From assembly GCA_965208675.1 (NCBI GenBank), contig OZ242351.1, positions 4,768,001-4,832,000 on the forward strand: a DNA stretch of 64,000 bases. The letters are read 5' to 3'. A program made the translations under genes and the position numbers. Source of the stretch: Candidatus Poribacteria bacterium. GTDB lineage: Bacteria; Poribacteria; WGA-4E; PCPOR2b. The stretch's first letter is position 1; each line of letters begins with the position of its first letter. Positions 1 through 64,000 of the stretch are shown piece by piece. The notes below the pieces were generated by a model. That model worked only from the letters and a program-made list of their open reading frames with translations, was not told the origin of the DNA and searched no databases.

Positions 1-589
1 CGCTTTAATTCCCAATCATTGGATTCCTTTGGTTGCAATCGGGAAGACTGAACAGTGGTCACGCCGCGAAACACTGGGCATTACGGCAATTACCGGAATT
101 GCCCATTCGTTGAGCACAATTCTTATCGGGATTGTTGTCGGATTTATCGGTTTCAAAATCTCCGAATCCTATGAGCTGTTTGCCCACATTGTGGCGCCGT
201 TGATTTTGTTTATTTTGGGTGTGATTTATTTAGTGTTGGATTCAAAAGCCAACCACGCGCACCACCACGTGAACAACGAAAACATTTCGCGGAAATCGAA
301 GTTCGCGATTGTTACCTCGTTAGCCGCTGCGATGTTCTTTTCTCCGTGTATCGAGATTGAGGTTTACTATTTTTCGGCAAGTGCCTTGGGCTGGTTTGGT
401 ATTAGCGCGGTTTCAATTATCTACTTGGTCGTGACTGTGCTTGGCATGTTACTGTTGGTCGATTTGGGTCGGAGGGGCGTTGAACGGTTCCATTCTCATT
501 TCTTAGAACACCATGAGCGGGGAATTACCGGCGCGCTTCTGGTTATTTTGGGAATTTTTGCTTTTGTCTTTGAACACTTTTCCCACTAA
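1..589 (+). CDS. High-affinity Ni/Co transporter-like membrane protein (NicO/RcnA/HupN-like), 5'-truncated by window edge
   Basis: Frame open from base 2 (ALIPNHWIPLVAIG, the family's HxxxPxHW-type motif); several TM helices; His-rich loop NHAHHH; SPC motif; LEHHERGITG near the C-terminus. Confidence 0.7.
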   Translation, partial: ALIPNHWIPLVAIGKTEQWSRRETLGITAITGIAHSLSTILIGIVVGFIGFKISESYELFAHIVAPLILFILGVIYLVLDSKANHAHHHVNNENISRKSKFAIVTSLAAAMFFSPCIEIEVYYFSASALGWFGISAVSIIYLVVTVLGMLLLVDLGRRGVERFHSHFLEHHERGITGALLVILGIFAFVFEHFSH

Positions 590-846
590 TGTTGTTGCTC
601 CTAAGAGCATTTTTGAGTAATAGGAGGCAAAGCCATTCTTGGGAGTTTGAGGCGCTAAATCTTAAAGAAATTCTATCGCATGAGATTTACGCTCGCCGTC
701 GCTATTCGCTCAGTTGATTCTATTCAGTCGCTTGATTCTCCGCCTACAAGGCGTGGTGTCGCACTCCTAAATAATATTACGGGGGCTATAGAAGACGGGA
801 GAAAAATGAAGCACTGTGCAAAAGAATTTCTACGTTGTGCTTGCAA

Positions 847-2037
847 TTACACGCCCCAACAAGCATCCCAACTTGCGATAAATTCTTCTATTCCAAAATC
901 AGACGGCATTTCGTAGAAATGATAGCGCATCGGACCGGACTGAAAACCGGGGAGGTACTGCTCAGTATCCGACTGGAGTTTTGCGTCTAATGGCGCGAAC
1001 CGATTCCAGAGCGTTTCAATCTGCTCCGGCGAAAAGCGGTTGCCTATCTCTTGAGACCTCGTAATATCCCCACCGTATCCTGGCGGCTTAAATCGAATCT
1101 TATACGCAAATTTGGATAACAGGGTGACACACACCATCCGTCCACTCTCGCCCGGATGGAGTGCGGCAATTCCCTCACGAAATGTGTCAGCATCTTTGTC
1201 AATCATTGCGTGAAACACCGACACGATACGATCGCACTCTTCGTCGAGTAGGTTGCAATATCCCTCGAAGATTTCTAGTCCCCGGGGCGAAAGATACTCG
1301 CCAAAATCTAATCTCCAATACGGGTGAGCGACATACGGAAAGATTGGACCTCCGAACGCGCGGTAGCCGAGATGAATTGTTCGCCTGAGTTTGGGACTGT
1401 AGTTGCTGCCCCAATGAAAGATTGTATTGGTATAGGCAACGGCGTCCCCGGCTTTGAGTTCCACTGGAATGCCGTTCGGAAGCGGAACGCGGCTGTTCTC
1501 AATCAACTGGCGGTTCTCCTCGTCCGTATTGGATCGGCGGTGGCTTCCCGGTACAACCCACAGCACGTCGTCATCATATAGCGGGATATTCCATTGCACA
1601 TAGCCCGGGGCATTTTCTAGCATGTCAGACTGTAAACCGCCCAAAGGGGCTTGATCGATGGGGTGAATGTCTCGATGCCAGTGCGACGGCCCATGGTCTC
1701 GCACGGGATTGCACATGAGCGCCATTAACGTCACGGTTGCTTCCTTCGACCGCATTAGTTGGCAGCTAACACCTCGTGTATTTTCGTGCAAGCAAAACTC
1801 AATTGTGTCAGCGGTTGCTTTGTCTGCTACGTTGGAAAACATTACCCGCGGCTGTGGACTGGTCTCCCATTCACCGCTGGGCGGCGCATCGGGTTTGCGG
1901 TTTTGCGCCCAGTTTGCCTTTTGCCGTTCAACCGTGAGTTCAAAACTGTCGCGCAGCTGATTTAACCGTTCAGGGGGAATGACATTGCGTAGAATGATGA
2001 AGCCATCATCAAGGATTTGTTGGGGATTAACCTTCAT
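847..2037 (-). CDS. PhyH-family Fe(II)/2-oxoglutarate dioxygenase with long C-terminal extension
   Basis: DDGFIILRNVI, HWHRD (HxD), LWVVPGSH, distal His in IFHWG, RRTIH. ATG at 2037 follows a GGAGA RBS. Confidence 0.85.
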   Translation of the reverse strand: MKVNPQQILDDGFIILRNVIPPERLNQLRDSFELTVERQKANWAQNRKPDAPPSGEWETSPQPRVMFSNVADKATADTIEFCLHENTRGVSCQLMRSKEATVTLMALMCNPVRDHGPSHWHRDIHPIDQAPLGGLQSDMLENAPGYVQWNIPLYDDDVLWVVPGSHRRSNTDEENRQLIENSRVPLPNGIPVELKAGDAVAYTNTIFHWGSNYSPKLRRTIHLGYRAFGGPIFPYVAHPYWRLDFGEYLSPRGLEIFEGYCNLLDEECDRIVSVFHAMIDKDADTFREGIAALHPGESGRMVCVTLLSKFAYKIRFKPPGYGGDITRSQEIGNRFSPEQIETLWNRFAPLDAKLQSDTEQYLPGFQSGPMRYHFYEMPSDFGIEEFIASWDACWGV

Positions 2038-2091
2038 TGTTGTTATCTCCTTGGGCAAACTATCGCTCGCAGGCTGTCCCGGAATCGCAAT

Positions 2092-2784
2092 TTATCGCGT
2101 GGTGGATTTCGCCTGTTCCAGCGTCTGATGGCTGAGAATTCGCTGCCGGTCCACAGGCCGCAAATGAGGTTCCACTTGCCGCACAAAATCCTGTAGCGTC
2201 TCCGAGGCTGAGGTGCTAGTTGTATCTATAGTGATTTTTGCATCGATTATTGAGTTTGTATAGACTTCTTGAAAGCGGTCTAACACGGTTTCGATATCCT
2301 GCGAATTCTTGAGGGGGCACCGGGGATGCGGTTGCTGACGCATGCGATTACGTATAACATCCGGTGACGCTTTCACGAGTACCAATACCATATCCGGCGC
2401 CAAAACTTTTAGATCGCTTTCGATGAACCGCGCTAGGTATTGGCGGTCGTGTCCGCCGAGATTCGGATAATACAGCGGTACATATACAGCGTCGCCGTAG
2501 TACCAGTTTACAATCAGGAAATCATCGCGATGGTAGAGCACAGGCTGCAGATGATAAACGAATTGGAATCGCTGAAACTGTTCGACAAACGACGGGACTT
2601 TCTCAAGGAGTTCCATAACGGTCTCTTCGATTTCGTCCGTAGCTTCTCCTTGACCCACATTTGGGAGCGTGCAGTGGTCGTGGCAGCCGGTATAGCTTCC
2701 CATGGTTTGCGCAATCCAATCGGTGATTCCGTTAACTAGCGTCGTTTTGCCAGCATACTCGCAGCCGATTATAAAGATTCGCAT
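2092..2784 (-). CDS. P-loop nucleotide-monophosphate-kinase-like protein (thymidylate/deoxynucleoside kinase fold)
   Basis: N-terminal Walker A IIGCEYAGKTT; PDMVLVLVKASPDVIRNR lid-like segment; C-terminal ITIDTT; GGAGG RBS. Confidence 0.7.
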   Translation of the reverse strand: MRIFIIGCEYAGKTTLVNGITDWIAQTMGSYTGCHDHCTLPNVGQGEATDEIEETVMELLEKVPSFVEQFQRFQFVYHLQPVLYHRDDFLIVNWYYGDAVYVPLYYPNLGGHDRQYLARFIESDLKVLAPDMVLVLVKASPDVIRNRMRQQPHPRCPLKNSQDIETVLDRFQEVYTNSIIDAKITIDTTSTSASETLQDFVRQVEPHLRPVDRQRILSHQTLEQAKSTTR

Positions 2785-2950
2785 CTATGTCCTCCCGAGT
2801 GAATACCAAGTTACGGCAGTGCATCCCACCGTCGTGCTGCCAAGTGCAAAAGTCCCCAAGCACTGGAAACTTGCGAGCGTGAGTGTGTTGCATCGCCGCT
2901 CAATGATGCCGTAGGAAGAGTTGTAAAACTACACGGTATAAATTCCGTCA

Positions 2951-2979
2951 ATTATATCACACACCACAGACTAGGTAAA
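2951..2979 (-). promoter_or_regulatory. Putative sigma70 promoter (extended -10) for the kinase-PhyH pair
   Basis: Minus strand TTTACC-17 nt-TATAAT with TG one base upstream of the -10. Confidence 0.5.
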
Positions 2980-3012
2980 CAGGATTACCGTTTCACGAGC
3001 ATGGTTAAGGTG

Positions 3013-5511
3013 CTATTCCTTTGAATCTAAACGCGAAACTATCACTGCTCCGGCAATATAAGTGCCAATTGCCGCCAGGATTACAGCACTAAACCCAAAT
3101 GAAATTGCAAGGCAGGTTGCCAGAATTGCGCTCACCACTGAGGCATAACCGTTTATTGCCCATGCCCACGCGATTAGGTGTGGATTGCGCCTTCTCAGCA
3201 GGTCTATCCCGAGCGGAAACGGCATTCCCATAAAAAACGCCAGCGGCGCAATGAGTGAAATTGAGATTATTATTTTTATCGGGTCCGGGCTTGCGAGGAA
3301 ACGATGGAAGATTGGGTTAAACAAGAGGAGATAGAGCAGCGCAATTGCCGATAACGCGCCAATTGCAACGGGAATGGGATACCGCAGCGGAAGTTTTACT
3401 TTGAAGTTTAGGATTGTGTCTCTGAATCGCATCGAGAAAAAACTGCCTAACCCTGCAAAAACAAGAAATGCACTGAGCACAACCGCGACGGCATAAGTCG
3501 GGTGGGAGAGCAGGAGAAGGAATTTCTGGATGAATGCCATCTCAATAAACATGAAGGCGGTGCCCAAGCTGAAGAAATAACCGAGTATACTCCAATACTC
3601 AATTCTACGCGGTTGCCCATTTGTTGGTGTTCGAGAAGTTGGATCCCTACCCTGATGTGTAGCACCCGCGGATGGGCGCTTCGAAAAGATGAGCGGCGCG
3701 AAGATTAGGATGAATCCTACCAAAACGGCTTGCAGCAGGGTTGCAATCAGAAGTAGATAACCCCACTCAATGAACGGGATGGAACTCCTGCCGGCTGTGC
3801 GAATCATTTGAAATAGCGAATCTAACCGAAGAAAACGAAAAAAATATGGGCGATCGTCGGTCGCGGGACGTATGTTAAATGGATACTGTTTGTAGAAACT
3901 CTTTCGATTCTCGAACAGAATCGACTGTGCTACGCGGAAATAGATTGGTTCGGTCAGTTGGTTATACCGGTTTGCCTCTGATTCACCCATGTCGGGATAG
4001 TAGGCGGTGTCGAAAGAACGCTCGCCGCAAAAGTTGCGAATAATCGCCCGTTCATGCGGTTGGAAACGACTATTTTTAATCAGGAGCGTTCCTGTGCGCC
4101 AGCCACGAATCATGACTAATTTTTCAGCGGGATTTTGCTCACCACTCCGCTCGAAAGCCTCGACCGCTGTACCAAACAGCTTAATCATATCTCGCGGCGG
4201 CGTTTTCAACCAGCGCGTAATTGACACGATACCGTTGGGATTCAGATGCTGCAAGAGTTCCGTAATTGCCTCTACGGTGTAAAGATAGCTTTCACTCAGG
4301 GCGTGTGTGCCTGCAGCGGACGCATTCACAGAATCCAGCAGTGCGATTTGGATGAGGTCGTATTTCCCCGCCATCGATCTCACAAATCCCCGCGCTTCAG
4401 CGTTGTAAACTCGAACCGGATAAGCCGAATTCGATGCGTAAATATTCCCTGCGAAATCCCCGTGCACTTTCTCCACCAAACTGACGACTTGGGGATTCAA
4501 TTCAACAGCGTCAACGGCACCTGCGCTGTGGTACAAGGCGTTGAGAACGTCGCTCCCGCCGCCTGCACCTAACACTAGTACCCGCGGCCTTTTGAGCAGG
4601 TGGTACGCCAATGCCGAAGTTGTGTCGTCCAGATAAGCCAGTTTCGATAGGTCCCCGTCGAAATTGGTGATTGCTGTCATGGCGTCTGCGTCTGTGAATA
4701 CACCCAATTGCCGCGGTATCGGGTGTTGTGATGTCAAGCTTAAGCCTGGCGCCAATCGAATCGACTCGCTCCGAACAACGTGTAATGCGCCAAGTGGACT
4801 GTTAGCCTCGCTCAGAATTTCTGCATCAGGAAAGTTCCGTGCAGCATTCAGACCTTTGTACGGCGAAACTTTTATTGAGATAGGCTTGAGAAACAGAAAG
4901 CCGATAAATAAAACGCCGCCGACTGTAATTAGACCTATCCCGCGCCAATGGGTTTTTAGTGCACCCAAATTAGAGATTAAGACTCCAAATATCCCAATTG
5001 CTGAAATTACGATGAGAATGGCAGCGGGGGGAACCACGTACATGCAAAAAACAATCCCGAACGCACCGATTCCCGACCCGATGAGATCGAAAAAATAGAG
5101 CCGATCAACGCGGCGGTTGAATTGCAGCAGCGCCGTGCCAATACACGCTGCTCCGAAAAAAAATGGGACGGATAGTATGAGGTATTGCGCGAGAAGGGAC
5201 AGCATTTGGCCCGGCTGCCAGATTAGCATAAACGGATTAAATGGCACATTCTGGTTCAAGGCAAAACAAACGGGGACGCTGATTGAGAATATTATCCCGG
5301 AAATACTGTAGGACCATTGAAAACGCTTCATCAGCCAATCCTGAGCGAGGAAAATCACGCTCCCGCTTGCACCAAATCCGAGCAACGCAAGGCTGATAAT
5401 CATGTAAGCGAAATGACCCCACTGGCCGATAGAGAAAAGGCGCATCAGGGTAATTTCGTACGCGATAATAGAACCGGATATCAGTGAAATTGAAATGAAG
5501 TAACGAGTCAT
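3013..5511 (-). CDS. Membrane-embedded spermidine-synthase-like SAM-dependent methyltransferase (TM bundle - class I MTase - TM bundle)
   Basis: VLVLGAGGGSDV motif I, AVELNP, EARGFV, YDLIQI, SESYLYTVEA, PATDDRPYFF; flanking TM regions with FFMGMPFPLG and WAWAING. Confidence 0.85.
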   Translation of the reverse strand: MTRYFISISLISGSIIAYEITLMRLFSIGQWGHFAYMIISLALLGFGASGSVIFLAQDWLMKRFQWSYSISGIIFSISVPVCFALNQNVPFNPFMLIWQPGQMLSLLAQYLILSVPFFFGAACIGTALLQFNRRVDRLYFFDLIGSGIGAFGIVFCMYVVPPAAILIVISAIGIFGVLISNLGALKTHWRGIGLITVGGVLFIGFLFLKPISIKVSPYKGLNAARNFPDAEILSEANSPLGALHVVRSESIRLAPGLSLTSQHPIPRQLGVFTDADAMTAITNFDGDLSKLAYLDDTTSALAYHLLKRPRVLVLGAGGGSDVLNALYHSAGAVDAVELNPQVVSLVEKVHGDFAGNIYASNSAYPVRVYNAEARGFVRSMAGKYDLIQIALLDSVNASAAGTHALSESYLYTVEAITELLQHLNPNGIVSITRWLKTPPRDMIKLFGTAVEAFERSGEQNPAEKLVMIRGWRTGTLLIKNSRFQPHERAIIRNFCGERSFDTAYYPDMGESEANRYNQLTEPIYFRVAQSILFENRKSFYKQYPFNIRPATDDRPYFFRFLRLDSLFQMIRTAGRSSIPFIEWGYLLLIATLLQAVLVGFILIFAPLIFSKRPSAGATHQGRDPTSRTPTNGQPRRIEYWSILGYFFSLGTAFMFIEMAFIQKFLLLLSHPTYAVAVVLSAFLVFAGLGSFFSMRFRDTILNFKVKLPLRYPIPVAIGALSAIALLYLLLFNPIFHRFLASPDPIKIIISISLIAPLAFFMGMPFPLGIDLLRRRNPHLIAWAWAINGYASVVSAILATCLAISFGFSAVILAAIGTYIAGAVIVSRLDSKE

Positions 5512-5914
5512 TGGGGTAGATGCTTATTTGCCGCGCAGTTAGTTTGGTTGCCAGATTGGGTCGAGGTAAACCTATCACCCAGTATTGCGATTTTCATCAA
5601 TGCAGTGCCAGATTAGGTATTAACGATTTGGATTGTAGGCGTTTCTGAGTCTCGCGACGCTCGTAACTGCAAAGTGCCGCGTATTGTGGGCGATACATTA
5701 CACCTGTGACTTTAATGGTATAGTCTTGGTTTAGCCGCTCAAACTGCACTGGTCACAGGCTTCTTCTTTTGCGAACAATCGCGACGAAGATTACTTTTTC
5801 TCAAAGTCTAGTAGAATTTCCGCTAACCGTCAACGACAATTCGTTGTTCTTTCGACACGGCATGCATCTCGGAATGGGCCGAAGTTACTTCCTCGTGACA
5901 ATACGACAGATATT

Positions 5915-5943
5915 TTGCTTTTTTCTCGCTGTTGTGCTATAAT
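5915..5943 (+). promoter_or_regulatory. Putative sigma70 promoter for PhyH 6045
   Basis: TTGCTT-17 nt-TATAAT with extended TG. Confidence 0.55.
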
Positions 5944-6044
5944 TTCAAACCATCTTGAGGTCAGAAATCGCTATGATGTTTATTGGCCTCCTTAGTCCCT
6001 CTCAGCTAAACGCCACAGAAATTCACACGTGAGGTAATCAAGCG

Positions 6045-6965
6045 ATGCAATACGATAAAGCGAATCGAACATTTGATTGCGAACCCACCCTCACCGACAC
6101 ACAAATTCTAGACTTTTGTAAGAATGGTTACATCATCTTGGAAGGTGTTGTCGATGAAGAAACGAACCAACGAACATGTGATTACTTGGAAGGAAGGCTG
6201 CCTGCTAACCCCAGTTACATTCCGAAAGGACTTACAACTGCAGATTTAGAACGGATTCGTAACTCTCACGAACCCAGCACAATTTTTCTTGAGGATTGGT
6301 TCGTTGAAAACACCCTTCTCAACCGTGAAGTCTGCGGCGCCCTCCGATCATTGCTCGGTAAAAACGTCGGGCTTCCGGTATTGGTTAGTCATCACCGCGC
6401 TCAATGCCCCTCGCCTCCACAAGGGTGGCATCATGATGCCGACCATGTGTTTGGACCAGAACTAAATTTTGTTGAAGTGTTCTATTATCCTCAGGACACC
6501 CCAGAAGAATTAGGACCAACTGAAATTGTGCCTGGGTCGCACATTCAACCCACGCATAGAGGGCCTGAAGACAGAGGGGTTCTATCCTCTGGTCCTGCTG
6601 GTTCACTTATCATCCACCATCAATGTATTCTTCACCGTAAAGGCCCGTCCACCGCTACAGGAACGCGCCACATGCTAAAATACAACTGTTGGCGCACCTC
6701 TGCACCAGATAGGGATTGGATTGTTGAACCCGAATTTGACTTACACACTACCTATTACGGCGGACACACTACGGCTAGATATGTTGCCCATATGTTCTAC
6801 TGGTTGTGCGGCAAAGGAGATGAATTTCGGGTAATCGGCGGACAAGGGTGGCCGTGGTCAACGAATAACCAAATCGGCCCGTCCTATGGATATGGGAAGT
6901 CGGAAGGTTATATTCCGAACTGGCGTTACAATAACGGTGACGGCTACGCGGACGCTCCAAACTAG
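6045..6965 (+). CDS. PhyH-family dioxygenase (paralog of 9322-10245)
   Basis: FCKNGYIILEGVV, QGWHHDAD (HxD), YYPQDTPEELGPTEIVPGSH, ILHRK; GAGGT RBS. Confidence 0.88.
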   Translation: MQYDKANRTFDCEPTLTDTQILDFCKNGYIILEGVVDEETNQRTCDYLEGRLPANPSYIPKGLTTADLERIRNSHEPSTIFLEDWFVENTLLNREVCGALRSLLGKNVGLPVLVSHHRAQCPSPPQGWHHDADHVFGPELNFVEVFYYPQDTPEELGPTEIVPGSHIQPTHRGPEDRGVLSSGPAGSLIIHHQCILHRKGPSTATGTRHMLKYNCWRTSAPDRDWIVEPEFDLHTTYYGGHTTARYVAHMFYWLCGKGDEFRVIGGQGWPWSTNNQIGPSYGYGKSEGYIPNWRYNNGDGYADAPN

Positions 6966-7058
6966 GAAACGCGCAGACTGGTCGGACTAGTCATGGTATG
7001 GCCTTTGTATTGGTGCCAGAAGCACGGCGAGCAAGGCTAACCTAGCGAGAATTGTCAA

Positions 7059-7925
7059 GTGCACCGAGTATTCATCGGTGTCGATGCAAATGACTATAAG
7101 GGAAAAATTCTGAGGCTCGCTGAACACATAAAAAGAGTTTTAATCTACACGGCGCTGTTGACCGTTTCGATGTGGGCTTTTTCTCTTGGCGCTGCGGCGT
7201 TAATTGACCGAGACGCCCTTGTAGTTGCGCTGCCATTTGACGAAGGTGTGGGCGATGAGGCTAAAGACGTTTCGCCGCATGGGAACCACGCGGTCCTAGT
7301 GGAAGGCGCCAGATGGGGTAACGGGAAGTTCGGAAAGTGCCTGAAGGTGAAAGAACCCGCTCGCGCAGAGGTCGCGAACAGTGAAAGCTTCCACTTGCAT
7401 GGCACTGACTTTACGTTGGCAATGTGGATGAATTTTTCCAACGAACCCGGCGTGTTTGGTTTAATCGGACACGATGATGGCGGTGCAGCGCAGTCGAAGA
7501 AGGCAGTCTGGGAATTTTTAGGCGGTACGCTCGTGTTCCACATCAATCGAGCGGACAATAATGTCGACTGGCTGCGTTCTGAGTTTATTGGGACTCCTGA
7601 GCTTAACCGGTGGTACCACGCCGCACTTGTCAGGAAGGGAAAACAGTACACACATTATCTCGACGGTGAACTGTTTGGTGAACAGACGGCAAAGGAGGAA
7701 ATTCCCGAGGGAATCAACAACCCACTCACCATCGGCATGACAGAGCACTACCTATTTTTCGACGGACTTATCGATGAAGCGGTCGTTGCGCACCAGGCGT
7801 GGACCCACCCGGACGTGCTGAAGCATTACAATGGCGGCATTCAGGGCATATTGCCAGTTGAACCTGGCGCGAAGTTGGCGGTAGCGTGGGGCGGCTTAAA
7901 GACAAACCGTTCGTTCCGTAATTGA
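7059..7925 (+). CDS. Secreted LamG/concanavalin-A-like jelly-roll protein (start uncertain)
   Basis: Signal-like KRVLIYTALLTVSMWAFSLGAAA; PFDEGVGDEAKDVS, GKFGK, FTLAMW, WYHAALV, YLDGE, FDGLIDE; C-terminal VEPGAKLAVAWGGLK. Confidence 0.85.
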   Translation: MHRVFIGVDANDYKGKILRLAEHIKRVLIYTALLTVSMWAFSLGAAALIDRDALVVALPFDEGVGDEAKDVSPHGNHAVLVEGARWGNGKFGKCLKVKEPARAEVANSESFHLHGTDFTLAMWMNFSNEPGVFGLIGHDDGGAAQSKKAVWEFLGGTLVFHINRADNNVDWLRSEFIGTPELNRWYHAALVRKGKQYTHYLDGELFGEQTAKEEIPEGINNPLTIGMTEHYLFFDGLIDEAVVAHQAWTHPDVLKHYNGGIQGILPVEPGAKLAVAWGGLKTNRSFRN

Positions 7926-8368
7926 GTTAATCCTTGCCTCATATGGTGATTTTTTCCAATCGTCCATTTCGCTGAATTTCCAAATACGACCAAATCCTTG
8001 CACGTGGTTTTACCTTGAAACACGTATCCGCCAATCCCTTGTAATATAAGAACAAACAGGATAAATTGCGCATTCTGCATAGTGATGAGTCTAGGATGTA
8101 GATCATTGGTTTGAAACTTAACCGTGCGACTGGAAAGCCCAAACCTGTCTAAATTAGTAATTACCCGGGCAAATATCCGTCTATCCTGAATTTCGAAGCC
8201 ACCGGGCGTCCGAATCCCGTCTACGGCCCGAATACGTGAGATGCCATTCTTCTTTTGGGGTCTTGGCGGCATGCGGAATGCTGCCATTCCATGCGTCCAT
8301 TTTCAATTTCCTGTTCTATTATCAACCGGTTTAAACCATCGTAGGTCGAAAACACAAGGCCGTGTCAG

Positions 8369-9103
8369 ATGCTTGATCATGTAGTATTAGAGAATCTACT
8401 CTTAATAGACGTTGAGACTGCTCCGGTTGAACCAAAATTGGAATCTTTGCCGAAGGCAATGCAGGTTGCATGGGAGTCGAAGGCGAGTAAACACCGCAAG
8501 GATGATGTGGCGCCGCAAGATTACTTCTTCGAACGAGCAGCCATATTTGCGGAATTTGGGAGAATTGTGTGTATTTCAGTCGGTTATTTCTTAAAGGACA
8601 ACGAAAGTGCTGATAAGTTAAACTTTCGTATTAAATCGTTCTCAGGCCGCGAAGAAAGACCGATATTGGATGGATTCACGGAGCTACTTAACCATCCGCA
8701 TTTTAATAAACCGGAAATCCGTTTGGCTGGCCATAACATCAAAGAGTTTGATGTTCCCTATATCTGCCGCAGGGCTTTGGTAAATGGATTAATGCTTCCC
8801 AAGATTTTGGATATTTCAGGGCGAAAGCCTTGGGAGACCAACCTTGTAGATACCATGAACCTGTGGAAGTTCGGGGACTATAAGAACTACACTTCTCTCG
8901 CCTTGCTCACTTCCCTATTTGGTCTACCCACCCCTAAAGATGATATTGATGGGAGCGAGGTAGGAGCGGTCTTTTGGCACGAAGATGATGTGGATCGAAT
9001 CACCCGGTACTGCCAGAAGGACGTGCTCGCGGTTGCGCAGCTCTTGCTTCGCTTCAAAGGCGTGCCGGCACTGGAAAACGAGGATGTTACGATTGGGGAT
9101 TAA
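8369..9103 (+). CDS. Stand-alone DEDDy 3'-5' exonuclease (PolB-exonuclease-like, DNA_pol_B_exo2 type)
   Basis: ExoI IDVET, ExoII GHNIKEFDVPY, ExoIII YCQKDV; DTMNLWKFGD and PKDDIDGSEV segments. Confidence 0.85.
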   Translation: MLDHVVLENLLLIDVETAPVEPKLESLPKAMQVAWESKASKHRKDDVAPQDYFFERAAIFAEFGRIVCISVGYFLKDNESADKLNFRIKSFSGREERPILDGFTELLNHPHFNKPEIRLAGHNIKEFDVPYICRRALVNGLMLPKILDISGRKPWETNLVDTMNLWKFGDYKNYTSLALLTSLFGLPTPKDDIDGSEVGAVFWHEDDVDRITRYCQKDVLAVAQLLLRFKGVPALENEDVTIGD

Positions 9104-9321
9104 CGAATTGCATCAAGTATTACCCCCATCGAGCAGGTGGAAAGTTTTTAACCAATTTCTGTTCAAACTATTGGCGAGGAGCCTGATAAAACGTTTTATT
9201 GAGTGATAGCGCATCGGCTTAAAGTTTGGGAAATGATAGGATTGCCAGATGCCTACCTTAATACAACAAATTGTTGACAGATCGCCGCACATGTATGTGA
9301 GAAAGATGGAGGGCCTCCACG

Positions 9322-10245
9322 ATGAAATACGATAAAACCAATAGGACGTTTGACTGCGAACCCACCCTTAACGACACGCAAGTTTTGGAATTTTGCAAAA
9401 ATGGGTTTTTAATTTTGGAGGGTGTTGTCCAAGATGACATAAATCAGCGTACTTGCGATTACCTGGACGGAAAAATTCCGGCTGAACCCAGTTATATTCC
9501 CGAAGGACTCACGCATGAGGATTTAGAGCGAATTCGTAATTCGCATGAACCCAGCACAATCTTCCTTGAAGACTGGTTTGTCGAGCATGTTGTGCTCAAT
9601 CTTCAGGTCGCGGGGGTTGTACGGTCGCTCCTCGGAAGGAACGTCGGGTTGCCCGTGCTGATGAGTCTTCATCGTGCTGAATGTCCAGGTCCAGCGCAGG
9701 GGTGGCATCATGATGCAGACCACGTATTTGGGCCTGAGGTTCGTTTTATTCAGGCATTTTACTACCCGCAGGACACGCCATTGGAGATGGGCCCTACGGA
9801 GATTGTACCGGGATCGCACATTCGCCCTACCCACCGTGAGGCGGGAGAGAAAGGCCTTTCAACTAGCGCCCCCGCCGGTTCGTTTGTCATCCACTTTTTT
9901 CAGATCCTTCATCGCCGCGCCGAAGCCACTGGCGAAGGGGTTCGGCATATGCTGAAATATAACTATTGGCGTACAGTGCCGCCGCACAGAGATTGGATTG
10001 TTGAACCGGACTTTAACTTTCATACTGCCGACTATGGGAGCCATGGTATTGCCAGATACATTGCGCACATGTTCTATTGGCTTTGCGGAAAAGCCGACGA
10101 ATTTCGGATAATTGGAGGTCAGGCGTGGCCGTATTCAGGTTCAAGCATGAACCAGATTGGGAAAACCTATGGATTCGGCGAACCGGAGGGTTTTATTCCA
10201 AACTGGCGGCACAATAACGCCGACAATTACTCAATACCATCATGA
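9322..10245 (+). CDS. PhyH-family dioxygenase (paralog of 6045-6965)
   Basis: QGWHHDADH, GPTEIVPGSH, ILHRR; GGAGG RBS; collinear with the 6045 protein over its full length. Confidence 0.88.
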   Translation: MKYDKTNRTFDCEPTLNDTQVLEFCKNGFLILEGVVQDDINQRTCDYLDGKIPAEPSYIPEGLTHEDLERIRNSHEPSTIFLEDWFVEHVVLNLQVAGVVRSLLGRNVGLPVLMSLHRAECPGPAQGWHHDADHVFGPEVRFIQAFYYPQDTPLEMGPTEIVPGSHIRPTHREAGEKGLSTSAPAGSFVIHFFQILHRRAEATGEGVRHMLKYNYWRTVPPHRDWIVEPDFNFHTADYGSHGIARYIAHMFYWLCGKADEFRIIGGQAWPYSGSSMNQIGKTYGFGEPEGFIPNWRHNNADNYSIPS

Positions 10246-10258
10246 AAGGTTGGGGTCA

Positions 10259-12361
10259 ATGCAGGAATTGAGCAATAAGGAGTTCCACGTCGCTGTGGAT
10301 GGCGATAATACTAATCCGGGTACGCGGGAAAAGCCTTTTGCGACACTGCACCGCGCACGTGATGCGGTGCGTGAGTTCAAACAGGATTGCGGCTTGACCA
10401 CGGCTGTGACTGTGGTGGTGCGCGGAGGCAAGTATTATCTGGACAGCCCATTGGTTTTAACCGAACAGGACAGCGGCAGTCGAGAGTTTCCGGTTATCTA
10501 CACCAGCCACGCGGGCGAAGAGGCAGTTATTAGCGGAGGCGTGAAACTCACCGGCTGGGAGAAACATCAGGATAGTATTTTTAAGGCGAAACTCCCGCCG
10601 GGCAGTTGGAGCGTGAGTAAAAGCCGGCAGTTAACGTATAATGGTGAATTGCAGGTCCGAGCGCGTTGGCCCAATTTCGACGCGAATACAAACCCAGTCA
10701 TTGGTGCATATTTGAACATCGAGGATGCAGCAGAACCGGGCAGCGACACTTCTTTCAGATTTGCGCAGGGCGCGCTTCCCCGTGGGTGGAAGAAACCTCA
10801 ACTGGCGGAAGCGCTTGTTACGGTTGCGGGCGGATGGAGTACGAACGTCGTACCTGTTGAATCGGTGGACCGTGAAAATAGCATCATACGATTGCAACGG
10901 CGGACATGGCATAGCGAGAACGACAATTTCGTGCGATACCGTCACATGCCATTTCGAAATCGAGGGGAAGGTGACGCGCCGTTCGTGATGGAGAATATCT
11001 TAGAGGAGTTAGATACTCCTGGCGAATGGTGCCTCGATACTGAAGATAGGGTTGTCTATTTCCGGCCGCCTACACCGTTGTCGCCGGAGAGTGATGTTGT
11101 GCTGCCGCGCCTTGACAATTTAGTCGATAATCAGGGTGCTTCGTACGTTTCGTTATCCGGCTTTACATTTACCGAGACCACCAGCGGCGACAATTATCAT
11201 CGATCGGGCCTCGACGGTTACGGAGCCATGTTTCCGGTCAAAGGTTGGGACTACTGTGGTGAGGCGATTCATTTGAAGGACGCATCGTATTGTGTTATTG
11301 AAGACTGCCGTTTTTATGCCTTGGGCGGCAACGCAGTTTACTTAGAAGGCGACAACCTAAAGAACCAGATTGGACACAACGAATTCAACTATATCGGAGC
11401 CAATGGTGTAGCTCTTTTAGGAACTGCCGAGTCGCATCCCATTTCCAACAAGGTCGTCAATAACCACTTCGACCGAACGGGATGTATACTACATTACACA
11501 GCCGCCGTTTTTGCGGGGTTAAGCAATGGAAACTGGATTGCCCATAATGAAATCCATGACGTTCCGCATCACGGAGTAAATCTTGCCACGAATGGCCATG
11601 GCCGCAATCTGTTAGAATACAACGACATTCGCCGCACATGCTTAGTCCTGCACGACACTGGCGCTGTCAATATGTGGATGGATCCCTATGAAATCGGCGA
11701 TGATGGACGAGTTTATGTGCTCAACAGGACCGATCGCGCGGGGCACATTCTACGGTACAATTACATCACGGATACCGTGCAAGGGTTTTACTTGGATGAC
11801 TGGGCGAGCAACTGCCTGGTGTACGGAAACATTTTTGCCCACGTGTGGAATGGCGTGACCATCCACGGCGGAAAAAATAATCTGATAGAAAATAATATCT
11901 TCTATGATAGTGCGTGCATGGTCTACATAGCCAATGATTTGACTCATCGTCCTGAGGAAAGCGCAAAAGAGATGTGGGGCTTCTGTGTAGGAAATCGCGC
12001 ACGGAACAACGTATATCACTCGGGGAAAGGAAATTTGTGGTGGCTGTATACCGACGACAAAGAGTTCGGTCTACTCGACGATAAACGCATCGCCGAGTCA
12101 GAGGGAAATGTGTACTACATGACGCATGAGAATTACCAGATAGGGGAAACTTGGATGGAAAGACCCATGGTAGTGTACACCTTCGATGAATGGCAAAAAA
12201 TGGGTTACGACACTACTTCGGAGATTGCCGATCCGATGCTGATAGACCCTGAAGACGAAAACTTCAACTTACATCCGGACTCACCGGCATTGAAACTCGG
12301 ATTCCAACCTATTGACGCAAGCAGAATCGGCATTCAGTCCAAGGCCAAATCGGATCGATAA
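10259..12361 (+). CDS. Right-handed parallel beta-helix protein (pectate-lyase fold, GH141-like)
   Basis: FHVAVDGDNTNPGTREKPFATL, VRGGKYYL, ISGG, ARWPN, ENILEELDTPGEW, DTGAV, GFYLDD, DP...NFNLHPDSPALKLGF. ATG 10259 avoids overlap with the upstream PhyH. Confidence 0.85.
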   Translation: MQELSNKEFHVAVDGDNTNPGTREKPFATLHRARDAVREFKQDCGLTTAVTVVVRGGKYYLDSPLVLTEQDSGSREFPVIYTSHAGEEAVISGGVKLTGWEKHQDSIFKAKLPPGSWSVSKSRQLTYNGELQVRARWPNFDANTNPVIGAYLNIEDAAEPGSDTSFRFAQGALPRGWKKPQLAEALVTVAGGWSTNVVPVESVDRENSIIRLQRRTWHSENDNFVRYRHMPFRNRGEGDAPFVMENILEELDTPGEWCLDTEDRVVYFRPPTPLSPESDVVLPRLDNLVDNQGASYVSLSGFTFTETTSGDNYHRSGLDGYGAMFPVKGWDYCGEAIHLKDASYCVIEDCRFYALGGNAVYLEGDNLKNQIGHNEFNYIGANGVALLGTAESHPISNKVVNNHFDRTGCILHYTAAVFAGLSNGNWIAHNEIHDVPHHGVNLATNGHGRNLLEYNDIRRTCLVLHDTGAVNMWMDPYEIGDDGRVYVLNRTDRAGHILRYNYITDTVQGFYLDDWASNCLVYGNIFAHVWNGVTIHGGKNNLIENNIFYDSACMVYIANDLTHRPEESAKEMWGFCVGNRARNNVYHSGKGNLWWLYTDDKEFGLLDDKRIAESEGNVYYMTHENYQIGETWMERPMVVYTFDEWQKMGYDTTSEIADPMLIDPEDENFNLHPDSPALKLGFQPIDASRIGIQSKAKSDR

Positions 12362-12498
12362 TACTTTTTACAGGATAGGCAGCCATCTTTAGGATATTTT
12401 GTCGTGGTTCGCTCGGGACGAGATGTTTCATTGAAGATTGGTTTATGCGACTGCCACCCAAGCAGTCGTGCGCAATGCTCCCAGATTGATGGTTAATC

Positions 12499-13770
12499 TT
12501 ATGAGCCTGATAGCGTGCGCGCCGACGCGTGCGGCATCATCATGAGGGTCGCATAAATTTTTGCAACTGTGACAAGATCGGTGATACTCACCCGTTCATC
12601 TACGCCATGAGCACTTTTACCGTCAACGCCGTATCCTACTCCTGGTAGACCACCATCGACCACGAAAAAGTGAAGATCTGTGAATCCGCTTGTAGCACTA
12701 AAGCTAGGGGGCCGTTCGCGAACGACTCGCACGGCTTCGCCGAAGGCTTGCACGAATGGGTGCCCCACGTCTACGATGCAAGGTGCAATAGAGAGGATTG
12801 TGTTGACATCTACTCTTAACTCCGAATCCGAGGTGCAAATTTCCTTAATGATTTCCCGAATTTCTTGTTCAACTTCTTCAAGGTTTTCCGAAGGAATGAC
12901 GCGCCGGTCAATAGAGAAGGTGGCTTGCGCCGGAACCGTATTCACTTTATCTCCATCGGTGCCGTGAAAGACGCCACCGATACTAATCGTCGGACGCCGA
13001 TGCTGTCCCGAGTCTGTTTCAAAAACGCGCTCGGGCGGCGCTAAACGCTCTTTTTGGAGTTGAAGCGCCGAAACGAGTGATACCATTTTCTCGAACGCAT
13101 TCAAACCCTTTTCCGGCTGAGACGCGTGTGCTGCCACACCGTGAACTGTCACGTTTATCCAAATGACGCCGTTGTGGCCGACACCCACATTCAAGAGGGA
13201 ACCCCCTTCGCAGTTGACGACATAATCCGCCTGAATCATCCGATTTTGAACTAAATAACCTGCGCCGAGTTCCCCTCCGATTTCCTCATCGCAGGTGAAG
13301 GAACATTCAATGTTGAAGACAGGTCGAAGGTTGTTCTCCCGAATGGACGAAATCGCAAATAACAAAGCAGCAACTGAATCCTTCATGTCGTCGGCACCTC
13401 TGCCATAGAGCCATTCATCTTCGATTTCAGGTGCAAACGGCGGAAACCGCCAATTCCCAGCAACTGGAACGACATCGTAGTGGGCGTTGAAATGAATCGT
13501 TTTATTTGCGCCAACATCCCATCGGGCGATTAAGTTGAGACGCGGATAAGCGTCTGCATGGGGCAATACACTAAGCGTTTCTGATTCTGGTACTGGAATA
13601 ACCATTGTGTGAAGACCAAGCCCTTCACACCGCTTTTTGAGCAGATTGACCATTTCCACATAATTTCTGCCCGGTGGATTAGTGGTGTCCACTGCAACTA
13701 ACTCTTTCAGAAGATTGCCTAACCTCGTGCGACTTTGTTCAATTGTCCGATATACTTTTTCCACCGTCAT
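12499..13770 (-). CDS. M20 family ArgE/DapE-type deacylase/metallopeptidase
   Basis: FNAHYDVVP, LYGRGADDMK, DEEIGG, VNCEG, GVAAHAS, DRR, GFTD, AHGVDE. Confidence 0.9.
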   Translation of the reverse strand: MTVEKVYRTIEQSRTRLGNLLKELVAVDTTNPPGRNYVEMVNLLKKRCEGLGLHTMVIPVPESETLSVLPHADAYPRLNLIARWDVGANKTIHFNAHYDVVPVAGNWRFPPFAPEIEDEWLYGRGADDMKDSVAALLFAISSIRENNLRPVFNIECSFTCDEEIGGELGAGYLVQNRMIQADYVVNCEGGSLLNVGVGHNGVIWINVTVHGVAAHASQPEKGLNAFEKMVSLVSALQLQKERLAPPERVFETDSGQHRRPTISIGGVFHGTDGDKVNTVPAQATFSIDRRVIPSENLEEVEQEIREIIKEICTSDSELRVDVNTILSIAPCIVDVGHPFVQAFGEAVRVVRERPPSFSATSGFTDLHFFVVDGGLPGVGYGVDGKSAHGVDERVSITDLVTVAKIYATLMMMPHASARTLSGS

Positions 13771-13830
13771 TTCATCCTTTAATTGAGTGGAGTGCGTGTG
13801 TAGTATTCATTTAACTTTCGAAAGAATCCC

Positions 13831-14583
13831 GTGCCCTATTCCAAAGAATTCTTCGCGCTTCAACTATCCTGTGCGCACAAGCTCGCTAACAGATTTCGGC
13901 GAAATTTGGATGATATTCTGTACGATTACACCACATTTGCCAGAAGTATTGAGTTAACACCCGAAAGACCGTACGATCAGTCGAATCCTGTTTGGAAAGG
14001 CTATATTGAAGGACTACGTAGAGCGGTAGACGACGCAGAATGGACGCACTATTATTACTCGAACCATTGCGCCAAAGACCCGACATCCACGGACGAGGCG
14101 TTCAATGGTAACATGTTATTTGGTTCTTTCTATTTCGTTCTCCGTGACAATCGAGTTGTCAGGCCGCATTTCATAAAGTTGGGAGATGATACATCTCCGA
14201 ATAGCCCCATCAGCAAGGAGAGATTAGCTGAAAGTCTAGCGAATTTGACGAGTATGTTCCAATATATCAAGGACAATGTCAGTGGGGCAAAAACGGTTAA
14301 AGGCAACACCTGGTTATACAATTTGGAGGCATACAAAAGGCTTTTTCCGCCAGAATACACGGCACAGATGGTAGCGAATGAATCGCGCGAATTCCAATTC
14401 TTGTCGTTGTGGGGCCAGTTTTTTGATAGAAATTGGCAGGTCAAAAACTTGCTCGCAAACGAATTACTCAACCGAATAGATGCGCTGAACAGTTTGGCAA
14501 ACCTAAGGTTCTGCTTTCCGTACCAATCGTTGATGCCTGAGTTGAATATTCAGGCATTTTATGATTTCTATGGAATTAGTTGA
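13831..14583 (+). CDS. Hypothetical soluble protein
   Basis: 250-aa aromatic-rich ORF (GNTWLYNLEAYKRLFPPEY, SLWGQFFD); divergent from the M20 gene; no family recognised. Confidence 0.65.
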   Translation: MPYSKEFFALQLSCAHKLANRFRRNLDDILYDYTTFARSIELTPERPYDQSNPVWKGYIEGLRRAVDDAEWTHYYYSNHCAKDPTSTDEAFNGNMLFGSFYFVLRDNRVVRPHFIKLGDDTSPNSPISKERLAESLANLTSMFQYIKDNVSGAKTVKGNTWLYNLEAYKRLFPPEYTAQMVANESREFQFLSLWGQFFDRNWQVKNLLANELLNRIDALNSLANLRFCFPYQSLMPELNIQAFYDFYGIS

Positions 14584-15317
14584 CGGCAGCGAACCGGAAA
14601 CGCCGTGACGGCATCGGTTGCGTAACTGTGTCACGGACGATGGCACATTGCGTTAGCATGTATGCGGCGAGCGAGTCAACTAACTTTGATTTAATGTAAG
14701 TTCGCCGTCTTGCCCGACCTCTGTTTTGGCATCATTTTCATCACGGCGTAAACCTTGGCCAACGGTAATACGTATTACCAGTGGTTTGAATCAAAATTAA
14801 CTATGGGGAAATTTCTCCTCTGTGCAAAGGTGTCAGCTACGATTTCGCGCTGAAATCGCGTTCTCTCCTACATTTGCTTGTGCGCGATTTTGAACATATT
14901 ATATGGTCAGGTTACGAAAAACGTCTATTCCTTTCTCGAAAAGCGGCTCATGTAAAATGTGAGTGCGGACATCCAAGAAATCTGCTATACTCTCGGGAAT
15001 GAATTTTCCAATTCTCGATTTAGTTGATGATGACCTTGTAATCGACTAATCGCTCAATCACTTCCACTCCCACGGCTTGAAATGTTTGCACAAAGGCTTG
15101 TGAACAAACGCCCGCAACTTTCGCCGCTCCTTACGCGTGGTTCGCAAGAAGTAATTGAGCGCTTATATAATGGTGTGTAAGTGTTTAATAATGCTCGGAG
15201 GTATCTCCTTTAACTTTATCTTGCTATTAACGTCATGCACCGTTCTCAACATGACACCAACCGAAGCCCGGAGCCATTCGTACAAAGTCAAGTTTGGAAT
15301 TCTAACAATTCTTTTCG

Positions 15318-15662
15318 TCAATCAGATAGTTGAGTACGCTTCCCTTCGAAGGCACTCCCGTGAATAACGACATACAGGGTTCCCGCCGCGTAGACCAACA
15401 GTCTTAAGTCGAGTTCACCATGAAGAAGGTGAACCGAAAAGGCCACGGCGAAAACTAAAATCAGGACCAAACCACCTAAACGAATGGTCTTTGGAATCAT
15501 AAAGACCATTACGGCTATTGACTCGACGATGGCTAAAATAAGTAAGGCTTGATTGTCTGTACTAAGAGCGTGTTTCACCCCCGAGACACTTTGAAGCAAT
15601 ACGACGATAGCCAAGGTGAAATGGAATCCAATAAAAGCGCTGCGAATCATCTTGTGATTCAT
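15318..15662 (-). CDS. Small 4-TM membrane protein, DoxX-like
   Basis: Four hydrophobic helices; ILAIVESIAVMVFMIPKTIRLG and VHLLHGE resemble DoxX; AGAGGAAG RBS before ATG 15662. Confidence 0.65.
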   Translation of the reverse strand: MNHKMIRSAFIGFHFTLAIVVLLQSVSGVKHALSTDNQALLILAIVESIAVMVFMIPKTIRLGGLVLILVFAVAFSVHLLHGELDLRLLVYAAGTLYVVIHGSAFEGKRTQLSD

Positions 15663-15809
15663 GTACTTCCTCTGTAATGTATGTTGCGTTGCAACGGAAT
15701 ACAAAATGTCATTGGGGGCTTAGACTTGACCATAAGCGTGAGAAATTGTGTGGGGCACTGAATTAAAAGTTCTCTGGAGTTACTTGTAAAATTCCCCGGG
15801 TCTTCTACC

Positions 15810-16055
15810 GAATTCATGGGGCAAATCAAAATTAAAAGCACAATAGGCGTAACACCAAATTCATTGTCACCGACCATCAGATGTGCGAAAATGCCAGAGT
15901 GAAACCAAAGAAAAAACCAGCATACGCCCGCTCATTTAGGAATTCAGACTTTTTAGTAACGATTAGGTATAACGCCAAGAACTTTTGCAATGGCTAATGG
16001 ATACATCAGGCAGGTAGGTTACCCTGATCTAGATAACGTCTCGTTAACCCTTATG
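15810..16055 (-). pseudogene. Decayed DoxX-family membrane protein gene
   Basis: Hand translation: RVNETLSRSG*PTCLMYPLAIAKVLGVI /frameshift/ VTKKSEFLNERAYAGFFFGFTLAF /frameshift/ AHLMVGDNEFG. Matches the DoxX-like pattern LGYPxY...AKxLG...KEWAYAGFFF...H...GD, with one stop and two frameshifts. Confidence 0.75.
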
Positions 16056-16210
16056 AATTAGAGTTATTATTGGGAAGACCGTACCCATTAGGGTAACACA
16101 TTTCCCAAACCGTTGCACTCTTTTTTACATGAGTTTCTGAAATCCTGGAACAGCATTTTGCCCGGTTTCTGTACCTGAATGGCTGCTATTCTATCAATCT
16201 TCAAAAACTC

Positions 16211-16239
16211 TTGACAAGCATTCGATCAGGTGCTATGCT
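16211..16239 (+). promoter_or_regulatory. Putative sigma70 promoter ~580 nt upstream of nadC
   Basis: TTGACA-17 nt-TATGCT with extended TG. Confidence 0.55.
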
Positions 16240-16822
16240 TTGTTTCGCAAAATCCCGTGAAGTAGATGTTGATGTATTCTTGCCCAACGCCTTTCTCCCA
16301 TTGTGCCCATATTATTGCCGCATAGTCAGATCCATGATCTTGGGTCTGAGGTCTAACGACTGATAATTGTGCATGGGTAGAAAAGGAATCGGAGGGTAAT
16401 CATGGAGAATGTTGCGTGTTGAAAGATCGATTAATGCCTAACTGGATTACGTTGTGCTATGGTGCGCACGGCACACATGTCCGTATTTGGTCGAAGGATG
16501 CCTCCACAACCAGCCATGTAAATTGGATTCGTATTGTGATGGCCATCATGGCAGTAGTGTCGGCGAGTTCTGCTGCTTTTCGACAAAATTAGCTAAAGAT
16601 ATGGCAAATTAACACAATTTGATACTTTCTCTCTTTCATGAGCATGTGCCATCATCTAAACAGACTTTGGACTTTTACAGAAGAAAAAAGAGTAGGCAAT
16701 TAGGGGAAGACTGTTGAACCTCCAAATAGGTTATCACGGTTTGGCGAACATTAGGGCGGTTGAAACGGATTCTTCATTAACCGCGTGATACCTAGATTGC
16801 AGGCTTAAATCAAACAGCCAAA

Positions 16823-17662
16823 ATGCTAGATTTTCGTTCGATAGAGTCACTCATTGAACTTGCGCTCGCGGAGGACATTGGAACCGGCGACATAACTACC
16901 GAGGCCACAGTTTCCACTACGCAAAAAGGAATCGGCGTTATTGTTGTCGAGGACGATGGTGTGATTGCTGGACTTCCGGTGGTTGAACGTGTTTTTCAAA
17001 AGATTGACCCGTCACTTGAATTTCGGAAGTTTGTCGCGGATAGCGATAGGGTTAGGAAGATGACTCCAATCGCTGAAGTAAGGGGCAGCGTGAAACCCAT
17101 CCTCACCGGTGAACGCACTGCGCTCAATTTTCTGCAGCGTCTGTCGGGAACTGCAACGATGACCGCGCAGTTTGTTGAGCTAGCTGAGAAATATGATGTG
17201 CAGATCACGGATACACGTAAGTCCACCGCTGGTTGGCGAGCTGTTCAGAAGTACGCCGTCAGTATGGGCGGCGGGAATAATCATCGTTTTGGACTTTTTG
17301 ATGGCATCCTTATCAAAGATAATCACATTATAGCAGCCGGCAGTGTTTCCAGAGCTGTGAAGAAGGCTAAATTTACAGCCCCACACACCATGAAGATTGA
17401 GGTTGAAGTCGAAACACCCGATCAAGTTGAAGAAGCCATGAGTGAAGGAGCAGACATTCTATTACTGGATAACATGCCAGTGGAGCTTATGAGAACTACC
17501 GTCGAAAAAGTCGCTGGTCGAGTCCTTATAGAAGCATCGGGAAATGTAACGATTGACAAAGTAGACGCCGTTGCGGCAACGGGAGTAGATTTAATCTCTG
17601 TCGGGGCATTGACGCATTCGGCGATTCCCTTAGACATGAGTTTGGATTTAACGTTAAACTGA
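16823..17662 (+). CDS. nadC: Nicotinate-nucleotide diphosphorylase (quinolinate phosphoribosyltransferase)
   Basis: ALAEDIGTGDITT, ERTALNFLQRLSG, DTRKS, HRFGLFDGILIKDNH, IEVEVE, ILLLDNM, EASG, ISVGALTHS. Confidence 0.97.
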   Translation: MLDFRSIESLIELALAEDIGTGDITTEATVSTTQKGIGVIVVEDDGVIAGLPVVERVFQKIDPSLEFRKFVADSDRVRKMTPIAEVRGSVKPILTGERTALNFLQRLSGTATMTAQFVELAEKYDVQITDTRKSTAGWRAVQKYAVSMGGGNNHRFGLFDGILIKDNHIIAAGSVSRAVKKAKFTAPHTMKIEVEVETPDQVEEAMSEGADILLLDNMPVELMRTTVEKVAGRVLIEASGNVTIDKVDAVAATGVDLISVGALTHSAIPLDMSLDLTLN

Positions 17663-17710
17663 AGTAATGGGATTAAAGCACGAGTAAGCATGGCTTTGAA
17701 ATAAAAACCG

Positions 17711-18757
17711 ATGCAAGCGTTCTTGAGTCAGTCGCTGAACCGAAAGAATATTATTCGTGGGTTTCTATTTTTTGTACTCTGTACACTAATTGGCTTGTAT
17801 GTCAGTTTTTTGTGGGGAGGCACGAAAAATCTAGGCAGCGCGTTGAGTTCGATACGCGGCAAGTTCTTAATTATTGCGCTGTTTTGCATGCTATCGGATT
17901 GGGCATGTGGCGCCGCACGCTTCTACATTTTTGTGCGAAAGATGACACCGCAGGTCACCTTTTTTGATAGCATCCGCGCCACTTTAGCAACACTTTGCGT
18001 GGGTGGAATCACGCCGTTTCAGATGGGAGGAGTCGGATACATCTACATTTTCAACCGGAGCGGAGTACCACTATCGGGTTGTATGACGCTAGGCATCATC
18101 AGTTTTATCGGTACGCTGATGTTTCTTATCTGTTCAGCGGGCTACGCTGTCTGGAAATCTCCCAGTTTTTTACCCAAAGGGTTTGCCATATTCGGCCAAT
18201 ATAGTTTAGCGATGTTTGCCCTTGTGCTCTTGTTCTTGTTCGTCATGGTCATCAAGCCCGGCGTTCTCCTGTTTCCGTTGACGAAGATTCGCCTCATGAA
18301 CCGCCGCGGTTTTCCATTCCCCACCAAGGTTTTGAATCGTTTGGTGTTATCGGTTGAGAAATTAATTGGGGAGCACAAGGCGTTTACCCACATGTTCATC
18401 GCACACCACAAGGGAGTCTTTGCTTTGAGTCTTCTCTTTTCGGGCGGCATATACATGAGCCGATTCGTGGGCGGATATGTTATTGTGCAGGTGTTAGGCG
18501 GAAACGCGCCGTTTTGGGACGTTATTGCAGCACAAGCAATACTACACTTTACAACACTGTTCGCACCAAGCCCGGGCGCAAGCGGAATCGCCGAATTTTT
18601 TACTGTTGTTCTAATGGAGGATTTGATTAAACCCGACGTGGTTGCGCTGTACGCACTAATGACACGTTTTTTCACAACTTATTTTGCTGTCGCCATTGGA
18701 GGAACCGTTTTAGTCCCACAATTGGCGAAGGACTTGAAGCAGGGAAAAGTCGAATAG
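17711..18757 (+). CDS. Lysylphosphatidylglycerol-synthase TM / UPF0104 flippase-like membrane protein
   Basis: Multi-TM; GGITPFQMGG, APSPGASGIAE and RFFTTY motifs. Confidence 0.8.
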   Translation: MQAFLSQSLNRKNIIRGFLFFVLCTLIGLYVSFLWGGTKNLGSALSSIRGKFLIIALFCMLSDWACGAARFYIFVRKMTPQVTFFDSIRATLATLCVGGITPFQMGGVGYIYIFNRSGVPLSGCMTLGIISFIGTLMFLICSAGYAVWKSPSFLPKGFAIFGQYSLAMFALVLLFLFVMVIKPGVLLFPLTKIRLMNRRGFPFPTKVLNRLVLSVEKLIGEHKAFTHMFIAHHKGVFALSLLFSGGIYMSRFVGGYVIVQVLGGNAPFWDVIAAQAILHFTTLFAPSPGASGIAEFFTVVLMEDLIKPDVVALYALMTRFFTTYFAVAIGGTVLVPQLAKDLKQGKVE

Positions 18758-18797
18758 TTCGTGTTTTGAGAGTTGCACGCGATTTGGACATCTAAGT

Positions 18798-19796
18798 ATG
18801 AAGGCATTCGTCACTGGCAGCACGGGTTTCATTGGTAGCCACCTCGTCGAGTTTCTCGTCCGCCAAGGTATTCACGTAACCTGCCTAGTGCGAAAAACGA
18901 GCGATTTACGCTGGCTCAAACATCTGCTGAATGCGGATTCTGAACCGATTGAACTGGTTACAGCGGATATTGGCGATTATGATACTCTCGCCCAATTGGT
19001 CAAAGATACAAACCTTGTTTTCCATCTTGCAGGATTAACGAAGGCGCCTGACGCTGCGACTTACGATCGAGTCAATGTACAGGGAACCAAGAACCTAATC
19101 AAAGCCTGTTTACGAAAAAATTCCGACTTGGACCGGTTCGTATATTGCAGCAGCCTTGCGGCAATGGGACCGTGTTCTTCCGCGACACCAATGACTGAAG
19201 ACGCTTCTCCGCAACCTTTGACAGACTATGGTAGAAGCAAGCTAAAAGGCGAATATGTAACATACGAATATGCCAATCGATTGCCGATTACCATTATTCG
19301 CCCGCCCGCAGTCTATGGTCCACGGGATACTGATGTTTTTCTCTATTTTCAGTTCGTTGAAAGAGGGCTGATGCCAACCCTTGGCAATGAGGAAAGGCTC
19401 TTGAGTTTGGTTCATGTCAAGGACTTGGTAGCTGGAATCTACGCCGCCGCTGCCTCCAATCTTGCTATCGGAGAAGCTTATTTCCTCACGGATGGTGCTC
19501 TGCATTCATGGAATGATATCGGAAGTACAATTGCTTACGCGTTAAAAAAATGCCCTCTCAGACTTACCGTACCTTTCGTAATATTGGACATGATTGCGAT
19601 GTGTACTGAAATTGCAGCCAGAATAACTCGTCAGGCCCCGACCTTAAATCGACAAAAGATACGTGAACTCAAACAGCGATTTTGGATATGTGACAGTACA
19701 AAAGCGCAGCAACAGTTTGGTTTTGCCCCAGTGTATCCGCTTGAAAAGGGAATTCAGGAGACCGCAGAATGGTATCGCTTAAGTAATTGGCTTTAA
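18798..19796 (+). CDS. NAD-dependent epimerase/dehydratase (extended SDR)
   Basis: VTGSTGFIGSHL, FHLAG, SSLAA, YGRSK (YxxxK), RPPAVYGP, VHVKDL. Confidence 0.92.
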   Translation: MKAFVTGSTGFIGSHLVEFLVRQGIHVTCLVRKTSDLRWLKHLLNADSEPIELVTADIGDYDTLAQLVKDTNLVFHLAGLTKAPDAATYDRVNVQGTKNLIKACLRKNSDLDRFVYCSSLAAMGPCSSATPMTEDASPQPLTDYGRSKLKGEYVTYEYANRLPITIIRPPAVYGPRDTDVFLYFQFVERGLMPTLGNEERLLSLVHVKDLVAGIYAAAASNLAIGEAYFLTDGALHSWNDIGSTIAYALKKCPLRLTVPFVILDMIAMCTEIAARITRQAPTLNRQKIRELKQRFWICDSTKAQQQFGFAPVYPLEKGIQETAEWYRLSNWL

Positions 19797-19914
19797 ACTC
19801 AGGAGGGAGAGAAGATAATGGAATAGAGTACATTTGACAGGAAGATAAAGGCTGCATAGGTACATAAATTGATTTCGTATGAATATTTTCTACTCAAGAA
19901 CATGGAGGCGATTA

Positions 19915-20823
19915 ATGGGAATAACGATCCATCCAGAAAAGACAAAAATCGGCTGGGTTGGGACTGGGGTAATGGGACGCTGGATGTGCCAGCATATCAT
20001 TAATCTCGGATATTCTGCAACTGTCTACAGCCGGACGAAAGAAAAAGCACAACCGTTACTTGACAGCGGGGCAATTTGGGCAGATGACCCGAGTAAAGTT
20101 GCCGCAGCGTCCGATGTAATCTTCACAATTGTAGGGTTCCCGCCGGATGTGAGGGAAGTTTATCTTGGTGATAACGGCATCTTAAAGGGCGCAAAAGCGG
20201 GTAACATCATCGTTGACATGACGACGACGGAACCGTCACTTGCACAAGAAATATATGAACAAGCAAGTTCGCAGGGAATTTCGTCCGTTGATGCACCGGT
20301 CTCAGGAGGAGATGTCGGTGCGCGCGATGCGCGGCTTTCCATAATGGTGGGCGGGGATTCCGACGTTGTTGAAACCATCATGCCGCTTTTCGAAGCCATG
20401 GGAAAAAACATCGTGCATCAGGGTGCTGCGGGAGCCGGACAGCACACCAAGATGTGCAATCAGATTACAATTGCCGGAACAATGATTGGAGTCTGTGAAG
20501 GGTTGTTCTACGGATATAGGGCGGGTTTAGATTTGGAGACAATGCTCTCATCAATTAGCGGCGGTGCGGCAGCATGTTGGGCGTTGAGCAATCTTGCGCC
20601 CCGCATTCTTCAGCGTGATTTTGATCCGGGCTTTTTCGTTGAGCACTTCATTAAAGATATGGGGATCGCGCTTGATGAAGCCGAGAAGCTGAACATGAGT
20701 CTTCCCGGACTCGCGCTTGTACATCAGCTTTATCTCGCCGTTAAAGCCCAAGGTCATGGGCGCCTTGGCACGCAAGCACTCATGTTAGCTCTAGAGCAGA
20801 TGTCGAACGCGAAAGTTGATTAG
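19915..20823 (+). CDS. 3-hydroxyisobutyrate/2-hydroxy-3-oxopropionate-type NAD(P)-dependent oxidoreductase
   Basis: [44 protein letters not shown]; GGAGG RBS before ATG 19915. Confidence 0.92.
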
Positions 20824-21119
20824 AAATTGCTAACGCTTCGTTTTCCCTGGTTTTTCGAACGCTACAATCTACGCACGCCGCCTCAGGTGTAAAGGGTGTT
20901 TTGAAATCGTCCCAATCAGGATTGGGATTGGTCAAATCCATCGAATGCCTACATGACCTATCGAACAACCGCGCCGCGTGAAGGAATACTTGGTAGAATC
21001 AGAATTTAATCTTAACCGAAAATATCAGTCTTTTCCGGCATGCACAGCGGTTTAAATGGGCGAATTGAAGCACAATTCGGAAACAATTCATTTTTTTCTG
21101 CGTTTTATGCAACAAATAC

Positions 21120-21149
21120 TTGACGATGCACCACTAACTATTGTATAAT
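21120..21149 (+). promoter_or_regulatory. Putative sigma70 promoter of rho
   Basis: TTGACG-18 nt-TATAAT. Confidence 0.6.
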
Positions 21150-21708
21150 AGCGCATTCATGACGGAAATTTCCCCCCAGTAATCACCTATTATCCACCGC
21201 ACAGATTTGCTTCGTCTGAACCTGCTTTGCTACTTCAAAGTAAATTTGAAGCCTCTTCTATTGGACTTTTTCAGTGATGGCGGAATCTGCGCCCTAAATT
21301 TCGGAAGTTTATGTCAGTGATTTAAGTCTCGACCGCCCAAATACCCTGCATAGCGTAGTAAAACCTATCCAATCCTTGAAAATATTAATTGAGCAATAAT
21401 CGGCAAGGGTTTTGTGAAAGACTTCTGGAATTGGATGGAAAATTCGCAAATTCTGCAATGTTTCCGAAGTGGTTTATGCCTTTGATTTAGAATCCAACCA
21501 AAAATAGTTTTGTGTCTTCATGCCCAATTATCCGATCTAATTCTTTTGCAATGGTTTGCCTTATCTTTGCGTTTCATCCAATGGGGTAAGTGGAAAATAG
21601 CATGTTAAAAATGCTTACTTTTCATCTTTGAAGTTGTGAAGCCGTGCGTAAGCTAACTATGAGCAACTTACTTTATGTGTCGGTTGTTAATGAGGAGTAA
21701 CTAATAAT

Positions 21709-23028
21709 ATGGAGAATGTGGACATTACTAAACTCCAAGAATCGACGATCTCCGAACTCAATGCTACGGCTGGGAAACTTGGCTTGAGCGGTTATAGCGG
21801 CCTCCGAAAACAAGATTTGATAACTCGGATTCTAGAGGCCAAAGCAGCGAGCAGTGGTTCGTTGTTTGGAGGAGGTATTCTTGAGATTTTAACGGATCGA
21901 GATCAAGGGTATGGATTCCTTCGTTCATCTCGATATAACTATTTGCAGAGCAATGATGACATTTATGTGTCTCCCTCTCAGATTCGAAAGTTTGGTCTGC
22001 GGACGGGACATGAGGTTCAGGGGCAAATCCGTCCGCCGAAAAAGGATGGCAACAAAGAAGAATATTACTTTGCGTTATTGAAGATTCAAGAAGTCAATGG
22101 TGAGAATCCTGAATTTGCAAAGGACAAAATTCTTTTTGATAATTTAACGCCTGTCTATCCCTATGAACAGTTAAAGCTTGAACATGATCCGCTCGAATTC
22201 TCGACGCGAATCGTCGATTTGATGTCGCCCATCGGCAAGGGTCAACGCGGTCTTATAATTGCACCTCCGTACAGCGGTAAAACCACGCTGTTGAAAAATA
22301 TTGCTAGCGGCATCACCGCGAATCATCCAGAGGTGATGCTGATTGTGCTATTGATTGATGAACGCCCGGAGGAAGTTACCGATGTTGCGCGTTCGGTTAA
22401 AGGAGAGGTCATCAGTTCGACTTTCGACGAGCATCCTGAGCGCCATGTGCAAGTTGCAGAAATTGTTATTGAAAAGGCTCAAAGGTCGGTGGAATTTGGC
22501 AAAGATGTAGTGATTTTGTTGGATAGCATGACGCGGCTGGCGCGTGCATATAATGTTGTAGCGCCCCACAGCGGCAAAACGTTAACAGGCGGATTGGATG
22601 CACTTGCTTTCATTAAACCTCGAAAACTATTTGGTGCTGGACGGAAGATTGAAGAAGGGGGTAGCTTGACCATTATGTCCACGGCCCTGATTGATACGGA
22701 AAGCCGTGCTGACGAACACATTTATGAAGAATTCAAAGGTACGGCAAACATGGAAATACACTTAGAACGATCGCTGTTAGATCGACGAATTTTTCCATCA
22801 ATTAACATCAACAAATCGAAGACGCGACGAGAAGAGCTATTACTTAAACCAGAAGTACTTAGCAAAGTATGGCTTTTGCGAAAGTTCATGGGCCAGATGA
22901 GCACCGCTGAATCAATGGAACTCTTTGTGGAACAGCTAGGCAAAACAGATTCCAATGAGGCGTTTTTGGAGATGATGGTTGATAACAAGCCGAAAAACCC
23001 ACCTTCGCGAGGGCGTTACCAATGGTAG
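21709..23028 (+). CDS. rho: Transcription termination factor Rho
   Basis: GYGFLRS, DIYVSPSQIRKFGLRTG, PIGKGQRGLI, Walker A APPYSGKT, DERPEEVTD, LLDSMTRLARAYN, EEFKGTANME. Confidence 0.98.
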   Translation: MENVDITKLQESTISELNATAGKLGLSGYSGLRKQDLITRILEAKAASSGSLFGGGILEILTDRDQGYGFLRSSRYNYLQSNDDIYVSPSQIRKFGLRTGHEVQGQIRPPKKDGNKEEYYFALLKIQEVNGENPEFAKDKILFDNLTPVYPYEQLKLEHDPLEFSTRIVDLMSPIGKGQRGLIIAPPYSGKTTLLKNIASGITANHPEVMLIVLLIDERPEEVTDVARSVKGEVISSTFDEHPERHVQVAEIVIEKAQRSVEFGKDVVILLDSMTRLARAYNVVAPHSGKTLTGGLDALAFIKPRKLFGAGRKIEEGGSLTIMSTALIDTESRADEHIYEEFKGTANMEIHLERSLLDRRIFPSININKSKTRREELLLKPEVLSKVWLLRKFMGQMSTAESMELFVEQLGKTDSNEAFLEMMVDNKPKNPPSRGRYQW

Positions 23029-23073
23029 TTCATTTTGTAGTCAATTTTCTAGTTTTTGGGGGAGAATATCAAC

Positions 23074-23292
23074 GTGAAAACAGAAATTCATCCGCAGACG
23101 ATGAAGTGTGTCATCAATTGCGTTTGCGGCGCAACATTTGAAACTACTTCGACCAAGCCTCAGATACGAATTGAAGTTTGTGCGAAATGCCATCCCTATT
23201 ACACCGGACAGCAGACAATGATTGATACGGCTGGCCGCGTGGAAAACTTCCGGCGAAAATACGGGATTTCCGCGGAAACCGAGGATGACTAA
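23074..23292 (+). CDS. rpmE: 50S ribosomal protein L31 (Zn-binding type)
   Basis: GTG start after GGAG; KTEIHP, CVCG, CAKCHPYYTG, DTAGRVENF. Confidence 0.95.
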   Translation: MKTEIHPQTMKCVINCVCGATFETTSTKPQIRIEVCAKCHPYYTGQQTMIDTAGRVENFRRKYGISAETEDD

Positions 23293-23499
23293 CGCAGTAA
23301 ATTATTAAATTATATCGACCATGCAATTTAACACCGTGAATTGCCGGGGGCAAGCGTCCATCTTAAAGCGATGATGCATGCCCCCATTTGTTAGGAGTAA
23401 TCTGTATTGCGTAATGGATTAATGAGAAGATTAATGTGTTCCAAGATATATGCAACACCGCCATCGTGAAATATTCACTCTCACCATTGTATTTGCCAA

Positions 23500-24564
23500 A
23501 TGTTAGAAAAGCTAAAAGATTTTGAATCCAAATATCAAGATATTGAAAAGGCATTAGCTGATCCGGGACAAATAGCTAATCACCAAAGGTTGCAGCAGCT
23601 CAGCAAGGCGCACGCGGAGTTAGCGCCGATTGTCTCCGCCTATAAAGAATACCAAATAACAGAGAAAGATATTCAGAACACATTGTCGCTCATTGAGCAA
23701 GAAACCGAAGAAGAATTTATCGAGTTTGCCAAGAGTGAACTCGATTCTCTGAATAGTCAGAAAGCTCGTTTAGAAGCCCAACTCAGAATTCTAATGCTTC
23801 CCAAAGATCCAAACGATGAAAAAAATGTAATCATGGAGATTCGTGCAGGCACGGGCGGTGAGGAAGCGAGCTTGTTTGCAGCCGAACTCTTCAGAATGTA
23901 TGCAAGATATGCTGAAAATCAGGGTTGTAAAATAGATTTGCTTAGTTCGCACAACACCGGATTGAAAGGATTTAAGGAGGTTATTTTCACAGCACAAGGA
24001 CGAGGTGCTTACAGTAAACTCAAATACGAGGGAGGAATCCATCGGGTGCAACGTATTCCTGCGACGGAGGCGAGCGGCCGCATCCATACGTCGGCTGTTA
24101 CCGTTGCGGTATTGCCAGAAGCTGAAGATGTTGATTTGAGCATCAGTTCGGAAGACTTGCAGGTCGATGTGTACCGATCGTCGGGTCCAGGCGGCCAGAG
24201 CGTAAATACAACCGATTCCGCAGTACGCATTACTCACTTGCCGTCCGGACTTGTTGTCACTTGCCAGGATGAAAAGTCACAGCACAAAAATAAGGCAAAG
24301 GCAATGAAAATATTGCGTTCGCGACTGTTGGAGAAGATGCAGTCTGAACAGGAGGCGGAACGCGCGCAAACACGGAAATCGATGGTCGGCAGTGGGGATC
24401 GAAGCGAAAAAATACGTACCTATAATTATTCCCAGAACCGCGTAACAGACCATCGAATTGGACTGAGTGTTTATCAACTGGATTCGGTTTTAGATGGAGA
24501 ACTAAATCCTTTTATTGATGCATTGATAGCTGCAGATCAGGCAGAGAGGTTAAAGCATTTGTAG
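23500..24564 (+). CDS. prfA: Peptide chain release factor 1
   Basis: EIRAGTGGEEA, HRVQRIPATE (PxT), SGPGGQSVN, GDRSEKIRTYN. Confidence 0.98.
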   Translation: MLEKLKDFESKYQDIEKALADPGQIANHQRLQQLSKAHAELAPIVSAYKEYQITEKDIQNTLSLIEQETEEEFIEFAKSELDSLNSQKARLEAQLRILMLPKDPNDEKNVIMEIRAGTGGEEASLFAAELFRMYARYAENQGCKIDLLSSHNTGLKGFKEVIFTAQGRGAYSKLKYEGGIHRVQRIPATEASGRIHTSAVTVAVLPEAEDVDLSISSEDLQVDVYRSSGPGGQSVNTTDSAVRITHLPSGLVVTCQDEKSQHKNKAKAMKILRSRLLEKMQSEQEAERAQTRKSMVGSGDRSEKIRTYNYSQNRVTDHRIGLSVYQLDSVLDGELNPFIDALIAADQAERLKHL

Positions 24565-24566
24565 CT

Positions 24567-25424
24567 GTGAAAACCTGGCGGGTCATCGACCTAATTGAAT
24601 GGACAACCAAATACTTTAAGCATCAGAATATTCCCAACTCTCGGCTAGATGCCGAACTCCTACTAGGGCACGTCCTAGAAAAGAGCAGATTACAGCTTTA
24701 CTTGAGTTTTGACATGCCCGTATTTGAAGAGAGGTTATCGGAATTCCGAGGATTAATCAAACGGCGGGCGGCGCATACGCCGGTGAGCTACCTCACGAAC
24801 GAGAAGGAATTCATGTCTTTAGCCTTTTATGTCGATTCTCGAGTGCTAATCCCCCGTCCTGAAACAGAAATTCTAGTCGAAACGATTTTGCGACAACAGC
24901 GTGGAAAATGTCGGGTCATTGACATGGGTACGGGCAGTGGAGCCATCGCGGTCAGTCTAGCTTTCCACCACCCCGATTGGGAAATTGTGGCGACCGATAT
25001 GTTTGCGGACGCACTCGACGTTGCTCGAAAAAACGCGTGCATCCATGGCTGCACTGAGCGCATTGCCTTCTTACACGGCGATCTTTTTGCCCCTGTAGAA
25101 CCGTTAGATAATTGTCGTTTTGACTGGATCGCGTCCAACCCCCCGTACATCAGCGCGATAGATTTTCCGACGCTCCCTCCTGAAATACGCGATTATGAAC
25201 CAAAACCTGCGCTTACGGCCGGATGCGATGGACTCAGCATCATTCGCCGGATAATAGCCGGCGCACCGCAGTTTTTGAATCCCAACGGCCGGCTAATCTT
25301 GGAAATTGGCGATAATCAAAGCGGCCAAGTTCAAAATCTTGTCCATTCGAATCCGGCGTATAATGAGTGTCAAATGATAGTAGACTATTCAGGTCGAGAA
25401 CGTATAATTGTTGCTAGTCTCTGA
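24567..25424 (+). CDS. prmC: Release factor glutamine methyltransferase
   Basis: RLDAELLL, VLIPRPETEILVE, DMGTGSGAIA, SNPPY; directly after prfA. Confidence 0.96.
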   Translation: MKTWRVIDLIEWTTKYFKHQNIPNSRLDAELLLGHVLEKSRLQLYLSFDMPVFEERLSEFRGLIKRRAAHTPVSYLTNEKEFMSLAFYVDSRVLIPRPETEILVETILRQQRGKCRVIDMGTGSGAIAVSLAFHHPDWEIVATDMFADALDVARKNACIHGCTERIAFLHGDLFAPVEPLDNCRFDWIASNPPYISAIDFPTLPPEIRDYEPKPALTAGCDGLSIIRRIIAGAPQFLNPNGRLILEIGDNQSGQVQNLVHSNPAYNECQMIVDYSGRERIIVASL

Positions 25425-25637
25425 AAAAAACGCCATGCCCGACGGCCGCCGTATTGCCCGTTTTAAATTTTAAATCATGGCGATAGCACGCATTTGGGTG
25501 GGATTCAAAAAATGACAACTCTACTTTGGCGGATATTTGACATCGTTGACATACGGGATTTCACCAATGAGTACCGGTGTGCTTTAACCAATGCCGCCGG
25601 AATCATCAAGGATTAACTTTACGGTCCAAAGGCACTG

Positions 25638-27542
25638 ATGCAAGTATCCACTCGGACTTTTCAGTTAAATTCTGCTGGTTGCGTCCAAATACTGATTTTA
25701 ATTGTTATTTTAGTTTGCGGCGGAGCTATCTTCGCTCAAACCCCCTCCGAAAGTCCCAAAGGTAATCACCACAAGCCAGTTATGTTCAAGGATGTTACCG
25801 CCATAGCAGGCATTCACTTCGTCCACTCGCACGGCACCCGATCATTAGATGAAACGTCCCACGGATTATATCCGGAAGATGTAGGTTCAGGAGCGTCCTT
25901 TGCTGACTACGATAATGATGGCGATCTGGATCTTTACATCGTCAATAACCCCGGCCCCTTCAACACTGAGATTACAAAATTTTCTCCAGGGAATGTTCTC
26001 TATCGCAACAACGGGGATGGTACGTTTTCCGATGTTACTACGGCGGCCGGAGTTGGCGATCAGAGCTTCGGAATGGGGGTCGTCTCTGGAGATTACGATA
26101 ACGATGGAGATTTGGATTTCTACATCACTAACTACGGTCCAAACATTCTGTACCGGAACGATGGAAATGGCGCGTTTGCCGATGTGACTACAGCGGCTGG
26201 TGTTGGGGATTCACGATGGAGTACCGGCGCAACTTTCGGAGATTATGATAACGACGGCGATTTGGATCTCTATGTGCCTAACTATCTGGACTACGATCTC
26301 AGCAAACTAGAAGCGGCGAAGCAAAAATCACTTCAATATGGGCAATATGTTCCAAGCGCGTTAAACCCAGTTGTCTTCAATCCTCAAGATAATGTACTTT
26401 ACCGAAACAACGGCGACGGCACGTTTACGGATGTAACCCGCGAGTTGGGCGTCGAAGCTCATGGCGGACGGAGTTTTCAAGCTCTCTTTACCGACTTAGA
26501 TTTGGATGGCGATATAGATTTATACATTGCAAACGATTTGTCAGCCAACACTTTGTATCGAAACGACGGGAATGGAACTTTCACAGATGTAAGCCACCAA
26601 TCATGGGCGGCAGATGTACGCGGTTCAATGGGGTTGGCAGCAGGAGATTACGACAACGACGGCGATTTAGATCTCTTTATGAGCCATTGGATGGATCAGG
26701 AAAACGCAATTTACAGGAATCTGTGGCGGGAGGAAGGCGAAATCAGCCGGACCTCGTCTTCACAGTTAATCCCGGTTCCTGACTCAGGGCGGATGTCCAA
26801 GGATACTAATCCACCAGATTGGAAAGAAGAGGGAAAGTCTCAATTGGGAAGGGATTTCTTACCTTCTGTTTCCGATGGACAGAGCACAAGGACTATTCGC
26901 TTCGTTGATGAAGCGTATAGCGCATCGCTGGGTGAGGAGAGTCTCGATTACGTCGGTTGGGGAACAGATTTATTTGATTACGATCTTGACGGCTATCTTG
27001 ACATTTTCGTCGTCAATGGACACACCTTCCCATATCTGAATCAGCGTGAGAGGCTAATTCCACAAGAAGACCAACTCTTTCGCAACCATGGAGATGGCGT
27101 TTTTGCTGATGTGACCGAGAGCGCAGGCATCACCAGCGTGCCGCGGCAGGTAGGTCGCGGCGCAGCCTTTGGCGATTACGATAACGATGGGGATGTTGAT
27201 GTCTTCATTGTTAACAATCATGATCTAGGGGTTTTATTGCGGAATGAGGGCGGAAATCGAAATAACTGGCTGCATGTTAAACTGGTCGGCACATCCGGGA
27301 ACCGTGATGCCATCGGAGCAAAAATCTGGATGAAGACTAGTGATTTAACGCAGTTCCGCGAAATCCATGCCGGTTCCAGTTTCCTATCGTGCAACAGCTT
27401 AACTGCGGAGTTGGGGTTAGGTTCGAGAAAAATAATCGATTCGCTTGAGGTAGCCTGGTTGAACGGTACGACAGCAAAATTCAGAAATATCAAGGCAAAT
27501 CAGCGGCTCATAATCGTCGAGGGAGAAGCCGCTACGCATTGA
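25638..27542 (+). CDS. Secreted FG-GAP repeat / ASPIC-UnbV (CRTAC1-like) protein
   Basis: Signal peptide; repeated DYDNDGDLDLY and LYRNNGDGTFxDVT; C-terminal NRDAIGA...SFLSCN...GLG...ANQ. Confidence 0.92.
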   Translation: MQVSTRTFQLNSAGCVQILILIVILVCGGAIFAQTPSESPKGNHHKPVMFKDVTAIAGIHFVHSHGTRSLDETSHGLYPEDVGSGASFADYDNDGDLDLYIVNNPGPFNTEITKFSPGNVLYRNNGDGTFSDVTTAAGVGDQSFGMGVVSGDYDNDGDLDFYITNYGPNILYRNDGNGAFADVTTAAGVGDSRWSTGATFGDYDNDGDLDLYVPNYLDYDLSKLEAAKQKSLQYGQYVPSALNPVVFNPQDNVLYRNNGDGTFTDVTRELGVEAHGGRSFQALFTDLDLDGDIDLYIANDLSANTLYRNDGNGTFTDVSHQSWAADVRGSMGLAAGDYDNDGDLDLFMSHWMDQENAIYRNLWREEGEISRTSSSQLIPVPDSGRMSKDTNPPDWKEEGKSQLGRDFLPSVSDGQSTRTIRFVDEAYSASLGEESLDYVGWGTDLFDYDLDGYLDIFVVNGHTFPYLNQRERLIPQEDQLFRNHGDGVFADVTESAGITSVPRQVGRGAAFGDYDNDGDVDVFIVNNHDLGVLLRNEGGNRNNWLHVKLVGTSGNRDAIGAKIWMKTSDLTQFREIHAGSSFLSCNSLTAELGLGSRKIIDSLEVAWLNGTTAKFRNIKANQRLIIVEGEAATH

Positions 27543-28192
27543 GAATTCATCAAGGAATCTAACGAAAAGACGAGCTACATTGGATTTAAGGGAGATGTGA
27601 CACCAGTCGAAATCAAAGTTATGCTTGGGGGTAGCATGATAACGTTAAGGACGCGGTTTATCAGAAATTTAATGTGATTTTGAATACCAACAAATACCTC
27701 CCAACCTACCAATCTTTGATCCAAATTCCCACATCTGAATATTCCTTTAGCTACCAATCCGGCCAAATGTGCAATTTCACGAGGCGGATAAACCTGTATT
27801 CTAGACTATTAGAATGAGTCCATCAATATTGCCGGCGTGTTGGGCGCACTAGTTGGCGTGGGATTGCTCTGTAAGGAAGCTGAAGATTAGCTTACACACG
27901 CATTACCGAAGAGTATAGCGGCTCCAGTATTGTTCTCTTCGCGATCCGCATGGAGAAGTCAGGAATTTTTTACTAGCCGAAATCCGGTCTCCATCCATCA
28001 AGAATTATTGTCTCGCCTCATTTGCATTGTCAATTGGCTTTGAAAAGACTCCGAGAAGGCAGTCATTCAATCCGGGCACAATTCTGTCCAGTCCATTAAG
28101 CATAACACATTTTGTTCGTAAGTCCTGACTGAGTGTGGTAGTCTACAAATCGAGGTGCAATCGAAATGAAAAATAGTGCCTCAGTATTTGAG

Positions 28193-28222
28193 TTGACGGG
28201 CTTTCAATGAGTAAGTTATAAT
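28193..28222 (+). promoter_or_regulatory. Putative sigma70 promoter of the vWA-DUF4159-DUF4175 operon
   Basis: TTGACG-18 nt-TATAAT, 27 nt upstream of the ATG. Confidence 0.55.
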
Positions 28223-28248
28223 TCATCAACGCTTGTAGAAAAGGGAGT

Positions 28249-30513
28249 ATGATGCAATTTACGTATTTTTTGCCAGGCTGGGCAGTTGCTCTAGCGATGG
28301 CAATTGTGGCGGGCGTTACGATTTTTGCTTACTTCCGTTTACAACGATCTCTCGGCCATGGACTTAGATATATCCTAATCGGGTTAAGGGTTGCAGCCGC
28401 ATCGGTATTGTTGTTATGTTTGTTAGCGCCGGTGGTGTCTGAGAGAATAAACGTTACCCCAAAGACTAATTTCCTGATTCTGTCAGACACTTCCCAAAGC
28501 ATGAAGTTTGACGATGTGGAGTTAGACGGTCAACAAACTGACCGTTTGACCCTTGTGAATCAGCTATTATTCAATCTGTCCAGCCAACTTCTAGAGGTTC
28601 TTACGAATCAATTTGAGGTGCATCTATACCAGTTTGATACGCAAGCGCAGAAAATCGCCAACCCGCCTGCGCCGCTTGAAGCAAAAGGACGATTAACAGA
28701 TATTGCTGCCTCAATTCAGGAAGTATTCAAAGAGTGGCGTGGTCAGCGGATCGCTGGCGTAATGTTGATTACTGACGGCGCCCATAACGCATCAGCGTTT
28801 CGATACGACGGTATCGCCGATATGCAGGTGCCCCTTTACACCGTCGGCGTTGGTAATCCTAAGCCCCGCAAAGACCTGAAAATTTCAAGACTTGAAGTGA
28901 GTCCAGTCGTTTACGTGGGACATGATGCGCCCATCCGTTTCACAGTTGAACATACAGGTTACGCGGGGAGCACGATTCGTGTTTCATTGATGCAGGACGA
29001 TCGTTTAGCCGACGCAGCCTTGATTACATTGAACGAGCGACCAACTCAGGAAATCGAATTCACTTTGGATCCCCAAAAAGAGGGTGTTTTTCAATATTCC
29101 ATTACAGTGCCGACTCTTCCCGATGAACTCACGCACATGAATAACGAGACGATCTTTTCCTTAAAAGTTGTCAAAACGAAGTTTCGTGTATTGTACGTTG
29201 ATGGGCGGCCTCGTTGGGAATATACATTTCTCAAACGCATATTGGAACGGGATGCTAACATTGAATCAACCTGTATGATAATATCGAATCGCACAAACCG
29301 CCAACTTCGCGGAACGCTGCTGGAACACACCAACCAGCACTACCCGCAAACAACCGCTTTGGACCGACTGCCGTATTTTCCGGATACGATTGCCAAATTA
29401 CTAACGTACGATGTGCTAATAATAGGGGATTTGCGATCAGCTACGTTGAATAAATCACAGCACGACGCAATTGTCGATTTCGTCGAAAATCACGGTAAGG
29501 CGGTTATCTTTCTCGGTGGACGAAACTCGCTTGGCGCCAAGGGCTTGAGGGAAACTGCTTTGGAACGCTTGCTGCCGATTGTAATGCCAGCGAACGGGTG
29601 TGCTGTTCGCGATGAGGACTTCAGTCTGGAACTAACCCAACAAGGAATCTACCATCCAATTATGCGCGTGGGAGAATCGCGAGCAAAAGTTGAAGCCATT
29701 TGGAGGGACATGCCGACGCTGCCACGATGGTTCGGTAACTTCCGTCTCAGGGGTGGGGCAACCACCCTTGCGGTTCACGGGCAATCTCGGGACGAAAATG
29801 CAATGCCAATCGTCGTTTTTCAGAGATCCGGTTTAGGTAAAAGCCTCCTTATTGCAGCTGAGGGGCTGTGGAATTGGGGATTCGGGGTGTGGGGGTTCAA
29901 GGAGGAAGATGACACCTATCCTCGTTTTTGGGGAGGGGCTGTTCGCTGGATGGCATCACAACCGTATGGAAAACCCATTAATCTAACGACTGATTTGACA
30001 ACCTATCTGGTTGGAGACACGGTTCAAATTACCGTTTACGCTTATGATGAGAGCTATCGTCCTCTGGCGAATGCGGCGTTCAATATTGACGTCATTCCTC
30101 CGGACGGGCATTCGTTCCAAGTTAGTGATGCTACGAGTTCACAAATTGCGGGTGTCTACACAGCTCAGTTTGAGGTCAATCAGAAGGGAAATTATCAGAT
30201 TCGCGCCCTGGGTGTCAAAGACTATTCTTCATTAGGCGAGGATTCGACAGAAATTTTCGTTCAGCCTCCACTTGCGGAGTTTGAAAATCCACATCTTAAT
30301 GAGCCGCTGCTACAACAATTAGCTGAAAAGACGGGCGGATTTTACACTCGGATTGGTGATGTGGAATCTCTGCCCAAAAAGATTAAAGATATTGAAGAGC
30401 GAGTTTTTACTAACCAAGAACGAGATTTGTGGAACACGCCTATCATTTTGATTCTTGCGGTGGGTTTGCTGGGAGCAGAATGGTTTCTGCGAAAGCGAAG
30501 AGGCCTTGTGTAA
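28249..30513 (+). CDS. Membrane-anchored vWA + Ig-like + GATase-like domain protein
   Basis: Two N-terminal TMs; MIDAS DTSQSM, TDIA, LITDGAHN; VLYVDGRPRWEY; C-terminal TM ending EWFLRKRRGL. Confidence 0.85.
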   Translation: MMQFTYFLPGWAVALAMAIVAGVTIFAYFRLQRSLGHGLRYILIGLRVAAASVLLLCLLAPVVSERINVTPKTNFLILSDTSQSMKFDDVELDGQQTDRLTLVNQLLFNLSSQLLEVLTNQFEVHLYQFDTQAQKIANPPAPLEAKGRLTDIAASIQEVFKEWRGQRIAGVMLITDGAHNASAFRYDGIADMQVPLYTVGVGNPKPRKDLKISRLEVSPVVYVGHDAPIRFTVEHTGYAGSTIRVSLMQDDRLADAALITLNERPTQEIEFTLDPQKEGVFQYSITVPTLPDELTHMNNETIFSLKVVKTKFRVLYVDGRPRWEYTFLKRILERDANIESTCMIISNRTNRQLRGTLLEHTNQHYPQTTALDRLPYFPDTIAKLLTYDVLIIGDLRSATLNKSQHDAIVDFVENHGKAVIFLGGRNSLGAKGLRETALERLLPIVMPANGCAVRDEDFSLELTQQGIYHPIMRVGESRAKVEAIWRDMPTLPRWFGNFRLRGGATTLAVHGQSRDENAMPIVVFQRSGLGKSLLIAAEGLWNWGFGVWGFKEEDDTYPRFWGGAVRWMASQPYGKPINLTTDLTTYLVGDTVQITVYAYDESYRPLANAAFNIDVIPPDGHSFQVSDATSSQIAGVYTAQFEVNQKGNYQIRALGVKDYSSLGEDSTEIFVQPPLAEFENPHLNEPLLQQLAEKTGGFYTRIGDVESLPKKIKDIEERVFTNQERDLWNTPIILILAVGLLGAEWFLRKRRGLV

Positions 30514-30658
30514 AAGCAATGAGAAGTTTTCTGAATGCAGTAAAATTGTAGTTAGCTGAAAACATCTAGCCAGTCGGCGCATTTGTACCTCACGGGAATA
30601 ATGCCGGTTAAGCTGAGGTACACATGATTGACGGCCGCAATACTGATGTTGCCGTGAC

Positions 30659-31336
30659 ATGATTAAAAATCGAAAAAAGGTGTTCTTTTCATTTATCTGG
30701 GGATTAGCCGCCCTAATCGTATCCGTCCAAGCGGCGGGCGATAAATTCGTGATAGCCCAAGTTCAATACGGCGGCGGCGGAGATTGGTACGGCGATCAGA
30801 CAGTTATCGCCAACTGGCTTAAGAAGCTTCGCAGCGCCGCCAATATTGAGACTGCCGACGATCGCGTAATCACAAAGCTAACGGATCGTAACCTATATCA
30901 ATATCCGATGTTGTACATTGTCGGGCACGGTAATGTCCGCCTTACTGAGAAAGAGGTCGAGGCATTGCGTTTTTATCTAATGCGCGGTGGCTTTCTCTTC
31001 GCGAACGACGACTATGGGCTTGATAAGAGTTTTCGACGTGAAATGAGTCGTGTGTTCCCGAATCAAGAACTTCAGCCAATACATAATTCACATCTAATCT
31101 ATCACTGTTTTTATGATTTTCCGCATGGCCTGCCGAAAATTCATGAGCATGATGCTGAACCGGCGCAAGGCTTTGGGCTGTTTCACGAGGGGCGGATGGT
31201 GGTTTATTACGCCTATAGCTCAGACATTGGGGATGGGTTGGAAGATTCGGAAGTGCATCCCGATGACTCTAATGAAGTTCGTCAACTCGCCGCGAATATG
31301 GCGGTTAATATCGCAGTTTATGCGCTAACACATTAA
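30659..31336 (+). CDS. DUF4159 domain protein (secreted)
   Basis: Signal peptide; YGGGGDWY, YPMLYIVGHG, GGFLFANDDYG, GLPKIHEHD, DIGDGLED, NIAVYALTH. Confidence 0.9.
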   Translation: MIKNRKKVFFSFIWGLAALIVSVQAAGDKFVIAQVQYGGGGDWYGDQTVIANWLKKLRSAANIETADDRVITKLTDRNLYQYPMLYIVGHGNVRLTEKEVEALRFYLMRGGFLFANDDYGLDKSFRREMSRVFPNQELQPIHNSHLIYHCFYDFPHGLPKIHEHDAEPAQGFGLFHEGRMVVYYAYSSDIGDGLEDSEVHPDDSNEVRQLAANMAVNIAVYALTH

Positions 31337-31426
31337 TGGCCGCTAGTGCCAGCAAAAATTATTCTAACTACGTATCGCTGACCACTAATACCGCTGGAGA
31401 TGAGGGGGAAGAACAGAGGCTATAAC

Positions 31427-34400
31427 ATGTCAAATCCAACGCCTGATGCGCGCTATAGCGTAATAAAAAACCGCCTCCGACTGCTGCGAACTCAGTGGAG
31501 ATTGTTGCTGTTTTCTCATAATTTTTTGCGATGGCTTGCCTTACTCGCACTAAGTCTTGCTGCGGTGCTCATCGCCGATTCGTTAATGCAACTACCTAGC
31601 TTTCTACGAATGGGGCTGCTGTTGCTGTGGTTAGGACTTACCGTGTGTACAGCGTTTCTTTATCTATTTCGCCCGATTTTAAAAAGGCTTAGCGATAATC
31701 GTGTAGCGGCATATGTTGATGCCAGCAACTCCGATTTTGAAAACCGTTTATCGAGTGCGGTCCAACTTGAACCAGAGTTGAAAGCTAACGATTTTGGGTA
31801 TGCCATAGGCTTCATTGAGAAACTCACCCAACAGGCGCATCAATGTATCGACCGAATCGAATCAAAGCGAGTTTTCGCGAAGGAGTTGATTGAACTCAAG
31901 AAAAACGGCGGATTAGCCGCGGGCGCATTGGTTTTATTGATTCTGGTAAACCTTATTTTCCCTGCGGCATTGCAAAATTTCGTGCAAGCATTCAATGAAC
32001 TTCCAACGTCCCCCCAAGAAGATATTGCCGTGCAAATTGATGAAATCGAGCCCGAAAATACCCTTGTTCAATCCGGAGAAAACATCTCTATCTCCGCTAA
32101 AGTGTTTGGACATTTTGACGCCCCAGTACATCTAAACTATCGTGCGGTACAGGCTATGAATCCGGCGAATCAGCGAACTGAGCACCCTGCGTCGTCTTCC
32201 GACAAATGGCGGTCGATTTTAATGGAGCAGAACCACATGGAGACTAGCTATCACGTTGAATTGAAAAATGTTACGCAGTCAATGGATTATTATATCAGGG
32301 TGAATGAAGCCGAGTCAGCACACTACCGTATTACTGTTGCGCACCGTCCAATCGTTAGGCATTTCCAGCTTAAACTTAGCTTTCCCAGATACACCCAGCT
32401 CTCTCAGCACGTCTTGGAAGAGAATATCGGCGACATCAGTGCGCTAATTGGCACCGGGGTACAGTTCGATGGCGAAAGCAATAAGCCCCTTGCTTCAGCT
32501 ACGCTAATCTTTGAAGAATCACCGGCTGTCAAGCTCAAAGTTTTAGACGATAACCAACTAGTCGGGAAATTTATTGTTCAACGCAGCGAAAAATACCATG
32601 TTGAACTGATCGACGCCGATGGCATTTCGAATTCACAGCCGATTGTCTATACGATTCACACCATTAAGGATGCCGAACCGAAAATTGAAATTGTTGAGCC
32701 TGGGAAAGATGTTACGCTTGATGAATCTATGACTGTAAACCTCCAGATCGATGTTGAGGATGACTATGGTGTACAAGAGATTCGGTTGGTTTATCGAGTT
32801 GAAGGGCACAATGAAGGCGATAAGATTGTCTCGCTTAACGCATTCAATCCACCCCAAACTACCGCCTACACCGCGTTTGGTTGGGATATTGATTCAATAG
32901 GGCTATTTCCGGAAGACATTGTTACATATCATGCGGAAGCAATTGACTCAGATAATGTTACTGGACCAAACGTAGGCAAATCTATCACCTACTCAATCCG
33001 TTTTCCATCTGTGGCAGAACTATATGAAGCAATTGAGGCTGAGCAGGAATTAGAGCAACACGGGGTGGAAGCCTTATTTAGGAGGCAAGCTGAAGTGAAA
33101 GCAACAATTGATGACCTGCTAAGCAAAATTCGCAAGAGTCAGCAGTTTACGCTCAAAGACGAAAAGTTAGTAAAACAGGTGCTTGAAACGCAGAAACAAA
33201 TTGAGCAAACCTCAAAGAATATTATCGAAGATATGAAGCAAACTGCCGAGCGGATGGAGAGGAATCAGTTGTTTGATTTGCAGACTATCCAGAAGTATCA
33301 GGAATTGCAAGAACTGATGGAGCAGGCGCTGTCAGAAACGCATAAAGAACTTCTGCGAAAATTGTCCGAGGCGTTGCAGCAGCGGCAACTGTCCGAACAA
33401 GAAAGAAAATTGATGGAGACGAATTTCGACCAAGAACAGTTTCTTCAGCAGTTGGATCGATTGAAAGAGCTCTATCAACAGTTAATTCTTGAACAAAAAT
33501 TGGAAGCGGCGGCTACGCAGGCTATAGATCTCGCTAAACGTCAGGAACGCTTGATGGACACGGTAAAGAATCTGATTAGTCAGGCCGAGCAATTAAATGA
33601 GGGGAAAGAAAAGGGACGAGAGAATCTTGCCGAACAAGAAAACCGAATTATGGAAGGCCTAGCGTCACTCCACGAAAAGCTTGATGAACTAGTGGAAAAA
33701 ATGTCGACACGAGTAAATCTGCAACGTGTCGCTGATGAAATAAAGCGGTTAAACCAGGCCGCACGAGAACGGGAAATCGCTCAAAAACTGCAATCCGCAG
33801 GTTCAGCAATTCAGCGGTCTCGCATGCATGCTGCAATCGTACCAGGTCAGCAGGCGCAGGAAGGACTGAATGACCTGGCACAAGGATTAGCAAACGCGAT
33901 GGAATTCATGGGGGCGAACGCTGATGAAGCTTTAGCGGCAATGCGAGAAGCCGTACGCGATGGCCTATTTCTCTCCCATCTGCAAGAAGGAGTAATTGAT
34001 GGGACTGAAGCACTCTTGAATTCGGGGCATGGACGTTATATCGAAAGTGAAATTAAACGGTTACAGCGATTGTCAGCGAGTGAATTGAGCATTTCATCGG
34101 GTATCGAGAATCTTGCCAGCGGACTTTGGGATTTAGGCAAGGAACAGATGCAAATCGATCTGAAAATCGTATTGAGGCTGCGCGCTGCAAGCGATGCCTT
34201 TGAGAGATCGGCGCGCGCTTTAGAAGATCGAAAACCAAGTCTGGCAATGCCTATACAAAAGCAGGGATTGGCTGATCTCAATAAAGCAATTTTTGATATC
34301 ATCAAGGCAATGAACCAAATGAACCAAATGAACCAACAGATGGGTATGGGCGGATTGCAGAGTATGCTGGAACAGCTCCAGGAAATGGCACAGAATCAAC

Positions 34401-34918
34401 AAAATCTGAATGAAATGGCTGAAAACCTACATGAACAGATGCGGCAGCAAGGACGGACACCGGAGATGAAACAGTTGCTCGATCGTTTGGCTTATGAGCA
34501 GGAGATGATACGTGAAGCGACCGAACGGCTAGCAGAAATGATGGGAATGATGCCACAAGTACTCGGCGATCTGAATAGTGTGTCCGCGGAAATGAAAGAA
34601 GTAGAAGCAGAACTCCAACAAGGCAACCTGAATCAACGCGTGTTAGAAAAGCAGCGACGGATTCTAACCCGAATGCTCGAAAGTTCAAAATCGTTACAGA
34701 AACGAGAAGTTAACAAAAGGCGCAAAGGTAAGGTCGCTAAAAATCCGGTGGATTCCACAATAGATGCACCTGCACTCGATTCCAAATTGCTAGAGACTGT
34801 CCGCCAGCTTGAGTCTGACCTAAAATCTGGCGGAAGAGACGGGTTTCCTCTTCAGTACCGCGGGTTGATTGAACGGTATTTTAAGGCATTATCTCGGGAA
34901 ACACAGAGAGGATTGTAG
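31427..34918 (+). CDS. DUF4175-like membrane protein (TM - Ig-like - long Q/E/M-rich coiled coil)
   Basis: N-terminal TMs, ENRLSSAVQL, DDYGV, AIDSDNVTGP, long coiled coil, C-terminal PLQYRGLIERYFKAL. Confidence 0.85.
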   Translation: MSNPTPDARYSVIKNRLRLLRTQWRLLLFSHNFLRWLALLALSLAAVLIADSLMQLPSFLRMGLLLLWLGLTVCTAFLYLFRPILKRLSDNRVAAYVDASNSDFENRLSSAVQLEPELKANDFGYAIGFIEKLTQQAHQCIDRIESKRVFAKELIELKKNGGLAAGALVLLILVNLIFPAALQNFVQAFNELPTSPQEDIAVQIDEIEPENTLVQSGENISISAKVFGHFDAPVHLNYRAVQAMNPANQRTEHPASSSDKWRSILMEQNHMETSYHVELKNVTQSMDYYIRVNEAESAHYRITVAHRPIVRHFQLKLSFPRYTQLSQHVLEENIGDISALIGTGVQFDGESNKPLASATLIFEESPAVKLKVLDDNQLVGKFIVQRSEKYHVELIDADGISNSQPIVYTIHTIKDAEPKIEIVEPGKDVTLDESMTVNLQIDVEDDYGVQEIRLVYRVEGHNEGDKIVSLNAFNPPQTTAYTAFGWDIDSIGLFPEDIVTYHAEAIDSDNVTGPNVGKSITYSIRFPSVAELYEAIEAEQELEQHGVEALFRRQAEVKATIDDLLSKIRKSQQFTLKDEKLVKQVLETQKQIEQTSKNIIEDMKQTAERMERNQLFDLQTIQKYQELQELMEQALSETHKELLRKLSEALQQRQLSEQERKLMETNFDQEQFLQQLDRLKELYQQLILEQKLEAAATQAIDLAKRQERLMDTVKNLISQAEQLNEGKEKGRENLAEQENRIMEGLASLHEKLDELVEKMSTRVNLQRVADEIKRLNQAAREREIAQKLQSAGSAIQRSRMHAAIVPGQQAQEGLNDLAQGLANAMEFMGANADEALAAMREAVRDGLFLSHLQEGVIDGTEALLNSGHGRYIESEIKRLQRLSASELSISSGIENLASGLWDLGKEQMQIDLKIVLRLRAASDAFERSARALEDRKPSLAMPIQKQGLADLNKAIFDIIKAMNQMNQMNQQMGMGGLQSMLEQLQEMAQNQQNLNEMAENLHEQMRQQGRTPEMKQLLDRLAYEQEMIREATERLAEMMGMMPQVLGDLNSVSAEMKEVEAELQQGNLNQRVLEKQRRILTRMLESSKSLQKREVNKRRKGKVAKNPVDSTIDAPALDSKLLETVRQLESDLKSGGRDGFPLQYRGLIERYFKALSRETQRGL

Positions 34919-35217
34919 AAATTGGCGGCATAACTAGGATGGAAGCACGGAGTTTTTATTTAAGTTAAAGACGTGAAATTCCAAGTTCGCCGGACGTTTT
35001 AACCCGTATTCGTTTAATGCGAATCAAAACACCAAATCTCCGTGCTTAGGAAATCGAAAAATCTTGAATTATTGATAGCGCCAAAATTTCGGGGATTGCG
35101 TTGGAGAGGGAAGAGAATCAGTTACGCACGGCTTTTAAGAAATCATGGAAGGAAATGAGTAGGTTGGACATTTGACAAGTGGGTAGGTATTGGGAGACAC
35201 TAGCCTTGCTTGTCTCC

Positions 35218-35574
35218 TTACTCATCAACTAAACTAATGTAAGCCATCTGAGCATCATCACCGCCTCGTACCTCCCCGCGAATGATGCGAGTATACCCGC
35301 CATTTCGGTTCTCATAACGAGGACCAATCTCATCGAACAACTTCTGCAAAATGAAATGATCGTGAATGATTCGAGCAGCTTGCCGGCGTGCGTGCAGGTC
35401 ACCTCGTTTGGCTAACGTAATCAGTTTTTCTGCAATTCGCCTGAGTTCCTTACACTTGGGTAGCGTGGTCCGAATCTGCTCATGTTCAAGCAGCGCGGTT
35501 GCTTGGTTACTGAATAAAGCCTTACGATGGCTACTTGTTCTCCCCAGTTTCCGTCCGCTCTTTCTATGACGCAT
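35218..35574 (-). CDS. rplQ: 50S ribosomal protein L17
   Basis: [19 protein letters not shown]...GGYTRI. Confidence 0.98.
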
Positions 35575-35576
35575 AA

Positions 35577-36557
35577 TTATTCATCCTTCTCTTCGTTTGC
35601 ATCATCCAGGATCATTCCTAAGGAGAGTCCCATACCCGCAAGAATATCTTTAATCTCATTTAAAGATTTCCTGCCAAAATTGCGGAATTTGAGCATTTCT
35701 TGCTCGGTTTTTTGCACCAAGTCTCTTATGGTTACAATCTTGGCAGCCTCCAAACAATTCGCCGATCGCACTGACAGTTCTAGCTCTGCGACGGGTTTGG
35801 ATAAAAATTTATCGCGTTGAACCTTTTCTTCATCAATTACAACTTCTGGTTCAACATAAGTTTCATCAAAATCGCTAAACAGCCGTAGCTGATCAAGCAA
35901 AATTTCCGCTGCCCGCGTCACCGCCTCTTTTGCGGTGAGGCTCGCATCTGTCCATACCTCCAAGATGAGACGATCAAAATTTGTCATGTGTCCAACTCGT
36001 GTTTCTTCAACATGAAAATTCGCTTTCTTGACGGGGGAGAATTGGGCGTCAAGCGGGATTACGCCAATTGGTTGTTCAGGACTCAAATGTTCTTCAGAAA
36101 GTGCATAACCACGCCCTTTACACACTTGCATTTCCATATTCAAACCGTTACACTTATCAAGCGTTGCAATGTGTTGATCCGGGTTGATAATATCAATCTG
36201 ACTATTTGGTTGAATATCCGCTGCAGTAACCTCAGATGAGCCTTCTGCAAACAATCGCAATGAAACAATTTCATCGGTATAGACATGGAATCTTATTTCT
36301 TTGAGGTTAAGAAGAATCTGAACGATATCTTCACGCACTCCTTCAATTGTCGAATATTCATGCCTTACATTTTCAATAGCAACAGTAATAATTGCTGCGC
36401 CTTCAATCGATGACAACAAAACCCGTCTCAGAGCATTACCAAGTGTAATCCCAAATCCTCTAGCGAGTGGTTCAGCAATGAATTTCCCATAATCAGCCCT
36501 TAAAGTGTCCAAATCTGCGACAAGACGCTGCGGCTTAGTAATTTCCCAACCCGTCAT
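35577..36557 (-). CDS. rpoA: RNA polymerase alpha subunit
   Basis: [44 protein letters not shown]. Confidence 0.98.
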
Positions 36558-36578
36558 CAATTTAATCTCCCTGCATCA

Positions 36579-37205
36579 TTACTTGGAATAAAACTCAACA
36601 ATCAGTTGTGTTTGGAGGTTGGCAGCAACTTGATCCGCTTGGGGAAATGCCCGTACAACTCCCTCCTGTTTGTCCACATCTAGTTCTAACCAATCCGGTG
36701 TCCCTTTGTGTTGAGCAAGTTCTAAAGATTCGCTAATAATCGCTACATTGCGACTCTTTTCGCGGACCTGAATGACTCCTCCAACGGGTACGGAGTAAGA
36801 GGGTATATTCGCCCGTTTCCCGTTCACAAGGAAGTGGTTGTGCTTAACGAGTTGGCGTGCCTGCGAACGTGAACTTGCAAAACCTAGCCGAAAAACTAAA
36901 TTGTCTAACCGACGTTCCAAGAGTACAACTAGATTTTGGCCGACAATGCCTTTTTGACGTGCCGCTTTCAAATAGTATCTTCTAAATTGTTTTTCTAAGA
37001 CACCGTAAATTCGTTTAGCTTTCTGTTTTTCGCGTAATTGCCGCCCATACTCTTTTACTTTGCTTGACTTCTGACCATGCTCACCGGGCGGGTAGGCACG
37101 ACGTTCAATGGCACACTTTGGGGAATGGCAACGTGACCCTTTCAAAAAAAGTTTTTCCCCTTCTCTTCGACACAACTTACAGACCGAATCTAAATATCTG
37201 CTCAT
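36579..37205 (-). CDS. rpsD: 30S ribosomal protein S4
   Basis: [36 protein letters not shown]. Confidence 0.98.
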
Positions 37206-37246
37206 TTTTACTCTCTAAAATTAGGTTACTGAAATCCAAATTTCAA

Positions 37247-37615
37247 TCAAACGCGGCGACGCTTAGGAGGACGGCACCCATTATGTGGAATTGGCGTGAC
37301 ATCTTTCAGCGAAGTAATTTCCAATCCGGCCGCTGACAGTGCTCGAATCGTAGATTCTCTGCCGGCGCCTGGTCCTTTTACACGAACCTCAACGCGTTTC
37401 ATACCTTGCTCCATTGCTTTTCTTGCAACAGCCTCCGCTGTCTGTTGAGCCGCAAACGGAGTAGATTTTCTGGAGCCTCGAAAGTTCATCCCAGCGCTTG
37501 CCCAAGCGACTGTATGACCGTTTGGATCTGTAATCGTAACAATCGTATTGTTGAATGTTGCCTGTATGTGGGCAATTCCTTCAGGAACGAATTTTTTTTC
37601 TTTCCTTTTTCTCAA
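37247..37615 (-). CDS. rpsK: 30S ribosomal protein S11
   Basis: [39 protein letters not shown]. Confidence 0.97.
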
Positions 37616-37701
37616 ACGTAAACTCCTTATAAAAACCTTTTTGGGCTACAATATCACATTAAGAATGCCATCTATTCAAACGGGTGAGTTTCATACGGAT
37701 A

Positions 37702-38097
37702 TCAGCCACCTCTTCGCGCAGATTCTTTTGCTTTTCTGCCAACTGAAATAGTCCTTGCTCTTCCTTTGCGCGTGCGTGCATTTGTACTCGTACGTTGACC
37801 TCGAACAGGCAGTTGTCTACGATGACGTAACCCACGATAACTATTGATGTCTACCAGTCGTTTTATGTTTAGCTCAATCTCACGCCTGAGATCGCCTTCC
37901 ACCTTGTATTCCTGGCCTATGTTGTTTCTCAACCGGCTAATTTCGTCTTCAGTGAGATCTTGAGATTTTGTCTCAGGATTTATTTGCAACTCCTCCACCA
38001 TGTTTGATGCGGTACGACGACCAATTCCAAAAATGTGCGTGAGTGCAATATCTATTCTTTTGTTCCGAGGTAAATCGACACCGGCAATTCTTGCCAC
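37702..38097 (-). CDS. rpsM: 30S ribosomal protein S13
   Basis: GTG start after GGGAGG; [26 protein letters not shown]. Confidence 0.97.
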
Positions 38098-38222
38098 AGT
38101 TGCCCTCCCCAATGGATTGAAGGTTCTTGTTGCATTTGCCCTAGACTGGCACGCAATGAGATGCCAAAATCAAACTTTCCAATTGCCTTATAACTTGACC
38201 TTATTTCGCTAACCCCAAAAGA

Positions 38223-38339
38223 CTATCCTTGTCTCTGTTTGTGTTTTGGATTTGCGGGGCAAATTACCCGGACAATCCCTTTTCTCTTTATAACTATACA
38301 CTTATTACATATTTTCTTTACTGAAGCGCGAACTTTCAT
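38223..38339 (-). CDS. rpmJ: 50S ribosomal protein L36 (not in the ORF track)
   Basis: Hand translation [38 protein letters not shown]; AGAGG RBS; lies between secY and rpsM. Confidence 0.97.
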
Positions 38340-38416
38340 AATACTTCCTCTTCTCATTTGGACGTTCGGGTTTTGTAAGCGAGCAATGTGTGAAAAAAGG
38401 GTATTGCCTATGGTTG

Positions 38417-39751
38417 CTATCTGGACCGTCGTCCTCTCATACGTCTATCTTGCAGAAATCCCTCATAATGTCTCATGGTCAGGTAGGACTCGATTTGGGA
38501 CATTGTATCCAATACAACACCTACAACAATCAAGATTGAAGCCCCTTCTATTAATGTTCCGACACCGAGACCTGCTTGCAAAATAATAGGAATTACTGCG
38601 ATGGCGGCGAGAAAGAGTGCGCCGGGTAAAGTAATCCTGGTTAAAGTATCATTAATATACTCCGCTGTCCGTTTACCGGGACGAATCCCCGGAATGAATC
38701 CGCCGTATTTTTTCAAATCATCAGCCATCTGAACCGGGTTAATCTGGACAGCAGTGTAGAAAAACGTGAAACCAACAATGAGAAGCGCATAAGTTATCAT
38801 ATATAAGGGAGTTCCCGAACTGAAAATTCCCCGTGCGCCATCGACCCAACCCCAGGTTTGCGGCAAGAAACCCAAAGCTGTGGAAGGAAATTGGATTAGC
38901 GTCACCGCGAAAATGATGGGAATCATACCTGCAGCGTTTACACGAAGGGGCAGATGGGTAGTTTGACCGCCGAATACCTTGCGCCCAACTACTCGCCGCG
39001 CATACTGAACGGGAATCTTACGAACGGCCAATTGAATATAGACCGTTCCCATGATGGCTATTACAGCCAGTACCAAAAATAAAGCAAGTTGAGGAAGTCC
39101 AAATTTTGGATCGCTAAACAGACGACCAAAAAGTGTACTAGCGCCGCCCGGCATGCCTGCAAGGATTCCAATGGTAATGATCAACGAAATGCCTTGCCCA
39201 ATTCCCCGCTCTGTAATCTGCTCGCCAAGCCACATCACAAACGAGGTACCTGCCATCAGAGTGATGACGGTGACGAAATGGAACATCCAACCCGGATTCG
39301 TTACGATTGTCCTATCCAGACCAACAATTGCACCGGGGTTGAGCAAAATGAAACTTATTGTGATTCCTTGAACAACGCTAAGAATGACGGTTCCGTAGCG
39401 CGTATATTGCGTAATTTTTTTGCGTCCATCAGGTTCTTTTGATAGTTTTTCAAGTGAGGGAATAACAACGGTGAGAAGCTGCATGATGATCATGGCGCTG
39501 ATGTAAGGCTGAATACCAAGCGCAAATATGGTCATCTGGGCGAACGCACCTCCGGAAAACAGATCTACTAGCCCAATCATTCCGCCCGTGCGTTCCTTTA
39601 ACGCCTCAAAGAATTCTTTCAACGCCGCATCATCAATCCCCGGCAAGGTAATGTGAGCGCCCAATCGATATACAATTAACAACATCGCCGTGAAGAACAG
39701 CCGTTTGCGTAATTCCGGAATTTTCAAAGCATTTTGAAAAGCCTTAATCAT
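38417..39751 (-). CDS. secY: Preprotein translocase subunit SecY
   Basis: [43 protein letters not shown]. Confidence 0.98.
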
Positions 39752-40200
39752 TATTGCATTACCTCAATTTTACCGCCTGCGGATTCTATTTTCTCAATGG
39801 CAGACTTTGAAAATTTATGGCTCTGTACAGTTAATTGCTTTTCAAGATTTCCGGATCCTAGGATTTTTACTCTGGCATTCCCGCCGTGAATAATTCTGGC
39901 TTCTCGCAGAACCTCTAGCGTAATTGTCCTCCCATTTTCAAAACGATTTAGCGTTTCTACATTAACGACGTCATACGTAATGTGTTTATGCCCCACTTTA
40001 CTAGGACCACGCTTGGGAAGCCGCCTAACGAAGGGCATTTGCCCCCCTTCGAACCAGTCCGGGATAGACCCGCCGGACCTCGACTTTTGCCCTTTGTGCC
40101 CTCTACCACAGGTTTTTCCCCAACCTGAAGCGTTTCCGCGCCCAACCCGTTTTCTTGGACGTTTTGAGTTCTTAGCTGGTTTGAGAGTGTTCAAATTCAT
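39751..40200 (-). CDS. rplO: 50S ribosomal protein L15
   Basis: RVGRG, GRGHKGQKSRSG, FEGGQMP. Confidence 0.98.
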   Translation of the reverse strand: MNLNTLKPAKNSKRPRKRVGRGNASGWGKTCGRGHKGQKSRSGGSIPDWFEGGQMPFVRRLPKRGPSKVGHKHITYDVVNVETLNRFENGRTITLEVLREARIIHGGNARVKILGSGNLEKQLTVQSHKFSKSAIEKIESAGGKIEVMQ

Positions 40201-40212
40201 TGGAATTTTGTC

Positions 40213-40734
40213 CTAGTGGGCGTCCATTTTATTTCGAAGTTCTTCAATGGCTTTACCACGGAGGTGAGTAACTTCATCAATATCCTTCAAAGCGCGCAGC
40301 GCTTGCATAGTTGCTTCTGCAATATTTTTTGCATTTCTAGATCCTAACCGCTTGGTCAATATATCCTGAACGCCGGCAAATTCCAGAATTATCCGTGTTG
40401 CAAGACCGGCGATAATCCCTGTACCGGGGCTTGCCGGTTTCAGAAGGACTTTAGCAGCTTTAAATTGACCTACAATTTCGTGTGGTATCGTACTTCCTGA
40501 CAACGGTACGCGGATTAGATTTTTCTTGGCATCAGCAATACTCTTGCTGATAGCGGAAGGTATTTCATTCGCGCTGCCAAATCCGATGCCAACAATGCCA
40601 TCGCGGTTCCCCACGGCTGAAAGCGCATTGAAACTCGGTGTTCGTCCGCCTTTGCGCACGCGCATTACGCGATTAATGTCAATTGGGCGTTCCTCAAATT
40701 CAAATTCATCCGGGTTGATCTTTTCCTTCAACAA
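40213..40734 (-). CDS. rpsE: 30S ribosomal protein S5
   Basis: INRV...KGGR, TIPHE, LLKPASPGTGIIAG. Confidence 0.97.
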   Translation of the reverse strand: MLKEKINPDEFEFEERPIDINRVMRVRKGGRTPSFNALSAVGNRDGIVGIGFGSANEIPSAISKSIADAKKNLIRVPLSGSTIPHEIVGQFKAAKVLLKPASPGTGIIAGLATRIILEFAGVQDILTKRLGSRNAKNIAEATMQALRALKDIDEVTHLRGKAIEELRNKMDAH

Positions 40735-40760
40735 AAAAGTTTGCCTCCACGTTGAAATCT

Positions 40761-41129
40761 TTAAAACTTCAATCCGCCTTCCCTAGCAGCGTCTGCGAGC
40801 CCTTGGACCCTTCCATGATAAGGATTTCCTCCCCGGTCGAACACAACGGAATCAATCTTCCGTTCTATCGCTTTGTTCGCAATCAACTGTCCAACTTTCC
40901 GAGCCGCATCAATATTACCTGCTGTAGACAAGTTATTTTTTAACTCCGGTGAAAGGGTTGATGCTGCAACGAGCGTAATCCCTTTCTCATCATCAATTAT
41001 CTGTGTATAAATGTGCTTAAGACTTTTAAATACGGCAAGCCTTGGTCTTTTGCTGGAACCGACAATTTTCTTTCTGACTCGTTGTTTACGCATCTTTCTA
41101 GCGATATATTTCCTCTTTATCCGATCCAA
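40761..41129 (-). CDS. rplR: 50S ribosomal protein L18
   Basis: [20 protein letters not shown]. Confidence 0.97.
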
Positions 41130-41155
41130 GACTATCCTCCACGATATGTTCGGGG

Positions 41156-41722
41156 TTACGCCCTCGCTTTCCCTTCTTTCATTCGGACACGTTCGCCTTC
41201 ATAGCGGATACCTTTACACGGCTCGTAAACTTCAGGTTTTTTTATCTGTCGAATTGATGCAGCAACCTGTCCTACAAGTTGTTTATCAATGCCGTTTACC
41301 GTGATGGGTATATGAGGTTGCCCATCCACGTTTTCTAGGGTACCCACACTCAAGGTAACACCATCAGGGGGAGAATAAATAACCGGGTGAGAATATCCAA
41401 CATTTAAAACCAGACGCTTTTGCCGATCTATTTCCGCCCGGTACCCTGTTCCTACGGCACGAAGTCTCTTTTCAAATCCTTTGCTTACACCAGCTACCAT
41501 ATTCGCAATGAGGCTTCGAGTTAACCCATGTAGAGACCGATGTATCTTTTGGTTGCTCGGCCGGCTAACCGCAATTACACCATCGACTAAATCCACTTCT
41601 ATGTTTTCAGGTATCTTCCAACTTAGGTTACCTTTTGGTCCTTCAACAGTGATATCCCTTCGCTCCACAGCTACTTTCACATTCGATGGTACCGCAATGG
41701 CCATACGTCCTATTCGAGACAT
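41156..41722 (-). CDS. rplF: 50S ribosomal protein L6
   Basis: [35 protein letters not shown]. Confidence 0.97.
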
Positions 41723-41754
41723 TACATTCATCTCCTATGTCCAAAACCTAAAAA

Positions 41755-42153
41755 TTACCAAACAAAACAGAGGACTTCACCGCCGATGCTGACCTTCCTG
41801 CATTCAAATGCGGTCTTCACACCTTGGGAGGTCGAAAGTATCGCGATCCCTAAATCTCCGTACACCCGAGGTAAGTCTGTCGCTTTTACATAAACACGCC
41901 GCCCCGGTTTGCTGATTCGCTTAATGCCTGTAATGACCTTCTCTTGATTGTCTCCATACTTAAGGTAAATCCTCAAAATGCCCTGTTTTCTGTCATCGAT
42001 CAAGCGATAGTTTCGAAGAAACCCTTCCTCGTGGAGGATACGGGCGATTTCCAACTTTAGATTTGACGCGGGTATTTCAACGCGATCGTGCCGGACTATA
42101 TTCGCATTGCGAATGCGAGTTAACATATCCGCGATAGGATCTGTCATTGACAT
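41755..42153 (-). CDS. rpsH: 30S ribosomal protein S8
   Basis: [28 protein letters not shown]. Confidence 0.98.
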
Positions 42154-42168
42154 TAGTATTCTTCTCCT

Positions 42169-42354
42169 TTACCAACTCGCCTTTCTCACACCGGGTATCT
42201 TGCCGGCCCTGGCTAACAATCGGAAGCAAATTCGGCAACATTCAAACCGGCGCAGGAAGCCTCGAGAGCGTCCACATATTCGGCATCGATTGTATTTGCG
42301 CGTCCTAAACTTGGGAGTTCTTTTCTGCTTTGCAATGAGTGCTTTAGTTGCCAA
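42169..42354 (-). CDS. rpsN: 30S ribosomal protein S14 (short Zn-binding type Z)
   Basis: TTG start after AGGAGG, 61 aa; [22 protein letters not shown]. Confidence 0.96.
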
Positions 42355-42398
42355 CCCCAACCTCCTTTCTTCAGCTATGCCCGGGACAAAGCATGCAA

Positions 42399-42938
42399 TC
42401 ATCCTCTAAATGGCATGCCCATGAGACGCAAGAATTCATGGCCCTCTTCGTCTGTTGAGGCCGTAGTAACTATGGAAATATTTAAACCTCGGACTTCACT
42501 CACGCGATCGTAGTCTATCTCCGGAAAAATAACCTGTTCATGAAGACCTAGCGAATAATTTCCGCGTCCATCGAATGAATTTGGGGAGAGCCCTCTAAAA
42601 TCTCGAATTTGCGGTAACACAGCGTTTACGAGCCGATTGAAAAACTCATACATCGTGTCCCGCCGTAGAGTGACCTTACAACCGATAGCCATACCATCGC
42701 GTATCTTGAAAGCGGACACTGATTTTTTGGCTCGCGTGATAATTGCGCGTTGACCGGCTATTAGCGTCAGTTCTTCGACAGCATTCTCCAGCAATTTAGG
42801 ATTCTGTGTTGCAGCGCCAACCCCAATATTCAACGCAATTTTTTCAAGTTTTGGAACTTGCATGATGTTTGAATAATCAAAGCGCCGTTGGAGCGCGGGC
42901 GCGACCTCTTCTTTATAAAACGATCTAAATGGACTCAT
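42399..42938 (-). CDS. rplE: 50S ribosomal protein L5
   Basis: [28 protein letters not shown]. Confidence 0.98.
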
Positions 42939-42999
42939 CAGTTTTTCCTCACGCGGAGAAAATTTTGCGCAGATATGGCAATTTATGTGTATCTAAGAA

Positions 43000-43350
43000 T
43001 TATTCGTTTTCGGCTACTTCCCCGCATTTTTTACATATGCGCAATCGGCGTTTTTTTGTTCGGTCTCCGATTTCTTTCTCAAACACTTGGCGTTTTGTAC
43101 GCGCTGGCTGATTACACTTAGGGCAAATTAATTTCAGGTTAGAAATGTGAATAGTACCTTCTTTCTCTACAATCCCGCCTTGCCCTTGCGGATTGGGACG
43201 AAGGTGCATCGTCGCCATGTGGATGCCTTCGACAACTGCACGATTTTTACTGTATAGCGTCTCAAGCACGGTTCCTCTCTTGCCCGCATCTTTCCCGCTC
43301 AACACTAATACAAAATCGTCTTTTCTGATATGAAATTTCCGCAGCGCCAC
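43000..43350 (-). CDS. rplX: 50S ribosomal protein L24
   Basis: SGKDAGKRG, VVEGI, IHISNL; position after rplN. Confidence 0.96.
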   Translation of the reverse strand: MALRKFHIRKDDFVLVLSGKDAGKRGTVLETLYSKNRAVVEGIHMATMHLRPNPQGQGGIVEKEGTIHISNLKLICPKCNQPARTKRQVFEKEIGDRTKKRRLRICKKCGEVAENE

Positions 43351-43381
43351 GAATACCTCCTTAAGGAACAGAAATGCCTTT

Positions 43382-43750
43382 CTAAATGACTTCAGGGGCT
43401 AAAGAGATAATCCGGGTGAACGCTTTATCTCTGAGTTCACGGGCGACGGGACCAAATATTCGTGTTCCCCTAGGCTGATTTTGAGCATCGATTAACACGG
43501 CCGCATTCTTATCGAACTTGATGTAAGACCCATCCAATCGACGGTACTCCTTGACGGTACGAACAATTACGGCTCGGACAATCTCCCCCTTTTTTACCTG
43601 GCTGTTTGGACTCGCTTCCTTCACACTTGCAACAATTACATCGCCCACTCGCCCATACCGTTTTCGGCTTCCACCAAGCACTCGAATACACATCAGCCGT
43701 TTCGCACCGGTGTTATCAGCACAGATTAAACGGCTGTAGGATTGGATCAT
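43382..43750 (-). CDS. rplN: 50S ribosomal protein L14
   Basis: [26 protein letters not shown]. Confidence 0.98.
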
Positions 43751-43793
43751 TTATCGGTCCCTTTCTGATACTTCTGGCATCTGTGCGATTAGC

Positions 43794-44069
43794 TCAATCA
43801 TTGTCAGGCTCAATATTTGAAACAACCTGACGAACTTTCCATTTTTTTCTGCGACTAATCGGGCGCGTTTCAACCACCTGAACAAAGTCACCTACTTTAC
43901 ACACATTCTGCTCATCGTGGGCAAGTATTCTTGTTGTTTTTCTTAAAATCTTTTTATAAAACGGATGTTGATAAGTGCGGGTAATTGTGACCGCAACAGT
44001 TTTATCCATTGAATCGCTAGTTACAACACCCGTGCGAAGTTTTCGTCTGCCTCGGTCCTTTTGACTCAA
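43794..44069 (-). CDS. rpsQ: 30S ribosomal protein S17
   Basis: GVVTSDSMDKT, AHDEQN, ETRPISRRK. Confidence 0.97.
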   Translation of the reverse strand: MSQKDRGRRKLRTGVVTSDSMDKTVAVTITRTYQHPFYKKILRKTTRILAHDEQNVCKVGDFVQVVETRPISRRKKWKVRQVVSNIEPDND

Positions 44070-44087
44070 GATTGCCCTCTCTCAAAC

Positions 44088-44294
44088 CTATTGTGCATTA
44101 TCAATTTCGAGTTCACGTGCCCCTAAAATTGTGTGAATCCGCGCGATATCTACCTTGATTTTTTTAAATTGAGAAGTATCTTCAAGTTGGCCAAGCATCG
44201 CGCGAAATTTCAGATTAAATAGTGCTTCTTTGAGATTGCCTAGTTCGCTTTTTAGTTCTTCTATTGATTTGCTTCGAAGTTCGACGGTAGTCAT
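44088..44294 (-). CDS. rpmC: 50S ribosomal protein L29
   Basis: ELRSKS, LFNLKF, GQLE, DIARIHT; position between rplP and rpsQ. Confidence 0.95.
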   Translation of the reverse strand: MTTVELRSKSIEELKSELGNLKEALFNLKFRAMLGQLEDTSQFKKIKVDIARIHTILGARELEIDNAQ

Positions 44295-44301
44295 TGCCCT
44301 G

Positions 44302-44715
44302 TTATACTCCGGATCGGCTGACAAACTTTGTCTTCACGGGTAATTTGTGGGCGGCTCTTCGCATCGCCTCCCGAGCTTCTGCCTCAGCGACTCCACTTAA
44401 TTCGTACAGGATTCGCCCGGATTTTACAACTGCCACCCAAAATTCGGGCGGACCTTTCCCACTTCCCATTCTAGTTTCAGCGGGTTTCTTACTGATTGGT
44501 TTATGCGGAAAGATTTTAATCCAAACCTTCCCGCCGCGCCGTACATACCGGGTCATCGCGACACGAGCAGCCTCAATTTGACGACTTGTAATCCAACCAC
44601 ATTCAACTGCCTGCAAGCCAAATTCACCAAAATTTATCCGAGAACCGCGGTGGGGCTTGCCGCGCCGCTTCCCTCGTTGCACCTTCCTGTGTAATACACG
44701 CTTTGGCATCAACAT
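44302..44715 (-). CDS. rplP: 50S ribosomal protein L16
   Basis: [21 protein letters not shown]. Confidence 0.98.
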
Positions 44716-44836
44716 TTCATGTAACTCCCTATACTTTGGCCCCCTTTACCTCACACTAACATAGGGCAACCTGCAATGAGAAATACAATTGGATTACGAT
44801 GATTCGTGACTGAATTCATCACGATTTTATCGGCGG

Positions 44837-45613
44837 CTAACTTGTTCTGCTACGACGAGAGCCACGCTGGCGAGATTGGCCTTCCCACCTATCTTGAGAG
44901 CGCCGTGAAGGCTGTCTTGATGTGGTCTGTTCAGGAGGAACTTTCGCCACACGCCCTGGGGGCGATGTAATCTCCGGAATGCCAGGTTTACCAATTACTT
45001 CCCCTTTGAAAATCCATGTCTTTACACCAATCTTTCCGTAGGTTGTATTTGCTTCGGTGAACCCATAGTCAATATTCGCTCTTAGTGTATGGAGGGGAAC
45101 GCGCCCATCAATATTTGATTCCGATCGCGCCATCTCATGTCCGCCGAGGCGGCCGCCAATAACTATTTTCACTCCCTGAGCACCAGCCCTCATTGAGGAA
45201 GCGATCGTTTTTTTCATTGCCTGCCTGAAATTCGTTCTCCGCTCAATCTGAAGTGCGACGCCTTCAGCTACGAGTTGCGCATCAAGTTCAGGCTGTTTAA
45301 TTTCTGTCACATTGATTCGGATGGTTCGTCCGATGAGTTTTGCCACGTCCACTTGCAATTTCTCAGCTTCCGCCCCGCGCCGCCCAATCACGATACCAGG
45401 ACGTGCTGTGTGGACATTTATGCTGCACTTATCTCCTACTCTCTCGATTTCAATACGCGAAATTCCCGCGCGTGACAATCTCTCCTTAACGAAGTTTTGA
45501 ATCTTTAAATCTTCATGGAGCCACTGGGCATACTCTTTTTCATTGTACCATTTAGAATCCCAAGTTTCAGTGATGCCCAATCGTAGGCCGCGTGGATGCG
45601 TTTTCTGTCCCAA
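44837..45613 (-). CDS. rpsC: 30S ribosomal protein S3
   Basis: [30 protein letters not shown]. Confidence 0.98.
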
Positions 45614-45707
45614 TCAGACCTCCTCACCGAGTTTATTCGTGCAGAAACGTCTACATAGACGAGGCGCAAGAACATTATTCAATTCATGTATAGAGTTAAA
45701 CAATTCC

Positions 45708-46061
45708 TTAATCCTCATTACCATCTTTTTCCTCGTCCAACATAATCGTAATATGCGATCTTCGATGTAATATCCGATTTGCTATACCTCGCGATCTTGG
45801 TCGAAACCACTTGCGGGTCATCCCCTCATCGACGAAAATCGTCTTGATAAAAAGATTGTTTTGGTCAATGTTGGCATCTCGATATTGTGCATTCGCTACC
45901 GCAGATTGAATTAGCTTGCGGATTACCGGAGAAATGGCTTTGTGTGTAACCGTTAATAGATTTAACGCATCGTCCACATACAGCCCTCTCACCAAATCGG
46001 CAACTAAACGTGCCTTGCGCGGTGCAACTGGAACATTTCGGATTCGCGCTTGCGCTTCCAT
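45708..46061 (-). CDS. rplV: 50S ribosomal protein L22
   Basis: PRKARLVADLVRG, SAVANA, SHITI. Confidence 0.97.
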   Translation of the reverse strand: MEAQARIRNVPVAPRKARLVADLVRGLYVDDALNLLTVTHKAISPVIRKLIQSAVANAQYRDANIDQNNLFIKTIFVDEGMTRKWFRPRSRGIANRILHRRSHITIMLDEEKDGNED

Positions 46062-46093
46062 CTTACAAAACTCCTCACCTCGTCGAACGTCAA

Positions 46094-46363
46094 TTACGCT
46101 TTTCTACCGCCAGTATGTGATCGAAACGTCCTTGTTGGTGCGAATTCGCCTAATTTGTGTCCTACCATGTTCTCCGAAATATAAACTGGGAAAAACTTCT
46201 TCCCGTTGTGGATAGCGAGGGTATGCCCCACCAATTCCGGCGTAATCATCGAACGGCGCGACCACGTACGAATAACACGCTTGGTACCGGATCGATTCAT
46301 GGTTTCAATCTTTTTCTGCAGCTTGGGCTCAATGTAAGCCCCTTTTTTCACAGAGCGTGGCAT
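46094..46363 (-). CDS. rpsS: 30S ribosomal protein S19
   Basis: [25 protein letters not shown]. Confidence 0.98.
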
Positions 46364-46440
46364 CAGCCATTCCTCTTCTATTCGGTTGAGGTATGGTACG
46401 TTTTATTCCCATGCAATCGAAATTGAGTCTAATAAAATGA

Positions 46441-47265
46441 CTACTTGCGACGAATAGAAATATATTGACTCGATTTCTTCTTAGGATTTCGTGTTTTATA
46501 ACCCTTCGTCGGAACTCCCGAAGGTGTTACGGGGTGCCTACCACCCGAACTTTTCCCTTCGCCGCCGCCATGAGGATGATCGATTGGATTCATTGCAACG
46601 CCACGGACTTTAGGGCGATGTCCCATCCATCGAGAACGCCCAGCCTTACCGATAGAGATATTGGCATATTCAACATTGCCAACCTGGCCAATAGTAGCCA
46701 TGCAGGTCACCAAAATTAACCGAACCTCACTGGATGGCAGCCGAATCCGTGCATATTTGCCTTCTCGATCAATCAACTGCGCAGCGGCACCGGCACTTCG
46801 TACTAACTGCGCTCCTTTACCCGGCATCATTTCTACGTTGTGTACCGAGGTCCCGAGGGGTATTTTCTCAAGCGGTAAAGCGTTCCCTACCTTAATCTCC
46901 GCATCTGTGCCTGAACTCAACATTTCGCCGACCTGCAGGCCTAAGGGCGCAAGAATATACCGCTTTTCACCATCAGAATAGTGAAGAAGCGCGACACGGG
47001 CGGACCGGTTGGGATCGTACTCAATTGAGGCAACTTTTGCTGGAATTCCAAATTTATCACGCCTGAAATCAATGTTTCTGTATCGCCGTTTGTGTCCACC
47101 TCCGCGCCTTCGGACGGTAATGCGTCCTAATGCGTTCCGCCCGGCATTGTTCTTTTTCCCTTTAACTAAGGATTTTTCTGGTTGACGACGAGTAATTTCT
47201 TCAAAAGTATGTCCCGTCATCGTTCGGCGACTAGGTGTCACTGGCGAATAGGTCTTAACTGCCAT
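46441..47265 (-). CDS. rplB: 50S ribosomal protein L2
   Basis: [35 protein letters not shown]; AAGGA RBS before ATG 47265. Confidence 0.98.
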
Positions 47266-47343
47266 GCTCAATTCCTTTTGCAAATTGAAATGGGCATACC
47301 GCACGACACGGTAACACAGGCGTAAACCCATCAACTCACAGGT

Positions 47344-47643
47344 TTAAATTCCTTCGAAAATCTGTATGGTTGCCCCTTCTTCGATAGTGATAATTGCTTT
47401 TTTCCAGCTAGGGCGTCTGCCAATCCGATACCGAAACAACTTCCCTTTTGGCTTCCCATGAACCCGAATGGTATTTACGTGCGTAATTTTACCCTTTAAA
47501 TCAAATATCTCTTCAGCAGCCTGACGAATTTCTGATTTCGTGGATTTTGAATCAACAACGAATGAATACTTATTGGATTCCCGAAGAATTGTGCTTTTTT
47601 CGGTAACTAGAGGCTTTAATATAACTTGGTACGGTTCTTTCAT
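47344..47643 (-). CDS. rplW: 50S ribosomal protein L23
   Basis: PLVTEKS, KYSFVV, WKKAI. Confidence 0.96.
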   Translation of the reverse strand: MKEPYQVILKPLVTEKSTILRESNKYSFVVDSKSTKSEIRQAAEEIFDLKGKITHVNTIRVHGKPKGKLFRYRIGRRPSWKKAIITIEEGATIQIFEGI

Positions 47644-47677
47644 TGACTGGCTTATGCCTTATTTGAAGAAGTTCTTG

Positions 47678-48319
47678 TTATTCGACTACTTGATTTTCTA
47701 CGAATTTACACTCAAGCTTTTCTACCGCGCTTTCAGTGAAGACGATTTTGTCATGCCAAAGTACATCATGAATATTTAACCTATCCCACGTGCAACTATT
47801 CGCCCGAGGAATATTCCGCACAGATAAAAAAATGTTGGGATCATGGGATCCAACGACAAAAAGTGTTTTACCTTCAAGGCCAAAGGAATCTAAAAACTCA
47901 ACGAATGTTTTAGTTTTGGGCAGTTCTAATGTGAAATCCTCTACTATTAAACAATTGCTACTTTGAAATTTGTCCGCTAAAGCCGAGTGAAGCCCACGTC
48001 TACGGATTTTTTTGGGGGTATATTGACGATAGCTCCGCGGTTTTGGACCAAATGCCACACCCCCGTGTACACGTGTCGGTGATTTTTTATCCCCGGCACG
48101 AGCCCGTCCCGTACCTTTTTGGCGATAGAGCTTTTTCTTGCTGCCGCGAACCTCTGAGCGTGATTTGGTGGAAGCTGTTCCTCTTCGTTGATTGGCAAGG
48201 TATGCAACGACACATTGATGTACAACAGCCGTGTTAACAGTTTCATTAACAAATATGTCCGATAATTCCTTCGACCGAAGAATAGAACCCGACCGGTCAT
48301 ACACATCGAAAGTTGCCAT
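47678..48319 (-). CDS. rplD: 50S ribosomal protein L4
   Basis: [34 protein letters not shown]. Confidence 0.97.
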
Positions 48320-48398
48320 GGTCAATCACCCTTACAAAGATGGACGGAATCGCTTGATTTTATTTTTGACATTATTCGTTTTCGCGGAGGATAATCTC

Positions 48399-49028
48399 TC
48401 ATTTGACCGCTTTTCTGATGACTAGCAATCCATTTGGCGGACCAGCGACTGCACCTTTAATGACCAAAAGATTCCTATCCATATCGGCTTCAATGACTTC
48501 TAAGTTTTGGATGGTAACTCGTTTTCCGCCATGCCGGCCTGACATACGCTTTCCCTTGAAGACCCGTGAGGGATCGGAACCTGCTCCAATCGAACCCGGG
48601 CGTCTCAAATCTTGTTCGCCTCCATGGGATTTTCTACCACCCGCGAACCCCCAACGTTTAACGACGCCGGTAAAACCTCTTCCTTTTGAAATCCCGGATA
48701 CATCAACGGTGTCGCCGGCTGAAAAAATTCCTGCATCAATAACCGATCCAACCGACAACCCTTCGGTTGTGTCTACGCGCACCTCTTTCAAATACCGGCG
48801 AGGCGCAACATCTGCCTTTTTGAAATGGCCATGTATCGGGCGGTTAATCTTATTTTCGTTTCGATCGACAAATCCCAGTTGAACCGCATTATATCCGTCT
48901 CGTTTCTCGGTCTTAATTTGCACGATTGGACAAGGGCCGGCTTCCACGACCGTTACCGGAATGGCTGTACCAGATTCGTCAAAGACTTGGGTCATTCCTA
49001 TCTTTTTACCCAAAATTCCATCGCTCAT
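48399..49028 (-). CDS. rplC: 50S ribosomal protein L3
   Basis: GKKIGMTQ, DGYNAVQLG, SKGRGFTG, RPGSIG. Confidence 0.98.
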   Translation of the reverse strand: MSDGILGKKIGMTQVFDESGTAIPVTVVEAGPCPIVQIKTEKRDGYNAVQLGFVDRNENKINRPIHGHFKKADVAPRRYLKEVRVDTTEGLSVGSVIDAGIFSAGDTVDVSGISKGRGFTGVVKRWGFAGGRKSHGGEQDLRRPGSIGAGSDPSRVFKGKRMSGRHGGKRVTIQNLEVIEADMDRNLLVIKGAVAGPPNGLLVIRKAVK

Positions 49029-49061
49029 TTACACATCTCCAAAGCCGGTATTACAGATTAC

Positions 49062-49373
49062 CTACAAAAGCATGATTTTAACATCAACACCGGCAGGCAA
49101 ATCTAAGCGCATTAAGGCGTCTACAGTCTTTGGGGTTATTTCCACGATATCCAAAACCCTCTTATGGATACGCATTTCAAACTGCTCACGAGACTTTTTA
49201 TCTATGAATGTAGACCGTTGAACTGTATAGGTATGTTTCTTTGTGGGCAGCGGGATTGGACCAGACACAACTGCCCCTGACCGCTTCGCAGTATCTGCGA
49301 TTTGTGATGCGGACTGGTCTAATAATCGATGATCGAACGCTTTCAGGCGAATACGAATTTTTTGGTTGTCCAT
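49062..49373 (-). CDS. rpsJ: 30S ribosomal protein S10
   Basis: [30 protein letters not shown]. Confidence 0.98.
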
Positions 49374-49604
49374 CAACCTTTCCAATTGAGTCCATGGAGC
49401 GGTGCACTACACAGCACGAATCGGACAAAAGGACGTATGCACGATATTTTTCAAATCAACTGGGCGATACAGTGCAAATCCAATAACCCCATTAGACCTC
49501 GAGTGTTGCAAAAAGATGACCCGATTAATTTTATCACGGTTTGTTGTGAGGCGTCTTTTCGCGACGATTACCCTTCTTCATTGCAACTTACAACGTAGGA
49601 GCGT

Positions 49605-50801
49605 TCACTCAATAACTTTAGAAACAACACCTGCTCCAACAGTATGTCCACCTTCACGTATGGCGAACCTCAATTCTTCTTCTAAGGCAATTGGCTTTGT
49701 CAGTTCTACGCTAATATGGATGTGATCGCCTGGCATTACCATTTCGACCCCATCGGGAAGGTGCATTACGCCTGTTACGTCCGTCGTACGGAAGTAAAAC
49801 TGGGGTCGGTACCCGGTAAAGAATGGTGTCCAACGACCGCCTTCCTCTTTATTCAAAATATAGGTTTCCGCTTCAAATTTCGTGTGGGGTGTAATTGAAC
49901 TAGGCGCCGCTACCACTTGCCCCCGCTCAACATTCTGGCGCTCAATACCACGCAACAATAACCCGATGTTATCACCGGCGCGCCCTTCATCTAACAACTT
50001 TCGGAACATCTCCACCCCGGTGACAACAGTGTCATGGGTTGGTCGAAGGCCAACAATTTCAACAGTTTCGCCGACCTTTACTATTCCACGTTCCACACGC
50101 CCTGTCACAACAGTTCCTCGTCCCGTAATTGAAAAAATATCTTCTATTGGCATTAAAAACGGCCTGTCAATATCTCTTACGGGTTCAGGAATATACGCGT
50201 CAATGGCTTCCATCAAGTCCAAAATTGGCTTACATGCTTCATTGTCTGGTTCGCCGCTTTCCATCGCCTCTAGTGCGGAACCCGCAATTACAGGGATATC
50301 ATCCCCCGGAAATTCATATTCGGTTAAAAGTTCTCGAACTTCAAGCTCAACCAATTCCAAAAGTTCGGGGTCATCAACCATGTCGGCCTTATTTAGAAAA
50401 ACTACGATTGAAGGCACATTTACTTGCCGCGCTAATAGAACGTGCTCACGGGTTTGGGGCATTGGACCATCGGCAGCAGACACCACCAAGATTGCTCCAT
50501 CCATTTGCGCCGCACCTGTAATCATATTTTTGATGTAGTCCGCGTGTCCGGGACAATCCACATGAGCATAGTGTCGAATCTCGGTTTCATATTCCACGTG
50601 GGCTGTATTGATTGTAATTCCGCGCTCTTTCTCTTCCGGCGCGGCGTCAATCTCTTCGTAAGTCTTAACATAATCTACTCCGGAAAGCTTTGAAAAGATC
50701 ATTGTAATTGCCGCCGTTAACGTTGTCTTACCGTGATCAACGTGCCCAATTGTACCGATATTGATGTGTGGTTTAGTCCTTTCAAATTTTGCTTTAGCCA
50801 T
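49605..50801 (-). CDS. tuf: Elongation factor Tu
   Basis: [31 protein letters not shown]. Confidence 0.99.
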
Positions 50802-50913
50802 GTGTAAATCTCCTCACATTCATAAGAATTTTAAAGCGTGTACATACTTGCCAGACTCTGGCGATCAGGGTTGGTTATCATTCATAAAGCGGTAACTGAT
50901 TAGAATGATAGAG

Positions 50914-53052
50914 TTAAGATAGCCTTTTTGACGAAAGAATCTCCTGTACAATGCCTTGTGGAACATCACTGTAGTGCGAGAATTCCATTGAATACGTCGC
51001 TCGACCTTGAGTTAGGGAGCGAAGCGTTTTGACATAACCAAACATCTCAGCAAGTGGGCAATATGCTTGAATCAACTGTATGTGTGATTTCGATTGTGTG
51101 TCCGTGCGGAGAATTTGTGCTCGACGTGCATTCAAGTCTCCCATAACTTTGCCTAAGTAGCTATCAGGTACAATCACTTCTACATCCATGATGGGTTCAA
51201 GCAAGATTGGCTGTGCTTGCTTCATTGCGTCTTTGAAGGCAATCGAAGCAGCAATAGAAAACGCTAATTCTGATGAATCAACGGCATGGTAAGAACCGTC
51301 GTAGAGACGTACACCGACATCAACTATTGGATAGCCGCATACAATCCCTACGTTCATTGCTTCCTGAATCCCCTTATTAACAGCAGGTATATAGTCTTTT
51401 GGAATATCACCGCTCTTTATTTCATCAACGAATTCATATCCAGATCCCTTTTCAATGGGATAAATTTCGAGAACCACATGTCCGTATTGCCCACGTCCGC
51501 CAGATTGTCTGACAAATCGTCCCTCCGCCATCGCATGGCGCCGGATGGTTTCCCGATAAGCCACTTGGGGCTGTCCAATATTTGCGCTTACATTAAACTC
51601 TCTAATTAGGCGATCGACGATGATTTCAAGGTGCAACTCTCCCATTCCTGACAGGAGCGTTTGACCTGTTTCGGTGTTTTGATGAATCTTGAAGGTTGGA
51701 TCTTCTTCTGCGAGTTTCAAGAGAGCTAGGTTCATTTTGTCAACGTCGGATTGCGTCTGTGGTTCAATTGCAATTGACATGACCGGCGATGGAAAGGTTA
51801 TCGATTCAAACTGTATGGGTAAATCCTGTACACAGATAGTGTCGCCGGTGGAGATATCCTTCAACCCAATTACTGCCGCTATGTCTCCGGCATAAACTGC
51901 ATGGCGTTCTTCACGTTTATTCGCGTGCATTTGCATCAACCTTCCAGCTCTCTCGTGCTTTTGACGCGTACTGTTATATACGGCTGCACCTTTTGTTAAA
52001 ACGCCAGAATAGACACGAAGAAACGTTAATTTTCCAACGTGCTCATCCGTCATAATTTTGAAGGCTAATGCCGAAAAAGGTTCATCATCGCTGGCTGAAC
52101 GCCTTTCTTCGTTATGGGTTTGGGGATGAAAACCGGTCATTGGGGGAACATCTACGGGGGAGGGCAAAAAATCAGTGATGGCATCTAACAACGGTTGAAT
52201 TCCTCTGTTTCTTAATGCGGCGCCGCATATCACCGGGACAACGTGACCGTTCAATGTAGCTTTTCTCAAGCCGGATTTGATTTCCGCCTCGGAAAACTCA
52301 ACACCATCAAGGTATTTAATTAGCAACTCATTATCCCATTCCGCAATCGCCTCCAACATCTGCCCTCGGTATTCCTCAACTATCTCTGTCATTTCTTCAG
52401 GGATTGCTGTTTCGTCAAACACAGTTCCGAGGCTTGCTTCATTCCAGGTTAAACCTTTGCGTGTAATCAAATCAACGACACCGTTAAACCGCTCGGCCGA
52501 ACCGATGGGCAACTGAATTGGTATAGCGCGTGCGCCGAGCCGTTCAACCATCATTTCAACGGTTCGAAAAAAGTCTGCGCCCGTCCGATCCATCTTATTT
52601 ATTAATGCGATGCGAGGTATTTGATATTTATCCGCTTGCCTCCATACAGTTTCGGATTGCGGCTCGACACCGCCAACCGCACAAAACACCGCAACCGCAC
52701 CATCAAGAACGCGGAGTGAACGTTCGACTTCAACCGTAAAATCGATATGACCGGGCGTATCGATAATGTTGATACGATGATCTTTCCATCGGCAGGCTGT
52801 TGCCGCGGCAGTTATAGTTATCCCCCGTTCTTGTTCTTGGACCATCCAATCCATCGTGGTAGTGCCATCATCGACTATACCCATCCGATGGACTCGACCT
52901 GTATAGTATAATATTCGTTCGGTTATAGTTGTCTTTCCAGCATCAATATGCGCCATAATGCCAATGTTGCGCGTATTAGCCACAGGGAATCGACGTGGAT
53001 CTATAGATTTCCGTTTAGCGGATGAGGATCGGTCATTATGTGTGAGCGTCAT
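50914..53052 (-). CDS. fusA: Elongation factor G
   Basis: [43 protein letters not shown]; short N-terminal extension. Confidence 0.98.
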
Positions 53053-53100
53053 TTTCTAAATTTACCTTCCGAACGTGCACGGATGGCTTTAACCATCTTT

Positions 53101-53598
53101 CTACCAGCGGTAGTGTGCAAATGCCCGGTTTGCTTCTGCCATTCTATGTTGATCGAGTTTCCTGCGGAATGCGGATCCGTCATTTCGATAAGCATCTAAC
53201 AATTCCCCAGCTAGCCGCTCTTGCATAGTTTTTTCGGGGCGTTGGCTTGTCGTAGCGTAGCCTCGCTCCCGTCGGGTGGATTTGACAATCCATCGAATTG
53301 CTAACGTGGTTCGCCGTTCAGCTTTGACATCAACCGGCACTTGATACGTTTGCCCGCCAACACGCCTCGATCTAATTTCAAGGACAGGTTTGACATTATT
53401 AATCGCCTGACGGAAAACTGCGAACCCATCTTCTTTTGTTTTATGTTCGATAATGTCCAGGCTTTCATACAACATTCGCCTGGCAAGGCTCCTTTTCCCA
53501 CGGGTCATCAGGCAATTGACAAATTTTGCGACAAGCTTACTGTTGTACTTCGGATCCGGGAGTATTTCTCGCTTCTCACCGACTTTGCGTCGCGGCAT
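53101..53598 (-). CDS. rpsG: 30S ribosomal protein S7
   Basis: MPRR, RRVGGQTYQVP, HRMAEANRAFAHYRW. Confidence 0.98.
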   Translation of the reverse strand: MPRRKVGEKREILPDPKYNSKLVAKFVNCLMTRGKRSLARRMLYESLDIIEHKTKEDGFAVFRQAINNVKPVLEIRSRRVGGQTYQVPVDVKAERRTTLAIRWIVKSTRRERGYATTSQRPEKTMQERLAGELLDAYRNDGSAFRRKLDQHRMAEANRAFAHYRW

Positions 53599-53612
53599 GC
53601 CTTCCTCCTTAT

Positions 53613-53978
53613 TTACCTCTTCGCTCCATATTTGGAGCGAGCCTGCCGTCGATTTTCAACCCCTGCAGTATCTAAAGCACCGCGAACGATATGATATCTG
53701 ACATTTGGCAAATCTTTAACCCTTCCTCCGCGAACAAGGACAACCGAGTGTTCCTGCAGGTTATGGTCAATGCCCGGAATATAACAGGTCGCTTCGTAAC
53801 CTGTTGTGAAACGAACCCGAGCCACTTTTCGCAACGCGGAATTTGGTTTTTTTGGCGTTATGGCTCTGACCTGTACACAGATTCCTCGTCGTTGCGGGCA
53901 GTTTTGAAGGACAGGCGCCTTACTCTTTTTGCGGCTCTTTTTACGCGGCTTTTTGATTAACTGATTTATTGTTGGCAT
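53613..53978 (-). CDS. rpsL: 30S ribosomal protein S12
   Basis: [38 protein letters not shown]. Confidence 0.98.
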
Positions 53979-54185
53979 TTTTCCCTCGTTTATTTGGTCG
54001 TTGAATACGCGGTTTTGGGCACATGCTTCGAATTTCCGCTAGGCATAAATAAAGCCCCATGGGGACTCAAGGGGCTCATAACTAATTCCTATCATGAGTA
54101 AACCGTAAAAACACTATTGAAGCGTTCTGGGCTTAGAATCCCTCCTTCATGCCTTATCAACTTGAAAAAGCGCACTAAGGATCAG

Positions 54186-54215
54186 ATTATACCAAACCCG
54201 ATTGTTAGATGTCAA
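54186..54215 (-). promoter_or_regulatory. Consensus sigma70 promoter of the str/ribosomal superoperon
   Basis: Minus strand TTGACA-18 nt-TATAAT with extended TG, ~200 nt upstream of rpsL. Confidence 0.75.
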
Positions 54216-54352
54216 GGTTTTTCTTAGCTTTTTTGAGTTTTAACACGTTTTTTCTTAAGCTGTGACCTAACAATGCCAAAATTTCCTTTGCAACGCTCTC
54301 ATCAGAGCGTTGCGAAGGACTCAGCGAATCAAATGAAATTCGGAACACACGC

Positions 54353-56044
54353 TTATTTTTTATAAGCGGATCGATCGGTATTTCCACCATATTTCATCGC
54401 ATACACAAACAGATTGACCATAAACCGGTGTACATCAGCGGAACGGCGCATCCTTAACATCGTCCGACTCGGGATTTCCGCTGTCTCCATCGCACAGAGA
54501 TAATCCTTCCGATTGTACAGCACTGCGACACGACGCCCAATCGTAATCGCCTTGTGAAACTTAAACTTTGTAACTTTAGGGTTATTTTCGGATCCCCAGT
54601 ACTCGTCGGATCCATTCGGCGGGACGGATAGCTTGTAATAGATGGAATATATCTCATGGCTATGAGGTATAGACTGAAGCGGATATTCTGGCAGGATTTT
54701 TTTCAATTCATCAGCGACACGCGCAGCGAACAATCCCTTGAACCCGCAATCATCGAAAAATAGCAGCCCGCCGCGTTCCACGAGGTATTTTCTCATCGCC
54801 GACCGTTCTGCAGGAGTAAAACCTACCATCCACGGCTCGCCCCGCATTAGATTACGCGTTGTGGTCAGTTCTTTATCGTGTCCGGTCATAACAATGATGG
54901 GTGCATCAAGGATTCGCGGATCTGTCATTCGCATGGCGCCGCCCTCCAGTTTCATATCCGCACGCAGGCGAGTGTTGTCCGATAACCACCGCATGAAACT
55001 CGGCAGCGCAGAAGGGTCTTGCCACCAATCTGCTAGTGAATGTATTAACCGTGTGAAACGGATGTGACCCTGTATGTCTGCGCCCTCACCCTCTAGAATA
55101 GCGCCTAACTTATCATCAGGCACCGTAGTGATTTTAGCCAACGGGTCGTCTCCAGCGCCACCGGCACCAGCGTCGGTTGCCCCAACTGCGCCCACAAGCG
55201 AGTCAATACCGCCCGTTCCGCTTCGACCGCGTCCGTTTATTGCCTCTGTACCTGACCCGCGCCCCTTATCGGGACCGCGACGCCCGCCGACCGCGGGAGC
55301 GATGACCTCCTCGTTACGCTTGGGTTGGATGTCTGCCACCGTCTTTACAGGACTATCTACAATCGTATCCGGAACTAATGGGGACACGTCCATCGACACG
55401 CGGCTTGGGGCAGCCGCGACAGGTCTAGCAACTCGCGGAGCAGACGACACTCGAACAGGTTGGGAAATCTGTTGCGCGGGTTGGCGCACCGGTTCAGGCG
55501 GTTTGGGCTTGATCTTTTTCAACCGTCTAACCTTCGGCTGCGGCTTCACCATCTCGACCGCAATCGCATCTTCAATTTCATCCGCGTCGTCCCTTGCAAA
55601 CAGGAAAATAGCGAACGCCAAGATAACGTGCGAGACCACAGAGATTACCATAGAATTGCGCGCAGTGCGACTTTTTGGGGTTACTACCGCGATCGCTGTT
55701 TCCGCCGCTGGAGATTGTGTCTCGTAGGTAGGTGCGCTCAGGTAATAGGTCTGTCCGCCGCAATCCACTTGCATTTGACCCTCCGGGAGCATGCGGAACT
55801 CGGCGCGTGCTCCGGCACGGATTACCTCACTCAGCCGTCTGACGGGCAGGATTACCGCCCCCGCTTGCGTAACCTCCGCGTCAATTGTAAATTTTGTGTC
55901 TGCGGTTGAAAGTTCTAGCTTATCGTTCCCGATGCTACGCACACGCACATCGGAGATAGACTCTAGCTGATTATCCCGGGCCGCCTGCGACTGGAGAGAC
56001 TTAATTGCTTTCAGAAGGTCCGCTTGTTTCGCTGTGAATTGCAT
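54353..56044 (-). CDS. Fusion protein: DnaN domain-I-like / TonB-type TM anchor / Pro-Gly-rich linker / DUF4159
   Basis: aa 1-103 align by eye with the beta-clamp N-terminal domain; TM aa ~132-150 with SVVSH; C-terminal DWWQDP, VMTGH, GGLLFFDDC, NLFVYAM match DUF4159. Confidence 0.8.
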   Translation of the reverse strand: MQFTAKQADLLKAIKSLQSQAARDNQLESISDVRVRSIGNDKLELSTADTKFTIDAEVTQAGAVILPVRRLSEVIRAGARAEFRMLPEGQMQVDCGGQTYYLSAPTYETQSPAAETAIAVVTPKSRTARNSMVISVVSHVILAFAIFLFARDDADEIEDAIAVEMVKPQPKVRRLKKIKPKPPEPVRQPAQQISQPVRVSSAPRVARPVAAAPSRVSMDVSPLVPDTIVDSPVKTVADIQPKRNEEVIAPAVGGRRGPDKGRGSGTEAINGRGRSGTGGIDSLVGAVGATDAGAGGAGDDPLAKITTVPDDKLGAILEGEGADIQGHIRFTRLIHSLADWWQDPSALPSFMRWLSDNTRLRADMKLEGGAMRMTDPRILDAPIIVMTGHDKELTTTRNLMRGEPWMVGFTPAERSAMRKYLVERGGLLFFDDCGFKGLFAARVADELKKILPEYPLQSIPHSHEIYSIYYKLSVPPNGSDEYWGSENNPKVTKFKFHKAITIGRRVAVLYNRKDYLCAMETAEIPSRTMLRMRRSADVHRFMVNLFVYAMKYGGNTDRSAYKK

Positions 56045-56081
56045 AAGGTATTCCTTTTACTTTTACTGATGGTTTTTATGT

Positions 56082-57728
56082 TTATCCCATGTAGAGATTG
56101 CGCGATTGGAAGCCCATCGCCCTACCACGCCAATGGTGAACATCTGCATAATCCGACTTTAGCCGTACTGCTTCGTCAAAGTCCGCTATCGCTGCGGTGT
56201 ATTGTTTTAACCAATATCTTGTCCTTCCGCGCCAGTAGTAAGCATCAGCAAAATCCTTACTGAGCCTTAGCACCTCGTCGAAGTCTGAAATCGCTGCGGA
56301 GTATTGTTTTAAACGATACCTTTCCCGACCACGCAAGAAGTAACCATTGGCATCCGGACTCAAGCGTATTGATTCGTCTAAGGCTTTCGCCTGACGACAT
56401 GTGTTATCGTATCGTCCTACACATTCCTTCGCGGAATTACGCCAACGGTAGGCATTCAAACAATCGGGATTCAGGCGTATTGATTCATCAAAGTCCTGAA
56501 TAGCAGTTGCATATTGTCCTAACCCAAAATTTGAATAACCACGAAAGTAGAAGGCAATGGCAAGTGCTTCGTCAGTATGGTTATAGAGTAAGAGTGGTAT
56601 TGTTTCGTCTAAATCCTGAATGGCAGCTTCAAAATGTCCGTACTCAACCTTTGCTATACCACGCCAATAGAGGACATCTGCATAATCCGAATAACCCGAA
56701 CCACCCGAATAAACAGACTTCAATTGTATTGCGTGATCAAAGTCCGCAATCGCTGCGAAGTATTGTTTTAAACAATATCTCGTCCTGCCACGCCAGTAGT
56801 AAGCATCAGCATAATCCTTACTAAGCCTTATCACCTCGTCAAAGTCCGTTATCGCTGCGGAGTATTGTTCTGACCAATACCTTTCTATACCACGATCGTA
56901 GTAGATCCTACGGCACTTGTCATAGGCATCTGTATGATTCGGATTCAGCTGTATGGCTTCCTCAAAATCTGCTATTGCTGTGCTGTCTTGTTTTAACCTC
57001 CACTTCGTCATACCACGCCAATAATAGGCATCCGCATAATCAGATTTCAGTTGAATTGCTTCGTCGAAGTCCGTTATCGCTGTGGAGTATTGTTTCAACA
57101 AATTCTTCACCTTACCACGCCAGTAGTAGCCTTCCGCCCAGTTCGGATTTAGCCGTATTGCTTCGTCTAAATCCTGAATAGCGGTAGCGCCTCCGTCTAA
57201 ATGGGCTTTTACCCGACCACGCCAGCAATAGGCTTCAGCATAGTCTAGCTTAAGTCCAATGGCAGCGTCGAAATCCTTGATTGCTTCGGCATATTGCCCT
57301 AACTTTACTTTCTCCACACCACGCGCAAAGTAGCTAACAGCATGGGCTTCTCTATCCTGTTGCTCCTTCCGTGCTTTTTCCTGACGTTCTCGTTCCTCGC
57401 GCTCCTTTTCCCGACGTTTTCTTTTCTTTTGTTCCCTCGCCTTTTGTTCTTGGCGTTTCCTTTTCGCACGTGCTCTCGCTTCTCGTTTTTCGTGCTCTCT
57501 TTCTCGCCGTGCTTCTTCCGCTCTTGAGGAATCGTATTGCACTTGTTGGTAGGCGTTTGTAATCACCTCATATGCGTCTTGGACAAGTAAAAAGCGTTGT
57601 TTTGCGCCAGGGGAAGGGTCTTTGTCTGGATGTATGACTTTCACAAGGTCACGATAGGCTTTCTTGGCGTCGGCGAGTGTCGCGTTAGATTCCAATCCCA
57701 AAATACGCAATGCTTCGTCTGGTGTCAT
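56082..57728 (-). CDS. J-domain (DnaJ-like) + charged coiled coil + TPR-repeat protein
   Basis: ALRILGL...AKKAYRDLVKVIHPDK (intact HPD)...AYEVI; R/E/K-rich linker; about ten 34-aa TPRs (AYYWRG...QYSAAIADFDEAI). Confidence 0.9.
   Translation of the reverse strand: MTPDEALRILGLESNATLADAKKAYRDLVKVIHPDKDPSPGAKQRFLLVQDAYEVITNAYQQVQYDSSRAEEARREREHEKREARARAKRKRQEQKAREQKKRKRREKEREERERQEKARKEQQDREAHAVSYFARGVEKVKLGQYAEAIKDFDAAIGLKLDYAEAYCWRGRVKAHLDGGATAIQDLDEAIRLNPNWAEGYYWRGKVKNLLKQYSTAITDFDEAIQLKSDYADAYYWRGMTKWRLKQDSTAIADFEEAIQLNPNHTDAYDKCRRIYYDRGIERYWSEQYSAAITDFDEVIRLSKDYADAYYWRGRTRYCLKQYFAAIADFDHAIQLKSVYSGGSGYSDYADVLYWRGIAKVEYGHFEAAIQDLDETIPLLLYNHTDEALAIAFYFRGYSNFGLGQYATAIQDFDESIRLNPDCLNAYRWRNSAKECVGRYDNTCRQAKALDESIRLSPDANGYFLRGRERYRLKQYSAAISDFDEVLRLSKDFADAYYWRGRTRYWLKQYTAAIADFDEAVRLKSDYADVHHWRGRAMGFQSRNLYMG
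56178..56869. repeat. Internal direct repeat of TPR-coding DNA (56178-56308 and 56739-56869)
   Basis: Hand alignment gives 14 mismatches in 131 nt, offset 561 nt; ATCGCTGCG recurs at 102-nt spacing (56188/56290 and 56749/56851). Confidence 0.85.
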
Positions 57729-57784
57729 TTTGCTTACCTGTGTAATCCTTTATTTTACTTTGCAACCTCCCAACCGATATTTGC

Positions 57785-60700
57785 TTATCTGAGGATCGCC
57801 ATCTTTCGAGTCGCAGAGAAGCGGTTCGCGCTTAGCGTATAGAAATAAATTCCGCTCCCCACACGCTCCCCTAGGTCATTCCGCCCATCCCAATAGACCG
57901 CCTTGCTTGGGCTTTCGTACACGTCAGCCTTTTTGTTGCCGGATTCGATAGTTCTCACCAGGTTTCCACTCCGATTAAAGATGTTAACGGTGACTTTTGC
58001 ATCCTGCGCCAAGCGATACGGTATCCACGTTTCCGGGTTGAACGGATTTGGAAAATTCTGACCGAGTTCATTCATGAACCGCACCGTTTGCGGATTGGCG
58101 TTTTCAAGATGGGTTAGTTCTCCAAACACCGTTGGATCGTTGACCGAAAGTTCAAACAGATGTTCGTTAACCTTGAATATTTGGAGTGAGTAGAGATCTG
58201 CAACATAAACCGCGTCGTGGATGACCGCCAATTCCGACGGGAAGCGCAAGTTTTTGTAACGTGAAACCAACTCAAGATTGCGTATATCCACGATTTTAAG
58301 GGTTGTTCCATCTAGCAAGAATAGATAATCTCCACTTACTTTGGCATCAATCGGCAACCCATCCGTTTCATATTGCGCGATGCGAAACGGCCGCCGCGGA
58401 TCGCTAACGTCCAGAATCTGCACGCCGGAGCGGCTGTCAAGCACATACGCCCGGTTCTCAGCGACAGTCACATGTGTTGCATTGCCGTTCGTTTCGTAAC
58501 TCGCAACGGCGCGGGGCGCGGCTGGATTCTCTATGTCGAATATTCGTAAGCCCCCATCAAGGGCGGCGACGTAAGCGTACACACCGTCAATTGCCGATCG
58601 ATAGGCGTTCCCAGGCATACGTTGGCGCGCAACGACACGAATTCGGTTGAGGTCTCGCACATCAATGACGACGAAATCGCCTGCGCTGACGTAAGCGTAT
58701 CCGTTGTCAATCTCAATGCCCACCGCCGGTTCAGACGTTGAAATTCGCGCAATTGTGATGGGACGGATGACATTCCGCACATTCATGACGAATACTCCCC
58801 GTTCACCGCCCGCGATGTAGGCATGCCCGTTAAAAACTTGAACATCCGCAGCGGTTCCATCAATCGGTATGAATTGTGTTAAGGCCGCATCAAACGTGTC
58901 CTTTATGTCAACAACCTTCAATCCGCCGCGCCCATCAGCGATGAAGGCCTTCCGTCTCCCGTTTTCGCCCTGAACGATGTCAAGACCATAAGCTTCACCT
59001 GAAGCGACATGGCGATGCAACCACTGCGGACTACTCGGTCGGCTGACATCAACGGCATGCAAACTCCCGCTTCCATCCGCGATGTATGCAATGGTAGTTC
59101 CGTCGTTGGGTGTGTATAGGTCCACTCCCACTGCACTTCCGGTTATGGATTGACGGGCGACGAATTTAGGGCGGAGTGGATTACGAACGTCAATGAGATA
59201 AAATCCCGCCTGCACGTCGGTCAAATAGACGAACCCATCTTGGAATTTTATGCCATTTGAAGTTCCGGGTGTGCGCAGCGTCGAGATTATTTTTGGGTTG
59301 AATCGATCGCGTACATCGACAACTCGAAAGTCCCCCGATGCAACATAAACGTATCCGTCTTCGAAATGAAAATCGAAGCCGACAATGTCTATTTTACCAA
59401 CGATTGCGGGGATGTCGATTCGTTCAAAATCAAGAATTTGAAACCCTTGATTTCGATCACTCAAATACACGGTAGGACCTTCAACCCAGACATTCAGGGC
59501 TTCACCGAGCGTCTGAAACGCGCTAATCGGTTTCGGTTCGATTGAACTGTGCAATTCGTGTAAGTTATATATCAAGAGTCCCTCTTCACTATCAACTATG
59601 TAAGCATGCCCATTAGTTACCTGAATTCGATGAGCGAAGGTGAAACCCTTGACGGACTTCACGAGCTGCGGTGCCGCTGGTCGCCGAACATCAACAAGTT
59701 GAATGCCTTCCACTCCATCTGCGATGTAGGCTGTCCCGTCGTCAACGGCGGCATCTTGTGCGTTACCCGGTGTAGCAATTTCCCCGGTTCGCACTGGTTC
59801 TGTTGGGTTTTCGAAATTGAAGATTTCCAGTCCCCAGTCGCTCGCGGCAAACGCGTAATTCTCGACAACGACTACATTCTGATAGCTGCTAGATAGGTGT
59901 ACCTGACGCATCGGTTCCAGCTTATAGGAAATAGTTGGCAGTTTCTCGATTGGCTGCGAACGATTGCCAACGGTTCGCGTAATTTTGCCCGGCGCAACGA
60001 TTGGCAAATTAACCGGACGCGGCGCACCAACAACAATCCCGGAATTCCCATCAGATGTTCCTGCATACCGAAAAGATTGCGAGGTTGCAGTAGTTGCCAC
60101 TAGCATGACCTGATCCGACGGATTCAAATTGTTCAGCTCAAGGCGGGCATTGTCGTATTCATCAAATTGAAGCCGATGAATCATTGGCGAGCCGCGTTGC
60201 GGTATATGCACAACTTGTGCATACATTTCCCCATTGCCGGCTCCATCTAGGGCAATTTCAAGTTTAGGTGATAGATTCTGATAGGATACATAACGAACTC
60301 CCCAATCATCTAGGTTGTCCAATCGAATCGTGGGATAGCTGTTAACACGACGTTCAACGCCTCTATTGACGCGCTTATTTGGCAGGTTTTCATATCCGTA
60401 ATTGGCGCCGCGCCTGATGTCGTTGACGAAGTTAGCAATCGCCCAGTTTTGAAAAATATCGGCAAACCGTGCTGACCTACCTATCGACCCTAAAGCCGAA
60501 TTAATTCCGTCTATACCGAGCAGATCTTGTCGTGCAAGTTCACGAATGAACGCCGCGCCGCCGTAATTCTCGAATGCGTATAGCAGCAGCATGAAAGCAG
60601 CCCCGTAATAGACATCGCGGGTATTTCCAGACGTCAACGAAACGCTTGGATCTCTTAAATAACCATCGACAAAGATGTTGTGGACATTTCCGTAGATTGC

Positions 60701-61381
60701 CCATTCTGCGAACGACGCTATCCCCTCTTCCAACCAATTCTCATCGGTTGTTCCACCATTCTGATACCAATTGGCGAGGTGGGCAAATTCGTGGGCGAGC
60801 AGGGCGAGGAGGATAAAACGCCCCCGCTCCTTGAGCAGGTACACATCGGCAAAGATAATCTCGCGCCGGTTGCTATTGAAATCAGTCGGACGTTGATCGG
60901 TCGGTGAGAAATAACCGCCGATGTCTTGAGCTGAACCATTCAATCCCACATCGTGTATTAATAGTGTTACTCGGGCATCCCGGTCTAAGCCCGGCTTCCA
61001 TTCGCTGCCAATCCACCGGTGAACTTGCGGGTAGATTCGCGAATCAAATTCAGCTGCAATATCCTGTGCTTGTATTTCGTTTACTATACCGAGCACCGAA
61101 TTTTCGACGTAGATGTAGATATGCTCGCCGATGGCAATGCAAGTGCCTTTCACTAATTGTTCGGGGATATGTGTATAAAACCGTTCAATCTGCCCGAGGT
61201 GTATTTCAGGTGCCGGAGCGGCAGAAATTTCCGGCAATTGAAGAGCCGAGTGCGTATGCTGGGTGAGTTCCGGCGTTCCGCAGCGCCAATGTCCGCCATA
61301 AGGTGGATGCAGATGGATGGGTTGCGCGCAGACTTGATGAGCGATGCAACAAAAATATAAAAACAAATCGCAGCAACGCAT
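57785..61381 (-). CDS. Secreted zinc metallopeptidase (M30/InhA-like) + LVIVD repeats + FlgD-Ig/T9SS-like C-terminal domain
   Basis: Signal-like N-terminus, RCGTP, GGYF, LAHEFAHL (HExxH), WLEEG; many AYIADG.G.QxxDV..P..P repeats; C-terminal QNFPNPFNPETWIPY...WDGRN...SGIYFY...TRKMAILR. Confidence 0.88.
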   Translation of the reverse strand: MRCCDLFLYFCCIAHQVCAQPIHLHPPYGGHWRCGTPELTQHTHSALQLPEISAAPAPEIHLGQIERFYTHIPEQLVKGTCIAIGEHIYIYVENSVLGIVNEIQAQDIAAEFDSRIYPQVHRWIGSEWKPGLDRDARVTLLIHDVGLNGSAQDIGGYFSPTDQRPTDFNSNRREIIFADVYLLKERGRFILLALLAHEFAHLANWYQNGGTTDENWLEEGIASFAEWAIYGNVHNIFVDGYLRDPSVSLTSGNTRDVYYGAAFMLLLYAFENYGGAAFIRELARQDLLGIDGINSALGSIGRSARFADIFQNWAIANFVNDIRRGANYGYENLPNKRVNRGVERRVNSYPTIRLDNLDDWGVRYVSYQNLSPKLEIALDGAGNGEMYAQVVHIPQRGSPMIHRLQFDEYDNARLELNNLNPSDQVMLVATTATSQSFRYAGTSDGNSGIVVGAPRPVNLPIVAPGKITRTVGNRSQPIEKLPTISYKLEPMRQVHLSSSYQNVVVVENYAFAASDWGLEIFNFENPTEPVRTGEIATPGNAQDAAVDDGTAYIADGVEGIQLVDVRRPAAPQLVKSVKGFTFAHRIQVTNGHAYIVDSEEGLLIYNLHELHSSIEPKPISAFQTLGEALNVWVEGPTVYLSDRNQGFQILDFERIDIPAIVGKIDIVGFDFHFEDGYVYVASGDFRVVDVRDRFNPKIISTLRTPGTSNGIKFQDGFVYLTDVQAGFYLIDVRNPLRPKFVARQSITGSAVGVDLYTPNDGTTIAYIADGSGSLHAVDVSRPSSPQWLHRHVASGEAYGLDIVQGENGRRKAFIADGRGGLKVVDIKDTFDAALTQFIPIDGTAADVQVFNGHAYIAGGERGVFVMNVRNVIRPITIARISTSEPAVGIEIDNGYAYVSAGDFVVIDVRDLNRIRVVARQRMPGNAYRSAIDGVYAYVAALDGGLRIFDIENPAAPRAVASYETNGNATHVTVAENRAYVLDSRSGVQILDVSDPRRPFRIAQYETDGLPIDAKVSGDYLFLLDGTTLKIVDIRNLELVSRYKNLRFPSELAVIHDAVYVADLYSLQIFKVNEHLFELSVNDPTVFGELTHLENANPQTVRFMNELGQNFPNPFNPETWIPYRLAQDAKVTVNIFNRSGNLVRTIESGNKKADVYESPSKAVYWDGRNDLGERVGSGIYFYTLSANRFSATRKMAILR

Positions 61382-61566
61382 TTACAAACAACCCCCCATT
61401 CATCAAGTTATTAATTAGAACCTTTAATATCCAAAAGACACGGATATACGGTTAAAACGACGTTGACACACCCCCATGTAAAGTTTGAGATATTAGCACT
61501 CATTTTCGAATTCGGTGCACCTATCTAAGTTTTAGTGATTAGCGTTTGACTCTGTGCACTGTGGTA

Positions 61567-61595
61567 ATTCTACCACAAACCCCATGTAATGTCAA
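61567..61595 (-). promoter_or_regulatory. Putative sigma70 promoter of the protease / J-TPR / DnaN-DUF4159 unit
   Basis: Minus strand TTGACA-17 nt-TAGAAT with extended TG; the -10 lies inside the inverted repeat GTGGTA-attc-TACCAC (61561-61576). Confidence 0.65.
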
Positions 61596-61724
61596 CGTAT
61601 ATTAAGTATATATTGAAATCAAACCATTAGTTAATGCGTTTACTCGATGAAAACTGGCTGATGTTGGTTGCGTCCGTTGACATGGGATCTTTGGTGTTTT
61701 GGACCTAAAATTGCTATGTTTCGC

Positions 61725-62486
61725 TTAAACAAGTGTTTGCCAGACGAGCCGAATTGCGAAAGCCAATGAGGTGACAACGAGTACGATTTTAATCCATTTT
61801 TCTCCTCTGTCAACCGCCCAATTGCTTCCGAACCACGCACCGGTCGCATTTCCAAGTGCAAGTGTTAACCCCAAAAAGGGGTCGACATTGCCATTGTAAA
61901 TGAAGATTCCCAGCGCGACGATGGTGAAAAAGAAGCTGACAAACAGCTTGATCGCGTTTGCACGAACGAGGTCATAACCATTTATTGATGTCAATGCGCC
62001 AATGATAATGAAACCCACTCCGGCTTGAATAAACCCGCCATAAATACCAATAAAAAAGAAGGCAATTATTGCGACAATCTTTCGTGCAAGATTCTGCTCA
62101 ATTCTTGTTCCTTCACTTTTCCTTGTCGGACTGAGATAAGTCAATGCCAGTACTCCTACCATGATAGCCGCTAACACTCTCTTGAAAGCAACCTCACCCA
62201 TGAATACTGCAATGATAGCCCCAATGATAGCTCCTGGAATTGCTGGAATGGTCAGGAAAGCGCTAAAGCGAAAGTCAGAAAATCCTTTGGCACGAAATCC
62301 TGCAACGCCGGTTGCACACTGTATGGCGACCGCTACTCGATTTGTGCCGTTCGCTGTCGCGGCGGGTAAACCGAGGAAGATTAGCACCGGAAGGGTTAGT
62401 AATGAACCGCCGCCCGCAACCACATTTAGGAAACCTGCAGCGACTCCAGAAATTAAGATTAAGGGAATTTGCCAAACCAGTTGCAT
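61725..62486 (-). CDS. TauE/SafE (TSUP) family sulfite exporter
   Basis: AGFLNVVAGGGSLLTLP, ANGTNR, GIYGGFIQAGVG, ANAIK. Confidence 0.92.
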   Translation of the reverse strand: MQLVWQIPLILISGVAAGFLNVVAGGGSLLTLPVLIFLGLPAATANGTNRVAVAIQCATGVAGFRAKGFSDFRFSAFLTIPAIPGAIIGAIIAVFMGEVAFKRVLAAIMVGVLALTYLSPTRKSEGTRIEQNLARKIVAIIAFFFIGIYGGFIQAGVGFIIIGALTSINGYDLVRANAIKLFVSFFFTIVALGIFIYNGNVDPFLGLTLALGNATGAWFGSNWAVDRGEKWIKIVLVVTSLAFAIRLVWQTLV

Positions 62487-62487
62487 G

Positions 62488-62781
62488 TCAGTTTTTAGTC
62501 CTTTCTTTGTGGCTAGATTTTGATGCCTGACGGCGTTTCGCCGCTAAAATTAACAGTAACGCAGACCCATTTCCAATTAGGACCGCGCTCAGAATGCCCA
62601 TGAGGAACACGAATCCGCCGGTGGCTACTACGCCGGATCCAAACGGGCATGACCAGATTCCCAAAGCAAAGGCAGAGAGTGGAATGAGCGCACCCAATAG
62701 GAAACCGATTACAGCAGCGACTGTAGCGAAGTTTTGATGTTTTTTTATTGGGAGTTTTACGGATCGTAAAGTCATGTTCAT
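62488..62781 (-). CDS. Small 2-TM hypothetical membrane protein
   Basis: Two hydrophobic stretches and a basic tail; stop lies 1 nt from the TauE start. Confidence 0.6.
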   Translation of the reverse strand: MNMTLRSVKLPIKKHQNFATVAAVIGFLLGALIPLSAFALGIWSCPFGSGVVATGGFVFLMGILSAVLIGNGSALLLILAAKRRQASKSSHKERTKN

Positions 62782-62832
62782 ACCTTCATACGTTAGCAGG
62801 GCTTAATCCTCTTGATTTAAATTTAGTAGCAA

Positions 62833-63675
62833 TTAAGTCTTTACTTGTGGATCCAAGACATCGCGCAGCGCATCGCCTAGCAAGTTGAACCCTAACACCA
62901 TCAGGAAAATGGCAGTTCCCGGCGTCATCACCGTCCAAGGCGCGCGGCGGATGAGCGAGCGATTTTCGTTCAACATTGCGCCCCACTCCGGCTCGCCAAT
63001 TTCGGCCCCAAGTCCTAAAAAACTTAGGCCCGCAGCGTCTAGGATTGCAGCTCCCATGCCGAGCGTAGCTTGTACAATCAATGGGGCAAGGCAATTTGGG
63101 ATAACTGCTGTCGTCATTATTCGAATGTCGCTTGCACCAACAACTCTTGCTGCCATTACATATTCTTCTTCGCGAATTTTGAGCACTGACGCCCGTAGTA
63201 TTCGGGCATATTGCGGAATATAAACTATCGAAACAGCGATAATTGCATTGGTCAGGCTCTGTCCTAAAATGGTGATTATCACCATCGCAAGCAGGATGCT
63301 TGGCATAGCAAGCATCATATCCATTATGCGCATAAACGTGTTATCCATCCAACCGCCGTAATAGCCTGCGATAATTCCCACCAGCGCGCCAATGGAGATT
63401 GAAAACGACATTGCAACCAGCCCTATTTTTATAGAGATTTGCGATCCGTAAACGATCCGGCTAAAGATATCCCTCCCTGCCTTGTCGGTGCCGAAGTAAT
63501 GTTCGGACGACCAACCCTTGAGTCCAGCGATGACATCAGCTTCGCGCGGGTCGTGTGTGGCAATGAATGGAGCTAGGATTGCGATGAGGACAAAAATGAG
63601 GATAATTGAAAAGCCAATCATGCCGGATGTGTGACGCAAAAGATTTTGATGAATCCTGCGGCTGTTCCCGCTCAT
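62833..63675 (-). CDS. Dipeptide/oligopeptide ABC transporter permease (DppC/OppC type)
   Basis: HYFGTDKAGRDIFSRIVYG, EAA loop EEYVMAARVVGAS, LSFLGLG, FNLLGDALRD. Confidence 0.95.
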   Translation of the reverse strand: MSGNSRRIHQNLLRHTSGMIGFSIILIFVLIAILAPFIATHDPREADVIAGLKGWSSEHYFGTDKAGRDIFSRIVYGSQISIKIGLVAMSFSISIGALVGIIAGYYGGWMDNTFMRIMDMMLAMPSILLAMVIITILGQSLTNAIIAVSIVYIPQYARILRASVLKIREEEYVMAARVVGASDIRIMTTAVIPNCLAPLIVQATLGMGAAILDAAGLSFLGLGAEIGEPEWGAMLNENRSLIRRAPWTVMTPGTAIFLMVLGFNLLGDALRDVLDPQVKT

Positions 63676-64000
63676 GTGTTTCCTCCAATCCTGATTCGTG
63701 GATCGAAATAGATGTAAAGCAGGTCAACAATCAGATTGACGGCCATGAAAACGGTAGCCACAAATAGCACACCTCCTTGAACCGGTCGAATATCTCTGGC
63801 TTCGACAGCGGCGCGCAGCCATGAACCGAGTCCTGGCCAAGAAAAGATGTGTTCGGTTAGAATAGCACCGCCCAGTAAGTATCCGAAATTCAAACCAATA
63901 ACAGTCAACACAGGATTGACGCTATTTTTCAGCGCGTGCTTAAGCACAATTTTCGATTTTGAAAGCCCTTTCGCATGCGCGGTCATGATGTATTGTTGAT
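63672..64000 (-). CDS. Dipeptide/oligopeptide ABC transporter permease (DppB/OppB type), C-terminal part; 5' end outside window
   Basis: TAHAKGL, HALKNS, GGAILTEHIFSWPGLG, DLLYIYFDPRIR; ATGA overlap with the next gene. Confidence 0.93.
   Translation of the reverse strand, partial: QQYIMTAHAKGLSKSKIVLKHALKNSVNPVLTVIGLNFGYLLGGAILTEHIFSWPGLGSWLRAAVEARDIRPVQGGVLFVATVFMAVNLIVDLLYIYFDPRIRIGGNT

What the first reader, a model, noticed from the sequence alone, without database searches (positions are those of the whole stretch)
54353..56044. Isolated beta-sliding-clamp (DnaN) domain I fused to a membrane anchor and a DUF4159 domain
Seen: aa 1-103 (nt 55736-56044) read MQFTAKQADLLKAIKSL...KLELSTAD...QAGAVILPVRRLSEVIR...GQMQVDCGGQTYYLS. 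Compared from memory with E. coli DnaN (MKFTVEREHLLKPLQQV...TLSLTGTD...EPGATTVPARKFFDICR...ERMLVRSGRSRFSLS), it is collinear over clamp domain I and stops there. One TM helix, a Pro/Gly-rich stalk and DUF4159 follow. Established: domain I forms the head-to-tail dimer interface with domain III of the partner clamp subunit; the polymerase-binding pocket is in domains II/III, absent here. Inference: a cytoplasmic clamp fragment could cap, open or membrane-tether the true clamp, linking an extracytoplasmic DUF4159 domain to replication, or the fold could be reused as an interaction module. I do not know this architecture from described proteins.
Basis: partly seen in the sequence, partly recalled or inferred. 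Interest (0 to 1): 0.85.

Follow-up and report, generated by a model that had tools for sequence, protein, structure and literature searches.

The report
Clamp domain on a TonB-like protein
A sponge-symbiont (Poribacteria) membrane protein really does carry a single copy of the first domain of the DNA sliding clamp on its cytoplasmic end, attached to a TonB-type membrane anchor and a periplasmic domain of unknown function, an arrangement I could not find described.

Summary
ORF 54353-56044 (-) encodes 563 aa. Residues 1-~105 are a true homologue of beta-clamp (DnaN) domain I and stop there. A family HMM hits the genome's own DnaN at E 1.7e-18. A 9-sequence profile hits DnaNs from E 1.7e-12 in 1.84 billion proteins. 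The model matches solved clamps at TM 0.72-0.77. Contigs from other studies bridge the junction without indels. Eight of 121 sampled Poribacteria genomes have the fusion, and this genome has two copies. dN/dS of the domain is 0.17-0.39.

It is followed by a TonB-like juxtamembrane and proline-rich linker. Both TonB_C proteins of the genome are found by an HMM of this segment, and the paralogue sits 4 nt behind a TonB_C gene.

Best reading: an ExbBD/TolQR-coupled TonB-like transducer with a periplasmic DUF4159 head. The clamp domain is an accessory cytoplasmic docking module, and 82 of 121 homologues lack it.

Verdict: new variant of a known kind, interest about 0.6.

The parts
54353..56044 (-). 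Whole ORF, 563 aa: clamp-domain-I-like domain, linker, TonB-type anchor, Pro-rich spacer, DUF4159
   Evidence: 97-80% identical full-length orthologues and a paralogue. Contigs of independent runs cover it without indels.
55730..56044 (-). aa 1-105: cytoplasmic domain homologous to beta-clamp (DnaN) domain I
   Evidence: dN/dS 0.17-0.39 within the genus.
55655..55729 (-). aa 106-130: variable, low-confidence tether ending in basic residues (K, R, R) on the cytoplasmic side of the helix
   Evidence: pLDDT below 50 for aa 109-130. Poorly conserved columns in A1. The positive-inside reading is from the sequence itself.
55589..55654 (-). aa 131-152: single transmembrane helix of TonB/TolA type
   Evidence: Helix 127-152 in the model. 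An HMM of aa 120-182 finds both TonB_C proteins of the genome. BLASTP to TonB_C protein P0122 gives E 9e-7.
55628..55642 (-). Codons Ser135 to His139: the Ser-x3-His part of the SHLS motif
   Evidence: S135 and H139 are invariant in 29 of 29. Motif and its contacts with ExbB/TolQ are taken from PMC12215075 (passages).
55061..55588 (-). aa 153-328: acidic juxtamembrane segment, conserved I-x-V-E-M-V stretch, then Pro/Lys-rich and Gly-rich disordered periplasmic spacer
   Evidence: pLDDT below 50 for aa 152-328. Aligns with the spacer of P0122. Weak GltJ model match to aa 99-238.
54395..55060 (-). aa 329-550: DUF4159 domain, periplasmic by topology
   Evidence: PF13709 E 5.3e-28, 98.4 bits. Foldseek top hit 4i66 at E 2.6e-8. 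The stand-alone DUF4159 in this window has a signal-peptide-like start.
56082..57728 (-). Upstream co-directional gene, 37 nt away: J-domain plus TPR protein (context only, conserved within the genus)
   Evidence: Pfam DnaJ and TPR matches. Homologues upstream in L003-L005 only.

Best explanation
The gene encodes an inner-membrane, TonB/TolA-like force or signal transducer. Its single TM helix carries the Ser-x3-His face that TonB and TolA use to dock onto the ExbB/TolQ stator of a proton-driven motor. A long proline-rich, disordered spacer crosses the periplasm. The head is a DUF4159 domain in place of TonB_C.

In one basal sub-family of this Poribacteria-wide expansion, the short cytoplasmic tail is replaced by one exapted copy of sliding-clamp domain I, held on a flexible tether of about 25 residues.

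Shown:
- homology and fold of the clamp domain;
- the TonB-type anchor motif and linker similarity;
- the DUF4159 head;
- presence of ExbB/ExbD genes in the genome;
- purifying selection on the clamp domain;
- dispensability of the clamp domain in most relatives.

Inferred:
- The anchor actually couples to ExbBD/TolQR.
- The clamp domain acts as a cytoplasmic docking or self-association module through its two free edge strands. This would be analogous to the cytosolic effector domains of the TonB-like gliding protein GltJ.
- The domain localises or gates the transducer and does not act as a DNA clamp.
For: Clamp domain:.

Anchor:
- S135 and H139 are invariant in 29/29.
- SHLS is defined as Ser-X3-His-X6-Leu-X3-Ser. 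The Ser and His contact ExbB/TolQ in cryo-EM structures (PMC12215075, passages read).
- P0001 aa 124-209 aligns with aa 29-108 of a bona fide TonB_C protein of the same genome: 33% identity, E 9e-7, with Ser and His in register.
- An HMM of aa 120-182 against 13,742 ORFs returns 17 ORFs at E<0.1. Among them are both TonB_C proteins of the genome (E 4.3e-3, 5.1e-3), the 300-aa protein directly behind an ExbB gene (E 7e-4) and four other DUF4159 paralogues.

Motor genes: ExbB matches at three places, two of them strong, and ExbD matches at two places.

Paralogue: the 81%-identical paralogue starts inside the last 4 nt of a TonB_C gene.

Topology: K/R before the helix and D/E after it; no N-terminal signal peptide; the canonical DUF4159 in the window is secreted.

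Accessory nature of the clamp domain:
- 39 of 121 homologues carry it. They lie basally and paraphyletically in the tree.
- dN/dS is 0.17-0.39 against 0.03-0.04 for DUF4159.

GltJ precedent: cytosolic region, one TM, flexible region, periplasmic TonB-C (PMC11135422, passages).
Against: - No exbB/exbD gene lies next to this gene or its orthologues.
- The similarity to TonB lies in a TM and proline-rich region, where composition can inflate scores. The E-values for the two TonB_C proteins are only about 5e-3.
- In the wider family the Ser position is Ala or Thr in roughly 36 of 112 sequences with a helix. This is a crude pattern count with a few mis-assignments.
- The Leu and Ser of SHLS are Ile146 and Ala150 here.
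- The head is not TonB_C, so no outer-membrane partner can be named.
- The DUF4159 function is unknown; only one paper in the library even holds the word.
- No partner of the clamp domain has been tested.
- No RNA data were available.
Confidence: 0.55

Rival explanations
1. First reader's mechanism. The tethered domain I pairs with the domain III edge of a monomeric or opened beta clamp. It thereby caps it, keeps it open or parks it at the membrane, and couples replication or repair to the envelope.
For: - The closest protein in the genome to the domain is the real DnaN (E 1.7e-18).
- The last strand keeps the G-x-Q-x-Y-x-L pattern shared with DnaN domain I.
- In two other lineages the orthologue lies next to a DNA-damage gene. 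One is a Y-family polymerase, divergent, in G001. The other is an SRAP peptidase, convergent, in G063 and G052.
- The phylum repeatedly fuses clamps to other machines.
Against: - Hallmark DnaN motifs are lost.
- dN/dS is 5-10 times higher than in the rest of the protein.
- 82 of 121 relatives do without the domain.
- The neighbouring DNA-damage genes differ between lineages and are absent in the own genus and in G080.
- A closed clamp dimer has no free domain III edge (established clamp structure, recalled).
Confidence: 0.2
2. The clamp domain self-associates head to tail, as a dimer or up to a six-domain ring. It clusters several anchors at one site, with no link to DnaN.
For: - An isolated clamp domain has two unpaired edge strands that in every known clamp are satisfied by a neighbouring domain (fold shown; the inference is mine).
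- Two paralogues with the domain coexist in this genome.
Against: - There is no direct evidence.
- Single TonB copies bind one ExbBD motor in the cryo-EM work (PMC12215075).
Confidence: 0.15
3. The helix is only a passive membrane anchor whose Ser-x3-His is inherited but idle. The protein is a tethered periplasmic DUF4159 protein, and the N-domain is a slowly decaying relic.
For: - No exbBD neighbourhood.
- Ser is replaced by Ala or Thr in part of the family.
- The N-domain is the fastest-evolving folded part.
Against: - His is kept in essentially all relatives that have a helix, and Ser/His are invariant in the 29 N-domain forms.
- The N-domain keeps a confident fold and dN/dS well below 1 across lineages only 25-39% identical.
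Confidence: 0.08
4. Assembly or annotation artefact that joins a dnaN fragment to an unrelated gene.
For: None found.
Against: - Contigs from three other studies bridge the junction with no indels.
- The same ORF is present in four closed genomes of the genus and in three further genera.
- The real dnaN sits next to dnaA 1.57 Mb away.
Confidence: 0.01

Closest known systems
Bacterial beta sliding clamp DnaN (PF00712 / TIGR00663)
   Same: aa 1-~105 share sequence (29% identity to the own DnaN) and fold (TM 0.72-0.77) with domain I, starting at residue 1.
   Different: - Domains II and III are missing, so there is no polymerase-binding pocket and no ring on its own.
- DnaN hallmark motifs are lost.
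- The domain is membrane-tethered.
- Scores are far below the curated cut-offs.
TonB / TolA energy transducers
   Same: - N-in single TM helix with Ser-x3-His.
- Acidic juxtamembrane segment.
- Pro/Lys-rich periplasm-spanning spacer.
- ExbB/ExbD are present in the genome.
- The paralogue lies in tandem with a TonB_C gene.
   Different: - The C-terminal head is DUF4159, not TonB_C or TolA domain III.
- It has a 105-aa folded cytoplasmic domain instead of a short tail.
- It is not next to exbBD.
GltJ (AgmX) of the Myxococcus Agl-Glt gliding machine
   Same: A TonB-like protein whose N-terminus carries folded cytosolic effector domains that dock cytoplasmic partners. These are followed by one TM and a flexible periplasmic region (PMC11135422).
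   Different: - GltJ has ZnR and GYF domains and a TonB-C head.
- The model match here is only E 0.018 (14 bits against a cut-off of 450) and lies in the TM/spacer.
- No gliding genes were seen nearby.
Canonical DUF4159 proteins (e.g. PDB 4i66, Hoch_4089; window ORF 30659-31336)
   Same: The same domain family: PF13709, with Foldseek E 2.6e-8 to 4i66.
   Different: - The canonical form is a small secreted protein in a DUF4175-containing cluster.
- Here the domain is anchored through a TonB-like stalk.
- This sub-family has its own invariant residues, for example two Cys. The first of them, Cys433, is Tyr in the canonical copy.

Membership tests
Beta sliding clamp DnaN (TIGR00663, PF00712+PF02767+PF02768) | N-terminal domain homologous to clamp domain I | tested here: met
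   15 of 29 relatives match PF00712 at E<=0.01.
Beta sliding clamp DnaN (TIGR00663, PF00712+PF02767+PF02768) | Score above the curated family cut-off | tested here: not met
   TIGR00663: 22.3 bits against 137.65. PF00712: 21 bits against 24.4 for the window protein. One relative, P0124, just passes PF00712 at 24.9 bits.
Beta sliding clamp DnaN (TIGR00663, PF00712+PF02767+PF02768) | Three clamp domains in one chain (central and C-terminal domains, peptide-binding pocket) | tested here: not met
   No PF02767 or PF02768 match in this ORF. TM helix and DUF4159 follow instead.
Beta sliding clamp DnaN (TIGR00663, PF00712+PF02767+PF02768) | Ring formation around DNA | not testable with these tools
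TonB/TolA-type transducers | N-terminal signal-anchor helix with the Ser-x3-His of the SHLS motif | tested here: met
   S135 and H139 are invariant in 29/29. Motif definition from PMC12215075. The later Leu/Ser positions are Ile146/Ala150.
TonB/TolA-type transducers | Proline-rich periplasmic spacer similar to TonB | tested here: met
   BLASTP to TonB_C protein P0122 over aa 124-209, E 9e-7. Disordered in the model. Compositional bias is a caveat.
TonB/TolA-type transducers | C-terminal TonB_C (PF03544) or TolA domain III | tested here: not met
   No such match. The two TonB_C matches of the genome are elsewhere.
TonB/TolA-type transducers | ExbB/ExbD or TolQ/TolR stator available | tested here: met
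   PF01618 at 3 places and PF02472 at 2 places in the genome. None is adjacent to this gene.
TonB/TolA-type transducers | Physical and PMF-dependent coupling to the stator | not testable with these tools
   Needs biochemistry or multimer prediction.
DUF4159 (PF13709) | Full-length match above the gathering score | tested here: met
   98.4 bits against 25.9, profile positions 1-202 of 202. 29 of 29 relatives match. Foldseek hit to 4i66.
GltJ (NF033761) | Equivalog score; ZnR and GYF cytosolic domains; TonB-C head | tested here: not met
   14.2 bits against a cut-off of 450, and the match is restricted to the TM/spacer. This is an analogy of architecture only.

The most novel reading that the evidence does not exclude
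A membrane-tethered single clamp domain pairs, edge to edge, with domain III of an opened or monomeric beta clamp, or assembles with copies of itself into a clamp-like ring at the membrane. In this way the state of chromosome replication or repair is wired directly to a proton-motive-force-driven periplasmic machine. It would be one instance of a phylum-wide habit of fusing clamps to other cell machines, alongside the ECF sigma-DnaN and DnaN-FtsZ fusions.
Probability: 0.13. Interest if true: 0.85.

Novelty: new variant of a known kind. Interest (0 to 1): 0.6.

Why it matters
Clamp domains are otherwise known only as parts of closed six-domain rings. A conserved, selected, solitary domain I on the cytoplasmic end of a TonB-type transducer would be a different use of the fold.

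It gives a tractable handle (105 residues, confident fold) for two questions:
- what the free edges of a clamp domain bind;
- what DUF4159, a widespread domain with almost no literature, does in the periplasm.

It also extends the short list of TonB-like proteins with cytosolic effector domains (GltJ). The sigma-DnaN and DnaN-FtsZ fusions found in passing point to Poribacteria as a place where the sliding clamp has been repeatedly rewired.

Tried and rejected
- Complex prediction of aa 1-108 with the own DnaN (alignments A2 and A3 were prepared).
- ESM Atlas did not hold the sequence, nor the stored homologue P0027 that I tried as the tool suggested.
- RNA evidence: no RNA holder was listed. 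No statement on expression is made.
- Origin of the domain from the phylum's own DnaN. The best-scoring DnaN representatives are only 27-51% identical to the own DnaN and no closer than the rest: mean 34% for the top 20 against 33% for the other 69. The origin is unresolved.
- Divergent DnaN-like paralogue of the genome as a closer relative or partner. The N-domain matches it only at E 0.047-0.059. Rejected as source.
- Separate domain II/III fragment that could complete a split clamp. None was found.
- Catalytic Cys in DUF4159. The D-D-C-G Cys of this sub-family is Tyr in the canonical DUF4159 of the window. The idea of a general Cys nucleophile is dropped.
- Conserved operon partners. The rpsL and J-domain/TPR neighbourhood holds only within the genus. 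Neighbourhoods in G001, G063, G052 and G080 differ.
- P0132, a 3341-aa hit of the N-domain profile, is a LapA-repeat adhesin, so it is a repeat-driven false positive.
- The short 70-191-aa hits are fragments or frameshifted pieces of the same family.
- Rows without the N-domain inside N-domain clades (P0013-P0016, P0063) may be truncated gene calls.
- A 'joint' 54508/54514 to 55014 appears in one contig each of X1 and X7, with only 30 letters on the short side. I read it as paralogue cross-talk and did not follow it.
- Supplementary files of the papers were not opened.

Full report
WHAT IS THERE. The minus-strand ORF 54353..56044 encodes 563 aa. It lies between the str ribosomal operon and a J-domain/TPR gene. 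The rpsL gene starts 374 nt downstream, and the J-domain/TPR gene ends 37 nt upstream. The window is part of a closed 4.89-Mb genome. Close homologues are named Candidatus Poribacteria by their sources, and runs holding the stretch are mostly labelled sponge metagenome.

THE N-TERMINAL DOMAIN IS A REAL CLAMP DOMAIN I. Library models match weakly but collinearly from residue 1. PF00712 gives E 3.8e-4 and 21 bits, and TIGR00663 gives E 5.3e-5. Stronger tests agree:
- BLASTP to the genome's own DnaN (367 aa, next to dnaA) gives 29% identity, E 1e-11.
- An HMM of the domain from 29 relatives, searched against all 13,742 ORFs of 70 aa or more of the genome, finds the two fused paralogues. After them comes only DnaN, at E 1.7e-18, positions 1-108 to 1-107.
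- A 9-sequence profile built from loci (A2) against 1.84 billion proteins gives 906 hits at E<=1e-3. After family members these are DnaNs of about 365-378 aa from E 1.7e-12, aligned 1-108 to 1-108.
- All 42 PDB sequences hit by the family profile are beta clamps.
- 15 of 29 relatives hit PF00712 at E<=0.01.
- The AF2 model of aa 1-115 has pLDDT 82.7 and pTM 0.73. It shows the twice-repeated beta-alpha-beta-beta-beta topology.
- The model superposes on solved clamps at TMq 0.64-0.77 (0.72-0.77 in the top 25 ranks) over about 111 columns.

Nothing resembling domains II or III follows.

THE FUSION IS REAL AND OLD.
- Contigs of runs from three other studies cover nt 55587-55780, 55622-55775 and 54965-56150 without indels.
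- In a sample of 121 genomes of the phylum, ORFs of 564-590 aa with the domain at residue 1 and DUF4159 at the end occur in 8 genomes. These are all four of the own genus plus G001, G052, G063 and G080.
- This genome has a second copy, 81% identical, at 3.04 Mb.
- Among 121 database homologues, 39 carry the domain.
- On a FastTree of the C-terminal 270 residues the 39 lie in several basal lineages. At least 6 changes of state are needed. The domain is therefore probably ancestral to this orthogroup and was lost or replaced repeatedly, although some 'losses' may be truncated gene calls.
- Within the genus the domain evolves at dN/dS 0.17-0.39, against 0.03-0.04 for DUF4159. It is selected, but more loosely.
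- Compared with 16 Poribacteria DnaNs, the domain has lost the clamp's most conserved stretches. It keeps the first helix (L-L-K-A-I) and the last strand pattern.

THE ANCHOR IS OF THE TonB/TolA TYPE. The model gives one helix, aa 127-152, followed by about 175 disordered residues. Ser135 and His139 are invariant in 29 of 29 sequences. That is the Ser-X3-His of the SHLS motif, through which TonB and TolA contact ExbB and TolQ (PMC12215075, passages read). Further evidence:
- The second paralogue begins 4 nt inside the end of a TonB_C gene.
- That TonB's N-terminal 80 residues align with aa 124-209 of the window protein at 33% identity, E 9e-7, with Ser and His in register.
- An HMM of aa 120-182 finds 17 ORFs at E<0.1 in the genome. 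They include both TonB_C proteins, the protein directly behind an ExbB gene, four other DUF4159 paralogues, and several proteins with other C-termini that all show the same S-x-x-x-H helix.
- The genome has ExbB matches at three places and ExbD matches at two places.
- Basic residues precede the helix and acidic residues follow it. The canonical DUF4159 of the window begins with a signal-peptide-like segment. The clamp domain is therefore cytoplasmic and DUF4159 periplasmic.

Caveats: this region is compositionally biased, the E-values to TonB_C proteins are modest, Ser is Ala or Thr in part of the wider family, and no exbBD gene is adjacent.

HOW IT MOST LIKELY WORKS. I read the protein as a TonB-like transducer whose head is DUF4159. 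On this reading it belongs to a Poribacteria-specific expansion. The genome has 13 DUF4159 matches at about 10 loci, and all 121 sampled genomes have homologues. The clamp domain would then be an accessory cytoplasmic module.

The nearest described design is GltJ. It is a TonB-like protein whose cytosolic ZnR/GYF domains dock cytoplasmic platform proteins (PMC11135422, passages). The similarity is architectural only.

What the domain binds is open. Three candidates remain: self-association through its free edges, docking to the real clamp's domain III edge, or another partner.

Weak hints of a DNA link exist. A Y-family polymerase lies next to the G001 orthologue, and an SRAP gene lies next to the G052 and G063 orthologues. 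These neighbours differ between lineages and may be chance.

COMPARISON AND NOVELTY. The protein is not a DnaN, not a TonB and not a GltJ by their defining features (see Membership tests). It is a DUF4159 protein. Full-text searches for 'DUF4159' (1 paper, a Pfam release note, seen as a listing only) and for 'Poribacteria' with 'sliding clamp' (2 unrelated papers, listing only) gave no description. I rate it a new variant of a known kind.

IN PASSING. While checking the distribution of the domain I found the following in other Poribacteria genera:
- ECF sigma factors fused in front of complete three-domain DnaNs.
- Complete DnaNs fused in front of FtsZ.
- Tandem DnaN paralogues.
- In this genome, a very divergent DnaN-like ORF.

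These deserve their own study.

Noticed in passing
L014:1462-3192(-), L015:4-1746(+), L018:38-1825(+), L019:9-1736(+), L022:122-1849(+); shorter forms L020:102-1562(+), L021:1258-2625(-): In other Poribacteria genera, 575-595-aa ORFs fuse an ECF sigma factor (regions 2 and 4) to the front of a complete three-domain DnaN. Pfam confirmed this for L014. L020 and L021 look truncated. About ten more such rows were not inspected.
   Followed up: partly
L016:1066-3186(-), L017:926-3007(-): ORFs of about 700 aa fuse a complete DnaN to an FtsZ (tubulin GTPase plus FtsZ_C). Pfam confirmed this for L016.
   Followed up: partly
rows, e.g. G097:C1:3364754 and 3366077; G075:C2:4290901 and 4292203; G018:C21:28530, 29815 and 31358: Many genomes of two genera hold two or three full-length DnaN genes in tandem.
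   Followed up: no
L023:6877-8565(-) (G000:C1:3036876-3038564) and L023:8577-9446(-): A second copy of the clamp-domain/DUF4159 protein (81% identical) lies in the same genome. It overlaps by 4 nt the end of a TonB_C gene.
   Followed up: yes
G000:C1:2987797-2989131(-): A very divergent three-domain DnaN-like ORF, 22% identical to DnaN over domains II-III (E 1e-9). It lies beside a 939-aa ORF and near BMC-shell-like and transposase-like ORFs. The neighbours were read by eye only.
   Followed up: partly
window 28249-34918 (+): A canonical, secreted 225-aa DUF4159 protein (30659-31336, E 3e-57) lies between a 754-aa membrane protein and a 1172-aa DUF4175 protein.
   Followed up: partly
window 54205-54390 (-): A 61-aa ORF overlaps the last 38 nt of the gene. 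It is kept at 44-54% amino-acid identity in the three other genomes of the genus and has no Pfam match. It may be a small gene, or only conserved leader DNA of the str operon.
   Followed up: no
L027:10300-11421(+); L028:10531-11199(-): Orthologues in other genera sit next to a Y-family DNA polymerase (divergent, G001) or an SRAP abasic-site peptidase (convergent, G063 and G052).
   Followed up: partly
G000, and 50 hits (e.g. 4491577-4492800, 2309816-2311039, 2618195-2620138, 4059659-4060927, 1926320-1927357): About 15 ORFs of the genome share the Ser-x3-His anchor and linker but have varied C-termini. Only two strong ExbB loci are present. Two of the ORFs are near-identical 407-aa copies.
   Followed up: no
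G038:C1:4367268-4367354(-): A 29-residue remnant, 62% identical to aa 49-77 of the clamp domain, with a TGA inside. It is possibly the wreck of a second copy in that genome.
   Followed up: no
window 57785-61381 (-): A 1198-aa LVIVD-repeat protein with an FlgD-Ig/CHU_C-type C-terminal sorting domain. It is co-directional with the J-domain/TPR gene and the gene studied, with gaps of 56 and 37 nt.
   Followed up: no
window 54508/54514 to 55014: One contig each in runs X1 and X7 joins these places, skipping about 500 nt of the DUF4159 region with only 30 letters on the short side. This is probably cross-talk between paralogues.
   Followed up: no
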